This document shows, piece after piece, positions 1-12,461 of a stretch of DNA of 12,461 bases; within the stretch, counting starts at the first letter, position 1, and each line of letters starts with the position of its first letter. The notes beneath the pieces are model-generated. The model searched no databases. It saw only the letters and a list, made by a program, of their open reading frames with translations, and was not told the DNA's origin. The DNA comes from a virus. The stretch lies in UHGV virus genome UHGV-0232909; one strand, written 5' to 3'. The translations under genes were made by a program, and so were the position numbers.

Positions 1-24
1 AAATGTGTACCGCGAGATCTGAAA

Positions 25-321
25 GTGAATGAAACGGATGCTGAATACCTGGTGCGTAAATTTGATGCGCTTGAAGCTAAATGTGCAGCACTGGAAAACA
101 AAGTAATACCAGTGTCAGCTGAACTGCCGCCAGCGAATGAAAGTGTTCTGTTATTTGATGCTAATGGAGAAGGCTGGCTGATTGGCTGGCGTTCTCTCTG
201 GTATACATGGGGGCAAAAAGAAACCGGAGAATGGCAGTGGACATTTCAGGTCGGGGACCTTGAAAACGTCAACATCACTCACTGGGCAGTAATGCCAAAA
301 GCACCGGAGGCTGGAGCATAA
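25..321 (+). CDS. DUF551-like phage early protein (start uncertain; frame is open to the window edge)
   Basis: 98-aa ORF beginning at a GTG; the same frame is open back to base 1, so the true start may lie upstream. Trp-rich C-terminal half ending ...ITHWAVMPKAPE resembles the DUF551 signature of lambdoid/P22-like early-region proteins. Stop TAA overlaps the next ATG (TAATG at 319-323). Confidence 0.55.
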   Translation: MNETDAEYLVRKFDALEAKCAALENKVIPVSAELPPANESVLLFDANGEGWLIGWRSLWYTWGQKETGEWQWTFQVGDLENVNITHWAVMPKAPEAGA

Positions 322-1130
322 TGACCACATTTACCGATAAAGAACTGATTAAAGAAATCAAAGAACGAATCAGCAGCATGGACGTGCGAGACAATGTTGA
401 GCGCCGTGCTTATGAAATTGCTCTGGCATCGCTGGAAGAGGATCCGGTGGCATGGCTGCATTCAGACAATGGCTTAGGTATTCCGGCAATAACCAGGAGT
501 AAAAACATTGCTGACAGTTGGTTATCAAAGGGCTGGTATGTTCAGCCGCTATATATAGCTAAGCCAGTGCCGGTGGTGCCAGATGCTCGTCCGTCTTTAA
601 ATAATGGCATAGTCGGTTTTGATGAAGGCTGGAACGCCTGCCGCGCTGCCATGCTCTATGGTGCCGTACCTGCAAGCCAGGCTTACAAGTTGCCACAAAC
701 GCAGTTTAAACAGGTTGCTGACCTCTACGAAATGCAATTTGATGACGGTCGCACTTGTGCCTTTCACACTGATGCGCAAAAGGCTGTGCAATGGCTTCAG
801 GCGTGCGACGGAAACAGGGTTCAGGAATACGTTAAGCTGGAACGATTGCAGAACGCACTGTCTGGCAACTCTCCGGTAACTCCGGATGGTTGGGTTATGG
901 TGCCGAAGAGACTAACAGCCGAGAACGGCGCTAAGGGGGCGCTATCCGGTGAATTTTCAGAAACTACGTTTATAAGCTGCCTGGAATGCTTTGGCGATGA
1001 TGATTGCGATACCTGTGACGGGAGCGGACGTATTGAAATTAAAGTGCCAGTCACGTGGTCGACCATAAAATCTATCTGGGATAAAGGTATCGAGTATTTT
1101 GCAGCAAAACCATCACAAGAGGTGAAGTGA
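321..1130 (+). CDS. hypothetical phage early protein with C-terminal CxxC-x5-CxxCxGxG zinc-ribbon motif
   Basis: 269-aa ORF with ATG at 321 and GGAG 4 nt upstream. C-terminus CLECFGDDDCDTCDGSGRIEIK is a DnaJ-like zinc-finger motif. Its stop TGA (1128-1130) overlaps the ATG of the exonuclease gene. No family recognised for the N-terminal 200 aa. Confidence 0.6.
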   Translation: MTTFTDKELIKEIKERISSMDVRDNVERRAYEIALASLEEDPVAWLHSDNGLGIPAITRSKNIADSWLSKGWYVQPLYIAKPVPVVPDARPSLNNGIVGFDEGWNACRAAMLYGAVPASQAYKLPQTQFKQVADLYEMQFDDGRTCAFHTDAQKAVQWLQACDGNRVQEYVKLERLQNALSGNSPVTPDGWVMVPKRLTAENGAKGALSGEFSETTFISCLECFGDDDCDTCDGSGRIEIKVPVTWSTIKSIWDKGIEYFAAKPSQEVK

Positions 1131-1702
1131 TGAACAACTTAATGATCGACCTTGAGACGATGGGGAAAAATAAGGATGCACCGATCGTTTCCATTGGCGC
1201 GGTGTTCTTCACTCCAGAAACCGGAGACATCGGACAAGAATTCTATACGGTTGTTAGCCTGGAAAGTGCTATGGGGCAAGGAGCTACACCTGACGGCGAT
1301 ACCATCCTGTGGTGGTTGAAACAAAGCCCTGAAGCACGAGCTGCAATCTGTATTGATGATACTTTGTCGATCAGCGATGCTCTCTCAGAACTAAATCATT
1401 TCATTAACCGGCACGCAGACAATACGAAATATTTAAAAGTCTGGGGTAACGGAGCCACCTTCGACAACGTAATTTTACGTGGAGCTTATGAGCGAGCAGG
1501 ACAAATCTGCCCGTGGGCATACTGGAATGACCACGATGTACGCACGATCGTTACGCTTGGGCGTTCCATCGGATTCGACCCCAAAATGGACATGCCTTTC
1601 GATGGCGAACGGCACAACGCCCTGGCTGATGCCCGTCATCAGGCAAAATATGTTTCCGCTATCTGGCAGAAATTAATTCCTGCCACCAGCACAGAATTAT
1701 GA
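1130..1702 (+). CDS. DEDDh-family 3'-5' exonuclease (DnaQ/RNase T-like), phage-encoded
   Basis: Exo I motif MIDLETMG (D-x-E), Exo II motif WGNGATFDNVIL, Exo III motif HNALADARHQAKY (H-x4-D) are all present in order. The ORF track starts at GTG 1127; ATG at 1130 with GAGG at 1118-1121 is the more likely start. Confidence 0.85.
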   Translation: MNNLMIDLETMGKNKDAPIVSIGAVFFTPETGDIGQEFYTVVSLESAMGQGATPDGDTILWWLKQSPEARAAICIDDTLSISDALSELNHFINRHADNTKYLKVWGNGATFDNVILRGAYERAGQICPWAYWNDHDVRTIVTLGRSIGFDPKMDMPFDGERHNALADARHQAKYVSAIWQKLIPATSTEL

Positions 1703-1738
1703 TTTTCCCGGGTGCAGCCGGTTTTGATGGAGAAAATT

Positions 1739-2020
1739 ATGAACACCTTGTTTTTACTGATGGCTGAATTCAATACCCCTAACATTGAACTCTCAGCAGT
1801 TAGCCAAAAGTACTTTGGCATGAGTCCAGCCACGGCAGAAGCAAAAGCAAACGCTTGTAAGTTGCCCGTTCCAACATATCGCATCGGCACATCACAAAAA
1901 GCAAAACGTTGCATCAATATTCAGGATCTTGCGGAATACATAGACAAAAGACGAGAAGAAGGACGTATCGAGTGGGAACAGGTCAGAACAAGCAAACAGA
2001 AGGGCAAAGAACATCACTAA
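1739..2020 (+). CDS. PrtN/excisionase-like small DNA-binding protein (putative Xis)
   Basis: N-terminus MNTLFLLMAEF... is typical of the PrtN / prophage excisionase-like family. GGAG at 1729-1732 sits 6 nt before ATG 1739; the longer ORF-track version starts at GTG 1712 without an RBS. Located upstream of, and in the same orientation as, the integrase. Confidence 0.65.
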   Translation: MNTLFLLMAEFNTPNIELSAVSQKYFGMSPATAEAKANACKLPVPTYRIGTSQKAKRCINIQDLAEYIDKRREEGRIEWEQVRTSKQKGKEHH

Positions 2021-2022
2021 AT

Positions 2023-2050
2023 AAAAAACCCGCCTAAAGGCGGGTTTTCA
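2023..2050. terminator. bidirectional rho-independent terminator
   Basis: AAAAAA-CCCGCC-TAAA-GGCGGG-TTTT: a perfect 6-bp GC stem (2029-2034 / 2039-2044) with a 4-nt loop, flanked by an A-run upstream and a T-run downstream, so it gives a U-tract on either strand. It lies between the convergent genes ending at 2020 (+) and 2068 (-). Confidence 0.7.
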
Positions 2051-2067
2051 AAAAGCACCAGCTATGA

Positions 2068-2241
2068 TCATGCTGCTTTGCGACGACGAAGCTTACCCTG
2101 CTGCTCTTTACCAGAGACAGTAGCGTGAGTGAACGCATTATGAGCAGCCTTCATCAGAACTTCAACAGCAGCACCCATACCTGCGAATGCTTTCATTGTG
2201 TCGAACTTAACCTGTGGCTTGGTTGCTTTTTGATCTTCCAT
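2068..2241 (-). CDS. small basic-tailed protein (57 aa), third gene of the minus-strand accessory cassette; absent from the ORF track
   Basis: Hand translation of the minus strand: MEDQKATKPQVKFDTMKAFAGMGAAVEVLMKAAHNAFTHATVSGKEQQGKLRRRKAA. A strong SD (AGGAG) sits 7 nt upstream of the ATG (ATG = complement of 2239-2241). Stop at 2068-2070, immediately followed by the bidirectional terminator. Confidence 0.45.
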   Translation of the reverse strand: MEDQKATKPQVKFDTMKAFAGMGAAVEVLMKAAHNAFTHATVSGKEQQGKLRRRKAA

Positions 2242-2280
2242 AGAAAACTCCTGAAGTTATACCGAAACAATTCCTGTTGT

Positions 2281-2700
2281 TTACTCATCATCAATAGATG
2301 ATACGCAATATTTATTTTTAAATTTAAGGTTCTTTGGCGTAACTTCATCAGAGATATCAAAACCGTCCAGAATTCTATTGAATGTAGCTTCTGGCATATC
2401 ATCATGAACAGAAATCTCACCCGATCGCTGCTTTCTAACCATGTTATCCACTCGCCAAATTATAGCTTCAGCGTAAACAACATAACTTGGATGCTTGATA
2501 AAGCGATGATCACCAGAATTCAAGATGCAAGACGGATCGTGGGGGACACCATCCTTGATACTAGAAATATTAACAACTAAAACACAATAACAATCGTTAA
2601 CGGGGTAATAAACAGGATCATTACAAATCACATGAAGATGATTGCATGGCCCAGTTGGGGCAAGCACAGTTCCTTTCCTGTATGGCTGATAATCCGTCAT
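2281..2700 (-). CDS. unknown 139-aa protein translationally coupled to the Panacea-domain gene (candidate toxin/effector)
   Basis: ATGA overlap with the upstream gene (stop/start share 2697-2700). No recognised family. Cys/His-rich N-terminal half (CNHLHVICNDP...DCYC...DPSC...DHRFIKHPS) and acidic C-terminus (SSIDDE). AT-rich codon usage unlike the flanking phage genes. Confidence 0.65.
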   Translation of the reverse strand: MTDYQPYRKGTVLAPTGPCNHLHVICNDPVYYPVNDCYCVLVVNISSIKDGVPHDPSCILNSGDHRFIKHPSYVVYAEAIIWRVDNMVRKQRSGEISVHDDMPEATFNRILDGFDISDEVTPKNLKFKNKYCVSSIDDE

Positions 2701-3269
2701 GATAATTGCAAAGAAAATTCCTTAAGTTTCTGAGATTCTTCCATTTTGCCAATTATGCGATTAGCCTCATCCTCGCTTTTACCCTCACTGATCAGCATTT
2801 CTTTCAGGTCTATAGGCTTACGAGAATTGCCAGGATCGTGCCACTCTGGACAAACGCTTTCTAAATGCGTCATATTTGCGAGATCAAATCGGTTCATATG
2901 CCCATACCGAGAATAGATTTCATCTAAAATCCGGATATCTGCACGACTCAATTCATCAAAGACCTCGTCTGCATCCATTTCCCTCGGATCTGAACGCAAC
3001 GATACATTATGCCCGTTCGTCTCTATCAAGTTGTACCAGTAGTCACCAATGCCTTCAGCCTTACCGCGAATCAAGTTCAGCGTATTCGACATGACTGGTC
3101 CAAATTTCATAGAGTAAAGGCTATCTTCGCCGATCATCCTGCCATGCTTCAAAATCGACTGGCGGTTAGACAGATAGAGCAACTTCATCAATTTCAGATA
3201 TGCCATGCGCCCACCTCGCTTAAGAAGTAGGTATGCAGCCATTTGAGCTACTTTTTCTTCGCAAAACAT
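2697..3269 (-). CDS. Panacea-domain protein (SocA/PanA-like; DUF4065), putative antitoxin
   Basis: 190-aa ORF. The segment AAYLLLKRGG-RMAYLKLMKLLYLSN...KFGPV matches the Panacea-domain core pattern (K-L-x-K-L-L-Y ... G-P-V). GAGG lies upstream of the ATG (complement of 3267-3269). First gene of a three-gene minus-strand operon. Confidence 0.75.
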   Translation of the reverse strand: MFCEEKVAQMAAYLLLKRGGRMAYLKLMKLLYLSNRQSILKHGRMIGEDSLYSMKFGPVMSNTLNLIRGKAEGIGDYWYNLIETNGHNVSLRSDPREMDADEVFDELSRADIRILDEIYSRYGHMNRFDLANMTHLESVCPEWHDPGNSRKPIDLKEMLISEGKSEDEANRIIGKMEESQKLKEFSLQLS

Positions 3270-3660
3270 ATAAGAAACCTCAAAGATAGTGAACTTTATA
3301 ATTATTCTCGATACTTCATGGGTTGCTTCATCACCAACACGAGCTTCTTATGGTGTGCCCACTTGGGCCTAAGCAACCAGTTACCTCGTTTGTCAAGTTT
3401 ATAGCTGGCTTTAACCATGGTCAATTGAAGTGATGAGCAAATGATGCTTTCTAAGAATAACAGGTTCCCAATAGGCTCCCACAAAGTGTATAACTAGTTG
3501 TTTTTCAAAAACGGTACATCCTATCGAGCATAGGAGCAATGCTAAACCGAGAATTCCAGTAAACACCAGTTTTTTCAGGCATCACGCTGGTTTGATTAAT
3601 TTTTTGTGTTTCATGATTATCGTGCATTTTTGAACATTTCAGGCTATTTTTCTCGCATTA

Positions 3661-3696
3661 GGTTCCCGCACAGGTTCCCACGTTTTATGGGAACCC
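3661..3696. promoter_or_regulatory. cluster of GGTTCCC(A) repeats immediately upstream of int (candidate operator or integrase arm-type sites)
   Basis: GGTTCCC at 3661-3667 and 3673-3679 (direct) and GGGAACC at 3689-3695 (inverted), giving the palindrome GGTTCCCA-cgtttta-TGGGAACC. A second pair, CAGGTTCCCA / AGGCTCCCA, lies at 3461-3480. The int RBS (GAGG, 3705-3708) and ATG (3716) follow directly. Confidence 0.3.
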
Positions 3697-3715
3697 GAAA
3701 TAACGAGGTCGTGTA

Positions 3716-4813
3716 ATGGCGTACTATAACATAGAGAAACGACTAAAATCCGATGGCACACCACGCTATCGCTGTAATGTGATTATCAAAGAAAAAGGTG
3801 TTATCACTTACAGGGAAAGCAAAACATTCCCTAAACATGCTCATGCCAAAACATGGGGCACACAGAAAGTGATGGAATTAGATCTATATGGCATTCCATC
3901 ATCAAATGCAGTTGACGGACTTACAGTCCGTGACTTACTACACAAATATTTAAATGACCCAAATGCCGGAGGTAAAGCAGGCCGTACTAAAAGATATGTG
4001 CTGGAACTGCTTATGGATAGTGACATCTCCGCGATCAAACTATCTGAACTGACAGAAAATGACGTAATTGAACATTGCAGGCTAAGAAACAACGCTGGCG
4101 CAGGTCCAGCAACAGTCAGCCACGATGTTAGTTATCTTGGCAGTGTTCTGGATGCGGCCAAACCTGTATACGGAATTAATTACACATCAAACCCGGCGAA
4201 AAGTGCTCGTCCATATCTACTTAAACTTGGTTTGATTGGTAAATCAAACCGTCGTAATCGTAGACCAGCATCTGATGAACTGGACATGCTCATTGAAGGC
4301 CTTCAACAACGATCTACTCATAAATGCTCAAAAATTCCGTTCGTTGATATCCTCAAATTTTCTGTGTGGTCCTGTATGCGAATCGGAGAAGTATGCCGGT
4401 TACGATGGGAAGATCTCGACCAGGAACAAAAATCTATACTCGTAAGAGACAGGAAAGATCCACGCAAAAAGGAAGGCAACCACATGAAAGTAGCCTTGCT
4501 TGGGGAAGCCTGGGATATCGTCCAACGACAGCCCAAAAAATCGGAATTCATTTTTCCATATAACAGCACTTCTATTACTGCGGGATTTCAGAGGGTAAGA
4601 AGCAAATTAGGTATTAAGGATCTGCGATACCATGATTTGCGTAGAGAAGGGGCAAGTCGCTTATTTGAGGCTGGTTTTAGTATTGAGGAAGTAGCCCAGG
4701 TTACAGGGCATCGTTCATTAAACGTGCTATGGCAGGTATATACCGAACTGTATCCGAAATCTTTACATAATCGTTTTGAAGAGCTCCAAAGGAGCAGAAA
4801 TAAGACCCCTTGA
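3716..4813 (+). CDS. int: tyrosine-type site-specific integrase
   Basis: 365-aa ORF with RBS GAGG 7 nt upstream. Carries the conserved tyrosine-recombinase boxes: MRIGEVCRLRWEDLD (Arg box), HDLRREGASRL (H-x-x-R) and a C-terminal GHRSLNVLWQVYTELY with the candidate catalytic Tyr. Confidence 0.9.
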   Translation: MAYYNIEKRLKSDGTPRYRCNVIIKEKGVITYRESKTFPKHAHAKTWGTQKVMELDLYGIPSSNAVDGLTVRDLLHKYLNDPNAGGKAGRTKRYVLELLMDSDISAIKLSELTENDVIEHCRLRNNAGAGPATVSHDVSYLGSVLDAAKPVYGINYTSNPAKSARPYLLKLGLIGKSNRRNRRPASDELDMLIEGLQQRSTHKCSKIPFVDILKFSVWSCMRIGEVCRLRWEDLDQEQKSILVRDRKDPRKKEGNHMKVALLGEAWDIVQRQPKKSEFIFPYNSTSITAGFQRVRSKLGIKDLRYHDLRREGASRLFEAGFSIEEVAQVTGHRSLNVLWQVYTELYPKSLHNRFEELQRSRNKTP

Positions 4814-4861
4814 CACTGTTTATCCATACAGTTAAAAATAATACTGTATACAAACACAGTA
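4810..4861 (+). promoter_or_regulatory. SOS-regulated promoter: TTGACA -35 hexamer plus two LexA boxes (CTGT-N8-ACAG)
   Basis: TTGACA at 4810-4815 overlaps the int stop codon. LexA-like box 1 is caCTGTttatccatACAGtt (4814-4833). Box 2 is taCTGTatacaaacACAGta (4842-4861), a near-consensus SOS box lying between the promoter and the RBS AGAGGG (4863-4868) of the DinI-like gene. Confidence 0.6.
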
Positions 4862-4874
4862 TAGAGGGACTTTT

Positions 4875-5123
4875 ATGCGTATTGAAATCTGCATAGCCAA
4901 AGAAAAAATGACTAAAATGCCAACCGGTGCTGTGGATGCGTTAAAGGAAGAATTAACCCGACGCATCAGTAAACGTTATGACGATGTAGAGGTGATCGTA
5001 AAAGCCACCAGCAACGATGGCCTTTCTGTTACACGCACCGCAGATAAGGATTCTGCAAAAACTTTTGTTCAGGAGACTCTGAAAGATACCTGGGAATCTG
5101 CTGACGAGTGGTTTGTTCACTAA
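4875..5123 (+). CDS. dinI: DinI-family DNA-damage-inducible protein (phage-borne paralogue)
   Basis: 82-aa protein [31 protein letters not shown]...[16 protein letters not shown] aligns along its whole length with E. coli DinI from memory (MRIEVTIAK...QETWESADDWFV). Preceded by LexA boxes and a good RBS. Confidence 0.85.
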
Positions 5124-5190
5124 TTAACACGTAAAATCGGTAACGGCTGGAAATCATTCAATAATCGCACTATCGAAAGTTCGCCAGCCA

Positions 5191-5226
5191 GCCGCAGCAC
5201 GTTCTTGCATACGACGTGGCTGCGGC
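5191..5226. other. extended imperfect stem-loop between the DinI-like gene and the invertase remnant
   Basis: GCCGCAGC (5191-5198) pairs with GCTGCGGC (5219-5226); the inner CACGT/ACGTG also pair, giving a stem of about 12 bp with one bulge and an 11-nt loop. No clear U-tract on either strand, so it is not a canonical intrinsic terminator. Confidence 0.35.
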
Positions 5227-5266
5227 TTCCAACATTAGACAAATAACTCTTTAAATTGCTTTTAAA

Positions 5267-5635
5267 TTATTTCGTTTGAATGCCAGTAACAGGAAATCGT
5301 TTATATAGGGTTGATAGCCCAACGTTATAGATACGTGCAACATAACGCCGTGATTTCCCTGCCGCTATGAGCGCTCCCATCTGTTGCCACTGCTCGTCGC
5401 TAAACTTCGGTCTACGCCCACCAATCCGGCCTTTGGATCTGGCAATAGCCAAACCAGCTAAAGTTCGCTCGCTATTCAAATCAGATTCATACTGCGCAGC
5501 AGAAAGAATATTACGGAAATTATAGCGACCACTTGCTGTTTTCAGGTCTACGCCATCTGTAATACTCCGAAAATTAACACCTTTTTCGTGCAGATTTTGA
5601 AACATCAATAGCGCATGCAGCACATTTCTCCCTAA
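5267..5635 (-). pseudogene. pin: N-terminally truncated serine DNA invertase (Pin/Gin/Hin family) remnant
   Basis: The translation ...PLGRN-MLHALLMFQNLHEKGVNFRSITDGVDL...SKGRIGGRRPKFSDEQWQQ...YNVGLSTLYK matches the C-terminal two thirds of Pin/Gin (LGRSMKHLISLVGELRERGINFRSLTDSIDT...NKGRIGGRPPKL...ALSTLYKK). The roughly 70 N-terminal residues, including the catalytic Ser region, are absent; similarity stops near 5636 and no ATG-initiated full-length frame exists. Confidence 0.8.
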
Positions 5636-5641
5636 GGGGAA

Positions 5642-6001
5642 TTGTCTGCTGCTGGGGTTAGCGGTGGCGCTGCATCTGCTTCAGGATACATCACCATTCC
5701 GATGATTATTAATGGAGCAAGGCGGGTCTTATACATCCAATGGGGGGGATTTACAGGAACTACAGATAGCTCCGGCTCCAACGGAATATATGAAACCTCA
5801 AATATCACCGTCACCTGGACAGTTGCTTTCCCCAATGCGGTTTTCCAGGTGATAACAGGCGGTTCATCTGATGTTAGTGGTGTCGGGCAGCAAGAGATGG
5901 CATGGAGTCTGGGCAAAACAAAAACTAATGGGATTTTTGGTTTTCAATGCCGGACACCAAACGCATCGATGACTGGCTCATATCTTGTAATTGGTTATTA
6001 A
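5642..6001 (+). CDS. tail-fibre C-terminal (variable-domain) cassette lacking an N-terminal anchor domain; silent alternative segment
   Basis: Gly/Ser/Thr-rich beta-type sequence typical of phage tail-fibre distal domains. The frame opens at 5636 exactly where invertase homology ends on the other strand; only a TTG start (5642) is available. Directly followed by a tfa gene, the usual Sv'-U' arrangement of Mu G / P1 C / e14 invertible segments. Confidence 0.55.
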   Translation: MSAAGVSGGAASASGYITIPMIINGARRVLYIQWGGFTGTTDSSGSNGIYETSNITVTWTVAFPNAVFQVITGGSSDVSGVGQQEMAWSLGKTKTNGIFGFQCRTPNASMTGSYLVIGY

Positions 6002-6014
6002 ACGAGGACATCAC

Positions 6015-6491
6015 ATGAGATTTTCAGTTAGCACCCAATCATTCTACGATGATAATTACGAGGAAAACGCAGTAGTCAACGATTTACCCTCAGATGTTCA
6101 GGCGATAGATGATGAGCAATATGCTAGTTTTTTTAATGCAATAAATAGTGACCGGGTGGTTTATCTGGTTGCTGACGAATTCACGATTTCTCAACCCCGC
6201 CCCGATAAATACTATTCATGGGATATGACAAGTAAGACCTGGGCTATGACTGATGCTGCCGTAGCACAAAAGTCGGCAGACCTGATAGCTGATGCTGAGC
6301 TACGGAGAACAACGTCGTTATCAGCAGCAGGTATCGCAATATCCCCGCTGCAAGATGCCGTTGATCTGGGTATGGCTACAGATGTAGAAACGAGGCGACT
6401 GACAGAATGGAAAAAATATCGGGTATTGCTGATGCGTATTGATACATCAAAAGCCCCCGATATCGAATGGCCATCAGTACCGGTCAGTTGA
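6015..6491 (+). CDS. tfa: tail fibre assembly protein (Tfa/gpU-like chaperone)
   Basis: C-terminal region [50 protein letters not shown] matches the conserved Tfa C-terminus (APLQDAADL...[22 protein letters not shown]). ATG at 6015 with GAGGA 6 nt upstream; the ORF-track start at 5991 is a TTG. Confidence 0.8.
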   Translation: [158 protein letters not shown]

Positions 6492-6648
6492 CAAATGGAT
6501 TAGTAGACGATGATAAGAAGGTAACGTAGCGTTCGTCATCATCGTCTATTTCTTCAATGCCTGGATAAACAGTTTCATCTTGCGGACTGTAGAAAACCGC
6601 GCTGATCTCCTTTTTCGTGGAGTCTTTAAAAAGAACATAGATTTTCAT
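6484..6648 (-). CDS. small acidic ORF (54 aa) translationally coupled to the tail-fibre gene; absent from the ORF track
   Basis: Hand translation: [54 protein letters not shown]. Its ATG overlaps the tail-fibre stop (ATGA at 6646-6650). Its 3' end overlaps the convergent tfa gene by 8 nt (6484-6491). It occupies the position where a cognate tfa would be expected. Confidence 0.4.
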   Translation of the reverse strand: MKIYVLFKDSTKKEISAVFYSPQDETVYPGIEEIDDDDERYVTFLSSSTNPFVN

Positions 6649-7679
6649 CAGAATGAGTACCCCGTTGAATAAATTGTTGATGCCGTTGGTGTGCCGCCAA
6701 ACAAAATCTGGTAATAAATTTTCTGCGGCTCAGCAATCATCAAGTTTGAGAAAACAGATGAAATACCAGAGTTATTATTCCCCTGGGTTCGTAAGCCCAA
6801 CGGGTAGGATTTTGACGATACGGCAAATGAGTTATTTGTTGCTGGCGCTGTAGAGTTAATTAACCCCCAGCCTTCCATTGTTTTGGCGTTTTTAGGAATG
6901 GCTGAAGATACAGAAAGCTCAGTCAGTGTAGAAACCGTGTTTGTTACAGTGACAAGAGGTTGCTCTGGCGTGTTAATTTGCCTTCCCATCATCTCACCGA
7001 CAGTGAACTGGCTTGATGCTACTCTCCACACGCTAACCAATGCAGATGCCGTATAGCCTGCTGGTAGATTTGCACCGCCATAAATTTCTGGCGCGGTGGT
7101 CGTCGTTGCATTCACTGCAAGGAGTGCTGTTGCCCCGTTCGTCGGATTTAAAATTGCGTACAGGGCAATAAATCCAGCTGTCGGAACAGTCCCTGTGTCC
7201 ATACCTCCCGCGCCGGTTGTGCCGAGATTAATCGTCTTATTGAATGCACTTAGCCGGTATTGCTGCCCGGTGCTCGTCTCTACGATCAATTCATCGGCTG
7301 TAAAGGTTGCTGTCGATGATGCGGCGGCGATGCTCATACGCGCATTTCTGGATTGACCAACAACACCCGAAAACGATTCTCGCAATTGAAGGTTTTCGAG
7401 AGCCGTTTTCACCGTGCCATCCGATTTGATATCGCCAAACGGATTCTTGCGGCTTAACAGCAGCGCACGAAGCGCGGTAAGCAGCTGGTCGTGCCGCGCC
7501 TTCTCCAGACTGGCACCGGATGCCTCAACAACGCTACAAAGTTCTTCCTGCAACATGTCAAAGTAGTCATCATCCAGATCGGTGGCAGGGGTGCCGGTCT
7601 GGGGGTTACCACGGGTAAAACCGTTCTTACCCGCGCCGAACTTATCCTTCTGCGCGGTTTTCGTGTCTATACGATGCAT
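6648..7679 (-). CDS. tail fibre protein (complete, 343 aa)
   Basis: Conserved phage tail-fibre N-terminus [47 protein letters not shown]... followed by a Gly/Thr/Ala/Ser-rich distal domain. Last gene of the baseplate operon, in the position of Mu S / P2 H. Confidence 0.85.
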
Positions 7680-7682
7680 GGA

Positions 7683-8267
7683 TTACTCCGGATATTTAAA
7701 AATTACGTAGGTATGCGACGGGCAGAGTTTGTTAAGCACACACTCGACAACGGTGTCGCCCCAGATACGCAGTGCGGAATCACAGGGATCGCCACATGTC
7801 ATCCAGGTGGTGTTGGTGGTGGTTGGCATGTTGACCTGCCAGTAATACCGCCATTCCGGCGCATTCACCGCGTCAGTACAGGCCGATGAGCAGGTGAACG
7901 TGCTTTTGTCGTATCGCGTGATGGTGGCATCTGGTCTGCCCAGGGCAGCAAGCTGTGCAAGATAAAAATCCTCGTTGATGCCGCCCGCCAGGTTAACCTT
8001 CGCATCCAGCCGTTGCTGACGCTGGCGAAGGGTCTGCGTTCCCGCCGGAATACATTCATCCGGCAGACCGCACAGACGCTCCCAGCGGTTTATCAGTTCA
8101 GTGGTGGTGCGCGGATCCAGCTCCCGCATCAGGGCATCCGCACGCTGATGAACACGGGTTAATGACGGTGCCGCACCGGCAATCGCCGGATCGCTGGCTG
8201 ACCACGCCGGACCGGGCGGCAACAGTGCCGATAACAGGCGGATGTAATCATCGTTTGTCACGTCCAT
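7683..8267 (-). CDS. Mu gp48-like baseplate/tail protein (DUF2313, YmfQ-like)
   Basis: 194-aa protein in the position and size class of Mu gp48 / e14 YmfQ, directly upstream of the tail-fibre gene. Cys-rich C-terminal third. Overlaps the upstream gene by 10 nt. Confidence 0.8.
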
Positions 8268-9316
8268 GAAATCGTCCCCAGTACCGCCAGTTCGTTTTTC
8301 GCAATGGAGATATTGTCCACCGGTGCAAGCAACTGATGGCTGTATTCCCCGTTCGCACCGGAAATCGCCTCACTGATACGCGATACCTTCAGTTCTCCCT
8401 GCGGATAACCATCACGCAGCAGGAACGAACGCAACTCCGCGGTAATGGCAGCCCGTATTTCCGGTGTGTCCGGCGTCACGCGGATATGAAAATCCACCGT
8501 ATGTGCCACCGGCCTGAATACATACAAATCAGAGCCTGCCACCGGGGCCAGTGGCCCGATATGTTGTCTTGCTGCCGTTTCCGTTGATTCTTCCGGAATG
8601 GGATTAATCAGGTCACTGCTGGCAATCATCACACCGACAGTTCCCGTTCCCATCCAGTGACGGTATGTCCATGCGCGGGTAATGCCGGGCACTTCTTTAG
8701 CCCAGACGACATAGTCCCCGTCAGCCCCGCCCTGCGGCGTCCAGTAATACCGCTCAATGACGCGGGCGCGCCACGTTTCCAGATCTTCTGTATCAAATCC
8801 GCCTGTCAGGGTGTCAGTCACACCGGAAGACGGCAGACCATTCACCGGCGTGACCAGGATTAATGCCGTACCATCGTCAGCGTTACCGACCGCGCCTGTA
8901 GTTGAGCAAGTGATCGGCACACGCAGGACACCACCGGAGCTGGTTGCATCGGCAGTTGCCGTGTACTGAACCAGGTCATCGCGCTGAATCACGCTCCCGG
9001 CAGTCACCTTCAGGCCATCGCTGACACCTTCCCAGCGCATATACCCGCTGGCAGCCGTGGCCCCCTTGCGCGGACACCGTTTCATCGCAGCATGTCGCGC
9101 CAGCCAGGACTCATCGCACAGGTCAGGCAGCATATTCATTGCCAGATAATCGATGTACCCGTAAACCGTATGCAGCGCCGCCGCATACACCTTTGCCCGC
9201 ACGTCTTCATCCATGCGCCGGAGCGTGTCGCTGACGTCCAGCCTGGCGAATAAATCGTTACGGAGCATACTGATATTTTCTGCCAGCGTCGGGCGCTGAA
9301 ATTCACTGTCCGCCAT
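8258..9316 (-). CDS. baseplate J-like protein (Mu gp47 / P2 gpJ family)
   Basis: 352-aa protein in the conserved order gp46-gp47-gp48. ATG at the complement of 9314-9316. Overlaps both neighbours, indicating translational coupling. Confidence 0.85.
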
Positions 9317-9731
9317 GCGTTATCGCACTCCACAGATCATCAAAAGAAATCATTACCGGTCCGTCACGACGCCAGAGAGTGATACTGTTACCCAGTTCAT
9401 TAATCCCGGTGCGGTGGATATCCAGATCAATACGGGACACCACGCCGTCATCAATCATCCATTGCAGGCATTCGCGGATATACCCCCTTACCGTCAGCAC
9501 CAGCTGATTGGTCAGTTTGCTGCGCTGAAGCAGCCACAGTCGGGAGCCGTAACGGTCATTCTGTACCGCAGGCCAGGTATCCCCCCACCATCCCATCGGG
9601 ACGTCGGCGTTGTCATCAGGCTCCGCCCGCCGCCAGGTAAACAGGGAAATCACCACGGCGCGGGTCAGCGGATCCAGCGGTGCGCTGGCGCAGGTGCGTT
9701 TACCGTTCACCGTCAGCCACAGTTCCATCAT
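9303..9731 (-). CDS. Mu gp46-like baseplate protein (GP46 / gpW-gp25 class)
   Basis: 142-aa protein between the gpV-like and J-like genes. Start ATGATGA overlaps the stop of the upstream gene. Confidence 0.8.
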   Translation of the reverse strand: MMELWLTVNGKRTCASAPLDPLTRAVVISLFTWRRAEPDDNADVPMGWWGDTWPAVQNDRYGSRLWLLQRSKLTNQLVLTVRGYIRECLQWMIDDGVVSRIDLDIHRTGINELGNSITLWRRDGPVMISFDDLWSAITHGGQ

Positions 9732-10276
9732 GCCTCCATCGCTTTATCAGGTTTGTCGGTGTTACTGCCCTGACCGTTCTCTCTGTGACGATGCCCGTTA
9801 TAGGCAAGCCGCATCGCTGACATGGTGGTGCCGCTGGAGTCGCACAGGTCTTTCACCTGTCCTGTCACTTCCAGGTCCATTTCAAAACGTGCTTTAGGTG
9901 AATTGCGAAACGTGATCGTTTTACCTGCACCGTCCACCACGATCCCCTCCCGGGTCAGCGTCACGGACTGCCCCTGATCGTCATAGACAGCCACCTCACC
10001 CGTCTGCAGCCCTTTCAGGCGGTAGCGCCGGTCCGACACCGTAACAACCACCGCATGAGAACGGTCGCCATCCGGAAACAACACCACCGCTTCCGCACCG
10101 CTGTTTGCCCTTGCGGTAAAACCGTAGGGTTCAAGATGTTCAACCCCGGCTTTGGGTTCACCGGCAATCAGGGACACATCCACGGTCTGACATTTCGTGG
10201 CGGCACTGATGCTTTTCACCACGGCCCGCCCAATCAGGCCGAGGAGTTGTCGCTGCATGGCTTCAATCGTCCTCAT
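9728..10276 (-). CDS. baseplate assembly protein V / spike (Mu gp45-like)
   Basis: 182-aa protein with the size and position of Mu gp45 / P2 gpV. TGATG overlap with the upstream gene at 10274-10278. Confidence 0.8.
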   Translation of the reverse strand: MRTIEAMQRQLLGLIGRAVVKSISAATKCQTVDVSLIAGEPKAGVEHLEPYGFTARANSGAEAVVLFPDGDRSHAVVVTVSDRRYRLKGLQTGEVAVYDDQGQSVTLTREGIVVDGAGKTITFRNSPKARFEMDLEVTGQVKDLCDSSGTTMSAMRLAYNGHRHRENGQGSNTDKPDKAMEA

Positions 10277-11355
10277 CAGAACGGGTCCTCCTGTACTCTG
10301 GCTTTTTTCTTTTTCCGCGCGCCGGGGGCTTCGGGTTCAGGCAGATAAGCATCAGGTGGGCCGACACGGATTTCCGTCAGGGTGCCGTTCTGGTCCTGAG
10401 TAAACGTGACTTCCGAAACAAGCAGTTCGGTATTGTCGAAACCACAGACCGGATCAAAGACAATCACCCGCTGGTTGGGCTGCCACAGCGTACCGTTACC
10501 CTGTCGCCAGCCCTGCACCACATAGGTGGTTTCATCCGTCCGCGCCGCCCGTTGTCGGGCTTCAAAGTCCGCACGGGCAATACAGCCTGCTCCCGTAGCC
10601 TGCCCTGTCTGCCTGATATACATCGGACGGTAACGGGCAATAAATGCGTCCTCTGTGCGGGCCCGCAGCGCGGTGGTGGTGGCCTCACCGAAATCATCGT
10701 CGTTTCCGGCACGCTGCCCCGCCACCTGGTAAACAGAAAATCGCTCCCGGATACTCTTCTCCGTATCGCAGGAAAGGATGTTTTCCCCGAGTACCAGCGC
10801 AGTATGTGCCCGCGTTGAGCCAATACCGCCAATCACCAGCCTGCCGTGCGGGTCGTCGTAAGCCAGCGCCTGCTGCTGACCGAGTATTTTGTTGATTACC
10901 TCAATCACCGTTTCACCGTGATCAGGCTGAACATCAGGAATAACACCCGACGGCGCACCGCTGTTCACCACCTCAATGCCGAAAGGCGCAGCAAGCGCCT
11001 GCGCAATCTGCACCAGCGAGCGTCCGTTAAACTGTGTCGGTTCGGCTGCACAGTCAATCAGGTCAGCCGTCAGACTACGTCCGGCAATACCGGTGCTGAC
11101 CGAACGGGCATCGTAACGAACGGGCGTCGCCTCCACCCAGCCGGTGATCACCAGCTCATCACCAATCAGCACCTCCACTTTTGAACCGTTTTTAATGCGC
11201 GGCTGAAGCGTGGTGATACCCTCATCTCCCGGCCACTGGCGAGTGATCTCCACACTGAAATCCCGCGCCAGCCGTTCAATACCGGCACCGATGCGCACCG
11301 ATGTCCAGCCATTCCACTCCCGGCCATTTACCCGTAGCGTGACGTTATCGTTCAT
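10276..11355 (-). CDS. baseplate hub protein (Mu gp44/P, phage late control gene D family)
   Basis: 359-aa protein in the position of Mu P / P2 gpD, upstream of the gpV-like gene. Basic C-terminal tail (ARKKKKARVQEDPF). 4-nt overlap with the upstream gene. Confidence 0.8.
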   Translation of the reverse strand: MNDNVTLRVNGREWNGWTSVRIGAGIERLARDFSVEITRQWPGDEGITTLQPRIKNGSKVEVLIGDELVITGWVEATPVRYDARSVSTGIAGRSLTADLIDCAAEPTQFNGRSLVQIAQALAAPFGIEVVNSGAPSGVIPDVQPDHGETVIEVINKILGQQQALAYDDPHGRLVIGGIGSTRAHTALVLGENILSCDTEKSIRERFSVYQVAGQRAGNDDDFGEATTTALRARTEDAFIARYRPMYIRQTGQATGAGCIARADFEARQRAARTDETTYVVQGWRQGNGTLWQPNQRVIVFDPVCGFDNTELLVSEVTFTQDQNGTLTEIRVGPPDAYLPEPEAPGARKKKKARVQEDPF

Positions 11356-12461
11356 TGCACTGGCACCTTCAGAGGGATCACCGGCACAAAGCCGGGATGC
11401 GTAATGGCATTACGCCGGATAATGTCCGCGTCACGCGCCGCGTTATCAAACCAGGTCGCCGCCAGCACCAGCGCGGGTAAAACCTCATCCGGCGTGCGCT
11501 GAATGATCCGTGCAGACTGTTCAAGGCGCGTGTTGATATCCGCATTCAGATCTGCTTTCACCCGGCGCAGCGCCAGAAACAGCGCATCACTGGTTGTACG
11601 GGACAACTCCTTATCAATTGCCGTATTCAGTGTGTCGCGAATGTCAGTCAGTTCTTCCCACGTCGGCAGGTCAACTGTGTTTTTCACCGCCGGTGCATTG
11701 TTCAGTGCCGGATGCGTGACGGAAGGCCAGCCAGTGCTCTGCGCAGGTGTTGTTGCCTGCCCCACTGCGGAATTCTGCATCACCGCGGAAGTTGTTGGCG
11801 CAGGCAATCGGGTGACGGCATACGCCGCTTCGCTGATTGCGGTCGTACGAAGGGTGCTGGCAACCACGTTACGCTGCTGCGTCGCCGTGGCGGTGGTTTT
11901 ACTGTCCGTTTTCCAGACGCCGCGCGGTTGCAGATCGCTGCCGAGGCTGACACCGGAAAGCGTTTTGATCATGGTGACCAGGTCGCTGGCGTTACCATAA
12001 AGGCGTTTCCCGGTACGCCACATTTTCTGCACCTGCTCAACGAAATTTTTGCCTGACGATGGCGGCGGCAGAAGTACCGAGATATCCCCCTGCAACAGCC
12101 TGGCGGCATCCGATACGGCAGAATCCACCACTTTCATCGCATCAGAAACATACCCCAGCATTATGCTGGCATTACCGATAACGTCGTTCTGCACGAAATC
12201 CGCCACACCATCGATACTGAAACCGCTGAAGCTGTCACTGATGCAGTCATCCAGTGCAGAACAGGATGACATCAGCGTCTGCGCCGTCGCCGCACCTGAT
12301 GTGGGGTAAGAGAGTTCTCCTGCTTCGACAAACTTCAGGTCAAAGCGGACAATACGCCCTTCACTTTTCGATGTGCTGACCCGAACTTCCCCGTCAACAC
12401 AGACTTTCAGCTCACCATATGTCGGGTGGACAAGCGTGCCGGGACCGGGTTTATTCAGCGC
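11352..12461 (-). CDS. Mu gp43/N-like DNA-circulation (tail-associated) protein, 5'-partial: N-terminus lies beyond the window
   Basis: The frame continues open upstream of the first ATG (12272) to the window edge (hand translation ...VRFDLKFVEAGELSYPTSGAATAQTLMSSCSALDD...). Ser/Thr/Ala-rich central region. Gene order gp43-gp44-gp45 as in Mu-like tail modules. Confidence 0.6.
   Translation of the reverse strand, partial: ALNKPGPGTLVHPTYGELKVCVDGEVRVSTSKSEGRIVRFDLKFVEAGELSYPTSGAATAQTLMSSCSALDDCISDSFSGFSIDGVADFVQNDVIGNASIMLGYVSDAMKVVDSAVSDAARLLQGDISVLLPPPSSGKNFVEQVQKMWRTGKRLYGNASDLVTMIKTLSGVSLGSDLQPRGVWKTDSKTTATATQQRNVVASTLRTTAISEAAYAVTRLPAPTTSAVMQNSAVGQATTPAQSTGWPSVTHPALNNAPAVKNTVDLPTWEELTDIRDTLNTAIDKELSRTTSDALFLALRRVKADLNADINTRLEQSARIIQRTPDEVLPALVLAATWFDNAARDADIIRRNAITHPGFVPVIPLKVPVQ

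Follow-up and report, generated by a model that had tools for sequence, protein, structure and literature searches.

A predicted PanAT toxin-antitoxin pair of cluster T6 carried as cargo by a dusA-integrating Escherichia coli prophage

The 12,461-nt stretch of viral DNA analyzed here (UHGV-0232909, hereafter the window) carries at 2281-3269, on the minus strand, a pair of overlapping genes whose sequences identify the locus as an E. coli prophage member of the published PanAT class. We consider it likely that this pair is a two-gene type II PanAT module in which the toxin, PanT, has a MazF-like fold and is a probable endoribonuclease, and that it is a mobile moron occupying a cargo slot of dusA-integrating phages. 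An initial annotation of this DNA had proposed a prophage-borne toxin-antitoxin architecture for a cassette that includes these two genes, and for the two our analysis supports that proposal. Its suggestion of a potentially new effector is not supported, as the 139-amino acid (aa) protein has a MazF/Kid/CcdB fold and belongs to PanT cluster T6 of a published survey, a cluster with an experimentally tested member. The current understanding of the class is unchanged, because the T6 family has already been published, together with the prediction of its fold and its behavior as a toxin-antitoxin system.

The phage and its cargo slot

The window belongs to a temperate, dusA-integrating phage of E. 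coli, because E. coli chromosomes match it from the left end up to 3630 and then stop, beside a partial dusA. Its first 5.6 kb are 99.7-99.9% identical to Escherichia phage SKA5, and it contains both lambdoid early genes (encoding an Ea22-like protein, an Rv2179c-like 3'-5' exonuclease, a PrtN-family excisionase, a tyrosine integrase, and DinI) and a Mu-like baseplate and tail-fiber block. The features of the region are as follows.

1712-2020, plus strand: PrtN-family excisionase-like gene, xis (PF11112, E 4e-23)
2025-2048: bidirectional intrinsic terminator where xis and the 57-aa gene converge (perfect 11-nt arms around a 2-nt loop, an A run on one side and a T run on the other)
2068-2241, minus strand: 57-aa gene of unknown function (phrog_2741, E 1e-33; AGGAG Shine-Dalgarno; present in RefSeq)
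2255-3462: swappable cargo unit, comprising panAT and about 190 bp upstream (blastn breakpoints versus phage mEp460)
2281-2700, minus strand: panT, 139-aa predicted toxin of cluster T6; fold of the MazF/Kid/CcdB type, extended by two C-terminal helices
2697-2700, minus strand: ATGA overlap of the panA stop with the panT ATG (from the sequence; overlap kept in relatives)
2697-3269, minus strand: panA, 190-aa predicted antitoxin (PF13274 over residues 27-137; RefSeq "Panacea domain-containing protein")
3278-3281, minus strand: Shine-Dalgarno GAGG, 8 nt 5' of the panA ATG (from the sequence)
3396-3424, minus strand: weak candidate for a sigma-70-like promoter (TTGACC-17-TAAACT), within the swappable unit
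3505-3630, minus strand: attP region with phage-borne surrogate of the dusA 5' end (chromosomal matches stop at 3630; annotated as a partial tRNA-dihydrouridine synthase)
3716-4813, plus strand: tyrosine integrase gene, int

The initial annotation had described three minus-strand reading frames inserted between xis and int and ending at a bidirectional terminator. All three were found, as was the terminator, a perfect hairpin flanked by an A-run and a T-run. The reading frames do lie between xis and int, but the attP region with its dusA surrogate separates them from int, and the two are therefore far apart once the phage has integrated. The junction of prophage and host falls at window position 3630, and in the integrated state the cassette is located at the prophage end opposite int, next to attR. 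The cassette is more AT-rich than its left flank (41.9% versus 47.7% GC), as had been claimed, but not more so than the other side, where attP, int, and dinI together have a GC content of 42.0%.

The limits of the slot were defined by comparison with three related phages. Its right edge falls at 3461-3463 in all three, and its left edge is at 2254 in mEp460 or at about 1990 in PhiR40_1 and 1720a-02, so that blastn breakpoints against the latter two give a variable stretch of about 1991-3461. The slot of PhiR40_1 holds a YafO-family toxin gene (PF13957, E 2e-21) and a gene for a 179-aa partner, mEp460 carries a different 177-aa gene of unknown kind instead of panAT, and 1720a-02 encodes a 182-aa protein that may be a membrane protein. 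The xis-attP interval is a hotspot for cargo in this phage group.

Some further observations concern the phage itself. A 40-aa reading frame at 3505-3630 on the minus strand resembles the start of DusA and is the phage's own surrogate for the dusA 5' end, placed at attP. In the chromosome of E. coli GPEC1352 (locus L101, 4498-6614) the phage form of the junction is present, with panA, a dusA fragment, and int contiguous, which suggests two dusA-type prophages in tandem. The serine DNA invertase gene at 5267-5623 on the minus strand is truncated, with a break at about 5634; the remaining product keeps positions 81-144 of the Resolvase domain and the helix-turn-helix, and its catalytic N-terminus is missing. 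Phage SKA5 carries the full 187-aa invertase gene, and similarity to SKA5 stops inside this gene. The break adjoins the tail-fiber and tail-fiber-assembly genes of an invertible segment (5642-7679).

The arrangement of panA and panT is that of a translationally coupled pair. The ATGA overlap reported in the initial annotation is present, and homologous pairs keep the same type of overlap, of -4 or -1. The statement that the genes have their own Shine-Dalgarno sequences holds for panA and for the 57-aa gene, where AGGAG stands 6 nt ahead of the ATG, but panT lacks such a sequence at a useful distance and so must rely on translational coupling. Promoter-like sites are no more numerous than in shuffled sequences, and the sigma-70-like site, the only one seen upstream of panA, is thus a candidate only; a search across contexts for a conserved operator or promoter 5' of panA found the upstream DNA to be unrelated. 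A scan of the whole window with Rfam returned zero RNA families and so gives no indication that the antitoxin is an RNA. Measured against relatives that are 70-77% identical, panA and panT show a pN of 0.16-0.18 and a pS of 0.68-0.82, with synonymous sites saturated, and this sequence comparison indicates that both are real genes under strong purifying selection.

PanA, PanT, and cluster T6

The first gene had been called a Panacea protein, and the identification is firm: PF13274 (SocA_Panacea) matches its product with an E-value of 2.2e-19 and a score of 70.9 bits, versus a cutoff of 25.7. The AlphaFold2 model of PanA (pLDDT 92.9) is a well-folded, standalone Panacea domain followed by a helical extension at the C-terminus that ends in a long helix (residues 166-189). 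A Foldseek search of the PDB with this model gave a best match of E = 3, and the NCBIfam SocA equivalog NF047745 reached 14.4 bits, its cutoff being 190.

The 139-aa protein had been said to belong to no recognized family. This holds for Pfam, NCBIfam, and PADLOC, where neither it nor the 57-aa protein has a meaningful match, but the protein does match the unnamed family PHROG 19071 (E 3e-31) as well as a published toxin cluster. Matches to ICMT and DapC were rejected as sub-threshold noise. The AlphaFold2 model of PanT, built with 39 homologs, has a pLDDT of 92 and a pTM of 0.86 and shows an SH3-like barrel of the MazF/CcdB type; a Foldseek search with this model independently ranked E. coli MazF first. 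The Pfam PemK_toxin model matches neither the window PanT nor any of 54 diverse family members, an hhalign comparison of a homolog alignment (A1) with E. coli MazF gave a probability of 0.3%, and profile searches of PDB sequences with two toxin alignments (A1 and A2) returned nothing. The link between PanT and MazF is one of predicted fold only.

The family is large, with 2,680 clusters at 50% identity matching at E <= 1e-3 and 918 at E <= 1e-10, and it is covered by neither a Pfam model nor a solved structure. Across its members H21 and D55 are invariant and C58, G63, H65, F67, S72, and Y76 are near-invariant, a pattern of conservation that suggests the active site of an enzyme. The catalytic pair of E. 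coli MazF is R29/T52, an Arg and a Thr, and the hhalign comparison gave no residue-level alignment on which to place it in PanT. RefSeq annotates the toxin (WP_014640052.1) as a 128-aa protein beginning at an internal GTG (V12; locus L002, 3582-3968). The true start is likely the ATG within the overlap with panA, because the first 11 residues, M1 to G10 among them, are conserved across the family. In a protein collection clustered at 90% identity PanA and PanT fall in one cluster, probably because one 232-aa member (P0068) is a fusion or read-through product, a hint at frameshifted or fused panA-panT genes in some genomes.

Panacea-linked gene pairs have been surveyed by Kurata et al. 2022 (PNAS, PMC8832971), who numbered the toxin clusters. 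In the portion of their Dataset S1 available to us, T6 pairs have the order antitoxin-toxin with overlaps of -4 or -1, and the listed sources include Proteus, Pluralibacter, Pantoea, Photorhabdus, Salinivibrio, a Yersiniaceae isolate, Halomonas, and Pseudomonas. Two homologs of the window PanT appear there as T6, namely WP_025672779.1 (P0174; 48% identity, E 2.5e-47) and WP_101821906.1 (P0132; 57% identity). T6 also includes the PanT of Pseudomonas moraviensis, for which HHpred predicted an EndoA/PemK/MazF-like protein; this PanT is toxic, is neutralized by and co-purifies with its PanA, and specifically blocks protein synthesis (PMC8832971). The same portion of Dataset S1 scores the P. moraviensis locus as "NotPhage". 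Some predicted PanT proteins, MazF-like ones included, were non-toxic in E. coli (PMC8832971, supplementary file 1), and the PanA proteins tested in that study acted by direct binding and not as ClpXP adaptors.

The window toxin is tied to the P. moraviensis PanT (WP_083201923.1) by the published clustering and by close Pseudomonas relatives. Toxins linked to PanA in Pseudomonas share 41-45% identity with that of the window, and the antitoxins share 42-44%. A Pseudomonas-type PanA that begins with MIFSEQKVAQ, to which the window PanA is 44% identical, has the same N-terminus as the corrected P. moraviensis PanA, and its gene pair has the same -1 overlap. An exact look-up showed that this pair is not the P. 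moraviensis pair itself but a close relative under another accession.

The association of the two genes is strict. At all loci with sequence 5' of the toxin gene, the gene directly ahead of it encodes a PanA homolog, and PanA and PanT diverge together across these loci. The loci lie in a lambdoid prophage of Pantoea, in a P4-like island of Shewanella, in an E. coli element that also encodes a giant LPD/MuF protein, on 15 viral contigs, and in two Pseudomonas sequences, and they include four distant members from metagenomes that are only 27-31% identical. The pair of the window occurs in 208 of the 5,426 complete E. coli genomes (~4%).

Proposed mode of action and biological role

Taken together, these data lead us to favor the following model. 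PanA would be translated first, with PanT coupled to it through the ATGA overlap on one transcript, so that the two proteins are made in a coupled ratio. By analogy with the P. moraviensis pair, PanT of the window would be toxic and would be held in a complex with PanA, which would neutralize it by direct binding. Upon loss or triggering of PanA, PanT would most likely cut RNA, in a reaction that may use the invariant His21 and Asp55 with His65, and translation would stop. The pair moves as a unit, a moron, between phages, satellites, and other mobile elements. Its benefit to the phage would most likely be the exclusion of other phages by an abortive infection type of mechanism, the main alternative being prophage addiction.

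A role mainly in abortive infection or superinfection exclusion in the lysogen, in which PanA would sense an infection and then release PanT, is a plausible but tentative reading of the genomic contexts. The homologous pair in the Pantoea prophage occupies the cI-N position, which is rexAB-like, other copies are found in the P4-like (satellite-like) island and at moron sites in tail modules, and the same slot in related phages holds other toxin cargo. These placements favor a lysogen-expressed function in exclusion or abortive infection. A sensory role for the Panacea domain has been proposed by Ernits et al. 2023, who also report that a standalone Panacea neutralizes directly and link toxin-antitoxin systems to defense. 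Against this, genomic position is circumstantial evidence, none of the three proteins matches a defense model of PADLOC-DB 2.0 at E <= 0.1, and a literature search for phage challenges of T6 PanAT pairs found none.

It is possible, but rather doubtful, that PanAT is instead an addiction or stabilization element that penalizes the prophage's loss or excision, or a selfish passenger that brings no benefit to phage or host. Classical type II toxin-antitoxin behavior would be consistent with this, as would the position of the module at the very end of the prophage beside attR, the confinement of the E. coli copies to chromosomal prophages, and the high mobility of the pair. However, phage excision normally brings lysis, so post-segregational killing would add little, and the rex-like location of the Pantoea pair argues for a function expressed in the lysogen. 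A bolder extension of the exclusion role would have the T6 PanT family (~2,700 clusters) form a distinct MazF-fold enzyme with an invariant His/Asp (plus Cys/His) site and a Panacea partner that senses infection, the whole being a widespread and uncatalogued abortive-infection system in rex-like or att-proximal slots; we regard this as speculative and unlikely.

With respect to the activity of PanT, the same fold is used by CcdB, and the toxin could in principle be a CcdB-like gyrase poison or another toxin that is not an RNase. This is very unlikely, as all better structural matches of the model are RNases, the tested T6 member blocks translation specifically and not replication, and the invariant His and Asp point to an enzyme rather than a stoichiometric poison.

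The initial annotation had further treated all three minus-strand genes as one unit. The 57-aa gene was found only in this phage lineage, always adjoining a PrtN-type excisionase gene; it lies beside xis in mEp460, which lacks PanAT, and a search downstream of the PanAT pairs in all other contexts examined did not find it. We conclude that the 57-aa gene is outside the toxin-antitoxin module and that the unit consists of two genes. Its position on the same strand, 39 nt past panT with no terminator in the gap, and the presence of a single terminator, which follows it, make it probable that it is co-transcribed with panAT, but a tripartite system with the 57-aa protein as a functional third part is scarcely credible, given that the gene accompanies unrelated cargo in mEp460, is restricted to one lineage, and is missing from the other PanAT contexts.

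Should these predictions hold, the pair would give the PanAT class a natural representative from an E. coli prophage, along with a convenient native host for studying the trigger of a Panacea antitoxin and the cleavage targets of the T6 toxin. The xis-attP slot of the dusA phages, which variously holds PanAT, the YafO pair, and unknown genes, offers a small and clean place to seek more lysogen-expressed cargo.

Relationship to known systems

The closest characterized counterpart is the PanAT pair of P. moraviensis. In both, a Panacea antitoxin that lacks an N-terminal domain is encoded first, the toxin is a protein of about 130-140 aa predicted to be MazF-like in structure, and the genes overlap. 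Unlike the P. moraviensis pair, that of the window sits in the cargo slot of a dusA phage.

SocAB, the type VI toxin-antitoxin system of Caulobacter, is related through its antitoxin. SocA is the founding Panacea protein and shares PF13274 with the window PanA. The SocA equivalog model nevertheless scores far below its cutoff, and the toxin falls in T6, not with SocB in T10.

With MazEF and Kid-Kis (PemIK) the relationship is the reverse, as it is the predicted toxin fold that is shared and similarity at the level of sequence is absent. The antitoxin is a Panacea protein and not MazE or Kis, and PanT differs from MazF and Kid in having two extra C-terminal helices and its own conserved set of residues, H21, D55, C58, and H65.

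In its genomic setting, the pair is best compared with lambda rexAB and the YafO pair of PhiR40_1. The proteins of the window pair are unrelated to those of either, and a known exclusion phenotype sets rexAB apart from panAT. Like these, panAT is small, self-contained cargo predicted to be expressed in the lysogen, and such morons occupy att-proximal, cI-proximal, or tail-module sites, where they are swapped among otherwise near-identical phages.

Follow-up and report, generated by a model that had tools for sequence, protein, structure and literature searches.

When a small open reading frame stands behind a toxin-antitoxin pair, on the same strand and at a short distance, how can we tell whether it belongs to the pair or only lies next to it? 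The question is raised by a stretch of DNA from the virus genome UHGV-0232909, which we analyzed at its full length of 12,461 nucleotides and to which we refer as the window. Here, a 57-aa ORF follows the genes for a PanA antitoxin and for a 139-aa putative PanT-type toxin, that is, a pair of the Panacea kind. The features that matter to the question are these.

1712..2020, plus strand: PrtN-family gene (PF11112), closing the early-left operon and converging on the small ORF.
2024..2049, minus strand: intrinsic, bidirectional terminator, its 11-bp stem followed by a U tract, which also serves the convergent PrtN-family gene.
2068..2241, minus strand: gene for the 57-aa small protein, family phrog_2741, with its ATG at 2241-2239 and its TGA at 2070-2068.
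2242..2280, minus strand: spacer of 39 nt from the 139-aa gene to the small ORF, unstructured and terminator-free, with a swap junction at 2254/2255.
2248..2252, minus strand: Shine-Dalgarno AGGAG, 6 nt from the ATG, within a block conserved with the GNAT-type loci described below.
2255..3462, minus strand: window-specific 1.2-kb segment, from blastn against phage mEp460, with the PanA upstream region, PanA and the 139-aa gene.
2281..2700, minus strand: gene for the 139-aa putative PanT-type toxin (phrog_19071), which overlaps PanA by 4 nt.
2697..3269, minus strand: PanA antitoxin gene, SocA/Panacea domain (PF13274, E 2e-19).
3396..3424, minus strand: sigma-70-like site TTGACC-17-TAAACT inside the cassette-specific segment, by its consensus match a candidate promoter for a three-gene transcript.
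3523..3627, minus strand: phage-borne dusA 5′ fragment in the attP region, upstream of the cassette and on the same strand.
3716..4813, plus strand: tyrosine integrase of the dusA-targeting type, which marks the other side of attP.

Window bases 3-5634 have 99.7% identity to Escherichia phage SKA5, and the layout is common to phages Lys8385Vzw, mEp460, and hundreds of dusA-integrated E. coli prophages. An early-left operon ending with an exonuclease and the PrtN-family gene runs on the plus strand into the terminator, followed on the minus strand by the small ORF, the 139-aa gene and PanA; beyond PanA come the dusA 5′ fragment, the integrase, and DinI. This arrangement agrees with that of the dusA-targeting integrase family (PMC4482086). 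From its position beside attP, the PrtN-family gene may act like an excisionase for the dusA integrase. The dusA fragment comprises 35 codons on the cassette strand (window 3523-3627; locus L005 4824-4928). In a lysogen, the truncated dusA 5′ end, and presumably with it the host dusA promoter, would be aimed at PanA, the 139-aa gene and the small ORF, so that read-through from a host promoter is conceivable.

Further along the window, the identity to SKA5 stops exactly at 5634. A Pin/Gin-type DNA invertase on the minus strand (window 5270-5635) is missing its first 65 residues, including the catalytic-serine region, in comparison with the 187-aa SKA5 protein. Either the switch that inverts the tail fibre may no longer work, or a different tail module may have been joined at 5634. 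The tail-fibre-assembly region also has a match to the Rfam family IS009 (window 6247-6451, plus strand) that at 59.8 bits is below the gathering score of 117; the corresponding match in mEp460 (L002 2165-2365) has 91.7 bits against the same gathering score.

The first-pass annotation had described a 57-aa ORF with AGGAG just before its ATG, close downstream of the 139-aa gene on the same strand, and with its stop shortly before a terminator hairpin. All of this can be located in the sequence. The ORF is present from ATG to TGA (product MEDQKATKPQVKFDTMKAFAGMGAAVEVLMKAAHNAFTHATVSGKEQQGKLRRRKAA), AGGAG is found at 2252..2248 with 6 nt in between, the gap to the 139-aa gene measures 39 nt, and the terminator (2049-2024; −23 kcal/mol, z −4.2) lies 18 nt past the stop. 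A scan for terminator-like sites between the 139-aa gene and the small ORF found none, and shuffled versions fold at least as well as the 39-nt spacer does (z +1.1). Within window 1900-3800, promoter-like sites, among which is the sigma-70-like candidate, are no more numerous than expected by chance. This in silico layout makes it probable that the transcript of PanA and the 139-aa gene has the small ORF as its last cistron. The description of the ORF as a third cistron thus fits its strand, the 39-nt gap, its own Shine-Dalgarno, and a terminator that comes only after it. The further proposal of a functional third component is not supported, for the reasons that we present below.

Is the ORF a gene at all? 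Its length is unremarkable by itself, because the window has 106 ORFs of at least 40 aa. RefSeq already annotates it as a hypothetical protein (WP_000390072 / WP_165386319). The evidence that carries the case is conservation. The product matches the phrog_2741 HMM over its full length (residues 1-57 vs. profile 1-57/57, E 1.1e-33), which is its sole family match; we found none in Pfam, NCBIfam, PADLOC, or a sequence-profile search of the PDB. A large protein collection contains 46 clusters of such proteins in Enterobacteriaceae, almost all close to 57 aa in length (the sources are E. coli, Salmonella, Enterobacter, Atlantibacter, Franconibacter, and Cronobacter), and homologues of about 57 aa occur in at least 10 enterobacterial genera. 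Between genera, dN/dS is 0.07-0.25, variable sites are distributed over the three codon positions as 13/14/30 with the bias towards the third, and a Shine-Dalgarno-like GGAG or GAGG upstream of the ATG is kept in 92/92 loci examined. Conservation of the reading frame had been proposed as a check on the ORF, and this purifying pattern comes down on the side of a gene.

An exhaustive HMM search of 1.84 billion representatives reports only 14 proteins, all of them small and none annotated. The motif FDT..F..MG.A.[DE].L.KA.P...QG[RK]...AA, with a basic stretch ahead of the final Ala-Ala, is still present in remote relatives (53-61 aa), and both length and reading frame persist to identities as low as about 30%. 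The window protein has all the motif elements, including QG[KR] and the C-terminal AA-COOH, except one: the proline that is nearly invariant across phrog_2741 is a histidine in the window allele (P34H). The conserved family, the dN/dS, and the conserved Shine-Dalgarno identify the 57-codon frame as a gene rather than a chance ORF. On this comparative sequence evidence, we take it as established that the small ORF is a real protein-coding gene, member of a family of uncharacterised small proteins.

How did this gene come to stand behind a Panacea pair? The comparison with mEp460 by blastn is informative here. The window has 98% homology with mEp460 over 5228-3463 and over 2254-1108, and in between, window positions 2255-3462 stand for 803 bp of mEp460 (L002 4185-4987) that hold a 178-aa GNAT gene and a 196-nt leader. 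The homology breaks 13 nt upstream of the ATG of the small ORF, just outside the Shine-Dalgarno, and because it breaks there, we attribute the adjacency of the ORF and the Panacea genes to a cassette swap, with no co-inheritance. In an SKA5-like lineage, a 1.2-kb PanA/PanT-type cassette replaced the GNAT gene and its leader, and the small gene kept its Shine-Dalgarno and its terminator.

The swap site between attP and the small ORF holds either the PanA/139-aa pair (208 genomes) or the GNAT gene with its leader (358). The ORF itself is found in 562 complete E. coli genomes, of which the two configurations (208 + 358 vs. 562) make a near-exact partition. In roughly one half of 92 loci, the small ORF comes after the Panacea pair, and in the other half after a 177-181-aa gene and a gap of 156-196 nt. 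This GNAT-type half includes every locus from outside Escherichia.

The usual neighbour of the small ORF is a 177-184-aa protein with a GNAT fold (phrog_4350). In mEp460, this is the 178-aa mEp460_023 (WP_000956557), and the small gene is mEp460_024 (WP_000654815). Searching up to 500 nt downstream of the GNAT gene, we find the small ORF at 93-196 nt in 91/91 GNAT-gene loci, whose proteins range from 40 to 100% identity. Edwardsiella, Serratia, Photorhabdus, Brenneria, Plesiomonas, and Shewanella also encode distant homologues of the 178-aa protein, and every such locus examined has a 54-58-aa family member 93-178 nt further on. The association also holds when looked at from the other side, in that two remote relatives of the small ORF (P0050 and P0052) have GNAT homologues upstream at 47-49% identity. 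Moreover, the two genes travel together between positions: at the dusA prophage end (including Salmonella), after cI, inside the tail genes, before the holin gene, and, in Enterobacter and metagenomic lambdoid phages, between the Q-type antiterminator region and the lysis genes. Among the loci seen, the GNAT gene never occurs without the small ORF. The small ORF, on the other hand, occurs without the GNAT gene in the 44 Panacea-type loci and in Cronobacter phages. By gene order and homology, then, the GNAT gene and the small gene form a mobile module of temperate phages in Enterobacterales and Shewanella, and the GNAT-fold gene is the normal, ancestral neighbour of the phrog_2741 family.

The assignment to the GNAT fold comes from structure prediction. 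The 178-aa protein has no match in Pfam (including the acetyltransferase models), PADLOC, or PDB sequences. Its AlphaFold2 model (pLDDT 89, pTM 0.87) has a GNAT fold, and a Foldseek search with this model gives 273 PDB matches at E ≤1e-3, with AtaT, TacT3, TacT2, and KacT among the best. The fold search does not tell apart tRNA-acetylating toxins and protein N-terminal acetyltransferases. The protein has an atypical version of the Q/RxxGxG/A-type motif, HPLxGxM.

The small protein had been described as having a helical core and a basic tail, and AlphaFold2 is in agreement, with a single helix (residues 14-31) between disordered tails and a mean pLDDT of 69, followed by a basic, conserved C-terminus. 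The helix has many Ala, Gly, and Met residues, is of moderate hydrophobicity, and carries the charged residues K17, E27, and K31. A Foldseek search with this single-helix model gave one match only, which is meaningless. The protein has a GRAVY of −0.57, a mean helix hydrophobicity of 0.3-0.4, a net charge of +6, and a pI of 10.2. We considered a small membrane toxin of the type I-like kind and rejected it, since by these hydrophobicity values the protein has no hydrophobic transmembrane segment. The tail, RRRKAA, ends in Ala-Ala and is conserved in the family; we take it to resemble ClpX recognition tags such as those of ssrA (-LAA) and MuA (-RRKKAI).

Has the gene changed its way of evolving after the swap? 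In Panacea-type loci (n=44), we count 7 nonsynonymous and 3 synonymous polymorphisms, with four changes in the helix, including the P34H of the window, vs. 3 nonsynonymous and 9 synonymous in GNAT-type loci. A Fisher test of the two configurations gives a one-sided p of 0.046 and a two-sided p of 0.084. The signal is weak, and it indicates that the small gene in the window is probably under relaxed constraint and possibly decaying. The small ORF is nevertheless intact with its full C-terminal tail in 44/44 Panacea-type loci, given which it may have retained a function there.

The explanation that we favor, and that we consider moderately probable, is that the small gene is the orphaned phrog_2741 partner of a GNAT protein, antitoxin-like in nature, left behind by the Panacea swap. 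Since the GNAT gene is never found alone and the small gene sometimes is, the antitoxin-like reading is favored, and since the window has no GNAT partner, the small ORF in it would be an orphan that rides on the Panacea transcript. It would be read as the last cistron of that transcript and take no part in the neutralisation of the Panacea toxin. In its native setting, the small protein would be a binding partner of the GNAT protein, with its helix (about residues 14-35) docking on the enzyme much as TacA and AtaR engage, through their C-terminal peptides, TacT and AtaT, GNAT toxins whose structures came up in the fold search. By analogy, the basic Ala-Ala tail would make the small protein a labile, antitoxin-like inhibitor. 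The copy in the window would then be an orphan, probably under relaxed constraint.

A bolder version goes further, and we think it unlikely. It proposes that phrog_4350 and phrog_2741 together are an undescribed mobile module of the toxin-antitoxin or abortive-infection type, with a minimal downstream antitoxin that has no DNA-binding domain and with a leader of its own, and that the orphan in the window is still functional. As an example of such a function, the orphan may neutralise the GNAT effector that a related incoming phage or a prophage encodes (anti-addiction, cross-immunity).

An equally doubtful alternative takes the small protein as a dedicated substrate, cofactor, or regulatory subunit of the GNAT enzyme, and not as an inhibitor. 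For instance, acetylation of its N-terminus or of a tail lysine could yield an active product, and the window copy would be a functionless remnant. The one-way dependence of the GNAT gene on the small gene fits an obligate substrate or cofactor equally well. The full tail that is intact in all 44 Panacea-type loci would be unexpected for a remnant, however, unless the swap is recent. And a conserved leader together with an Ala-Ala end is more typical of a labile, independently regulated inhibitor. Neither argument is decisive.

We next consider whether the small ORF could be independent of both of its neighbours, that is, a moron gene acting by itself on the host, for example through a small inhibitor of a host protein or protease, as lambda CIII is of FtsH, and with mere physical linkage to whichever accessory gene lies upstream. 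The ORF does have its own Shine-Dalgarno and terminator everywhere, the terminator accompanying it in other phage contexts too, and it was kept after the Panacea swap. In Cronobacter podophages, it lies on the opposite strand in the portal/terminase interval behind unrelated genes (an 85-aa gene or one of the gp49_66 family), with a hairpin between. We also observe that the Cronobacter ORF is preceded by the conserved palindrome GTGACATGTCAC and a hairpin, and by about 800 nt without a called gene. The Cronobacter copies (L095 3832-5160; L105 4550-5165) have a truncated or altered C-terminus without Ala-Ala, which weakens them as examples of an autonomous gene.

The leader of the GNAT-type loci could be another argument for autonomy, in that a conserved block with a weak promoter-like arrangement lies upstream of the small ORF. 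We compared the leaders of L002 (4805-5000) and the equivalent gaps in L007-L011, L093, L099, and L106. Before the small ORF comes TAGACG-N18-TAGGAT and then three inverted repeats, the last of which abuts the Shine-Dalgarno; the blocks TAGACG, TAGGAT, CCAATCG-N6-CGATTGG, and GAGAC-N6-7-GTCTC (the one abutting the Shine-Dalgarno) are invariant across genera, and they are absent from the window. TAGACG-N18-TAGGAT agrees with the promoter consensus at 8/12 positions, which is not above shuffled controls. RNAalifold predicts hairpins in the leader with a covariation term of about zero, and in Rfam no family spans the leader. We thus dropped the idea of a riboswitch or thermometer, since with this covariation an RNA structure and DNA palindromes are indistinguishable. 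The leader may act as a promoter, an operator, or an RNA structure. What speaks against an autonomous gene is the co-occurrence with the GNAT gene in 91/91 loci, down to 40% identity and in at least 4 kinds of position, which is hard to obtain by linkage alone. We therefore regard autonomy as improbable.

This brings us back to the Panacea pair, and to the proposal that the small ORF is its functional third component (regulator, nucleic-acid-binding adaptor, or second antitoxin). The proposal has several things going for it: the probable co-transcription with PanA and the 139-aa gene, the basic tail, the third genes that are known in some PanAT clusters (PMC8832971), and the fact that in E. 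coli, where there is a pair there is essentially always the ORF. In 205/208 E. coli genomes with the pair, the match covers at least 80% of window 1700-3700. But because there is a single insertion locus, this near-perfect association is what we expect from the locus itself, rather than from co-selection.

To go beyond E. coli, we can follow the 139-aa protein. It has no match in Pfam or PADLOC. We considered a vague likeness to MazF/PemK and do not claim it, as Pfam gives no such match. Its homologues, at 36-53% identity, are found in Yersinia, Klebsiella, Pseudomonas, Vibrio, and Helicobacter phages, and it has conserved Cys/His positions. Those with 43-53% identity adjoin DUF4065/PanA-type genes in Yersinia YeP1-3, Klebsiella ST13-OXA48phi12.5, and Pseudomonas Sirocco; the neighbour gene is PanA-sized in all of these, and in the Klebsiella phage it is annotated as DUF4065. 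If the small ORF were part of the system, we would look for it there, and synteny in homologous cassettes had indeed been suggested as a check. These pairs lack the small ORF: run with the filters off, the family HMM found no relative of it at any of the Yersinia, Klebsiella, and Pseudomonas loci. The Yersinia and Klebsiella phages would not even have space for it, since the start of a convergent gene follows their 139-aa homologue after 17-37 nt.

The reciprocal is also true, in that the ORF is Panacea-free in Salmonella, Enterobacter, Pseudescherichia, Franconibacter, and Cronobacter. Homologous pairs without the ORF, an ORF that is commoner without Panacea than with it, and a junction 13 nt before the ATG all argue against a regulator, adaptor, or second antitoxin of Panacea, as do the signs of relaxed constraint in the Panacea configuration. 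Accessory third genes of PanAT occur in a small fraction of genomes only, and probably have no general role (PMC8832971). A functional third component is then very improbable.

Finally, that the ORF is not protein-coding, and either arose by chance or is conserved because it acts as an RNA or a terminator, is an alternative to which we give almost no credence: it could point to the short length, the disordered predicted tails, and weak Rfam terminator-type matches that overlap the 3′ end, but Rfam on the window and on the GNAT-type loci reports only sub-threshold terminator-like matches with no family at the gathering threshold, and the dN/dS, the third-position bias, the length and frame kept to about 30% identity, and the conserved Shine-Dalgarno all contradict it.

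What does this mean in practice? The cassette in the window is best annotated as a two-gene PanA/PanT-type system followed by an unrelated leftover gene. More generally, it is a caution that tripartite systems should not be inferred from adjacency within one species. The swap site also shows how alternative accessory cassettes interchange next to attP in dusA-integrating E. coli phages. As for the GNAT gene and its small partner, no Pfam, NCBIfam, or PADLOC model includes the module, PHROGs lists both families without a function, and a literature search found no papers on either protein; the RefSeq accessions are absent from the supplements of the Panacea paper. If the module were truly of the toxin-antitoxin or defence type, the GNAT toxin family would gain a new type of antitoxin and a new gene layout, and the 57-aa protein would be a very small, tractable neutralising element.

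How does all this compare with systems that have been described? Lambda CIII is a 54-aa protein with a single amphipathic helix that acts as a competitive inhibitor of FtsH. Like CIII, the small protein is a very small phage protein with one helix, disordered ends, and a possible link to an AAA+ protease; unlike CIII, to which it has no sequence similarity, its link would be to ClpXP, by the resemblance of RRRKAA to a tag. In the manner of phage morons, the GNAT and small genes have their own terminator and appear in unrelated genomic positions, but they do so as a conserved two-gene unit, and not as a single gene. PanA-PanT systems with a third gene share with the window the 4-nt overlap, the toxin-like gene, the prophage location, and a third gene on the same strand (PMC8832971), whereas the third gene of the window is not conserved with homologous pairs and is a member of another module.

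Of the systems described so far, the GNAT/RHH toxin-antitoxin pairs come closest (PMC9177977, PMC6698736). The differences are several. Here the enzyme comes first, and a gap of 93-196 nt takes the place of the overlap of the GNAT/RHH (DUF1778) pairs; the partner is 53-61 aa long with one helix and no ribbon-helix-helix domain; and there is no sequence match to the Pfam acetyltransferase models or to the GNAT toxins in the PDB. Of what characterizes a type II antitoxin, the small ORF has the conserved adjacency and the GNAT-fold partner, and has neither the RHH/DUF1778 domain nor the overlapping order. On the other hand, TacAT, AtaRT, KacAT, and ItaRT are, as here, two-gene prophage modules in which a GNAT-fold protein of about 175 aa is paired with a small one, and in their solved complexes a C-terminal peptide of the antitoxin lies on the toxin, as we propose for the helix of the small protein. 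And in both cases, the gene for the enzyme is never found without its partner, while orphan partners exist.

Follow-up and report, generated by a model that had tools for sequence, protein, structure and literature searches.

The 12,461-nt stretch of viral DNA analysed here (UHGV virus genome UHGV-0232909; hereafter the window) is 99.7% identical to Escherichia phage SKA5 over positions 3-5634. SKA5 is an e14/SfV-like temperate phage whose attP holds a dusA fragment, and the window runs in the order exonuclease, PrtN-type excisionase, terminator, 57-aa ORF, panT, panA, dusA fragment, integrase and dinI. The 57-aa ORF, panT and panA are all located on the minus strand. The features of this region are as follows.

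1127-1702, plus strand: Rv2179c-like 3'-5' exoribonuclease (PF16473, E 4e-75), a split 'exodeoxyribonuclease VIII' in SKA5
1712-2020, plus strand: PrtN-type excisionase (xis)
2024-2049, minus strand: intrinsic terminator-like hairpin, 11-bp stem with 6 GC pairs, then a T run
2068-2241, minus strand: 57-aa ORF between panT and the terminator; phrog_2741 (E 1e-33), for which no function is named
2281-2700, minus strand: panT, ATG start, encoding a 139-aa toxin candidate with a predicted MazF/PemK-like fold, cluster T6 of Kurata et al. 2022
2697-2700, minus strand: ATGA overlap of the panA stop and panT start, read from the sequence and suited to translational coupling
2697-3269, minus strand: panA, encoding a 190-aa stand-alone Panacea antitoxin (PF13274, E 2.2e-19)
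3396-3424, minus strand: weak sigma-70-like promoter candidate upstream of panA, TTGACC-17-TAAACT (9/12 match)
3505-3627, minus strand: short dusA-derived ORF between panA and int, 'tRNA-dihydrouridine' in SKA5
3716-4813, plus strand: integrase (int)
4875-5123, plus strand: DinI homologue (PF06183)

The panA-panT operon

Translation of the 2281-2700 ORF confirmed both the gene and the residue pattern that a sequence-only reading had picked out, namely C19-N-H21-L-H23-V-I-C26, C37-Y-C39, C58 and H65-RFIK-H70, followed by an acidic C-terminal tail (SSIDDE). The gene directly upstream, panA, matches the SocA_Panacea domain (PF13274) of Pfam over residues 27-137, and its product is labelled 'Panacea domain-containing protein' in RefSeq. 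A Shine-Dalgarno GAGG is located 8 nt 5' of the panA ATG, and none was seen at a useful distance in the sequence upstream of the panT ATG. The lack of a Shine-Dalgarno of its own, together with the ATGA overlap, fits translational coupling of panT to panA. PanT is the 3' partner of a Panacea antitoxin gene and is therefore a candidate toxin, which agrees with the sequence-only reading.

The number of sigma-70-like sites in the panA region is no higher than in shuffled sequences, and the promoter at 3396-3424 is thus a candidate only. At the other end, the terminator at 2024-2049 closes the leftward transcription unit and also serves xis on the plus strand. The 57-aa ORF begins 39 nt 3' of panT, has a Lys/Arg-rich C-terminus and is possibly co-transcribed with panT. 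It also occurs in phage mEp460, which lacks panAT; since it is kept in phages with and without the pair, it is probably independent of, and not part of, the toxin-antitoxin (TA) module.

Phage setting and cargo slot

The dusA-derived ORF marks the attP of a dusA-integrating phage, and in E. coli chromosomes the panA-panT pair adjoins dusA. The 989-bp panA-panT segment was found in 206 of 5426 complete E. coli genomes (about 4%), every time on the chromosome. The panT gene is also present in isolated coliphages, SKA5 and Lys8385Vzw among them, and its product is annotated in databases only as 'hypothetical protein'. In phage mEp460 (2569-3796 of its locus) both flanks are shared at 96% identity, and an unrelated 177-aa hypothetical gene stands in place of panAT. 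It follows that panAT occupies a variable cargo slot (window 2068-3700) by attP and int.

Further downstream, the match to SKA5 extends to 5634, is lost until 7373 and then resumes at 97%. The DNA invertase gene at 5267-5830 is truncated: its C-terminal 118 codons (5267-5623) are open, with stops farther upstream. The end of the SKA5 match at 5634 thus places a breakpoint inside the invertase gene, adjoining the tail-fibre segment.

Homologues and conserved pairing with a Panacea gene

A word-indexed search recovered panT homologues in 62 clusters at 46-79% identity from Enterobacterales, Vibrio and Shewanella, all annotated 'hypothetical'. A family profile search of 1.84 billion representatives yielded 2690 clusters at E<=1e-3, of which 927 reach E<=1e-10, with clusters counted at 50% identity (about 2700 in total). 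Both results establish panT as a real gene, and the Panacea-linked MazF-like toxin family to which it belongs is large.

In all loci examined, a Panacea gene lies immediately upstream of the panT homologue. These comprised loci from Vibrio, Shewanella, Proteus, Enterobacter, Pantoea, Yersinia and Pseudomonas, a divergent E. coli member and a second dusA-integrated element, together with three distant representatives from metagenomes (26-36% identity). The 4-nt overlap of panA and panT is repeated in the Proteus, Shewanella, Enterobacter, Pantoea and Yersinia loci. One of the three metagenomic representatives is carried on a contig with two consecutive Panacea genes (1793-4097), each followed by a protein of ~130-136 aa, an apparent tandem duplication of the pair.

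The positions of the pair within mobile elements are varied. In a Pantoea prophage (1566-4778) it directly follows a cI-type repressor gene (HTH+S24) and precedes an N antiterminator, the position of rexAB in lambda, which suggests that it is expressed in the lysogen. In Enterobacter and Yersinia prophages it is found within the tail module, between the lambda-type K (NlpC/JAB) and I/J genes; in Proteus it lies beside tail-fibre genes and genes for Abi_2, S8-peptidase or ABC-ATPase proteins; and in Vibrio, Shewanella and the second dusA-integrated element it is found beside integrases. These are typical prophage cargo positions. Proteus vulgaris FDAARGOS_556 (GCA_003812525.1, CP033736.1) carries at least two identical panA-panT copies, ~64 kb apart, in apparently two related prophages.

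Membership in a catalogued toxin cluster

Panacea-linked toxins have been surveyed by Kurata et al. 2022 (PNAS, PMC8832971). In Dataset S1 of that work, cluster T6 is labelled 'EndoA/PemK/MazF-family RNAses' on the basis of HHpred; it includes the validated Pseudomonas moraviensis PanT (WP_083201923.1), for which the HHpred match is reported (PMC8832971). A further T6 row lists Proteus vulgaris FDAARGOS_556 (GCF_003812525.1) with PanA WP_072063025.1, toxin WP_072063026.1, gene order A|T and an overlap of -4 (PMC8832971). A Proteus vulgaris homologue (P0017), 63% identical to the window PanT, is encoded in this same assembly (CP033736.1), where it directly follows a Panacea gene of 188 aa and overlaps it by 4 nt. 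The link to the Dataset S1 row was made through the assembly number, the neighbouring Panacea gene and the -4 overlap. The presence of this homologue in a T6-listed assembly, with its Panacea gene and -4 overlap, places the window PanT in T6.

The P. moraviensis PanT is toxic and arrests growth of E. coli; its PanA neutralises it, and the two proteins co-purify (PMC8832971). The toxin specifically inhibits incorporation of 35S-Met, hence translation, and not that of thymidine (PMC8832971). RNase activity is a prediction, and T6 members are termed 'putative RNases' (PMC8832971). The N-terminal extension of the P. moraviensis PanA is quoted as MIFSEQKVAQ (PMC8832971), which we recast as a degenerate DNA pattern and searched genome-wide. 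With an ATG first codon the pattern gave no match, which is explained by a TTG start codon of this PanA. Once the first codon was omitted, seven stretches were found, six of them in Pseudomonas. Three of the Pseudomonas loci were read, and each contains a TTG-initiated PanA gene followed by a toxin of 132-134 aa.

Both P. atacamensis proteins share 43% identity with their window counterparts: the toxin with PanT (E 3e-32) and the cognate PanA, which has the N-terminus IFSEQKVAQ, with PanA (E 4e-49). The 90%-identity cluster of the P. atacamensis toxin contains the P. moraviensis protein SDU72800.1, which matches the window PanT at 44% identity (E 4e-34) and is probably the validated P. moraviensis PanT. 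Taken as a pair, the toxin and PanA matches show that panA and panT each have a homologue in the P. moraviensis system.

Not every Panacea-linked candidate is toxic. Several predicted PanT proteins had no such effect in E. coli, including two phage-borne 'mRNase' candidates, from E. coli MOD1 and Salmonella phage Emek (PMC8832971). It might be argued on this ground that the window PanT is likewise harmless alone and needs PanA in order to act, the two forming a bipartite accessory or defence factor of the phage; stable carriage of the pair in 206 of the 5426 complete E. coli genomes would suit such a role. However, the non-toxic candidates belong to cluster T1, while the tested T6 member is toxic in E. 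coli and neutralised by PanA. Moreover, a toxin whose synthesis in the absence of its antitoxin has to be avoided would be expected to show just such a tight gene overlap and such strict co-occurrence with PanA. We consider a non-toxic pair decidedly improbable. The E. coli MOD1 candidate, examined as a possible member of the same family as the window PanT, was rejected because it falls in T1 and not T6.

Fold of PanT

An AlphaFold2 model of PanT was built from a 38-sequence alignment (pLDDT 92.6, pTM 0.86). The predicted structure consists of a beta-barrel followed by three helices, and is that of a soluble globular protein with no transmembrane segment. A membrane-depolarising toxin is thus not expected, as the sequence-only reading had anticipated from the letters. 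The best 50 matches in a Foldseek search of the PDB were all MazF-family toxin structures (probability about 1.0), and the best BFVD matches are phage proteins labelled 'PemK-like protein/endoribonuclease'. On the strength of the model and these matches, the predicted fold of PanT is the SH3-like barrel of the MazF/Kid/CcdB toxins. The earlier idea of a small catalytic domain is supported by these results, and that of an unknown fold is overturned.

The Pfam PemK_toxin profile (PF02452) matched neither PanT at E<=1 nor any of 71 family members (PanT and 70 relatives) at E<=0.01. Pfam and NCBIfam scans of PanT gave only noise (ICMT at E 0.043, DapC at 17 bits), PADLOC-DB v2 had no match to PanT, PanA or the 57-aa ORF at E<=1, and PDB sequence searches with PanT alone or with the family HMM returned nothing meaningful. 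In PHROGs, PanT falls in phrog_19071 ('unknown function').

In profile-profile comparison with hhalign, a shallow MazF profile, made of close relatives of E. coli MazF, was aligned with a probability of just 0.5%, yet in the same register as was obtained with a diverse PemK/MazF profile comprising E. coli MazF, ChpB, ten diverse PemK/MazF toxins from plasmids and eight relatives of MazF. The latter gave E 1.7e-4 over 100 columns, with a probability of only 49.9%. In the shared register, H21 falls on MazF R29, S46/S47 on T52/T53 and N44 on P50; the MazF beta1-beta2 loop (G22, E24) is deleted in PanT, and G63-D-H65-x-F67 is inserted.

As CcdB shares the SH3-like barrel, PanT could conceivably be a gyrase poison that traps DNA gyrase and blocks replication. 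The structural comparison argues against this: nine MazF/Kid-type RNases outscore CcdB, and the best 50 Foldseek matches in the PDB are all MazF-family toxins. The profile-profile match is with PemK/MazF and brings the catalytic positions into register. The C-terminus of CcdB is critical for gyrase binding, and that of the PanT family is variable. Finally, the P. moraviensis PanT specifically inhibits translation and not thymidine incorporation (PMC8832971). A CcdB-like mode of action is therefore highly improbable.

The MazF/PemK fold is well known and the family has already been catalogued, with a tested member. For these reasons the window PanT is not a new toxin, and the view that it could be assigned to no named family gives way to its membership of T6, alongside the validated P. 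moraviensis protein.

Cys/His residues and the putative active site

The sequence-only reading had also suggested that the clustered Cys and His residues form a metal site. The enterobacterial subfamily shows no variation at H21, H23, C26, D55, C58 and H65, and very little at H70. Across 71 aligned sequences from the wider family, H21 and C58 remain invariant (71/71), D55 is found in 70/71 and H65 in 69/71, and positions 46-47 are conserved as Ser/Thr. Position 23, in contrast to its invariance in the subfamily, is F, H or Y, the C26 position is L, C, M, I or V, and C19, C37 and C39 vary. The acidic tail is missing in most homologues. C26 lies on the same strand face as the conserved hydrophobic L22, and this location, together with the L/C/M/I/V variation, indicates a buried residue of the hydrophobic core.

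A zinc-finger-like structural site built from all Cys and His residues was rejected, given that C19, C37 and C39 vary and C26 belongs to the core. Since most of the Cys and His residues are variable in the wider family, a multi-ligand metal cluster is not a family feature; what may survive of the proposed metal site is a smaller one formed by H21, D55, C58 and H65. From the alignment register, we infer that the PanT active site is located at the position of that of MazF, with a His substituting for the catalytic Arg. C58 would lie at the base of the hairpin after S47, adjoining this putative active site.

The same four residues could be read differently, as a Zn site or a Cys-His-Asp centre that confers another chemistry on the MazF fold, for example towards a protein or nucleotide substrate. 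The near-complete conservation of H21, C58, D55 and H65 speaks for this, as do the invariant Cys, which is absent from the MazF profile, and the GDHxF motif, which is an insertion relative to MazF; the RNase activity of T6 is, furthermore, a prediction only (PMC8832971). Against this, H21 is aligned exactly with MazF R29 and S46/S47 with T52/T53, positions 23 and 54 keep an aromatic residue or His, in line with a role in base stacking, and the remaining Cys and His residues vary. The translation-specific phenotype of the P. moraviensis homologue also fits an RNase. A different chemistry thus appears improbable, and each of the three alternatives considered (gyrase poison, other chemistry, non-toxic pair) is less well supported than a MazF-like RNase within a type II TA module.

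Proposed mechanism

Taken together, it is likely that the 2281-2700 ORF encodes the PanT of a two-gene PanA-PanT type II TA module, carried by an e14/SfV-like, dusA-integrating temperate coliphage. The operon structure, the fold and the T6 membership were obtained here; the evidence on toxicity, on neutralisation and complex formation with PanA, and on translation as the target comes only from the 44%-identical homologue. In the proposed mechanism, the stand-alone Panacea protein PanA would bind PanT directly and inhibit it. Upon inactivation or depletion of PanA, PanT would be released and, by analogy with MazF, act as a metal-independent endoribonuclease that brings translation to a stop. 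The invariant H21 would take the place of the catalytic Arg and Ser/Thr46-47 that of Thr52/53, with the family-specific D55, C58 and GDH65xF insertion predicted to adjoin the active site. In a lysogen, the module may serve as an abortive-infection/superinfection-exclusion cassette or as an addiction cassette. Judging from gene position only, panAT plausibly has a role in phage exclusion or defence.

A more far-reaching version would set T6 PanT apart as a catalytic variant of the MazF fold in its own right, in which H21/C58 and D55/H65 form a site that possibly binds metal or acts on another RNA or non-RNA target. PanA would then be a phage-sensing switch, and the whole a prophage abortive-infection system placed in rexAB-like and att-proximal cargo slots. 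We regard this as unlikely.

The analysis assigns a family, a fold and a probable function to a gene annotated 'hypothetical protein'. The residual interest, of modest importance, lies in the unusual putative active-site constellation of T6, with its invariant His/Cys/Asp/His residues in place of the MazF Arg, and in the possible defence role of panAT through exclusion of superinfecting phages. Neither point would overturn the current understanding of TA systems.

Comparison with known systems

The closest characterised relative is the P. moraviensis PanA-PanT system, to which that of P. atacamensis is near-identical. Both the P. moraviensis and the window systems have the A|T gene order with overlapping or abutting genes and a stand-alone Panacea antitoxin ('noNTD'). 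The toxins are of similar length (132 aa in Pseudomonas, 139 aa in the window), and the Pseudomonas protein shares the conserved H21, D55, C58, H65 and S47 positions with the window PanT. In contrast, the P. moraviensis locus is scored 'NotPhage', whereas that of the window lies in an E. coli temperate phage. The enterobacterial subfamily additionally conserves H23, C26, C37/C39 and H70, and the window PanT has an acidic tail.

Compared with MazF, PemK (Kid) and ChpBK (PF02452), the PanT family has an invariant His where those toxins have the catalytic Arg29. The long beta1-beta2 loop of MazF, with its conserved Gly22 and Glu24, is reduced to a 2-residue turn in PanT, which has its own D55 and C58, the GDHxF insertion and an additional C-terminal helix. 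The antitoxins also differ, being of the AbrB/MazE type for MazF and a Panacea protein for PanT. CcdB of the F plasmid ccdAB module has a structural score below those of the MazF proteins; PanT lacks the conserved C-terminal gyrase-binding residues of CcdB, and the tested PanT homologue affects translation rather than replication.

The Caulobacter SocA-SocB system (type VI TA) resembles PanAT in that its antitoxin carries the Panacea domain PF13274. However, the window PanA scores only 14.4 bits on the NCBIfam SocA equivalog NF047745, for which the cut-off is 190. SocA serves as an adaptor for ClpXP and SocB acts by blocking the beta clamp (cited in PMC8832971), whereas the PanAT pairs tested form stable complexes, as in classical type II systems (PMC8832971).

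Follow-up and report, generated by a model that had tools for sequence, protein, structure and literature searches.

The repeats upstream of the integrase gene belong to the attachment site of the phage (attP), which extends over about 237 bp (3461-3697), and the phage integrates into the 5' end of dusA. We think it very likely that the five copies of yAGGTTCCCa in this interval, four direct and one inverted, are arm-type sites of the lambda kind that are bound by the integrase (Int). This assignment of binding comes from the arrangement of the repeats and from comparisons across relatives.

The window (the whole stretch of DNA that was analyzed, 12,461 bp) is from a lambdoid E. coli phage. 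From 2200 to 5200 it is 99.9% identical to Escherichia phage SKA5, and it is about 98% identical to mEp460 over the parts that they have in common. Early-region genes on the plus strand (Ea22-like and 3'-5' exonuclease) extend up to 1702. They are followed by a plus-strand PrtN-family gene (1712/1739-2020; Pfam PF11112, E = 4e-23), which likely encodes an excisionase of the RdfN type and which lies across attP from int. A cassette of three ORFs with a Panacea/SocA antitoxin domain lies on the minus strand (2068-3269), and then comes the interval that the original prediction had flagged (3461-3696). Beyond it, and all on the plus strand up to the end of dinI, are int (3716-4813) and dinI (4875-5123), with tail-fibre genes further on. 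Int is a tyrosine integrase of 365 amino acids from the dusA-specific (DAI) family. It has the tyrosine-recombinase catalytic domain with the catalytic residues in place and is 98% identical to the Int of mEp460, which has been listed among the dusA-specific members (Farrugia et al., 2015, PMC4482086). The element in the window is clearly a member of this family.

The core of attP is a perfect inverted repeat, CCTAT-CGAGC-ATAGG (3520-3534), and was located by aligning attP, attB, attL, and attR. (The four sequences were the window as attP, dusA of E. coli K-12 as attB, an int-side junction, and a far-side junction.) Between informative mismatches, TCGAGCAT (3524-3531) is the only stretch that all four forms of the site have in common, so strand exchange occurs there. 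This places the crossover at nucleotides 97-104 of E. coli dusA. Ends of known prophages agree: the prophage-derived records PhiR40_1, PhiR47_1, phiSTEC1575-Stx2k, and 1720a-02 all terminate at 3524 or at most 4 bases away. The interval is matched in 742 of 5426 complete E. coli genomes (about one in seven), and these matches are of two types. Matches of one type cover 3524-3720 and have dusA and an integrase gene beside them; those of the other type cover 3380-3630 and adjoin a truncated fragment annotated as "tRNA-dihydrouridine synthase." Among the loci that we fetched, 72 of the 78 int-side (partial) matches break at 3524. In locus L002, dusA adjoins int.

There is also experimental evidence from a close relative. 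For 1720a-02, the Int-dependent formation of attP was demonstrated by qPCR and sequencing (Balasubramanian et al., 2019, PMC6328086). In the interval, 1720a-02 is 95.8% identical to the window. Because the attP of 1720a-02 was mapped experimentally to this interval, attP must be upstream of int. The original prediction had raised this location, rather than one downstream of int, as a consequence of its arm-site reading, and the prophage junctions at 3524, the four-way alignment, and the 1720a-02 experiments all bear it out. It had also suggested comparing the interval with bacterial genomes to find an attB, and this comparison leads to the 5' end of a protein-coding gene, dusA.

The repeats lie on both sides of the core. 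On the int-distal arm, putative arm-type site 1 (3461-3470, plus strand, CAGGTTCCCA) and putative site 2 (3472-3481, plus strand, TAGGCTCCCA, with the one-base variant GGCTCCC) are 11 bp apart, and their heptamers are centered at about -62 and -51 relative to the center of the core. On the int-proximal arm, putative site 3 (3659-3668, plus strand, TAGGTTCCCG) and putative site 4 (3671-3680, plus strand, CAGGTTCCCA again) are 12 bp apart and are centered at about +136 and +148. Putative site 5 (3688-3697, CGGGTTCCCA on the minus strand) is inverted, begins 7 nt past site 4, and is centered at about +165. The qPCR primers for 1720a-02 (CTTTGGATAGGTTCCCAATAGGC and GGGTTCCCATAAAACGTGGG) fall on sites 1-2 and sites 4-5, and the amplicon corresponds to 3461-3697 of the window.

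The original prediction described two clusters of a heptamer/octamer (3461-3480 and 3661-3696) in direct and inverted orientation. The repeats are real, and an independent repeat search of the sequence returned the same motif family. However, the first cluster consists of two direct copies only, and the single inverted copy is confined to the second cluster. The exact heptamer GGTTCCC occurs four times in the 12,461-bp window, at 3463(+), 3661(+), 3673(+), and 3689(-), as compared to about 1.2 times expected by chance. It is found nowhere else in the window. If one mismatch is allowed, YAGGTTCCCA has five matches in the interval and a single further match in the window, at 5091. When we shuffled the region while preserving dinucleotides, some 7-mer was present in four exact copies inside 237 bp in just 10 of 5000 shuffles. 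However, two other 237-bp stretches of the real window also hold four copies of some 7-mer, so the window by itself is suggestive but not decisive, and the comparative data carry the weight.

The original prediction called the sequence between the two clusters (3481-3660) AT-rich. It does have a lower GC content than its flanks (35% vs. about 41%), but this makes it only mildly AT-rich, and it is not an empty spacer: it contains the recombination core and 104 nt of a replacement for the 5' coding sequence of dusA. In the attP form, this replacement is a minus-strand ORF of 40 amino acids (3505-3627), which begins with an ATG at 3627 and reads down to the core. Over the first 104 nt, it is identical to native dusA at 86 positions. 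(It translates to MHDNHETQKINQTSVMPEKTGVYWNSRFSIAPMLD, while the native counterpart is MHGNSEMQKINQTSAMPEKTDVHWSGRFSVAPMLD.) After integration, the stretch from 3627 to the core becomes codons 1-35 of the host's dusA, with the reading frame restored. Indeed, in the RefSeq annotation of a lysogen, the fused DusA protein of 345 amino acids begins at the phage-derived ATG. A replacement 5' end has already been reported for the dusA-specific family (PMC4482086, PMC6328086).

To see how the repeats vary, we collected 80 genomic loci with homologues of Int (52-99% identity) and examined 78 of them. In most of these homologues, which come from dozens of gammaproteobacterial genera, there is dusA sequence with the conserved core just upstream of int. 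Nearly all of the 78 loci have a direct pair of heptamers, 11-12 bp apart, immediately upstream of int, and an inverted copy often follows 5-9 nt after the pair. The position is conserved and the sequence is lineage-specific. The heptamer is GGTTCCC in Escherichia, Kosakonia, Phytobacter, and Pluralibacter; GCACCCC in Izhakiella, Mixta, Xenorhabdus, Serratia, and Raoultella; GTACACC in several Enterobacterales (a Klebsiella sp., Xenorhabdus, Plesiomonas, and two MAGs); GGACACC in Rosenbergiella and Proteus; GGATCCC in Gilliamella; GTATCCC in Zobellella and Oceanimonas; and GTGCCCC or CTGCCCC in Shewanella, Aeromonas, and other marine gammaproteobacteria. Most of the Enterobacterales lineages have the inverted copy, as do AS1, GP4, BcepIL02, and JBD90, but many lineages lack it. 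In the GGTTCCC lineage, variation is found in the linkers, while the heptamers are conserved, and that of site 3 is invariant.

We also examined the attP forms of nine more distant relatives (34-68% identity in Int). Some of these forms were present as such in phage genomes, and for the others we joined the two ends of records that were delimited as prophages. The heptamers of the attP forms also differ by lineage (GGTTCCC, GCACCCC, GTACACC, GTACCCC, GTGCTCC, and TTGCTAC, with Int identity down to 34%), and yet the layout is kept. Relative to the ATG of int, the window has GGTTCCC at -253 and -242 on the far arm and at -55, -43, and -27 (inverted) on the near arm. YeP2 has GCACCCC, and EKP1 has GTACACC, at -253 and -242 on the far arm and at -56, -44, and -29 (inverted) on the near arm. 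Marinobacter AS1 has GTGCTCC at -279 and -268 and then at -60 and -49, followed by two inverted copies. Finally, GP4, BcepIL02, and JBD90 (34-36% identity in Int) have TTGCTAC twice in tandem on the far arm, with a spacing of 11 bp, and as a direct pair with one or two inverted copies on the near arm. Overall, nine of the ten attPs have, on the far arm, a tandem pair (11 bp) of the same heptamer that they have on the near arm. (The exception is Pseudoalteromonas phage C5a, which does not have a clean tandem pair on its distal arm.) A far-arm tandem pair arises by chance in just 0.0004 to 0.002 of shuffles per attP.

An operator for a promoter would not be expected on the other side of the core at a fixed distance, so the heptamers appear to be element-specific sites within attP. 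Furthermore, a binding site for a host factor would not vary among elements that share host genera, so the heptamers are presumably bound by an element-specific protein. The extent of homology also fits: the homology of the window with mEp460 (locus L083) and with locus L042 starts exactly at 3463, at the outer edge of site 1. Beyond 3463, the DNA of the window and of mEp460 is unrelated (a mosaic boundary).

Which protein binds the heptamers? The only constant neighbor of the sites is int, and this holds in tailed phages, in double-jelly-roll (PM2-like) Vibrio prophages, and at chromosomal sites other than dusA. Also, the identity of the heptamer tracks the N-terminal domain of Int. We compared 2346 pairs of homologues, which are phylogenetically related sequences. 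Whether a pair shares its heptamer is predicted best by the similarity of Int residues 1-58 (AUC = 0.925), as compared to the core-binding domain (0.81) or the catalytic domain (0.77). Among pairs with 70-80% identity in the catalytic domain, the N-domain identity was 0.82 if the heptamer was the same and 0.55 otherwise. Conversely, at fixed N-domain identity, the pairs with the same heptamer were no more similar in their catalytic or core-binding domains. Rank partial correlations of heptamer similarity with N-domain identity and with C-terminal identity (residues 70-355) did not discriminate between the two (0.19 against 0.17), unlike the banded comparison and the AUC. Because the pairs are not phylogenetically independent, the link between heptamer and N-domain is an association rather than a proof.

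Residues 1-58 of Int (3716-3889) are confidently predicted to form a beta-beta-beta-alpha unit (a three-stranded sheet plus a helix) on a flexible linker. A three-stranded sheet plus a helix is the topology of known arm-binding domains, and we propose that residues 1-58 are the arm-binding domain of Int. The rest of Int is closest to lambda Int. However, the N-domain did not have a significant match to lambda Int-N when the folds were compared, and residues 1-120 had no match in Pfam at E values up to 10. Some homologues do match PF24624 (Int_N), but the match spans residues 100-167, which is the core-binding domain rather than the arm-binding one. Altogether, the reading of the repeats as arm-type sites, which the original prediction had offered as one of two options, gains support from the presence of each lineage's own heptamer on both arms, from the tracking of the N-domain, and from the edge of mEp460 homology at site 1.

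A second possibility is that the heptamers are bound by the PrtN/RdfN-type excisionase instead of by Int. Tandem direct repeats are commonly bound by directionality factors, and a PrtN-family gene lies beside attP, across from int, in the window, EKP1, and GP4. In YeP2, the equivalent ORF is annotated as hypothetical but is 76% identical to the directionality factor of EKP1. Furthermore, the sequences of the factors differ between heptamer lineages (the one in the window is 52-55% identical to those of EKP1 or YeP2). On the other hand, the factors of EKP1 and YeP2 are quite similar and yet the heptamers of these two elements differ (GTACACC vs. GCACCCC), so the comparison of the directionality-factor proteins argues weakly against the factor being the binder. 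In lambda, P22, and HP1, the directionality factor has its sites in just one arm, where they lie inward of the arm sites, toward the core; in contrast, both arms carry the motif here. RdfN is the demonstrated directionality factor of dusA-specific elements, and for a related dusA element, a mini-element with attP and int but without rdfN was obtained stably integrated at dusA (PMC8409611). Thus, attP works without the directionality factor. Residues 1-58 of Int also predict the identity of the heptamer very well. Overall, we consider it very unlikely that the excisionase is what binds the heptamers.

A third possibility is that the int-proximal cluster (3659-3697) serves mainly as an operator, at which a regulator would control the promoter of int and/or of the replacement dusA (dusA'), while the distal copies are incidental or have an auxiliary role in looping. 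The start codons of int (3716) and dusA' (3627) are divergent, and both promoters must be located in the 88-bp gap between them, most of which is taken up by the three proximal sites. Together, sites 4 and 5 make a perfect palindrome of 8 bp with a 7-nt spacer, as in operators of dimeric repressors, and one close relative (locus L086) has changed the same position in both half-sites. However, in nine of ten attPs the heptamer of the lineage is found again beyond the core, about 190 bp away, where it forms a direct tandem pair whose distance is conserved. An operator would not explain this, and many lineages do without the inverted copy. Also, no regulator gene is consistently linked to the sites, which are found in tailed phages, PM2-like prophages, and unrelated contexts, and the identity of the heptamer tracks the N-domain of Int. 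So, a pure operator, the other option in the original prediction, seems very unlikely given the recurrence across the core, although the int-proximal cluster may have a secondary regulatory role. An operator would be compatible with the arm-site reading if Int itself were the regulator.

In the prophage, int would be cut off from early-left transcription, because attP separates it from the early-left genes, whose strand it shares. Int should therefore need a promoter of its own in the 88-bp gap. A scan of 3250-3800 for promoters and terminators did not find a sigma-70-like promoter in the gap. There is a conserved AGGCTATTTTT block (3641-3651). In every Enterobacterales lineage, regardless of its heptamer, the T-tract of this block (3645-3651) stops 10 nt short of the first proximal heptamer. 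To judge from its sequence, the T-tract could be a candidate -10 element, either TATTTT for int (plus strand) or AAAAAT for dusA' (minus strand). Because sites 3-5 fill most of the gap, occupancy by Int may modulate these promoters. We make the tentative prediction, which we would not bet on, that Int at the three int-proximal sites also modulates one or both of the divergent promoters.

A fourth possibility is that sites 4 and 5 form a hairpin in RNA or DNA, for example in the leader of int. The perfect 8-bp inverted repeat has a 7-nt loop, and the paired T-to-C changes in locus L086 preserve complementarity. But the predicted fold is no more stable than that of shuffled sequence (z = -0.48), on which ground we rejected an RNA hairpin. 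In several lineages there is no inverted copy, or it departs from the direct one at two central positions, and a hairpin would leave both site 3 and the distal pair unexplained, so it is highly improbable. Finally, a short G+C-rich word could have recurred in an intergenic region by chance, but despite the two other stretches of the window with four copies of some 7-mer, the rarity of this in shuffles and the recurrence of the layout with different words in dozens of lineages effectively refute this.

If the heptamers are arm-type sites for Int, then recombination would proceed much as in lambda. The C-terminal domains of Int (core-binding and catalytic) would bind the CCTAT/ATAGG inverted repeat around TCGAGCAT. 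The N-domain (residues 1-58) would bind the heptamers, two of which lie in tandem about 50-60 bp from the core on one arm, while the other three lie about 135-165 bp from it on the opposite arm. Bending proteins would fold the arms back so that a single Int protomer could bridge an arm site and the core. The bend might be supplied at an IHF-like site (3491-3503, minus strand, AAACAACTAGTTA, one mismatch to WATCAANNNNTTR), which has the distal arm sites on one side and the core on the other and is the only one-mismatch site inside attP. The window is not enriched over chance for matches to the IHF consensus (15 matches vs. 11 expected), but YeP2 and EKP1 have one-mismatch IHF-like matches at an equal position (as judged by eye), and we retain the site as a candidate because of this conserved position. 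Recombination with attB replaces the first 35 codons of native dusA with the phage's copy and leaves int at the end of the prophage, reading inward. For excision, the directionality factor of the PrtN/RdfN type would assist.

The attP of lambda has the arm-type sites P1 and P2, the core, and the arm-type sites P'1-P'3, along with sites for IHF, Xis, and Fis. The attP in the window resembles it in its size (about 240 bp); in having five arm-type repeats, putative here, that are split two and three across the core; in its core, where inverted core-type sites enclose a short overlap; and in having arm sites that are about one helical turn apart. Both also have a short arm of about 50-60 bp and a long arm of about 135-165 bp, and the candidate IHF-like site in the window lies on the short arm, inward of its arm sites. 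There are differences as well. In the window, int is transcribed away from attP and starts 19 bp past the outermost arm site, while lambda's int reads toward attP. The long arm in the window is mostly coding (the replacement 5' end of dusA), and it carries the cluster of three sites, including the inverted copy. The consensus of the putative arm sites is unrelated to lambda's, and the N-domain has neither a Pfam match nor a significant fold match to lambda Int-N. Finally, this phage targets the 5' end of a protein-coding gene.

The element shares several features with the dusA-specific elements that have been described (PMC4482086, PMC6328086, PMC8409611): the integrase family, the target, the replacement 5' end, the crossover at about 100 nt into dusA, and the PrtN/RdfN gene across attP from int. 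A comparable strategy is used by SXT/R391, which integrate at the 5' end of prfC and replace the 5' end and promoter of the host gene with their own copy (PMC8409611), but with an integrase from another lineage and at another target.

Several of these features are already published: the location of attP, the dusA target, the replacement 5' end, and the directionality factor. A 21-bp att consensus was described by Farrugia et al. (2015, PMC4482086), and the published papers on dusA elements give the 21-bp att consensus and a 7-bp core (PMC4482086, PMC6328086, PMC8409611). The searched texts of these three papers do not mention arm-type sites, an N-terminal domain, or lineage-specific heptamers. 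More broadly, in the literature that we searched, which was mostly outside of subscription journals, we found no report of arm-type sites or binding data for the dusA-specific family. Relative to this literature, the putative arm-type sites, the attP in its full length, and the parallel diversification of heptamers and N-domains appear to be new.

Prophages in dusA are common, and some members of the family are Stx-converting phages. IncC resistance plasmids mobilize related islands of Vibrio that also have dusA as their target. The full attP (about 237 bp, with five putative arm sites) indicates which DNA should be part of a mini-element, an integration vector, or an excision assay. The occurrence of the same layout with different heptamers, each with its own N-domain of 58 residues, is a ready-made system for studying how arm-binding domains recognize DNA, and the matched lineages could yield orthogonal pairs of integrase and attP. 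If Int does act on the divergent promoters, then it would autoregulate int and set the expression of the chimeric dusA of the host, and the control of recombination would be linked to the expression of a host tRNA-modification gene. And if the heptamers are indeed bound by the N-domains, then the family would offer at least six N-domain/heptamer specificities on one scaffold, and these would make the recognition code of arm-binding domains readable.

Between the gene for the likely excisionase (the PrtN/RDF gene) and attP lies a cassette of three ORFs, all on the minus strand (2068-3269): a small ORF (2068-2241), an ORF of 139 amino acids (2281-2700), and a 190-amino-acid protein with a Panacea/SocA antitoxin domain (2697-3269). 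In the related phages EKP1, YeP2, and GP4, the RDF gene adjoins attP or is separated from it by one small gene, and in mEp460 the DNA at the position of the cassette is unrelated to that of the window. The partner ORF of the cassette varies in length among other E. coli prophages (it is 387 bp in loci L003 and L004). The cassette appears to be a moron, of the toxin-antitoxin or defence type, that was inserted at the attP-distal edge.

The region of the PrtN/RDF gene also has repeats of its own. Four copies of AAGCAAA occur in 1761-2057, and among them are two similar 13-mers, AAGCAAACGCTTG (1845-1857) and AAGCAAAACGTTG (1899-1911).

On the tail-fibre side of the window, the resolvase domain of a 118-amino-acid ORF (within 5267-5623) is limited to its C-terminal part; this ORF also has an HTH_7 domain. 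At the matching position, phage SKA5 is annotated with a 564-bp DNA invertase. In the window, the neighbour of the 118-amino-acid ORF is a tail-fibre assembly gene (5991-6491, plus strand), and an ORF of 343 amino acids lies on the opposite strand (6648-7679; no Pfam match). The SKA5 annotation of the same region has tail-fibre genes on both strands. Together, 5267-5623 and 5991-7679 could represent an invertible tail-fibre segment that has been truncated or has decayed. In the tail and tail-fibre region (from about 7000 to 12461), the GC content is 55-63%, up from about 40-45%, and this rise near 7000 is a sharp compositional mosaic boundary.

The stated host of one related phage, "Elizabethkingia phage EKP1" (L167, OM284015), is a member of the Flavobacteriia, which looks doubtful. 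The attP core of EKP1 is TCGAGCAT, within a dusA-like 5' end, and its int, attP core, PrtN gene, and DinI gene are typical of Enterobacterales dusA prophages. Also, a locus in a Klebsiella sp. genome (L098) closely matches the N-terminus of EKP1 int and the proximal arm.

The chromosome of E. coli GPEC1352 (L004, NZ_CM142780, locus 5921-6341) contains a full attP-like junction that is flanked on each side by phage DNA. Its core is TCAAGCAT, as compared to TCGAGCAT, and there are three matching places in this record. L004 may contain two dusA prophages in tandem.

A variant of the int-proximal arm is found in Escherichia sp. MOD1-EC7003 (L086), whose Int is 99% identical. At the equivalent of window 3673-3695, site 4 is GGTCCCC and site 5 is GGGGACC, so that both halves of the palindrome are altered at the same heptamer position, while site 3 is unchanged (GGTTCCC). 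The two changes might represent a compensatory-looking pair, or else a conversion between sites 4 and 5. Between the start codon of dusA' and the proximal arm sites is a conserved block, AGGCTATTTT (window equivalent 3641-3651), of which four Xenorhabdus elements (L097, L100, L102, and L103) have two copies in tandem, spaced 10 bp apart. Conservation of this block does not depend on which heptamer the arm has. Possible roles are a host-factor site, a directionality-factor site, or a promoter element.

Finally, some homologues of Int do not adjoin dusA (L111-L113, L116-L122, L141, L143, L151, L162, and L168). These are from Xenorhabdus, Serratia, Raoultella, Buttiauxella, Pantoea, and Klebsiella phage Kp4882-1 (L168). 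Paired heptamers are still present upstream of int, and several of these loci retain the TTTTCGTGCAT block, with which the replacement 5' end of dusA begins in dusA elements. Because these features persist away from dusA, we suggest that the arm was kept while the target was switched.

Follow-up and report, generated by a model that had tools for sequence, protein, structure and literature searches.

In this 12,461-nt stretch of viral DNA (hereafter, the window), an integrase gene lies internally rather than at one end, with an excisionase-like gene and a small cassette on its left and an invertase remnant and tail genes on its right. This arrangement raises the question of whether the DNA is a phage in its unintegrated form or part of a chromosomal prophage, and where its attachment site lies. 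An earlier note, made from the sequence alone, had suggested that the window spans an intact attP and had named two candidate intervals, 3481-3660 and 4814-5266. Based on comparison with lysogens, isolated phages, and empty target sites, we conclude with high confidence that the window represents an SfV-like myovirus in its unintegrated form and that positions 3462-3696 are the intact attP belonging to its tyrosine integrase module (dusA'-int-dinI), which is specific for dusA. The host of this phage type is E. coli, and temperate SfV-like phages of this kind are already well described.

Gene content of the window

Pfam and PHROGs verified the gene order that the earlier note had read from the open reading frames: exo, PrtN-type xis, Panacea cassette, int, DinI, truncated pin, fibre, and Mu-type baseplate (Table 1). 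From position 7389 onward, the window has 97-98% nt identity to phages SfV, SfI, SfII, and SfIV.

Table 1. Coordinates of features in the window.
Feature	Position	Strand	Evidence or remark
Rv2179c-like 3'-5' exonuclease (exo)	1127..1702	+	PF16473 E=4e-75; early leftward-operon gene upstream of xis
PrtN-family protein	1712..2020	+	PF11112 E=4e-23; phrog_1300 'excisionase' E=8e-40
Variable cargo slot, xis-attP interval	2068..3269	-	57-aa ORF, 139-aa ORF, Panacea/SocA-domain protein
139-aa ORF	2281-2700	-	
Panacea/SocA protein	2697-3269	-	PF13274 E=2e-19
P-arm, two tandem putative arm-type repeats	3462..3480	+	AGGTTCCC 3462-3469, AGGCTCCC 3473-3480
Phage-borne dusA'	3505..3627	-	start codon at 3627; attP-form ORF stops after 40 codons
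attP core/crossover TCGAGCAT	3524-3531		8 bp; sole block identical in attP, attL, attR, and attB
P'-arm putative arm-type repeats, in dusA'/int divergent promoter region	3660..3696		AGGTTCCC 3660-3667 and 3672-3679 (+); inverted copy 3689-3696
Tyrosine integrase, dusA-specific (dusA-associated integrase family, DAI), intact	3716-4813	+	PF00589 E=1.6e-20
Two perfect LexA boxes over dinI promoter	4816-4831, 4844-4859		promoter scan and LexA-box search
DinI	4875-5123	+	PF06183 E=1e-19
Strong hairpin between convergent dinI and pin'	5185..5230		fold z-score -3.7
pin', serine invertase remnant	5267..5634 (gene 5267-5623)	-	lacks codons 1-65
Tail-fibre cassettes, Mu/SfV-type baseplate and DNA-circulation genes	5635..12461	-	Pfam; remain linked to int in prophage
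gp53-like fibre C-terminus	5642-6001	+	
Tail fibre assembly protein	5991-6491	+	
Tail fibre	6648-7679	-	
Mu gp48, baseplate J, gp46, gp45, and gp44-like genes	7683-11355	-	

The PrtN-family protein is probably the excisionase (recombination directionality factor), a role suggested by its profile match and by gene neighborhood: Yersinia phage YeP1 and Ralstonia phage GP4 each have a PrtN-type gene just upstream of a related int, and the GP4 gene bears the annotation excisionase. In YeP1, the same exo/PrtN pair directly precedes attP. The cargo genes between xis and attP form a toxin-antitoxin-like pair, and the content of this slot varies among relatives, with a YafO toxin pair in E. coli GPEC620-622, a different 534-nt ORF in phage mEp460 and strain CX04, and no cargo in YeP1.

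Location of the attachment site

Complete E. coli genomes show window 3524-12461 next to dusA and window 1-3630 next to yjbM/zur. Segments 1-3523 and 3524-12461, contiguous in the window, are 36-40 kb apart in lysogen chromosomes, and the whole window was found at one place, with at least 80% coverage, in none of 5,426 genomes. The window itself contains no host DNA; its sole host-like stretch is the phage's own dusA' copy. ARAGORN identified no tRNA or tmRNA within the window, leading us to reject a tRNA-type attachment site, and no Rfam family matched at gathering thresholds.

We aligned the four recombination junctions, using the window as attP, strain 19-5 as attL, MB53 as attR, and K-12 as attB. 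The arms swap at TCGAGCAT: to its left, the window resembles the attR side of chromosomal prophages, and to its right, the attL side, which bears out the suggestion that the window spans an intact attP. With the empty dusA site of K-12, the window has just the core and a diverged dusA 5' stretch (81-83% identical) in common. Of the two candidate intervals, 3481-3660 holds the core and shares both the 8 bp and the dusA stretch with K-12, whereas 4814-5266 has no junction with host DNA. The core TCGAGCAT matches the one defined experimentally for phage 1720a-02 (PMC6328086), and the end of the ETEC H10407 island at 4723914 (island 4684277..4723914; Farrugia et al. Table S1) coincides with window 3524. 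Elements of the DAI family are described as bounded on each side by an att repeat of 21 bp that is semi-conserved (Farrugia et al. 2015, PMC4482086). In our comparison, 19 nt around the core agree among the window (TCCTATCGAGCATAGGAGC), K-12 (TCCAGTCGAGCATTGGTGC), and the published C. rodentium attB (TCCAGTCGAGCATGGGAGC; PMC6328086).

By analogy with SfV, in which the order is xis-int-attP-gtr-tail fibre, attP could have been expected downstream of int, as in lambda and SfV, which here means the interval that separates int from the invertase and tail genes (4814-5266). There is practically no chance that it lies there. The interval holds dinI, two LexA boxes, and a hairpin; integrated prophages match it colinearly at 100% identity (window 3524-5634 corresponds to 6001-8111 of prophage L001); and a host junction inside it was never seen. 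Colinearity in lysogens and the four-way alignment refute this placement. The same comparison removes an argument that the earlier note had made for attP, namely, the adjacency of int, dinI, pin, fibre, and baseplate genes. That order is identical in the integrated prophages L001 and L007, where the tail and baseplate genes beside dusA-int are likewise unchanged; int/tail-fibre adjacency survives integration because attP is upstream of int. The diagnostic attP junction is the one between cassette and int, not the one between int and tail fibre, and integration parts xis and the cassette from int.

The right boundary of the integration module falls within the second interval. The int-dinI module common to lambdoid phages ends at ~5197-5239, and the matches to mEp460, cdtI, 2H10, and Lys8385Vzw stop at 5225-5239. 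Beyond it, pin' has a 274-bp deletion relative to the related contig L008 (junction between 5634 and 5635), and the only Pfam matches left in it are the HTH_7 domain and positions 81-144 of the resolvase profile. The gene has lost its first 65 codons, along with most of the crossover site next to them, and the locus does not qualify as a Din-family (Pin/Gin/Cin) invertible switch. In 5560-7720, a fuzzy search allowing ≤6 mismatches and an inverted-repeat search identified no credible partner crossover site for Pin and no long inverted repeat.

Replacement of the dusA 5' end

Within dusA', positions 3532-3627 are identical to K-12 dusA at 78 of 96 nt, whereas the sequences upstream of the dusA start codon in phage and K-12 are unrelated (22/88). 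In lysogens, dusA' is fused in frame to give an annotated intact DusA of 345 aa, whose first 32 residues include 8 that differ from K-12. The counterpart at the other boundary is annotated in MB53 as a displaced dusA fragment at attR, and the SKA5 and CX04 records label dusA' itself a dusA fragment. In strain 19-5 and metagenome contig L007, dusA (-) and int (+) diverge from an 88-bp spacer.

These observations suggest how integration would proceed. Int (3716-4813) would carry out strand exchange inside TCGAGCAT (3524-3531) with the identical 8 bp located ~100 nt into host dusA. Together with the region upstream of it, the phage's dusA' copy (3532-3627) would then supply the new 5' end, and presumably the promoter, of a hybrid full-length dusA at attL, placing this gene beside int, dinI, pin', tail fibre, and baseplate. 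At attR, 36-40 kb away, the native dusA 5' end would be displaced and would lie beside the Panacea cassette, xis, and exo. A consensus scan of the 3628-3715 spacer identified no sigma-70 promoter for int or dusA'.

Integrase

The earlier note had allowed that int might be a non-functional pseudogene copy; our results contradict this. The gene is intact, its product is 100% identical to the Int of phage SKA5, and the catalytic residues of XerA (RHRH tetrad and nucleophilic tyrosine) have their aligned counterparts in R222, H306, R309, H332, and Y342. Pfam and NCBIfam assigned the catalytic domain only, with no arm-binding domain assigned to residues 1-190.

In the integrated state, the 5' ends of int and dusA adjoin, and the element gives dusA a new in-frame 5' end and leaves the original at the far boundary. 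We place the integrase in the DAI clade, not from a tree but from the match with the element of ETEC H10407 listed by Farrugia et al., which has 98.5% nt identity and matching end coordinates. DAI integrases are closest to Rci (Farrugia et al. 2015, PMC4482086), and the annotation of the mEp460 Int cites cd00796 INT_Rci.

Repeats flanking the core

Short repeats distinct from the core lie on both sides of it, with five AGGTTCCC-type copies at fixed offsets (-62 and -51 on the left; +136, +148, and +165 on the right). The exact 8-mer AGGTTCCC occurs three times in the window, against 0.26 expected, and all three occurrences are inside attP. Homology to mEp460 and CX04 restarts exactly at 3463. 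Our scan of close relatives in IMG/VR returned only loci ≥89% identical, which are of no use for assessing co-variation; we obtained divergent relatives by tblastn of phage records. In YeP1, AGCACCCC is present in five copies (0.08 expected) at offsets of -61, -50, +136, +148, and +164, the last one inverted, and in Pseudoalteromonas phage C5a, AGTCACCC is found at +137 and +148. In the alignment, the repeat copies are in register, and judging from these sequences, the repeat co-varies with the integrase in YeP1 and C5a. Ralstonia phage GP4, whose Int is 35% identical, has TTTGCTACA-type repeats upstream of int; a pattern search found no dusA'-like ORF there, and we did not count this phage as support.

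The AGGTTCCC-type repeats are probable arm-type sites to which Int would bind, as in lambda. More broadly, we lean slightly toward the view that dusA-specific integrases are heterobivalent and lambda-like, acting on an attP with five arm-type sites of fixed geometry, three of which overlap the dusA'/int promoter, and that the 8-mers co-evolve with the integrase lineage. If so, the arm sites would explain how phages with one common 8-bp core have separate Int specificities, and Int might autoregulate both int and the hybrid dusA. Arm-type sites are not mentioned in the DAI papers that could be searched, and the term "arm-type" appears zero times in Farrugia et al. (PMC4482086).

State and origin of the window DNA

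Relatives of the window are found in both forms. Phage SKA5, phage mEp460, and a closed circular 37,667-bp replicon in strain CX04 have the attP form, as does a metagenome sibling (L009; ENA ERZ27264781 contig k141_3085) with 8 mismatches in 12,461 nt. In another metagenome sibling (L007; 99.65% identity), the same phage is integrated at dusA, and a third metagenome contig (L011) terminates exactly at the attP core. Among 80 IMG/VR loci with the window Int, 63 have the attL-at-dusA form, with host dusA to the left of the core. The presence of the same lineage in integrated (L007) and unintegrated (L009) form implies recent recombination activity.

As the earlier note had recognized, contiguity across attP could also arise in a tandem prophage, in which case the window would be the internal junction of a head-to-tail double lysogen, flanked by the true attL and attR at a distance of one genome length in each direction. 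Free or excised and tandem-prophage forms are both present in public assemblies. In E. coli GPEC620-622, the same protein accessions are repeated 39,141 bp apart, and cassette, dusA', int, dinI, pin, and fibre are contiguous between the copies. However, such junctions are rare, with one chromosome contiguous among 5,426 genomes against hundreds of single lysogens, and long-read assemblers can also produce tandem copies from excised circles. Contigs in the attP form recur in metagenomes (L008, L009, L053, and L089), where free phage is plausible. We regard the tandem arrangement as unlikely and virions or excised circles as the more likely origin of the window; the sequence of the attP junction is identical either way.

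Two further explanations would deny the window an active attP of its own. An assembly chimera, in which the attR- and attL-side arms of one prophage were joined across the repeated dusA 5' segment, is suggested by the similarity of the phage and host dusA 5' segments and by the nearest contigs being short-read metagenome assemblies (k141 names). Nevertheless, the dusA 5' copies are just 81-83% identical, their sole exact block of 8 bp is far below the collapse length at k=141, and two isolated phages, SKA5 and mEp460, show the same junction, as does a closed circular replicon, making a chimera extremely improbable. A decaying, non-mobile prophage remnant with a dead int would agree with the 274-bp deletion that truncates pin and with related contigs (L008 and L010) in which a large deletion has joined a LexA-like gene to what is left of a sheath gene. 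Such a remnant is nonetheless hard to reconcile with a full-length Int that lacks none of the catalytic residues and is the same protein as in an isolated phage (SKA5), with an intact attP core, arms, and xis, or with a lineage that is both integrated and unintegrated; we consider it very doubtful. An intact attP in unintegrated phage DNA is the reading that we retain.

Implications

For annotation, the contig should be treated as phage-form DNA with dusA as its integration target, not as a chromosomal prophage end. Lysogeny would place a hybrid dusA under what is presumably a phage promoter. The common assumption that attP is downstream of int needs correction here, as int stays beside the tail-fibre genes and is parted from xis. 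Both dusA-specific integrases and this prophage family are already published, and the locus reveals no new biology; the modest addition is comparative evidence for what appear to be co-varying arm-type sites in DAI attP regions, and these sites could guide the design of orthogonal dusA-targeting integration vectors.

Comparison with known systems

The closest described element is the DAI prophage of ETEC H10407 (Farrugia et al. 2015, PMC4482086, Table S1), with 98.5% nt identity over window 3524-12461. As in other DAI elements, int adjoins the dusA 5' end, dusA receives a replacement 5' end, and attL and attR are imperfect direct repeats. Compared with the H10407 element, the window is unintegrated, has another tail-fibre cassette (5635-7373), and has a truncated pin. 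The Stx2 phage 1720a-02 (KF030445.1) carries the same dusA'-int-dinI module (95.8% nt identity over 3524-5121) and the same core. For that phage, an in-frame dusA fusion was reported, the dusA attB and attP were verified, and regeneration of attP on induction was established by sequencing (Balasubramanian et al. 2019, PMC6328086). However, 1720a-02 is a lambdoid Stx-converting phage with other structural genes, and its host is Citrobacter rodentium.

SKA5 (OR670062.1) and mEp460 (JQ182728.1) are phage-form genomes in which cassette, dusA', int, and dinI are contiguous, as in the window. SKA5 has 99.0% identity over 86% of the window, but its pin is intact and its fibre cassettes are different, whereas mEp460 has lambda-type tails and another cargo ORF in the xis-attP slot. 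In SfV, the Mu-type baseplate and tail genes (orf15-20) are colinear with those of the window at 97.4% nt identity, and early genes match at the left end of the window. However, the xis-int pair of SfV is a different one, and its attP sits downstream of int, ahead of gtrABV; in the window, this integration block is swapped for exo, PrtN, cassette, attP (dusA'), int, dinI, and pin', and there are no gtr genes. The comparative evidence also points to a lambda-like organization, with a short core overlap, putative arm-type repeats in both arms (two and three here), and a small gene nearby for the probable excisionase. Unlike in lambda, attP is upstream of int, such that integration puts the whole prophage between int and xis; integration takes place within a protein-coding gene and replaces the 5' end of that gene; and the probable recombination directionality factor is of the PrtN type.

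Integration at dusA and position of attP

Among 5,426 complete E. coli genomes, no one-block match of the window at ≥80% coverage was found, and matches break at position 3524. In strain 19-5, window 3524-12461 adjoins dusA (tyrB-alr-dnaB-qorA-pspG-dusA followed by int-dinI-pin-fibre-baseplate); in strain MB53, window 1-3630 is found 36-40 kb off, beside yjbM, zur and dinF, with a dusA 5' fragment, annotated as a pseudogene, at the far-side junction. Integration parts int from the exo-xis-cassette arm, and because lysogens carry the window split at 3524, int lies at one prophage end, still beside dinI, pin and the tail genes.

We aligned the window (attP) with strain 19-5 (attL), MB53 (attR) and the empty K-12 site (attB). 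The sole exact block common to all four is TCGAGCAT at window 3524-3531, where the arms swap; this supports the earlier proposal that the window spans a phage-form attP. One interval put forward for attP, 3481-3660, was right, as it holds this core. The other, 4814-5266, is ruled out, since it runs colinear with integrated prophages at 100% identity; dinI, the LexA boxes and a hairpin lie inside it. The accompanying reasoning, that a prophage int lies far from the tail genes, needs correcting: since attP is located upstream of int, the lysogen keeps int linked to the tail genes.

Positions 3532-3627 (minus strand), on the right side of the core, are a phage copy of dusA codons 1-32, identical to K-12 dusA at 78 of 96 nt; the stretch upstream of its start codon shows no relation to host sequence (22/88 identical). 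In lysogens, this phage dusA' is fused in frame to give a full 345-aa DusA. The window's dusA' ORF ends at 3505, 40 codons in, because the phage P arm comes next.

Three other loci had unusual junctions or contexts. The E. coli GPEC620-622 junction (L005, 21150-21260) has ~37 extra host-like dusA bases left of the core, GCAGACGCAAAAATAGCGGCAATGTCTGTCCGTCCAG, making its dusA' fragment 132 nt; this points to an attP variant whose homology to the target is longer, or to a past imprecise or homologous exchange. An IMG/VR locus (IMGVR_UViG_2558860274_000005; Int 99% identical) lacks both dusA and the phage P arm on the left side of TCGAGCAT (junction …GTACTGTGCGCCCAG/TCGAGCAT, the slash marking the join) and may be a secondary integration site. 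In NZ_CP126947.1, a 204,838-bp record of APEC E18005 distinct from the main chromosome, a ParB/RepB/Spo0J gene adjoins dusA, int, dinI and pin (194092-196198); this is an unusual replicon setting for an element integrated at dusA, or possibly the result of a split assembly.

Gene content

An ORF map with Pfam, PHROGs and NCBIfam scans bore out the gene order stated in the earlier note; neither tRNAs nor Rfam families were found within the window.

Features of the window (arm-site offsets counted from the core start)
Feature	Position	Strand or orientation	Offset	Remark
DUF551 protein	25-321
Ea22-like protein	321-1130
Rv2179c-type 3'-5' exonuclease	1127-1702
PrtN-family protein	1712-2020			PHROGs family label "excisionase"
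Cassette: 57-aa ORF, 139-aa ORF, Panacea/SocA-domain protein	2068-3269	minus
Putative arm site 1	3462	direct	-62
Putative arm site 2	3473	direct	-51
Putative arm site 3	3660	direct	+136
Putative arm site 4	3672	direct	+148
Putative arm site 5	3689	inverted	+165
Tyrosine integrase	3716-4813
LexA boxes (CTGT-N8-ACAG)	4816-4831, 4844-4859			directly after int stop codon
DinI	4875-5123
Strong hairpin	about 5185-5230			between convergent dinI and pin'
Truncated serine invertase pin'	5267-5623
Tail-fibre and fibre-assembly genes	after pin'
Mu/SfV-type gp48, baseplate J, gp46, gp45, gp44-like and DNA-circulation genes		minus

The integrase is full length, and R222, H306, R309, H332 and Y342 align with XerA catalytic residues. 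The dinI promoter (TTGACA-N18-AAAAAT) is overlapped by both perfect LexA boxes, so the prophage-borne DinI is probably SOS-induced. The int-dinI module common to lambdoid phages stops at about 5197-5239, in the hairpin region.

Cargo varies at a hotspot, 2068-3462, that separates the PrtN-type xis from the first arm repeat. This slot holds the Panacea/SocA protein and 139-aa partner in the window, SKA5 and MB53, a YafO toxin pair in GPEC620-622, and an unrelated 534-nt ORF in mEp460 and CX04; in Yersinia phage YeP1 it is empty. No Pfam family was found for the 139-aa ORF.

Relative to metagenome contig L008 (12046-12319), pin (window 5267-5641) is cut by a clean 274-bp deletion with its junction at 5634/5635, which takes out codons 1-65 and the region upstream, along with most of the 22-bp Din-type crossover site TTGAAAGGTTGGTTTAGGGGAA, of which only AGGGGAA is left. 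Five independent metagenome/Logan contigs (L007, L009, L011, L012 and L014) share the deletion, which therefore marks a real lineage and not an assembly error. Since the fibre gene has no partner inverted site, what is left of the inversion switch is a decayed remnant. The tail-fibre host-range region (5635-7373) is a mosaic, in which 5635-6472 encodes a P2-like fibre C-terminus and assembly-protein cassette (93.8% identical to E. coli CFSAN064036, 89% to Klebsiella phage 4LV2017), and 6473-7373, for the distal portion of the 343-aa fibre, had no close nucleotide match among the phage or complete E. coli collections.

Putative arm-type sites and directionality factor

AGGTTCCC occurs in three copies in the window, all inside attP, versus 0.26 expected; counting one-mismatch and inverted copies, putative arm sites total five. 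Three comparisons favour a functional role for these sites. mEp460 and CX04 differ from the window in the cargo that separates xis from attP, and their homology to it restarts exactly at 3463; the GPEC620-622 variant keeps GGTTCCCA with diverged flanks. YeP1 (Int 68% identical) has the window's core TCGAGCAT and a dusA' copy, and its 8-mer differs: AGCACCCC lies at -61, -50, +136, +148 and +164 (inverted), five attP copies, compared with an expectation of 0.08 for the locus. In Pseudoalteromonas phage C5a, whose Int is 54% identical, AGTCACCC is found at +137 and +148, and the left arm carries degenerate copies. All of these copies fall in register when aligned. Because the geometry is fixed and the motif changes with the integrase, the five repeats would, from this comparison, be arm-type Int-binding sites. 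In the databases scanned, Int residues 1-190 were given no arm-binding domain. Within the searchable literature, the term "arm-type" is absent from the two main DAI (dusA-associated integrase) papers, and the co-varying repeats are a small, possibly undescribed detail.

A PrtN-family gene lies immediately before attP in YeP1, without cargo between, and another, which bears an excisionase annotation, precedes attP in Ralstonia phage GP4; these positions support the PrtN-family protein as a candidate directionality factor. GP4 (L098, 900-1200; Int 35% identical) also has a repeated TTTGCTACA-type motif: a pair of copies ~290 bp upstream of int, and three more, two direct and one inverted, just before it. 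No dusA'-like ORF was recognised in GP4, and the arm geometry may not be limited to members that target dusA.

Source of the phage-form junction

We favour free or excised phage DNA as the source of the window. Strain CX04 has a closed circular replicon of 37,667 bp with the attP junction, and contig L009 (ENA ERZ27264781, 13,480 bp) is an attP form that differs from the window at 8 of 12,461 bases and has one contig end in common with it. The window's tail-fibre protein is seen on metagenome contigs of both states, attP and integrated: contig L007 is the phage of the window (99.65%) integrated at dusA, and L011 ends exactly at the core, as would an assembly that forks at an att site. Of 80 IMG/VR loci carrying the window Int, 63 are attL forms and three are attP forms (two from metagenomes; the third is mEp460).

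The same junction could lie inside a tandem lysogen, as in the GPEC620-622 chromosome, where two prophage copies 39,141 bp apart have an attP-type junction between them; as the window carries no flanks, this source keeps some probability, though a rather low one. A chimeric join is unlikely because identity between the two dusA 5' copies is just 81-83%, and at the crossover they have only 8 exact bases in common.

In two independent contigs (L008 and L010, 1-1716), Dam and a LexA-like gene are directly fused with a tail-sheath gene that is truncated (255 aa), which implies a ~17-kb deletion over the lysis, terminase and head genes. Despite this deletion, L008 is an attP form, and may be a defective yet still excising derivative.

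Comparison with known systems

The window element is a member of the published DAI system, near-identical to published members and thus already known. DAIs insert at a single site in the dusA 5' end; the element brings a new 5' end, and the original one forms the far boundary (Farrugia et al. 2015, PMC4482086). Table S1 of that study lists an ETEC H10407 "phage lysogen" at 4684277..4723914, and window 3524 maps exactly to H10407 4723914 (98.5% identity). The module of Stx phage 1720a-02 is 95.8% identical to window 3524-5121. This phage integrates 100 bp into dusA at attB TCCAGTCGAGCATGGGAGC, with a 7-base core, and carries an in-frame phage dusA'; attP was regenerated in 0.44% of reads during infection, and the prophage orientation, with int at attL, was called "noncanonical" (Balasubramanian et al. 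2019, PMC6328086). Phage-form records with the window's junction include mEp460 and SKA5; SKA5 matches 86% of the window at 99.0% identity, and the Int at 100%. In place of the xis-int-attP-gtrABV block of SfV, the window has the dusA-type module, whereas the baseplate genes of the two are still 97% identical.

Follow-up and report, generated by a model that had tools for sequence, protein, structure and literature searches.

The DNA analysed here, called the window below, is a 12,461-nt stretch of the virus genome UHGV-0232909. It belongs to an SfV-like temperate phage of E. coli with dusA as its integration site, and the gene order in E. coli chromosomes is dusA, int, dinI. Its closest relative, SKA5, is 99% identical over the 86% of the window that it covers. 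The features of the int–dinI region are collected in Table 1. The integrase gene is followed directly by a promoter with two LexA-type boxes, a gene for a DinI paralogue, an untranslated stretch and a GC-rich hairpin. As the first-pass annotation had pointed out, the int stop codon lies within the −35 hexamer of the dinI promoter.

Table 1. Features of the int–dinI region, in positions of the window
Feature	Position	Strand	Basis or remark
int, tyrosine integrase of dusA-targeting type	3716–4813	+	ORF list; Pfam Phage_integrase, E 1.6e-20
int stop codon TGA	4811–4813	+	inside the −35 hexamer TTGACA of the dinI promoter
−35 hexamer TTGACA; also 5′ boundary of the mobile dinI cassette	4810–4815	+	promoter scan
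LexA box 1 (predicted), 20-mer CACTGTTTATCCATACAGTT	4814–4833	+	fills the −35/−10 spacer
LexA box 1 core CTGTTTATCCATACAG	4816–4831	+	exact CTGT-N8-ACAG
−10 hexamer AAAAAT, 18-nt spacer	4834–4839	+	promoter scan
LexA box 2 (predicted) TACTGTATACAAACACAGTA, core 4844–4859	4842–4861	+	13 nt 5′ of ATG
Shine-Dalgarno-like GAGGGA, 5 nt 5′ of ATG	4864–4869	+	direct sequence reading
dinI paralogue, 82 aa, monocistronic	4875–5123	+	Pfam DinI, PDB match, dN/dS
3′ untranslated stretch	5124–5189	+	common to the window and the VT1-Sakai lineage
GC-rich hairpin, cassette 3′ boundary, probable terminator	5190–5227	.	fold −22.4 kcal/mol

A near-consensus SOS box and a second CTGT-N8-ACAG box, both overlapping a TTGACA promoter, had been proposed for this region, and both were found with exact cores. 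Box 1 occupies the spacer between the −35 and −10 elements and box 2 begins 3 nt after the −10 hexamer. The motif occurs twice in the 12.4-kb window, both times at the dinI promoter and within 44 bp, where 0.14 occurrences would be expected; two copies were reached in only 1 of 200 shuffles of the window. The boxes were also scored with a LexA position weight matrix (PWM) built from 24 E. coli sites after a published compilation, of which the dinI site alone was checked against sequence. Box 2 scored 24.6 bits and box 1 22.1 bits, whereas the next best 20-mer in the window reached 8.9 bits and the maximum over 200 shuffles was 19.0. The leave-one-out scores of the known E. coli sites range from 9.6 to 26.6 bits, which places both boxes among values like those of the best proven sites.

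The promoter itself was called by consensus match only, with TTGACA and AAAAAT separated by 18 nt (10 of 12 positions, 4810–4839). The GenBank annotators of the phages mEp460 and VT1-Sakai chose an alternative −10 element, TAAAAA, which corresponds to positions 4833–4838 and a 17-nt spacer. Either version of the −10 element is weak. The dinI transcription start is predicted at about position 4846, within box 2. We retain only part of the statement that the boxes drive dinI: two LexA-type boxes are present, but it is the promoter that drives the gene, while the boxes would repress and gate it. Owing to the box in its spacer, the dinI promoter probably ranks among the more tightly shut ones of the SOS regulon. 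We considered that LexA might bind cooperatively, with the boxes in a fixed phase, and rejected this: from centre to centre the boxes are 28 bp apart in the window, and in VT1-Sakai and BP-4795 the distance is 29 bp, so that there is no fixed helical phase and cooperativity cannot be assumed.

The conservation of the boxes was followed in 13 phage dinI homologues (37–100% amino acid identity) from phages of E. coli, Klebsiella, Salmonella, Yersinia and Aeromonas. A protein-based search for the locus in viral contigs gave only copies that were 99–100% identical, and the diverged homologues came from a tblastn search of phage records. In 11 of the 13 homologues a LexA box of 17.8–27.6 bits is located 13–19 nt 5′ of the ATG. 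The twelfth, in Yersinia phage YeP1, has its box 305 nt upstream of dinI, before a preceding ORF, and the sole homologue without a box is a 5′-rearranged copy adjoining IS629. Tandem boxes are found in the window and mEp460, in PhiR12_5, in VT1-Sakai and in BP-4795, and the arrangement is kept in the att-proximal lineage, with box 1 preserved as CTGG...ACAG in VT1-Sakai. Among 31 distinct cassettes, none of the 16 core box positions varies, as against 10 of 36 four-fold degenerate sites and 6 of the 12 positions between the boxes. The core and spacer of box 2 are invariant in this set, and the core of box 1 likewise. PhiR12_5 was discarded as independent evidence of constraint on the promoter, its promoter and the first ~50 nt of its coding sequence being a recombinant copy of the window type.

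The gene downstream had been described as encoding a full-length DinI homologue, and the homology stands. The product matches the Pfam DinI profile (PF06183) over its entire length (positions 1–63 of 63; E 1.1e-19, 70.9 bits, the cut-off being 24.2). It can also be aligned from end to end with the E. coli DinI of known structure (PDB 1GHH/7YWA; E 3.7e-13, query 1–81 to chain 1–79). E. coli DinI contacts the RecA filament through a hydrophobic pocket (L13, L21, W71, W77 and F78) and an acidic patch (E24, E69 and D76) (PMC9926225). In the 1GHH/7YWA alignment, the pocket residues correspond to M15, L23, W73, W79 and F80 of the phage protein and those of the patch to E26, D71 and E78, so that five of the eight contact residues are identical and three are conservative replacements. 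Purifying selection on the coding sequence is clear, with dN/dS of 0.09–0.23 against four diverged cassettes. No + strand ORF of at least 20 aa was found after dinI in 5124–5266, before the convergent invertase gene, and we therefore regard dinI as monocistronic.

The first-pass annotation had also taken the gene to be an SOS-controlled moron placed directly after int, and the sequence statistics, the protein searches and the diverged phage dinI loci support a self-contained unit of this kind. Matches to Stx phages start at window positions 4807–4810 (query bases 1208–1211), and only the segment of about 4807–5240 is common to these phages and the window. In other contexts the flanking sequences switch at the −35 hexamer and at the hairpin, and the contexts themselves vary: the cassette is found after int, adjoining att sites, or beside capsid or hypothetical genes. 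Since homology to other phages begins at the −35 element and ends at the hairpin, the dinI cassette has, judged from these boundaries, the form of a classic moron, that is, an autonomous accessory unit. It carries its own promoter, which besides the consensus match is annotated as such in GenBank records NC_019716 (mEp460) and AP000400 (VT1-Sakai). Of 5426 complete E. coli genomes, 1831 (34%) contain the cassette, with 3509 copies in all and up to 7 in one genome.

The 3′ hairpin has arms of 14 and 15 nt with one bulge and a 9-nt loop, and its stem is maintained by compensatory changes in 22 variants. Several variants have 5–7 T in the next 8 nt, whereas the window variant is without a U-tract, and a consensus scan of 4600–5400 returned no intrinsic terminator, neither here nor between int and dinI. 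The hairpin is the probable terminator of the dinI transcript.

The cassette is not new. In the VT1-Sakai (Sp15) record, the same gene (H0001, dinI; 95% amino acid identity) occupies the same att-proximal position, and AP000400 already annotates a 'putative promoter of H0001 and H0002' and a 'LexA protein, putative SOS box' in front of it. The latter covers only the ATG-proximal box, the equivalent of box 2. VT1-Sakai has the same TTGACA-N17-TAAAAA layout, with two LexA-type boxes 42 and 13 nt 5′ of the ATG, and the same 3′UTR and hairpin as the window. Its promoter nevertheless belongs to a second type of sequence, whose boxes score lower, at 15.8 and 18.2 bits compared with 22.1 and 24.6 in the window; moreover, its cassette adjoins the yehV att site, whereas that of the window follows a dusA-type int, and it continues on the same strand with a small ykgJ-like ORF that is lacking in the window. 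The H0001 cassette is also present in many Stx1, Stx2a and Stx2c phages. In the lambda-like siphovirus mEp460, gp21 ('RecA filament binding protein DinI') is 100% identical to the window protein, and the int–dinI segment has 98.5% DNA identity. Its record has a promoter in the equivalent position, across the int stop codon, but no LexA site, and a lambda J-type tail fibre gene comes after the cassette. Box 1, in the promoter spacer, is the only feature that is without annotation in both NC_019716 and AP000400.

The chromosomal dinI of E. coli K-12 (b1061) belongs to the same family and can be aligned end to end with the phage protein at ~45% amino acid identity, as counted from the 1GHH/7YWA alignment. 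Its proven LexA box aligns with box 2 of the window and its −35 element, TTGTCA, is homologous to TTGACA. However, K-12 dinI has a single box, 19 nt 5′ of the ATG, and no LexA box stands in the K-12 stretch opposite box 1. Relative to K-12, the phage promoter has 14 extra bases in the alignment, and these bear the separate −10 element. At the other end, K-12 dinI has a short 3′UTR with a T-rich terminator. Experiments have established that LexA controls prophage dinI genes, and for the Salmonella Gifsy phages this is textbook-level knowledge: in Gifsy-1, -2 and -3, dinI lies behind a LexA box, and both LexA dependence and induction by DNA damage were demonstrated by experiment (PMC3121763, PMC8072944). 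A literature search gave no match joining dinI, Shiga toxin and SOS box.

The promoter and box sequences, the DinI family membership, the conservation of the boxes and of the contact residues, the purifying selection and the cassette boundaries were observed directly; from them we infer LexA occupancy, SOS inducibility, RecA binding and a physiological effect for the cassette. The reading that we consider likely is that of an SOS-gated, self-contained moron whose extra phage DinI damps RecA-dependent cleavage. Two high-affinity LexA operators would cover the sigma-70 promoter TTGACA/AAAAAT, and as long as the DNA of the lysogen is undamaged, LexA dimers bound to the two of them would hold it shut. 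Upon DNA damage, RecA filaments would form, LexA would cleave itself and the dinI promoter would open. The 82-aa paralogue would then be made from a monocistronic transcript, predicted at about 380 nt, ending near the hairpin, and would add to the host DinI pool. The phage protein retains the residues that place E. coli DinI in the RecA filament groove, a groove that LexA, UmuD and lambda-type CI repressors also use. DinI action is dose dependent (PMC6590174): at stoichiometric levels the protein stabilises filaments, and in excess it blocks co-protease reactions. The likeliest effect of extra phage copies would be that cleavage of UmuD and of S24-type prophage repressors is damped or delayed, which would raise the damage threshold for induction and mutagenesis.

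That phage DinI could tune repressor cleavage or host mutagenesis is plausible because the RecA-contact residues are conserved and because SKA5 has an S24-type CI. The SKA5 repressor combines HTH_3 and Peptidase_S24 domains and is thus of the cleavable type, evidence that comes from SKA5 and not from the window's own genome. The Gifsy deletion described below qualifies this role.

A less favoured explanation, which we hold to be unlikely, though less so than the other alternatives, is that the gene serves the lysogen. Here the extra DinI made in the SOS response would stabilise RecA filaments and restrict the cleavage of UmuD, with better survival or less mutagenesis under DNA-damaging stress such as quinolones, and prophage induction would not be meaningfully affected. 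The evidence for regulation and RecA binding is the same as for the damping of repressor cleavage. The presence of the cassette in 34% of the complete E. coli genomes, with up to 7 copies, also fits such a benefit, as does a correlative report (PMC10575684) in which the gene groups linked to evolving resistance to quinolones in E. coli included a DinI-like gene from a viral region. Furthermore, induction of the Gifsy prophages of Salmonella was not measurably changed by deleting their dinI homologue (PMC3121763). This deletion is not the relevant test, however, because the Gifsy phages use antirepressors and not repressor cleavage.

It is improbable that an RNA is the main product, in which case an SOS-induced small RNA from 5124–5227 would act and the protein would be secondary. 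The precedent is Klebsiella pneumoniae dinI, which has a LexA ChIP signal and whose 3′UTR releases the small RNA DinR (PMC10907235). As in the window, where the LexA control is predicted, a LexA-controlled dinI is followed there by a longer 3′UTR ending in a hairpin, and the 66-nt 3′UTR and stable hairpin are common to the window and VT1-Sakai lineages. However, DinR pairs with ftsZ through a Klebsiella-specific stretch of the UTR, and no such pairing was found for the window UTR: with the UTR and with the 3′ end of the coding sequence plus the UTR, pairing to the E. coli K-12 ftsZ leader was no better than for shuffled sequences (a fraction of 0.51 and 0.45 of the shuffles, respectively, paired with an energy as low as the observed one or lower). 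The 3′UTR is missing from PhiR12_5, BP-4795 and Klebsiella phage P18-100, and its diversity is near neutral (0.040, close to the 0.066 at four-fold sites), in contrast to the selection on the coding sequence. Hfq-dependent small RNAs usually carry a U-tract, which the window hairpin does not have. Moreover, no family on the + strand came out of an Rfam search with a permissive threshold, in which the one match, a weak one, was to CssrB on the minus strand and covered the hairpin alone.

Less credible still is the reading of the cassette as the sensor arm of an antirepressor switch. An antirepressor, fused to DinI or co-transcribed with it, would then put prophage induction itself under LexA control, and DinI would be a passenger. 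Such systems exist. In the Gifsy phages, a LexA-boxed dinI heads an operon with the antirepressor gene gfoA or gftA, and the Tum protein of coliphage 186 (also known in Fels-2 and PSP3) is a LexA-repressed 146-aa antirepressor–DinI fusion (PMC3121763). A small same-strand ORF also follows the nin-region dinI in mEp237, SP-016, SEN34, PHB10 and pAEv1818, and the distant YeP1 box stands ahead of another ORF. The window differs from these systems. The Gifsy dinI has a single box and lies in the nin region (Lemire et al. 2011, PMC3121763), whereas the cassette is att-proximal; the Gifsy antirepressor triggers induction, whereas the window dinI stands alone; and the window protein has the DinI-like module in common with Tum without the antirepressor part, its 82 aa being the length of DinI alone. 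Since the stretch from the dinI stop (5123) to the invertase gene contains no + strand ORF of at least 20 aa, this reading is close to refuted. The cleavable HTH + S24 CI also speaks against it, as tested in the closest relative SKA5 and not in the window's genome. A LexA-controlled antirepressor module of the 186 Tum, GfoA/GftA or N15 AntC kind was rejected, since no fused antirepressor and, in 5124–5266, no co-transcribed ORF of at least 20 aa were found.

Just as remote is the idea that LexA does not bind the two palindromes, which would be there by chance or as relics, and that dinI is expressed constitutively or by read-through from int, a gene of the same orientation from which no called terminator separates it; against this idea stand the pair of exact boxes, PWM scores above all 200 shuffles, core positions that are invariant while their neighbours vary, a box position conserved across genera, and homologous loci that are LexA-controlled by experiment in Gifsy and Klebsiella.

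The finding mainly confirms that a widespread cassette has been correctly annotated. Phage DinI copies may matter in lysogens whose repressors are cleaved through RecA, including those of Shiga-toxin phages, in which the induction threshold determines toxin release. A further proposal, which we regard as doubtful, is that phage dinI cassettes act as a dose-dependent RecA co-protease brake common to co-resident prophages, each cassette (up to 7 per E. coli genome) standing behind very tight tandem LexA operators. If this were true, the summed DinI would fill the RecA groove and delay cleavage of S24-type CI and UmuD after the loss of LexA, and in relatives such as SKA5, which also encode an uncleavable LexA DNA-binding domain, that protein could re-close the operators once lytic growth is under way. 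The summed DinI would then determine at what level of damage any cleavable prophage of the cell is induced, Stx phages included, and one prophage could restrain its competitors.

As the first-pass annotation had claimed, the end of int is followed by a promoter with two exact CTGT-N8-ACAG boxes, and the int stop codon lies inside its -35 hexamer (see the table). The promoter scan matched TTGACA-18-AAAAAT at 10 of 12 positions; with this spacing, box 1 fills the promoter spacer, and the predicted transcription start (~4846), placed by inference, would lie beneath box 2. The CTGT-N8-ACAG pattern occurs twice in the 12.4-kb window, both times ahead of dinI, against an expectation of 0.14, and two matches were reached in only one of 200 shuffles of the window. 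Both boxes were also scored, a check proposed in that annotation. The weight matrix was based on 24 sites for E. coli LexA from a published compilation, of which the dinI site alone was checked against sequence; it gave 24.6 bits for box 2 and 22.1 bits for box 1, above all 200 window shuffles (maximum 19.0). The next-best 20-mer in the window scored 8.9 bits, and proven LexA sites scored 9.6-26.6 bits when left out one at a time from the same matrix. That the boxes are chance palindromes is excluded by these score and shuffle statistics, together with the conservation of the boxes.

Elements of the int-dinI region, with the basis of each assignment
Feature	Position	Strand	Basis
int ORF	3716-4813	+	ORF list and Pfam Phage_integrase
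int stop codon TGA	4811-4813	+	inside the -35 hexamer
-35 hexamer TTGACA, perfect	4810-4815	+	sequence and promoter scan
Box 1 core, perfect CTGT-N8-ACAG	4816-4831	palindrome	pattern scan
Box 2 core, perfect CTGT-N8-ACAG	4844-4859	palindrome	within the 20-mer TACTGTATACAAACACAGTA, 4842-4861
Ribosome-binding site GAGGGA	4864-4869	+	read from sequence
dinI ORF, 82 codons	4875-5123	+	Pfam DinI

Conservation was assessed among 13 phage dinI homologues (37-100% protein identity) from phages of E. coli, Klebsiella, Salmonella, Yersinia and Aeromonas. In 11 of them a box lies 13-19 nt before the ATG and scores 17.8-27.6 bits; in Yersinia YeP1 it is found 305 nt upstream of dinI, ahead of the preceding ORF, which resembles a Tum-like arrangement, and the sole exception is a copy with a rearranged 5′ end beside IS629. 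Tandem boxes, one 41-42 nt and the other 13 nt ahead of the ATG, occur only in the att-proximal lineage (the window and mEp460, PhiR12_5, VT1-Sakai and BP-4795). Chromosomal K-12 dinI has a single box, aligned with box 2. The VT1-Sakai type retains both boxes, but with different sequences and lower scores than those of the window. Variation among 31 distinct cassettes spares all 16 core positions of the two boxes but affects 10 of 36 four-fold sites and 6 of the 12 positions between the boxes. With a box spacing of 28 bp in the window but 29 bp in VT1-Sakai, the helical phasing of the two boxes is not conserved.

The downstream gene had been described as a full-length DinI homologue, and this holds: the product covers the whole Pfam DinI profile (E 1.1e-19) and aligns end to end with the solved E. 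coli DinI structures 1GHH and 7YWA (E 3.7e-13). In the RecA-DinI cryo-EM study, substituting L13, L21, W71, W77, F78, E24, E69 or D76 impairs filament stabilisation (PMC9926225); the equivalents in the 1GHH/7YWA alignment are M15, L23, W73, W79, F80, E26, D71 and E78, that is, five identical residues and three conservative replacements. With dN/dS of 0.09-0.23 against four diverged cassettes, dinI is, judging from sequence, a protein-coding gene under purifying selection and not a relic.

The limits of the cassette are seen in comparisons with other phages. In many Stx1, Stx2a and Stx2c phages the match is restricted to ~4807-5240. In 80 viral contigs whose DinI is 99-100% identical, flanking sequence changes at the -35 hexamer on the upstream side and at a GC-rich hairpin (5190-5227) on the downstream side. 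The hairpin is kept through compensatory changes across 22 sequence variants, several of which have 5-7 T within the next 8 nt and are classic intrinsic terminators; the terminator scan did not call the window hairpin, which is directly followed by TCCAACAT, without a U-tract. No plus-strand ORF of at least 20 aa lies between dinI and the convergent invertase gene. Given these boundaries, and a unit of own promoter, two operators, one gene and hairpin, the cassette is therefore a moron in the usual sense, as had been proposed. The cassette is also mosaic internally. Type A promoters (window, PhiR12_5) and type B (VT1-Sakai, BP-4795) are found in all four combinations with coding type 1 (window, VT1-Sakai) and type 2 (PhiR12_5, BP-4795), with the crossover ~50 nt into dinI.

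On the minus strand, 5193-5248 was weakly matched by Rfam (22.4 bits; gathering threshold 76; E 0.036) to the 3′ hairpin of the Shigella chromosomal small RNA CssrB, and one viral-contig hairpin variant, read on that strand, is almost exactly the CssrB consensus hairpin; CssrB may therefore end at the dinI-cassette hairpin of a Shigella prophage remnant.

The window belongs to a temperate, SfV-like myovirus, in its circular or virion form; the early region is lambdoid and the tail Mu-like. Its best overall match is Escherichia phage SKA5 (86% covered, 99.0% identity). E. coli chromosomes, where matches start at 3524, carry the element in dusA, arranged as dusA, int, dinI, invertase, tail fibres. 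The attP region of this dusA-targeting element is 3505-3715, int abutting dusA in lysogens; the SKA5 annotation has a 40-aa 'tRNA-dihydrouridine' fragment on the minus strand at the equivalent of 3505-3627, and dusA apparently receives a replacement 5′ end from the phage. The lambda-like siphovirus mEp460 has the int-dinI segment in common with the window (98.5% identity), but its following tail-fibre gene is unrelated. Beside dinI, the DNA invertase gene (5267-5634, minus strand) is truncated: ORF 5267-5623 corresponds to residues 70-187 of the SKA5 invertase, a protein of 187 aa (99% identity); homology with SKA5 and with E. coli prophages breaks off inside the gene, at 5634, where a Gp53-like tail-fibre C-terminal ORF (5642-6001, plus strand) begins. 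With the catalytic N-terminus absent, this genome probably has a frozen switch for tail-fibre inversion. Between a PrtN-like excisionase gene and attP are two overlapping minus-strand ORFs (2281-3269). A SocA/Panacea antitoxin domain (E 2.2e-19) is encoded by one of them (2697-3269), its downstream partner (2281-2700) had no Pfam match, and by sequence the pair looks like a Panacea-type toxin-antitoxin, a second accessory unit. The PrtN-family gene (1712-2020, plus strand; excisionase in the mEp460 annotation) directly follows a gene (1127-1702, plus strand) for an Rv2179c-like 3′-5′ exoribonuclease-domain protein (E 4e-75; 'exonuclease' in mEp460).

The cassette is ordinary, already in public annotation and with experimental precedent in close homologues. 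Its promoter-plus-gene segment is present in 1831 of 5426 complete E. coli genomes (3509 places, up to 7 copies per genome), RefSeq naming the gene 'DinI-like family protein'. The promoter and a 'RecA filament binding protein DinI' are among the features of the mEp460 record; the VT1-Sakai record (AP000400) lists a 'putative promoter of H0001 and H0002 genes' and a 'LexA protein, putative SOS box' before H0001, 'DNA-damage-inducible protein I', which is the same gene (95% aa identity). Box 1 is the sole cassette element for which these two GenBank records yielded no annotation. Lemire et al. combined promoter replacement with lexA(Ind-) genetics and western blots to show that LexA controls the dinI homologues of the Gifsy prophages, which accumulate in response to mitomycin C; they also remarked on a DinI module in 186 Tum (PMC3121763). 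In a survey of the Salmonella SOS regulon, the three Gifsy dinI genes have boxes and are induced 4.6- to 23-fold (PMC8072944), and LexA occupies Klebsiella dinI by ChIP (PMC10907235).

SKA5 also encodes, outside the window (8484-8810 of that genome, minus strand), a 108-aa protein with the LexA DNA-binding domain only (PF01726, E 2.9e-19; without S24 peptidase domain), whose recognition helix SVNAAVEHLRAL is near LexA's SPNAAEEHLKAL. Apart from the two at dinI, the 37.6-kb genome of SKA5 has no strong LexA box (next-best 20-mer, 13.8 bits). Such an uncleavable protein might re-close SOS promoters in lytic growth, that of dinI included. A phage-encoded LexA homologue has reportedly been described in Bacillus phage GIL01.

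The features, family membership, conservation and boundaries of the cassette are matters of observation, and the structural reading, operators over the promoter and a DinI gene after int, is supported by sequence, statistics and conservation. Functionally, LexA dimers on both boxes would keep the promoter shut until DNA damage and LexA cleavage opened it; the phage paralogue would then bind the RecA filament groove, which is also used by LexA, UmuD and lambda CI. DinI acts dose-dependently, stabilising filaments at stoichiometric levels and, in excess, inhibiting UmuD cleavage and recombinase activity (PMC6590174); extra phage copies should therefore shift the cell toward the inhibitory regime, and UmuD processing, like the cleavage of S24-type prophage repressors, would be weakened or delayed. 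A repressor of this type (HTH_3 + Peptidase_S24) is encoded by SKA5, the closest relative, which is evidence from SKA5 and not from the genome of the window itself. Unchanged induction after dinI deletion in Gifsy-1 and Gifsy-3 speaks against a large effect (PMC3121763), but these deletions are not the relevant test because Gifsy prophages use antirepressors and not repressor cleavage. The gene may equally well benefit the host, in damage tolerance or quinolone adaptation, for which the one support is a published association (PMC10575684). A DinR-like small RNA from the 3′ UTR is unsupported: diversity in the UTR (0.040) is close to that at four-fold sites (0.066), and against it also stand the absence of the UTR from three diverged cassettes, the lack of a U-tract at the window hairpin, pairing with the ftsZ leader no better than in shuffles, and no plus-strand Rfam match. 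An antirepressor operon is excluded, a second ORF (at least 20 aa, plus strand) being absent after dinI.

Follow-up and report, generated by a model that had tools for sequence, protein, structure and literature searches.

The E. coli phage contig UHGV-0232909 (12,461 nt, referred to here as the window) very probably carries an invertible tail-fibre switch of the e14/Mu type that has been disabled, and locked in one orientation, by a single recent deletion of 274 bp. In the intact state, a 187-aa serine invertase is encoded just outside an invertible segment of roughly 1.75 kb and recombines two 26-bp sites that share a TT/AA core, one lying in the fibre gene and the other beside the invertase gene. 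Inversion joins the first 97 aa of the fibre, its constant N-terminal part, to one or the other receptor-binding C-terminal cassette, and behind each cassette lies a downstream gene of its own. Since the deletion, the switch has been without its recombinase, without its second site and probably without its enhancer, and neither its own enzyme nor a related invertase acting in trans from another prophage would be able to flip the segment; the 343-aa fibre would stay on, and the 121-codon cassette and its tfa gene would stay silent. The initial annotation of the window had listed the components of such a switch, and all of them are present (Table 1). The system is a known one and its decay is of an ordinary kind, here resolved to the base level.

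Table 1. Features of the decayed fibre switch in the window
Feature	Position	Strand	Description
Invertase remnant	5267..5634	-	codons 66-187 (368 of 564 nt, the 3' two-thirds) of a serine invertase gene of the Din family
Called 118-aa ORF of the remnant	5623..5267	-	begins at Val70, an internal GTG
First 9 nt of a half-site-like 12-mer	5626..5634	+	TTCTCCCTA, from TTCTCCCTATCC inside the invertase gene; deletion ends after the ninth base
Deletion junction	5634/5635		274 bp of intact relatives missing; no microhomology
Remnant of right crossover site	5635..5641	+	AGGGGAA; of inner half-site GGTTTAGGGGAA, only these outer 7 nt remain
Alternative fibre C-terminal cassette, presumably silent	5636..6001	+	121 codons and stop; Gp53-like_C (Pfam); apparently promoterless
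Tail-fibre assembly gene of the cassette	6015..6491	+	158 aa; Pfam Caudo_TAP, E = 7.8e-28; phrog_188
54-aa ORF	6648..6484	-	phrog_20339; directly 3' of the expressed fibre, in the slot where a chaperone gene is expected
Expressed tail-fibre gene	7679..6648	-	343 aa; PHROG tail-fibre families
Remaining 26-bp crossover site	7377..7402	+	TTCTCGCAATTG AA GGTTTTCGAGAG; inside the fibre gene; now an orphan

The invertase remnant is the end of a gene that is found complete in close relatives. Window DNA from 5100 to 5634 agrees at every base (100%) with the 3' part of the 564-bp invertase gene that is intact in the sister Escherichia phage SKA5 (OR670062), which has a complete switch and is 99.8% identical to the window up to 5634 and again from 7374 on, and the intact gene of contig L006 is likewise 100% identical to the remnant at the nucleotide level up to 5634. 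The initial annotation had concluded that the N-terminal catalytic region is missing, and the domain content agrees: in a Pfam search, the Resolvase match of the 118-aa ORF was confined to profile positions 81-144 of 145, and the ORF lacks the D64/R65 motif and the Ser9 nucleophile, a residue that is essential in Gin (PMC3575834). What it keeps is helix E and the HTH_7 domain typical of Din-family invertases (residues 69-110, E = 3.1e-12); it has neither the catalytic N-terminal domain nor the full length of about 180-190 aa. The product of the intact allele is a full-length homologue of 187 aa, which carries the YVRVS(9)T motif and D64-R65 when aligned with PinE and Gin. Over 180 aa its identity is 56% with PinE and 51% with Gin; for the 109 aa retained in the window the values are 55% and 50%.

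Identity to SKA5 ends at 5634 and identity to the fibre genes of P2-like phages begins at 5635, with a TAA at 5633-5635 spanning the junction; since the cassette frame is open from 5636, it does start where the invertase similarity ends, as had been noted from the window. An alignment (A1) with intact alleles carrying the same fibre (L006 and L009) contains a single gap, of 274 bp, with one end at invertase codon 66 and the other 5 nt into the inner half-site of the right crossover site. These 274 bp comprise invertase codons 1-65, with Ser9 and D64/R65, and a 59-bp spacer preceding the gene; from the right (invertase-proximal) site they include the complete outer half, the core and 5 nt of the inner half, so that the proposed deletion of the invertase 5' end together with the adjacent crossover site is confirmed. 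The spacer would presumably have held the invertase promoter. By homology of position with hin, the Fis-bound enhancer has probably been deleted too, as invertases require Fis and an enhancer in cis, which hin carries within the part of the gene that encodes the N-terminus (PMC2724282); a scan for Fis motifs did not place the enhancer by sequence.

The same junction occurs in eight distinct contigs from different samples (the window, L005, L007, L008, L010, L012, L023 and L024), a count that leaves out L018, L019 and L026 as duplicates of L007, L005 and L008. The 21-mer across the junction was found in L005, L007, L008, L010 and L012 and is missing from the intact loci; the string of the intact right site is present, among the contigs compared, only in L006, L009 and L011. 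Across 5100-7700 (about 2.6 kb) the truncated and intact alleles differ by the gap and by two SNPs only, at 5164 and 5819, which marks the deletion as very recent, and the description of the switch as fossilised in the initial annotation overstates its age. Both alleles are natural, the identical 343-aa fibre being encoded on metagenome and isolate contigs with either the 118-aa or the 187-aa invertase. Not one of 5,426 complete E. coli genomes covers at least 80% of 5100-7700, so the allele is rare among finished genomes.

The fibre genes have the split organization expected of such a switch: the 5' part is constant and lies outside the segment, the alternative 3' cassettes lie within it, and their reading frames agree at the crossover core. 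The constant part of the expressed fibre (7679..7391) is 96% identical to aa 1-101 of e14 StfP, and its variable part spans from the crossover site, where the match to SfV and SKA5 stops, to the stop codon. The cassette on the opposite strand is open in the frame required for fusion at the core, and only the two initial codons (GL) of the variable part are missing from it; 108 of its 121 aa (89%) recur in the C-terminus of a P2-type fibre of 399 aa. The alternative receptor-binding domain has thus been retained, as had been suggested, and is presumably silent, with a likely effect on host range. The pair of convergent tfa genes proposed earlier stands for one member only. Whereas the gene that follows the silent cassette (called as 158 aa in all related contigs) is a Caudo_TAP gene, the one that follows the expressed fibre is not a canonical tfa: the 54-aa ORF gave no match in a Pfam search, hence no Caudo_TAP, and belongs to phrog_20339 (E = 3.3e-14, covering positions 2-50 of 62), a conserved phage family without assigned function that accompanies the same fibre tip in the P2-like phage L059 too. 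For annotation, the 119-aa 'Gp53-like' ORF is to be read as a silent cassette and the 118-aa 'recombinase' ORF as a pseudogene.

Crossover sites had been postulated in the initial annotation without a location, and we can now place one intact site and seven nucleotides of the other. The inverted-repeat search that had been recommended for finding them yielded no pair of crossover sites in the window, because one site is gone and because the half-sites of the segment are dissimilar; it took a comparison with SKA5 and e14 to locate the remaining site. In its outer half (CTCTCGAAAACC) and its TT core, this site matches the e14 site in stfP exactly. Its inner half (TTCTCGCAATTG) deviates from the AAACC consensus beside the core, a departure despite which the site is evidently functional in the intact relatives L013 and L066. 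The intact right site, in L006 and L063, reads ATATTTGAAAGG TT GGTTTAGGGGAA, and half-site GGTTTAGGGGAA is also present in P2-like fibre genes. Scored with a half-site matrix, the intact L006 has two good sites (23.1 and 20.1) and the 12.4-kb window has one (23.1), its runner-up reaching 14.9 with a CG core inside a terminator-like palindrome. Two inverted 26-bp sites with an identical 2-bp core, TT/AA, are therefore found in the intact relatives and not in the window.

That the switch works when intact follows from the existence of relatives in the flipped state. The fusion protein predicted for the alternative orientation (Sc + GL + cassette) is encoded on L013, as protein P0001, with 100% identity and coverage, and the recombinant site of that contig is CTCTCGAAAACC TT GGTTTAGGGGAA. 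L013 ends within the invertible segment. In L066, an isolate assembly with the prophage at dusA, the whole segment is inverted, both reciprocal junctions are present and the invertase is intact; in L013 and L066 alike the inversion breakpoints fall exactly at the core dinucleotide. The intact allele thus occurs in both orientations, flipped in L013 and L066 and unflipped in L006, L009, L011, L060, L063 and L067. The truncated lineage is in one orientation in all eight distinct contigs, and no flipped copy of it was seen among the contigs and protein clusters examined. P0001 forms a cluster with a single member, which carries the Pro allele of the intact lineage, and has no member with the Thr allele that marks the truncated one. 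The evidence that the truncated lineage does not invert consists of these eight assembled contigs and this one protein-cluster check and, together with the lack of a second usable site, agrees with the earlier proposal that the phage is locked. Exact-pattern scans of IMG/VR for the deletion junction and both flipped junctions, and of JGI metagenomes for the reciprocal flipped junction, gave no match. Those collections do not contain this type of segment, and the contigs that have it, in ENA, Logan and NCBI, were all retrieved by exact-protein look-ups.

It could also be that the segment still flips, with an invertase such as PinE or PinQ provided in trans by another prophage and a substitute for the second site. 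Pin enzymes do work in trans on intact sites across prophages (PMC12529663), and the left site of the window is intact. However, only 7 nt of the second site are left, the best alternative in the window is the low-scoring sequence with a CG core described above, the region expected to carry the enhancer has been deleted and the truncated lineage has yielded no flipped copy, which makes continued flipping highly improbable. Another possibility is that the 118-aa ORF, made of helix E and the HTH, functions as a protein in its own right, for instance by binding crossover sites and blocking the invertases of other prophages, and has been kept for this reason. The ORF is open, and the fragment could be made, since the prediction placed no terminator-like site on its strand between fibre operon and remnant and since a GGGAG motif lies 4 nt before the GTG. 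Several different lesions, moreover, leave the same 118-aa ORF. This recurrence is nevertheless accounted for by the first usable start position, which confines breaks to a 36-nt interval between TTG-58 and GTG-70, and less of the gene is kept in other alleles (TF5, the '489' type and L064). As the ORF is 100% identical in DNA sequence to the 3' end of the full-length gene, there has been no time for selection, and a complete small protein, the alternative that the initial annotation had itself considered, is excluded. With a Resolvase match limited to the last 64 of 145 positions, a functional stand-alone fragment is very unlikely too. The chance that the junction is an assembly chimera of two phages is negligible. 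Invertible regions do often break assemblies, as the end of L013 inside the segment illustrates, but the identical junction was assembled independently in eight contigs from different samples and pipelines, and in L005 it sits in a chromosomal context, in a prophage integrated at dusA.

How the deletion arose is a separate matter, on which the position of its ends hints at the invertase itself having started the break. Both ends lie within facing sequences of the half-site type (TTCTCCCTA/TCC and GGTTT/AGGGGAA), and the 12-mer TTCTCCCTATCC, in the invertase gene, ranks second of 1400 12-mers in the intact 711-bp region on the half-site matrix, surpassed only by the true inner half-site. It is possible, though doubtful, that the invertase cut both strands at the right site without completing the reaction and that the ends were trimmed and joined, trimming being stopped by the DNA-binding domains of the invertase on the true inner half-site and on the quasi half-site in its own gene. 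The junction in A1, free of microhomology, is consistent with such a history, as is an independent deletion in L064. On the cassette side the L064 deletion stops in the same 3-nt stretch of the true inner half-site, and it does not derive from the lineage of the window, since it has intact-lineage alleles at 5819 and 6703. However, the breakpoints are 3 and 5 nt off the core, where a serine recombinase cuts, and at the other end of the L064 deletion there is no half-site-like sequence. Three independent truncations avoid the site altogether (TF5, with a 5-nt microhomology; the '489' type; and a rusA fusion, with a 6-nt microhomology), and an unbiased sample of 31 IMG/VR loci contained no break at the quasi-site. 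Breaks at the same spot in L017 and L025 do not establish it as a hot spot, because these contigs were retrieved by an exact look-up of the 118-aa ORF, a choice that leaves only the 36-nt interval for the break, and L025 in addition has a 6-nt microhomology. A clean invertase-mediated deletion between the quasi-site and the true site was rejected, since the junction falls 10 bp short of a clean hybrid site and the two cores differ (GA versus TT). We therefore put forward only tentatively, and as rather unlikely, the view that the switch was destroyed by its own recombinase, with the ends trimmed to invertase-protected DNA before joining. Were it general, serine-invertase switches would hold a built-in route to self-inactivation, which would help to explain why locked switches with a truncated invertase are frequent in prophages. 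Our understanding of the system is otherwise unchanged, and only the deletion ends inside half-sites pose a new mechanistic question.

Among known systems, the P segment of e14 in E. coli K-12 (stfP-tfaP-tfaE-stfE-pinE) has the same architecture and gene order as the window. The baseplate protein neighbouring the switch is 98.5% identical to YmfQ, and the fibre constant part, the outer half-site and the TT core are shared. On the other hand, the invertase shares no more than 56% identity with PinE, the two variable cassettes are unlike those of e14, and one of them is followed by the 54-aa phrog_20339 gene in place of a tfa. Whereas e14 is a cryptic remnant, the element hosting the switch of the window is a dusA-integrating phage with a Mu-like tail, here in its excised form; e14 still inverts (PMC12529663), unlike the window with its deleted invertase 5' end and second site. 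The G segment of phage Mu resembles the window in having the gin gene just outside the segment and reading away from it, two 26-bp sites, a split fibre gene S/S' with U/U' chaperones, and upstream baseplate genes (gp44-gp48), which in the window are Mu-like. It differs in the gix half-sites and core (TC/GA), in an invertase identity of 51% and in that the Mu switch is intact.

The closest comparison is with the intact sister alleles (SKA5, L006, L009, L060, L063 and L066). L006, L063 and similar contigs have the same invertible segment as the window, with the 187-aa invertase and both sites, and L066 represents the flipped state; SKA5 holds another segment, whose divergence starts exactly at the inner half-sites. 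The window and the sisters with the same segment, 274 bp and two SNPs apart, form a natural before-and-after pair in which the same phage with the same fibre has either an intact or a frozen switch, and which lends itself to studying the costs and benefits to a phage of abandoning fibre switching. Decayed switches with a truncated or interrupted invertase beside fibre and tfa genes are also found in E. coli prophages (strain TF5, strain CFSAN064036 and IMG/VR contigs), where RefSeq labels the invertases as partial recombinase pseudogenes. Their breakpoints and extents vary, and most have lost part of the silent half, whereas the window keeps the whole silent cassette. Since the same invertase allele has been inactivated independently in several other ways, locked switches are common; in the IMG/VR sample with this allele, about one in six loci is broken.

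The window comes from a temperate E. coli phage and covers its tail end together with the attachment region. Escherichia phage SKA5 matches it at 99.8% identity over 101-5634 and at 97.7% over 7374-10290, the 1.74 kb separating these blocks being different in the two phages. In SKA5 this interval is a complete switch, in which the 564-bp invertase gene is intact, the fibre cassette lacks a promoter, two tfa genes converge and a fibre gene is expressed. The window copy is a degenerate derivative of such an invertible tail-fibre switch. It failed the tests for an active one, having no nucleophile, a single site and a single orientation. The interpretation proposed in the initial annotation is thus supported, and we regard the finding as well resolved and of modest interest.

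Features of the window, with coordinates where available
Feature	Position	Strand	Remarks
Mu-like tail and baseplate genes (gp43-gp48 homologues)		-	upstream of fibre gene
Tail-fibre gene, 343 aa	7679..6648	-	after baseplate genes
Crossover site, 26 bp	7377-7402		TTCTCGCAATTG AA GGTTTTCGAGAG
Convergent ORF, 54 aa	6648..6484	-	phrog_20339, function not known
Caudo_TAP assembly gene	6015-6491	+	Pfam; downstream of cassette
Half-site remnant	5635-5641		AGGGGAA
Invertase ORF, 118 aa	5623..5267	-	Pfam Resolvase, last 64 positions only, and HTH_7
Imperfect hairpin	about 5197-5235		AGCCGCAGCACGT ... ACGTGGCTGCGGCT
DinI gene, tyrosine integrase, early genes			beyond switch region, in this order
attP configuration	3300-3720		boundary about 3524
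SocA_Panacea-domain protein, 190 aa	2697-3269	-	pair spans 2281-3269
139-aa protein	2281-2700	-	overlaps the preceding gene
GC-rich palindrome	2029-2054		CCCGCCTAAAGGCGGGTTTTCAAAAA

As had been proposed, the invertase ORF lacks the N-terminal catalytic region. Its Resolvase match is partial, and up to 5634 its DNA agrees at every base with the 3′ part of the invertase gene in SKA5 (100% identity). From 5635 onward the match switches to the 3′ end of P2-like phage fibre genes (89% DNA identity with Klebsiella phage 4LV2017; 108/121 aa between the cassette and an E. coli prophage fibre), and with a TAA at 5633-5635 the open frame of the cassette runs from 5636, so that it does begin where invertase similarity ends. 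The claim of convergent tfa genes stands in part: the plus-strand gene belongs to Caudo_TAP, whereas the minus-strand 54-aa ORF, which had no match in a Pfam search and is a member of phrog_20339, was rejected as a recognisable tfa. The phrog_20339 protein is conserved in phages and sits where the chaperone gene of the 343-aa fibre tip would be; since its gene accompanies that tip in SfV-like and P2-like phages alike, the protein is a candidate for a small chaperone of the fibre.

The remaining crossover site was placed by comparison with SKA5 and e14, and its outer half equals that of the site in e14 stfP. In P2-type fibre genes a site ending GGTTTAGGGGAA precedes the cassette, and only seven bases of this half-site are left in the window; a half-site scoring matrix finds one good site there versus two in an intact relative. 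A look-up of the 343-aa fibre protein for exact matches gave eight contigs, in five of which the invertase ORF has 118 aa and in the other three 187 aa. Aligned with two of the intact contigs, the window shows one gap only, of 274 bp (TTTCTCCCTA[TCCGATC ... GAAAGGTTGGTTT]AGGGGAATTG, gap in brackets), spanning both the invertase 5′ end and the adjacent crossover site, whose joint loss the initial annotation had postulated. Of the invertase gene 196 nt are gone (codons 1-65 and one more base), as is the spacer of 59 nt preceding its ATG; of the crossover site the deletion took the outer half-site ATATTTGAAAGG, the TT core and, from the inner half-site, the first 5 nt. The junction is identical in 5/5 truncated contigs and shared by two further loci (L023, L024), and the full site is present in 3/3 intact contigs. 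Because the alleles otherwise differ over 5100-7700 at 5164 and 5819 only, the deletion is recent. The difference at 5819, Pro-to-Thr in the silent cassette, is the sole coding difference between the lineages within the switch, and Thr, found in all truncated contigs and no intact one, marks the truncated lineage. The spacer itself (8065-8123 in the intact contig L006, between right crossover site and ATG) holds a perfect palindrome, CTTCTCCTGTTGTAAAAACAGGAGAAG, whose arms look like the outer portion of a half-site and which could serve as operator of the invertase.

The protein predicted to follow inversion, built as fibre aa 1-97, GL and the cassette, was found at 100% identity and 100% coverage (P0001), on a contig carrying gp48, the 220-aa fibre and tfa in order, with the recombinant site CTCTCGAAAACC TT GGTTTAGGGGAA; its protein cluster has one member, with the intact-lineage allele. 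A tfa protein look-up led to L066, an isolate assembly integrated at dusA, in which the entire 5635-7390 segment is inverted (99.9% identity) with breakpoints at the core dinucleotide, both reciprocal junctions and an intact invertase. Since three other loci (L060, L063, L067) carry the intact allele unflipped, this allele occurs in both orientations in nature. No flipped truncated allele was seen, every assembled contig found being in one orientation, which agrees with the proposal of a locked phage with a silent alternative cassette.

The full-length invertase aligns with PinE (56%) and Gin (51%) and keeps the YVRVS9T motif, Ser9 being the nucleophile in Gin (PMC3575834). Invertases of the Din-type group need Fis and a cis-acting enhancer, which in hin lies inside the part coding for the N terminus (PMC2724282), and the corresponding region is deleted in the window. 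Acting in trans, Pin enzymes can flip segments that belong to other prophages (PMC12529663), which requires two sites where the window has one. Because the catalytic domain and second site are lost, and the region expected by analogy to hold the enhancer is deleted, the segment is very probably locked, with the 343-aa fibre expressed and the 121-codon cassette and its tfa kept but unjoinable to the constant part.

As to the origin of the deletion, the invertase itself might have initiated breakage at the crossover site. The left end falls after base 9 of the 12-mer TTCTCCCTATCC, which in the intact region comes first among the non-sites when scored with the half-site matrix (rank 2 of 1400), and the right end 5 nt into the true inner half-site; both ends thus lie inside half-site-type sequences that face one another, with no microhomology at the junction. 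Moreover, the deletion in L064, which is independent because that locus has intact-lineage alleles at 5819 and 6703, has its cassette-side end within the same 3 nt. However, the ends lie 3 and 5 nt off the serine recombinase cut position, other truncations have their ends elsewhere, and the apparent hot spot at the 12-mer is largely an ascertainment effect; we consider a break started by the invertase possible but less likely than not.

Besides the window's 274-bp deletion, the same invertase allele has undergone at least seven independent inactivations: a 1-nt deletion that leaves the gene as two ORFs, of 62 aa and 118 aa (L020-L022), a rusA fusion with 6-nt microhomology (L025), a break within an unrelated island (L017), a 1.27-kb deletion with 5-nt microhomology (strain TF5), a deletion sparing just the last third of the gene (four IMG/VR contigs), an insert about 1.06 kb long (L041) and a near-complete deletion (L064). 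Of 31 IMG/VR loci that have the 3′ end of this gene in common, five are disrupted and one more is cut by the locus end, so locked switches are ordinary. Remnants of the same fibre region also occur at a second chromosomal locus, adjoining PBP5-like, GyrI-like and FUSC genes and devoid of DinI or integrase (L064 3560-3640; L014); one has nearly all of the invertase deleted, with a break in the same half-site as the window's, and the other is in flipped orientation and has lost the opposite half of the segment.

Among known systems the e14 P segment comes closest: YmfQ is 98.5% identical to the neighbouring baseplate protein, StfP 96% identical to the fibre constant part, and the outer half-site is identical, but the window lineage has an invertase and cassettes that differ from those of e14. 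The same invertible segment (99.9%), with the e14-like outer half-site TTTTCATAAACG, lies in two P2-like phages (L059, L065) behind a different invertase of their own, and window and SKA5 types (5635-7388) diverge exactly from the inner half-sites at both ends. Invertible segments in their entirety move between phages as modules, which fits the modular exchange already known.

The window is in the attP (excised) configuration, so it seems that a phage whose switch is locked can still excise or circularise. Left of 3524, integrated copies (L005, L008, L023, L060, L066) run into dusA-pspG-qor-dnaB, unlike the window, and in L007 and L006 phage early genes continue past the boundary, as in the window. 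Beside attP, the overlapping SocA_Panacea and 139-aa genes are arranged as modules of toxin-antitoxin or defence cargo typically are. The palindrome closing the early-gene block is terminator-like, with a T/A run; as a crossover site it was rejected, its second-best pseudo-site score being owed only to a GGTTTT half. The long hairpin separating the convergent dinI and invertase genes, missed by the terminator scan because of its 11-nt loop, is likely a bidirectional terminator.

Follow-up and report, generated by a model that had tools for sequence, protein, structure and literature searches.

A 54-residue stand-alone relative of tail-fibre assembly protein N-domains, predicted to partner an all-beta fibre tip

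Gene content of the locus

The window, the whole 12,461-nucleotide stretch that we analysed from the virus genome UHGV-0232909, carries on its minus strand a Mu/e14-like baseplate module that is closed by a tail-fibre gene. Genes for gp48/YmfQ (7683..8267) and Baseplate_J (8258..9316) lie next to the fibre gene, then those for GP46, Gp45 and a gp44-like hub. The expressed fibre (6648..7679, minus strand) has 343 aa and matches phrog_1396 over residues 1-149 and phrog_11518 over residues 99-343. Its residues 1-98 form a constant, e14/Mu-S-like N-terminus and residues 99-343 a variable tip; the match to Mu S itself is weak and covers residues 37-108. The tip module (6651..7385, minus strand) is all-beta, with a fibre C-terminal domain as its best structural match.

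Coupled to the fibre stop is a gene for a 54-aa protein (6484..6648, minus strand). Its ATG start (6648-6646) shares an A with the TGA of the fibre ORF, in a 4-nt ATGA overlap, and its stop codon (6484-6486) lies in an 8-nt overlap (6484-6491) with a convergent tfa gene. The latter (6015..6491, plus strand) encodes a canonical tail-fibre assembly protein, Tfa, of 158 aa (Caudo_TAP, E=8e-28; phrog_188). The 54-aa protein has an acidic core, EEIDDDDE, at residues 32-39, and by our count 11 D/E against 5 K/R. An initial annotation had singled out this acidic ORF, its ATGA coupling and its overlap with tfa, and the ORF list, translation and coordinates bear out every detail; it had also remarked that the fibre gene is not followed by a full-length tfa on its own strand, and indeed a search for a second Tfa C-domain in any frame of the whole window left just the one detectable. 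The Shine-Dalgarno match before the ATG is weak (GGGG, 11 nt upstream). A scan for promoters and terminators gave no signal above shuffle expectation and found no terminator separating the two convergent genes.

On the plus strand the tfa gene adjoins, in the same orientation, a silent alternative fibre tip, S'v (~118 aa, 5642..6001; Gp53-like_C, E=4e-8), such that both convergent modules of tip plus partner are present in the window. Beside S'v are a half crossover site, AGGGGAA (5635..5641, plus strand; the reverse complement of TTCCCCT), placed by alignment with two homologous loci (L005 and L006), and an invertase remnant of 118 aa (5267..5623, minus strand). The remnant matches only positions 81-144 of the Resolvase profile, together with HTH_7, and is without roughly the first 70 residues, the catalytic part included. 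Because tip and Tfa modules converge and the invertase is without its catalytic N-terminus, we read the locus as an invertible fibre segment of the Gin/Cin/Pin type with a broken invertase.

An integrase gene also lies in the window (3716-4813), flanked by genes for DUF551, an Rv2179c-like exoribonuclease, a PrtN-like activator and a SocA/Panacea-domain protein (window 1-3700). In locus L008 and in Escherichia coli ETEC H10407 the integrase abuts dusA directly, unlike in the window, and positions 1-3700 may be a second element in tandem.

The 54-aa ORF has the marks of a real, conserved small gene: its length is conserved, its dN/dS is low, the family profile aligns from its annotated Met, and an AlphaFold2 model of its product is confident. 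Among 18 close clusters (72-96% identity; from E. coli, Shigella, Kluyvera and Yersinia), 16 have lengths of 53-55 aa, and the two outlying lengths, 49 and 68 aa, both come from contigs of ~1 kb. Pairwise dN/dS among four distinct alleles is 0.03-0.16 (Nei-Gojobori), with dS from 0.47 to saturated, and two copies of the gene differ by three synonymous changes only; these values argue for purifying selection. The exact protein is recorded in 78 blocks of the assembly collection.

The AlphaFold2 model, made with a 60-sequence alignment (pLDDT 90.7, pTM 0.70), has a beta-beta-beta-alpha layout. Three strands (residues 2-7, 15-19 and 32-35) precede a helix (39-47), and the acidic stretch accounts for the third strand together with the helix N-cap. 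D38 and R40 are invariant in a 10-sequence alignment and nearly so across 60 sequences. A search for fold or sequence likeness between the small domain and solved Tfa N-domains found none, and a PDB sequence search with the 54-aa protein returned noise only (E>1).

The family of the small protein

The 54-aa protein has a full-length match to PHROG 20339, its residues 3-51 aligning with profile positions 2-50 of 62 (E=3.3e-14). Members of that PHROG include proteins like gp16 of Pseudomonas phage PPpW-3, and its annotation appears not to record any tie to tail-fibre chaperones. Searches of Pfam and NCBIfam gave no match, for Pfam even at E<=1. Scans with the single protein recovered one locus among genome contigs (Kluyvera) and three among viral contigs. 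In a tblastn search of phage genomes, genes of ~60 aa immediately followed that for the fibre in Pseudomonas phages PPpW-3 and Orisa/Orimi and Burkholderia phage Bups phi1, and in Ralstonia phage Raharianne the match was to the N-terminus of the 161-aa gp50, the rest of which is DUF4376. Homologues of 57-61 aa are encoded by phages of Pseudomonas, Burkholderia and Yersinia that form plaques or can be induced; the isolated phages with a family gene are PPpW-3, Orisa01, Bups phi1, YeP1 and BcepMu.

Profile methods reached much further. A profile search of 5.8 billion proteins gave 69 members; Caudo_TAP or Phage_tail_APC is present in several of them, at lengths of 109-119 aa. When 1.84 billion representatives were searched exhaustively with HMMER, a cut-off of E<=1e-3 gave 561 cluster representatives, 318 of them at E<=1e-10. 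Lengths are bimodal among the 150 listed of these 561: 88 representatives have 49-88 aa, none has 90-105 aa, and 62 have 109-223 aa. The stand-alone forms of 49-88 aa are thus the majority among the 150 listed, and they come from Beta- and Gammaproteobacteria and their phages. Also among those 150, the small domain sits nearly always at the N-terminus. C-domains of three known chaperone types occur among 66 long members: Phage_tail_APC (16/66), DUF4376 (13/66) and Caudo_TAP (9/66). In one of them, P0025, the small domain (MTTVNVQFSDSNETKIISVFGSPQDAEVWPNQGEVEDTDQRYLDFV...) is joined straight to a WKEYRV...WPAQPQ C-domain, the same as in the Tfa of the window; P0049 likewise combines the small N-domain with PF02413.

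A stand-alone subfamily of 72-77 aa (P0032, P0035, P0037, P0057 and P0063) has a conserved extra C-terminal tail (...P..KLKAFL.ANPDVA..L), which matches none of the three known chaperone C-domains.

Since its ~47-residue domain is found elsewhere N-terminal to three types of chaperone C-domain, the 54-aa protein is best described, on homology, as the fibre-specific N-domain of a modular tail-fibre assembly protein in stand-alone form. The suggestion that its sequence be aligned with Tfa N-termini therefore has a divided answer: the N-domains of P0025 and P0049 are homologous to it, but those of Mu U and of the window Tfa are not detectably similar. With hhalign, the N-domain alignment met the window Tfa in a 16-residue motif only (probability 6.6%) and showed no credible similarity to Mu U. 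An apparent similarity to Tfa seen with another alignment (A3) was rejected, being caused solely by the C-domains of the long members in that alignment.

Our literature search turned up no account of a Tfa N-domain that stands alone, nor of this family of small proteins. Large as the family is, the releases of Pfam, NCBIfam and PHROGs that were searched assign it no function; the gene is nevertheless a known kind of accessory gene in a standard position, lacking the domain that defines Tfa.

The fibre tip and the history of the cassette

The N-termini of the fibres encoded before the small ORF are unrelated (P2 gpH-like Phage_tail_fib, e14/Mu-like and others). What these fibres have in common is a last stretch of ~245 residues (GVVG..RNA.M...SY.F), for which the phmmer E-values in distant phages are 1e-41 to 1e-61. 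All 13 loci found via the small protein (13/13) have this same tip, and long fused forms of the family also follow it (L019, L021, L023). The tip has 1317 relatives, is present in 36 phage records and has no Pfam model.

The association was also checked from the fibre side, by scanning six frames with the N-domain HMM. A family ORF lies directly downstream in each of the five bacterial loci picked by the fibre alone (L040, L042-L045), and directly after the tip in six of the eight phage records that have the tip whole (BcepMu, PE067, vB_PL1, vB_E433, IPK and YeP1). Altogether, a family ORF follows the whole tip in 24/26 examined loci, whatever the N-terminus of the fibre, and in annotated loci the start of the small gene overlaps the fibre stop by 4 nt or follows it after a gap of <=15 nt. 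We infer from this linkage that the tip module of the window is the cognate partner of the 54-aa protein.

Two of these family members are unannotated in their records: that of BcepMu (L039, NC_005882; ~35270-35461, HMM E 1e-23), between fibre gp52 and a convergent acyltransferase gene, and that of PE067 (L031; 2330-2518, HMM E 1e-24), between fibre PE067_025 and likewise a convergent acyltransferase gene. An O-acetyltransferase or acyltransferase gene convergent to the small ORF, and sometimes overlapping it, recurs in Burkholderia, E. coli and Yersinia (L004, L029, L031, L033, L034, L040 and L043); it is possibly a lysogenic-conversion gene that modifies the receptor.

Both exceptions among the whole-tip loci are phages. 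In phiE131 (L032/L046) no family ORF was found downstream of the tip or anywhere in the 3' 30 kb of the genome, and homology with PE067 ends ~30 nt before the fibre stop; in RS-CA1 (L035) none follows the tip. Since the whole tip occurs there without it, the small ORF may not be strictly required by the tip. Yersinia phage vB_YenM_21.09 (L036) is different again. Of the tip, its fibre (1178-2541) shares just the proximal half (query residues 5-138, 66% identity), and an unrelated 67-aa ORF replaces the family member after the fibre. This natural swap is a hint, from a single phage lineage, at a match between the small protein and the distal half of the tip.

The initial annotation had advised comparison with intact homologous loci. 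Three loci in P2-like prophages (L005-L007) encode the identical 54-aa protein after fibres of 596, 624 and 449 aa, beside full-length invertases of 188-199 aa. Across S'v the window is essentially identical in DNA to L005/L006, where S'v has 100% identity, and by gene calls and translations the Tfa of 158 aa, the 54-aa ORF and the tip are also the same there. In five further loci (L009-L013) live switches carry an allele of 80% identity, P0009, in silent orientation after an S'v of 245 aa. Facing P0009 in convergent orientation is a 59-aa ORF, located after a glycine-rich fibre, and the segment has no Caudo_TAP gene. This different 59-aa ORF (MRYALIKNGIVVNIVEWDGEGDLF...; 6199-6378, minus strand) lies directly after the Gly_rich_2 fibre, so both alternative tips of these switches have a mini partner and neither a Caudo_TAP protein; in L009 the glycine-rich fibre gave no match to the ~245-residue tip. 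Yersinia enterocolitica has the fibre and a 55-aa ORF with no invertase. In one such locus (L018, 77-5994), Baseplate_J/gp48-like genes and extra fibre-like ORFs appear to be duplicated in tandem upstream of the pair of fibre and 55-aa ORF.

The point at which the window departs from its relatives can be placed between 5634 and 5635. In L005/L006 the full second crossover site is TTCCCCTAAACCAACGTTTA, and the window is cut after TTCCCCT (TTCCCCT|AAACCAACGTTTA). Beyond TTCCCCT it enters a different invertase allele at about codon 68, and ~270 alignment columns of L005/L006 are absent from it. From the other side, E. coli ETEC H10407 has the same order of dusA, integrase, DinI and invertase, with a full-length 187-aa invertase and a classical segment with two Tfa genes, and its identity to the window stops exactly at 5634. 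Because the identities end at the crossover-site junction, we regard the window as the product of a recombination that joined a pre-existing cassette to a truncated invertase. On this comparison the 54-aa gene pre-dates that recombination, and decay of the switch is an independent event; the cassette looks to have been imported from a P2-like prophage.

The other end of the segment is probably marked by a crossover-like site within the fibre gene (7377..7402, minus strand; CTCTCGAAAACC TT CAATTGCGAGAA), which by eye agrees with the second L005 site at 15/26 positions. We interpret it as the crossover site at the constant/variable boundary of the fibre. It is within this site that the window becomes identical to the P2-like cassette of L005, and the S'v ORF of L009 starts at the same residues, LRESFSG, as this boundary. 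The exact L005 crossover site was not found elsewhere in the window with <=3 mismatches, and an inverted-repeat search at the expected crossover sites of the window and of L005 detected no pair.

Predicted function, alternatives and known systems

We consider it probable that the 54-aa ORF is a functional gene for a ~47-residue beta-beta-beta-alpha module of the Tfa N-terminal type, which forms a two-gene cassette with the ~245-aa all-beta tip and acts as its chaperone. That the protein binds and chaperones the tip is a prediction from homology and gene linkage. Termination-reinitiation at the ATGA would yield the protein at a near-stoichiometric ratio to the fibre. It would bind the tip, probably with one copy per chain, and would assist or stabilise folding and trimerisation of the tip; it may stay on the tip, as Mu Tfa does. 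The helical Tfa C-domain appears optional for this tip type, whose fold may need no external trimerising helix bundle. The cassette would represent the expressed orientation of an invertible segment, later frozen by the rearrangement that truncated the invertase, with the opposite-strand Tfa serving the silent tip.

A bolder form of this proposal, which we hold only tentatively, is that the 47-residue domain alone is a sufficient dedicated partner for the widespread all-beta tip, the Tfa C-domain being an add-on gained and lost repeatedly in three types, and that the mini-protein is perhaps a virion tip cap that aids receptor recognition. If so, no known chaperone or adaptor of tail fibres would be smaller, and the mini-protein would offer a minimal system for separating the fibre-binding from the oligomerising function of Tfa.

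Among alternatives, the one that survives best is that the small gene is a hitch-hiker, encoding an accessory protein rather than an assembly factor, for example a virion tip cap that modulates receptor binding or a peptide for lysogenic conversion or exclusion. The end of a tail operon is a common site of accessory genes, acyltransferase genes of the kind described above neighbour the cassette in several loci, and two phages have the tip without the small ORF. Mu Tfa, moreover, remains on its fibre and aids LPS binding, according to the citation of that work in PMC8174754. We nevertheless think this reading unlikely, since the same domain is repeatedly fused to three different chaperone C-domains, the small gene is translationally coupled to the fibre gene by the ATGA overlap, and it is strictly co-inherited with one tip fold in unrelated tail modules; by eye, the 54-aa protein shows neither a signal peptide nor a transmembrane segment.

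Less likely still is a split chaperone, in which the 54-aa protein only recognises the fibre and a Tfa C-domain acting in trans, from the opposite strand or another prophage, drives trimerisation. In the modular model as outlined in PMC9608196, which summarises North et al. 2019, and in PMC8174754, with structures of Mu Tfa and Pam3 gp25, a variable N-domain binds the fibre tip and a conserved helical C-domain trimerises, so the C-domain is the oligomerising part. The window and L005-L008 do have a Caudo_TAP gene on the opposite strand that adjoins the 54-aa ORF, at a distance given as 8 nt. Enterobacterial hosts usually carry several prophage tfa genes, and host prophages could have supplied Tfa C-domains in trans to the phages examined. 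Against this, the cassettes of L009-L013 and the Yersinia loci have the stand-alone protein with no Caudo_TAP gene nearby, and the whole genomes of PPpW-3 and BcepMu encode no Tfa C-domain that phmmer --max could find in any frame, a search whose controls (Mu U, Mu U' and the window Tfa) were all recovered. Frozen orientation would also leave the opposite-strand tfa without the fibre-operon promoter, and that Tfa travels with a gp53-like tip elsewhere: in E. coli CFSAN064036 the same pair of S'v and Tfa is the expressed fibre end with its Tfa. The opposite-strand Tfa thus looks cognate to the silent gp53-like tip and not to the expressed fibre. The initial annotation had reasoned that the expressed fibre, were its own chaperone truncated, would have to rely on the opposite-strand Tfa; given this pairing, and the stand-alone cassettes and genomes without a Tfa C-domain, such a need is unlikely.

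That annotation had offered two readings of the ORF itself. The first, a pseudogene representing the 5' stump of a full-length cognate tfa whose 3' half was lost when the switch decayed, is highly improbable: although the ORF occupies the place of a cognate tfa, some Tfa proteins of full length begin with a homologous domain and the switch of the window is truly broken, the identical protein is encoded beside intact invertases, relatives occur in live switches and isolated phages, alleles of Yersinia, Kluyvera and E. coli have equal length despite saturated synonymous divergence and are under purifying selection, stand-alone forms predominate among the 150 family members listed, and the window is 100% identical to an intact-switch cassette as far as the crossover site. 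The second reading, a distinct mini-chaperone, is the one that gains from homology, the domain being the N-module of proteins that end in Caudo_TAP, Phage_tail_APC or DUF4376. The annotation had also foreseen that a conserved full-length homologue might prove to have an unrelated function: the conservation is there, and no unrelated function is known.

If the 54-aa protein is the dedicated chaperone that we favour, several consequences follow. The expressed fibre here would be independent of the opposite-strand Tfa. Among the members listed, most have the fibre-specific module without the conserved C-domain, which questions the generality of the model in which the C-domain drives trimerisation, and the family offers a very small experimental system for that question. 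Phages and tailocins are retargeted by exchanging receptor-binding modules, and exchanges often fail when the cognate chaperone is missed. Transplants of this tip, with its >1,300 relatives, should include the 54-aa partner ORF; the small partner is unannotated altogether in the records of BcepMu and PE067.

The closest known class is that of Tfa/Caudo_TAP proteins (Mu U, lambda Tfa, P2 G; PF02413), whose genes follow the fibre gene directly on the same strand and are co-inherited with the tip in Gin/Cin/Pin-type invertible segments. The 54-aa protein is like them in its homology to the N-module of some (P0025, P0049) and in its adjacency to the fibre and co-variation with the tip, as found in 24/26 whole-tip loci. 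It differs in being without the defining C-terminal domain (AT…WK.YRV…WP..P) and in having ~1/3 of the usual length. The window segment, for its part, differs from Gin/Cin/Pin-type segments in that its invertase has no intact catalytic N-terminal domain. As far as PMC9608196 describes them, Pam3 gp25 and Mu TfaMu have, like the 54-aa protein, a small, beta-rich N-module that binds the fibre and is variable and tip-specific, but they need or carry a helical trimerising C-domain, which is absent from most of the small-family members listed. Another known class is that of chaperones with Phage_tail_APC (PF16778) or DUF4376 (PF14301), such as gp27 of Alteromonas phage V22 and A5 gp9 (PMC10579305) and Raharianne gp50; proteins that join the same N-domain to these C-domains directly follow fibres with the same tip, whereas the window protein has neither C-domain. 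With PHROG 20339, finally, the window protein matches over its full length, with no difference in sequence to set it apart.
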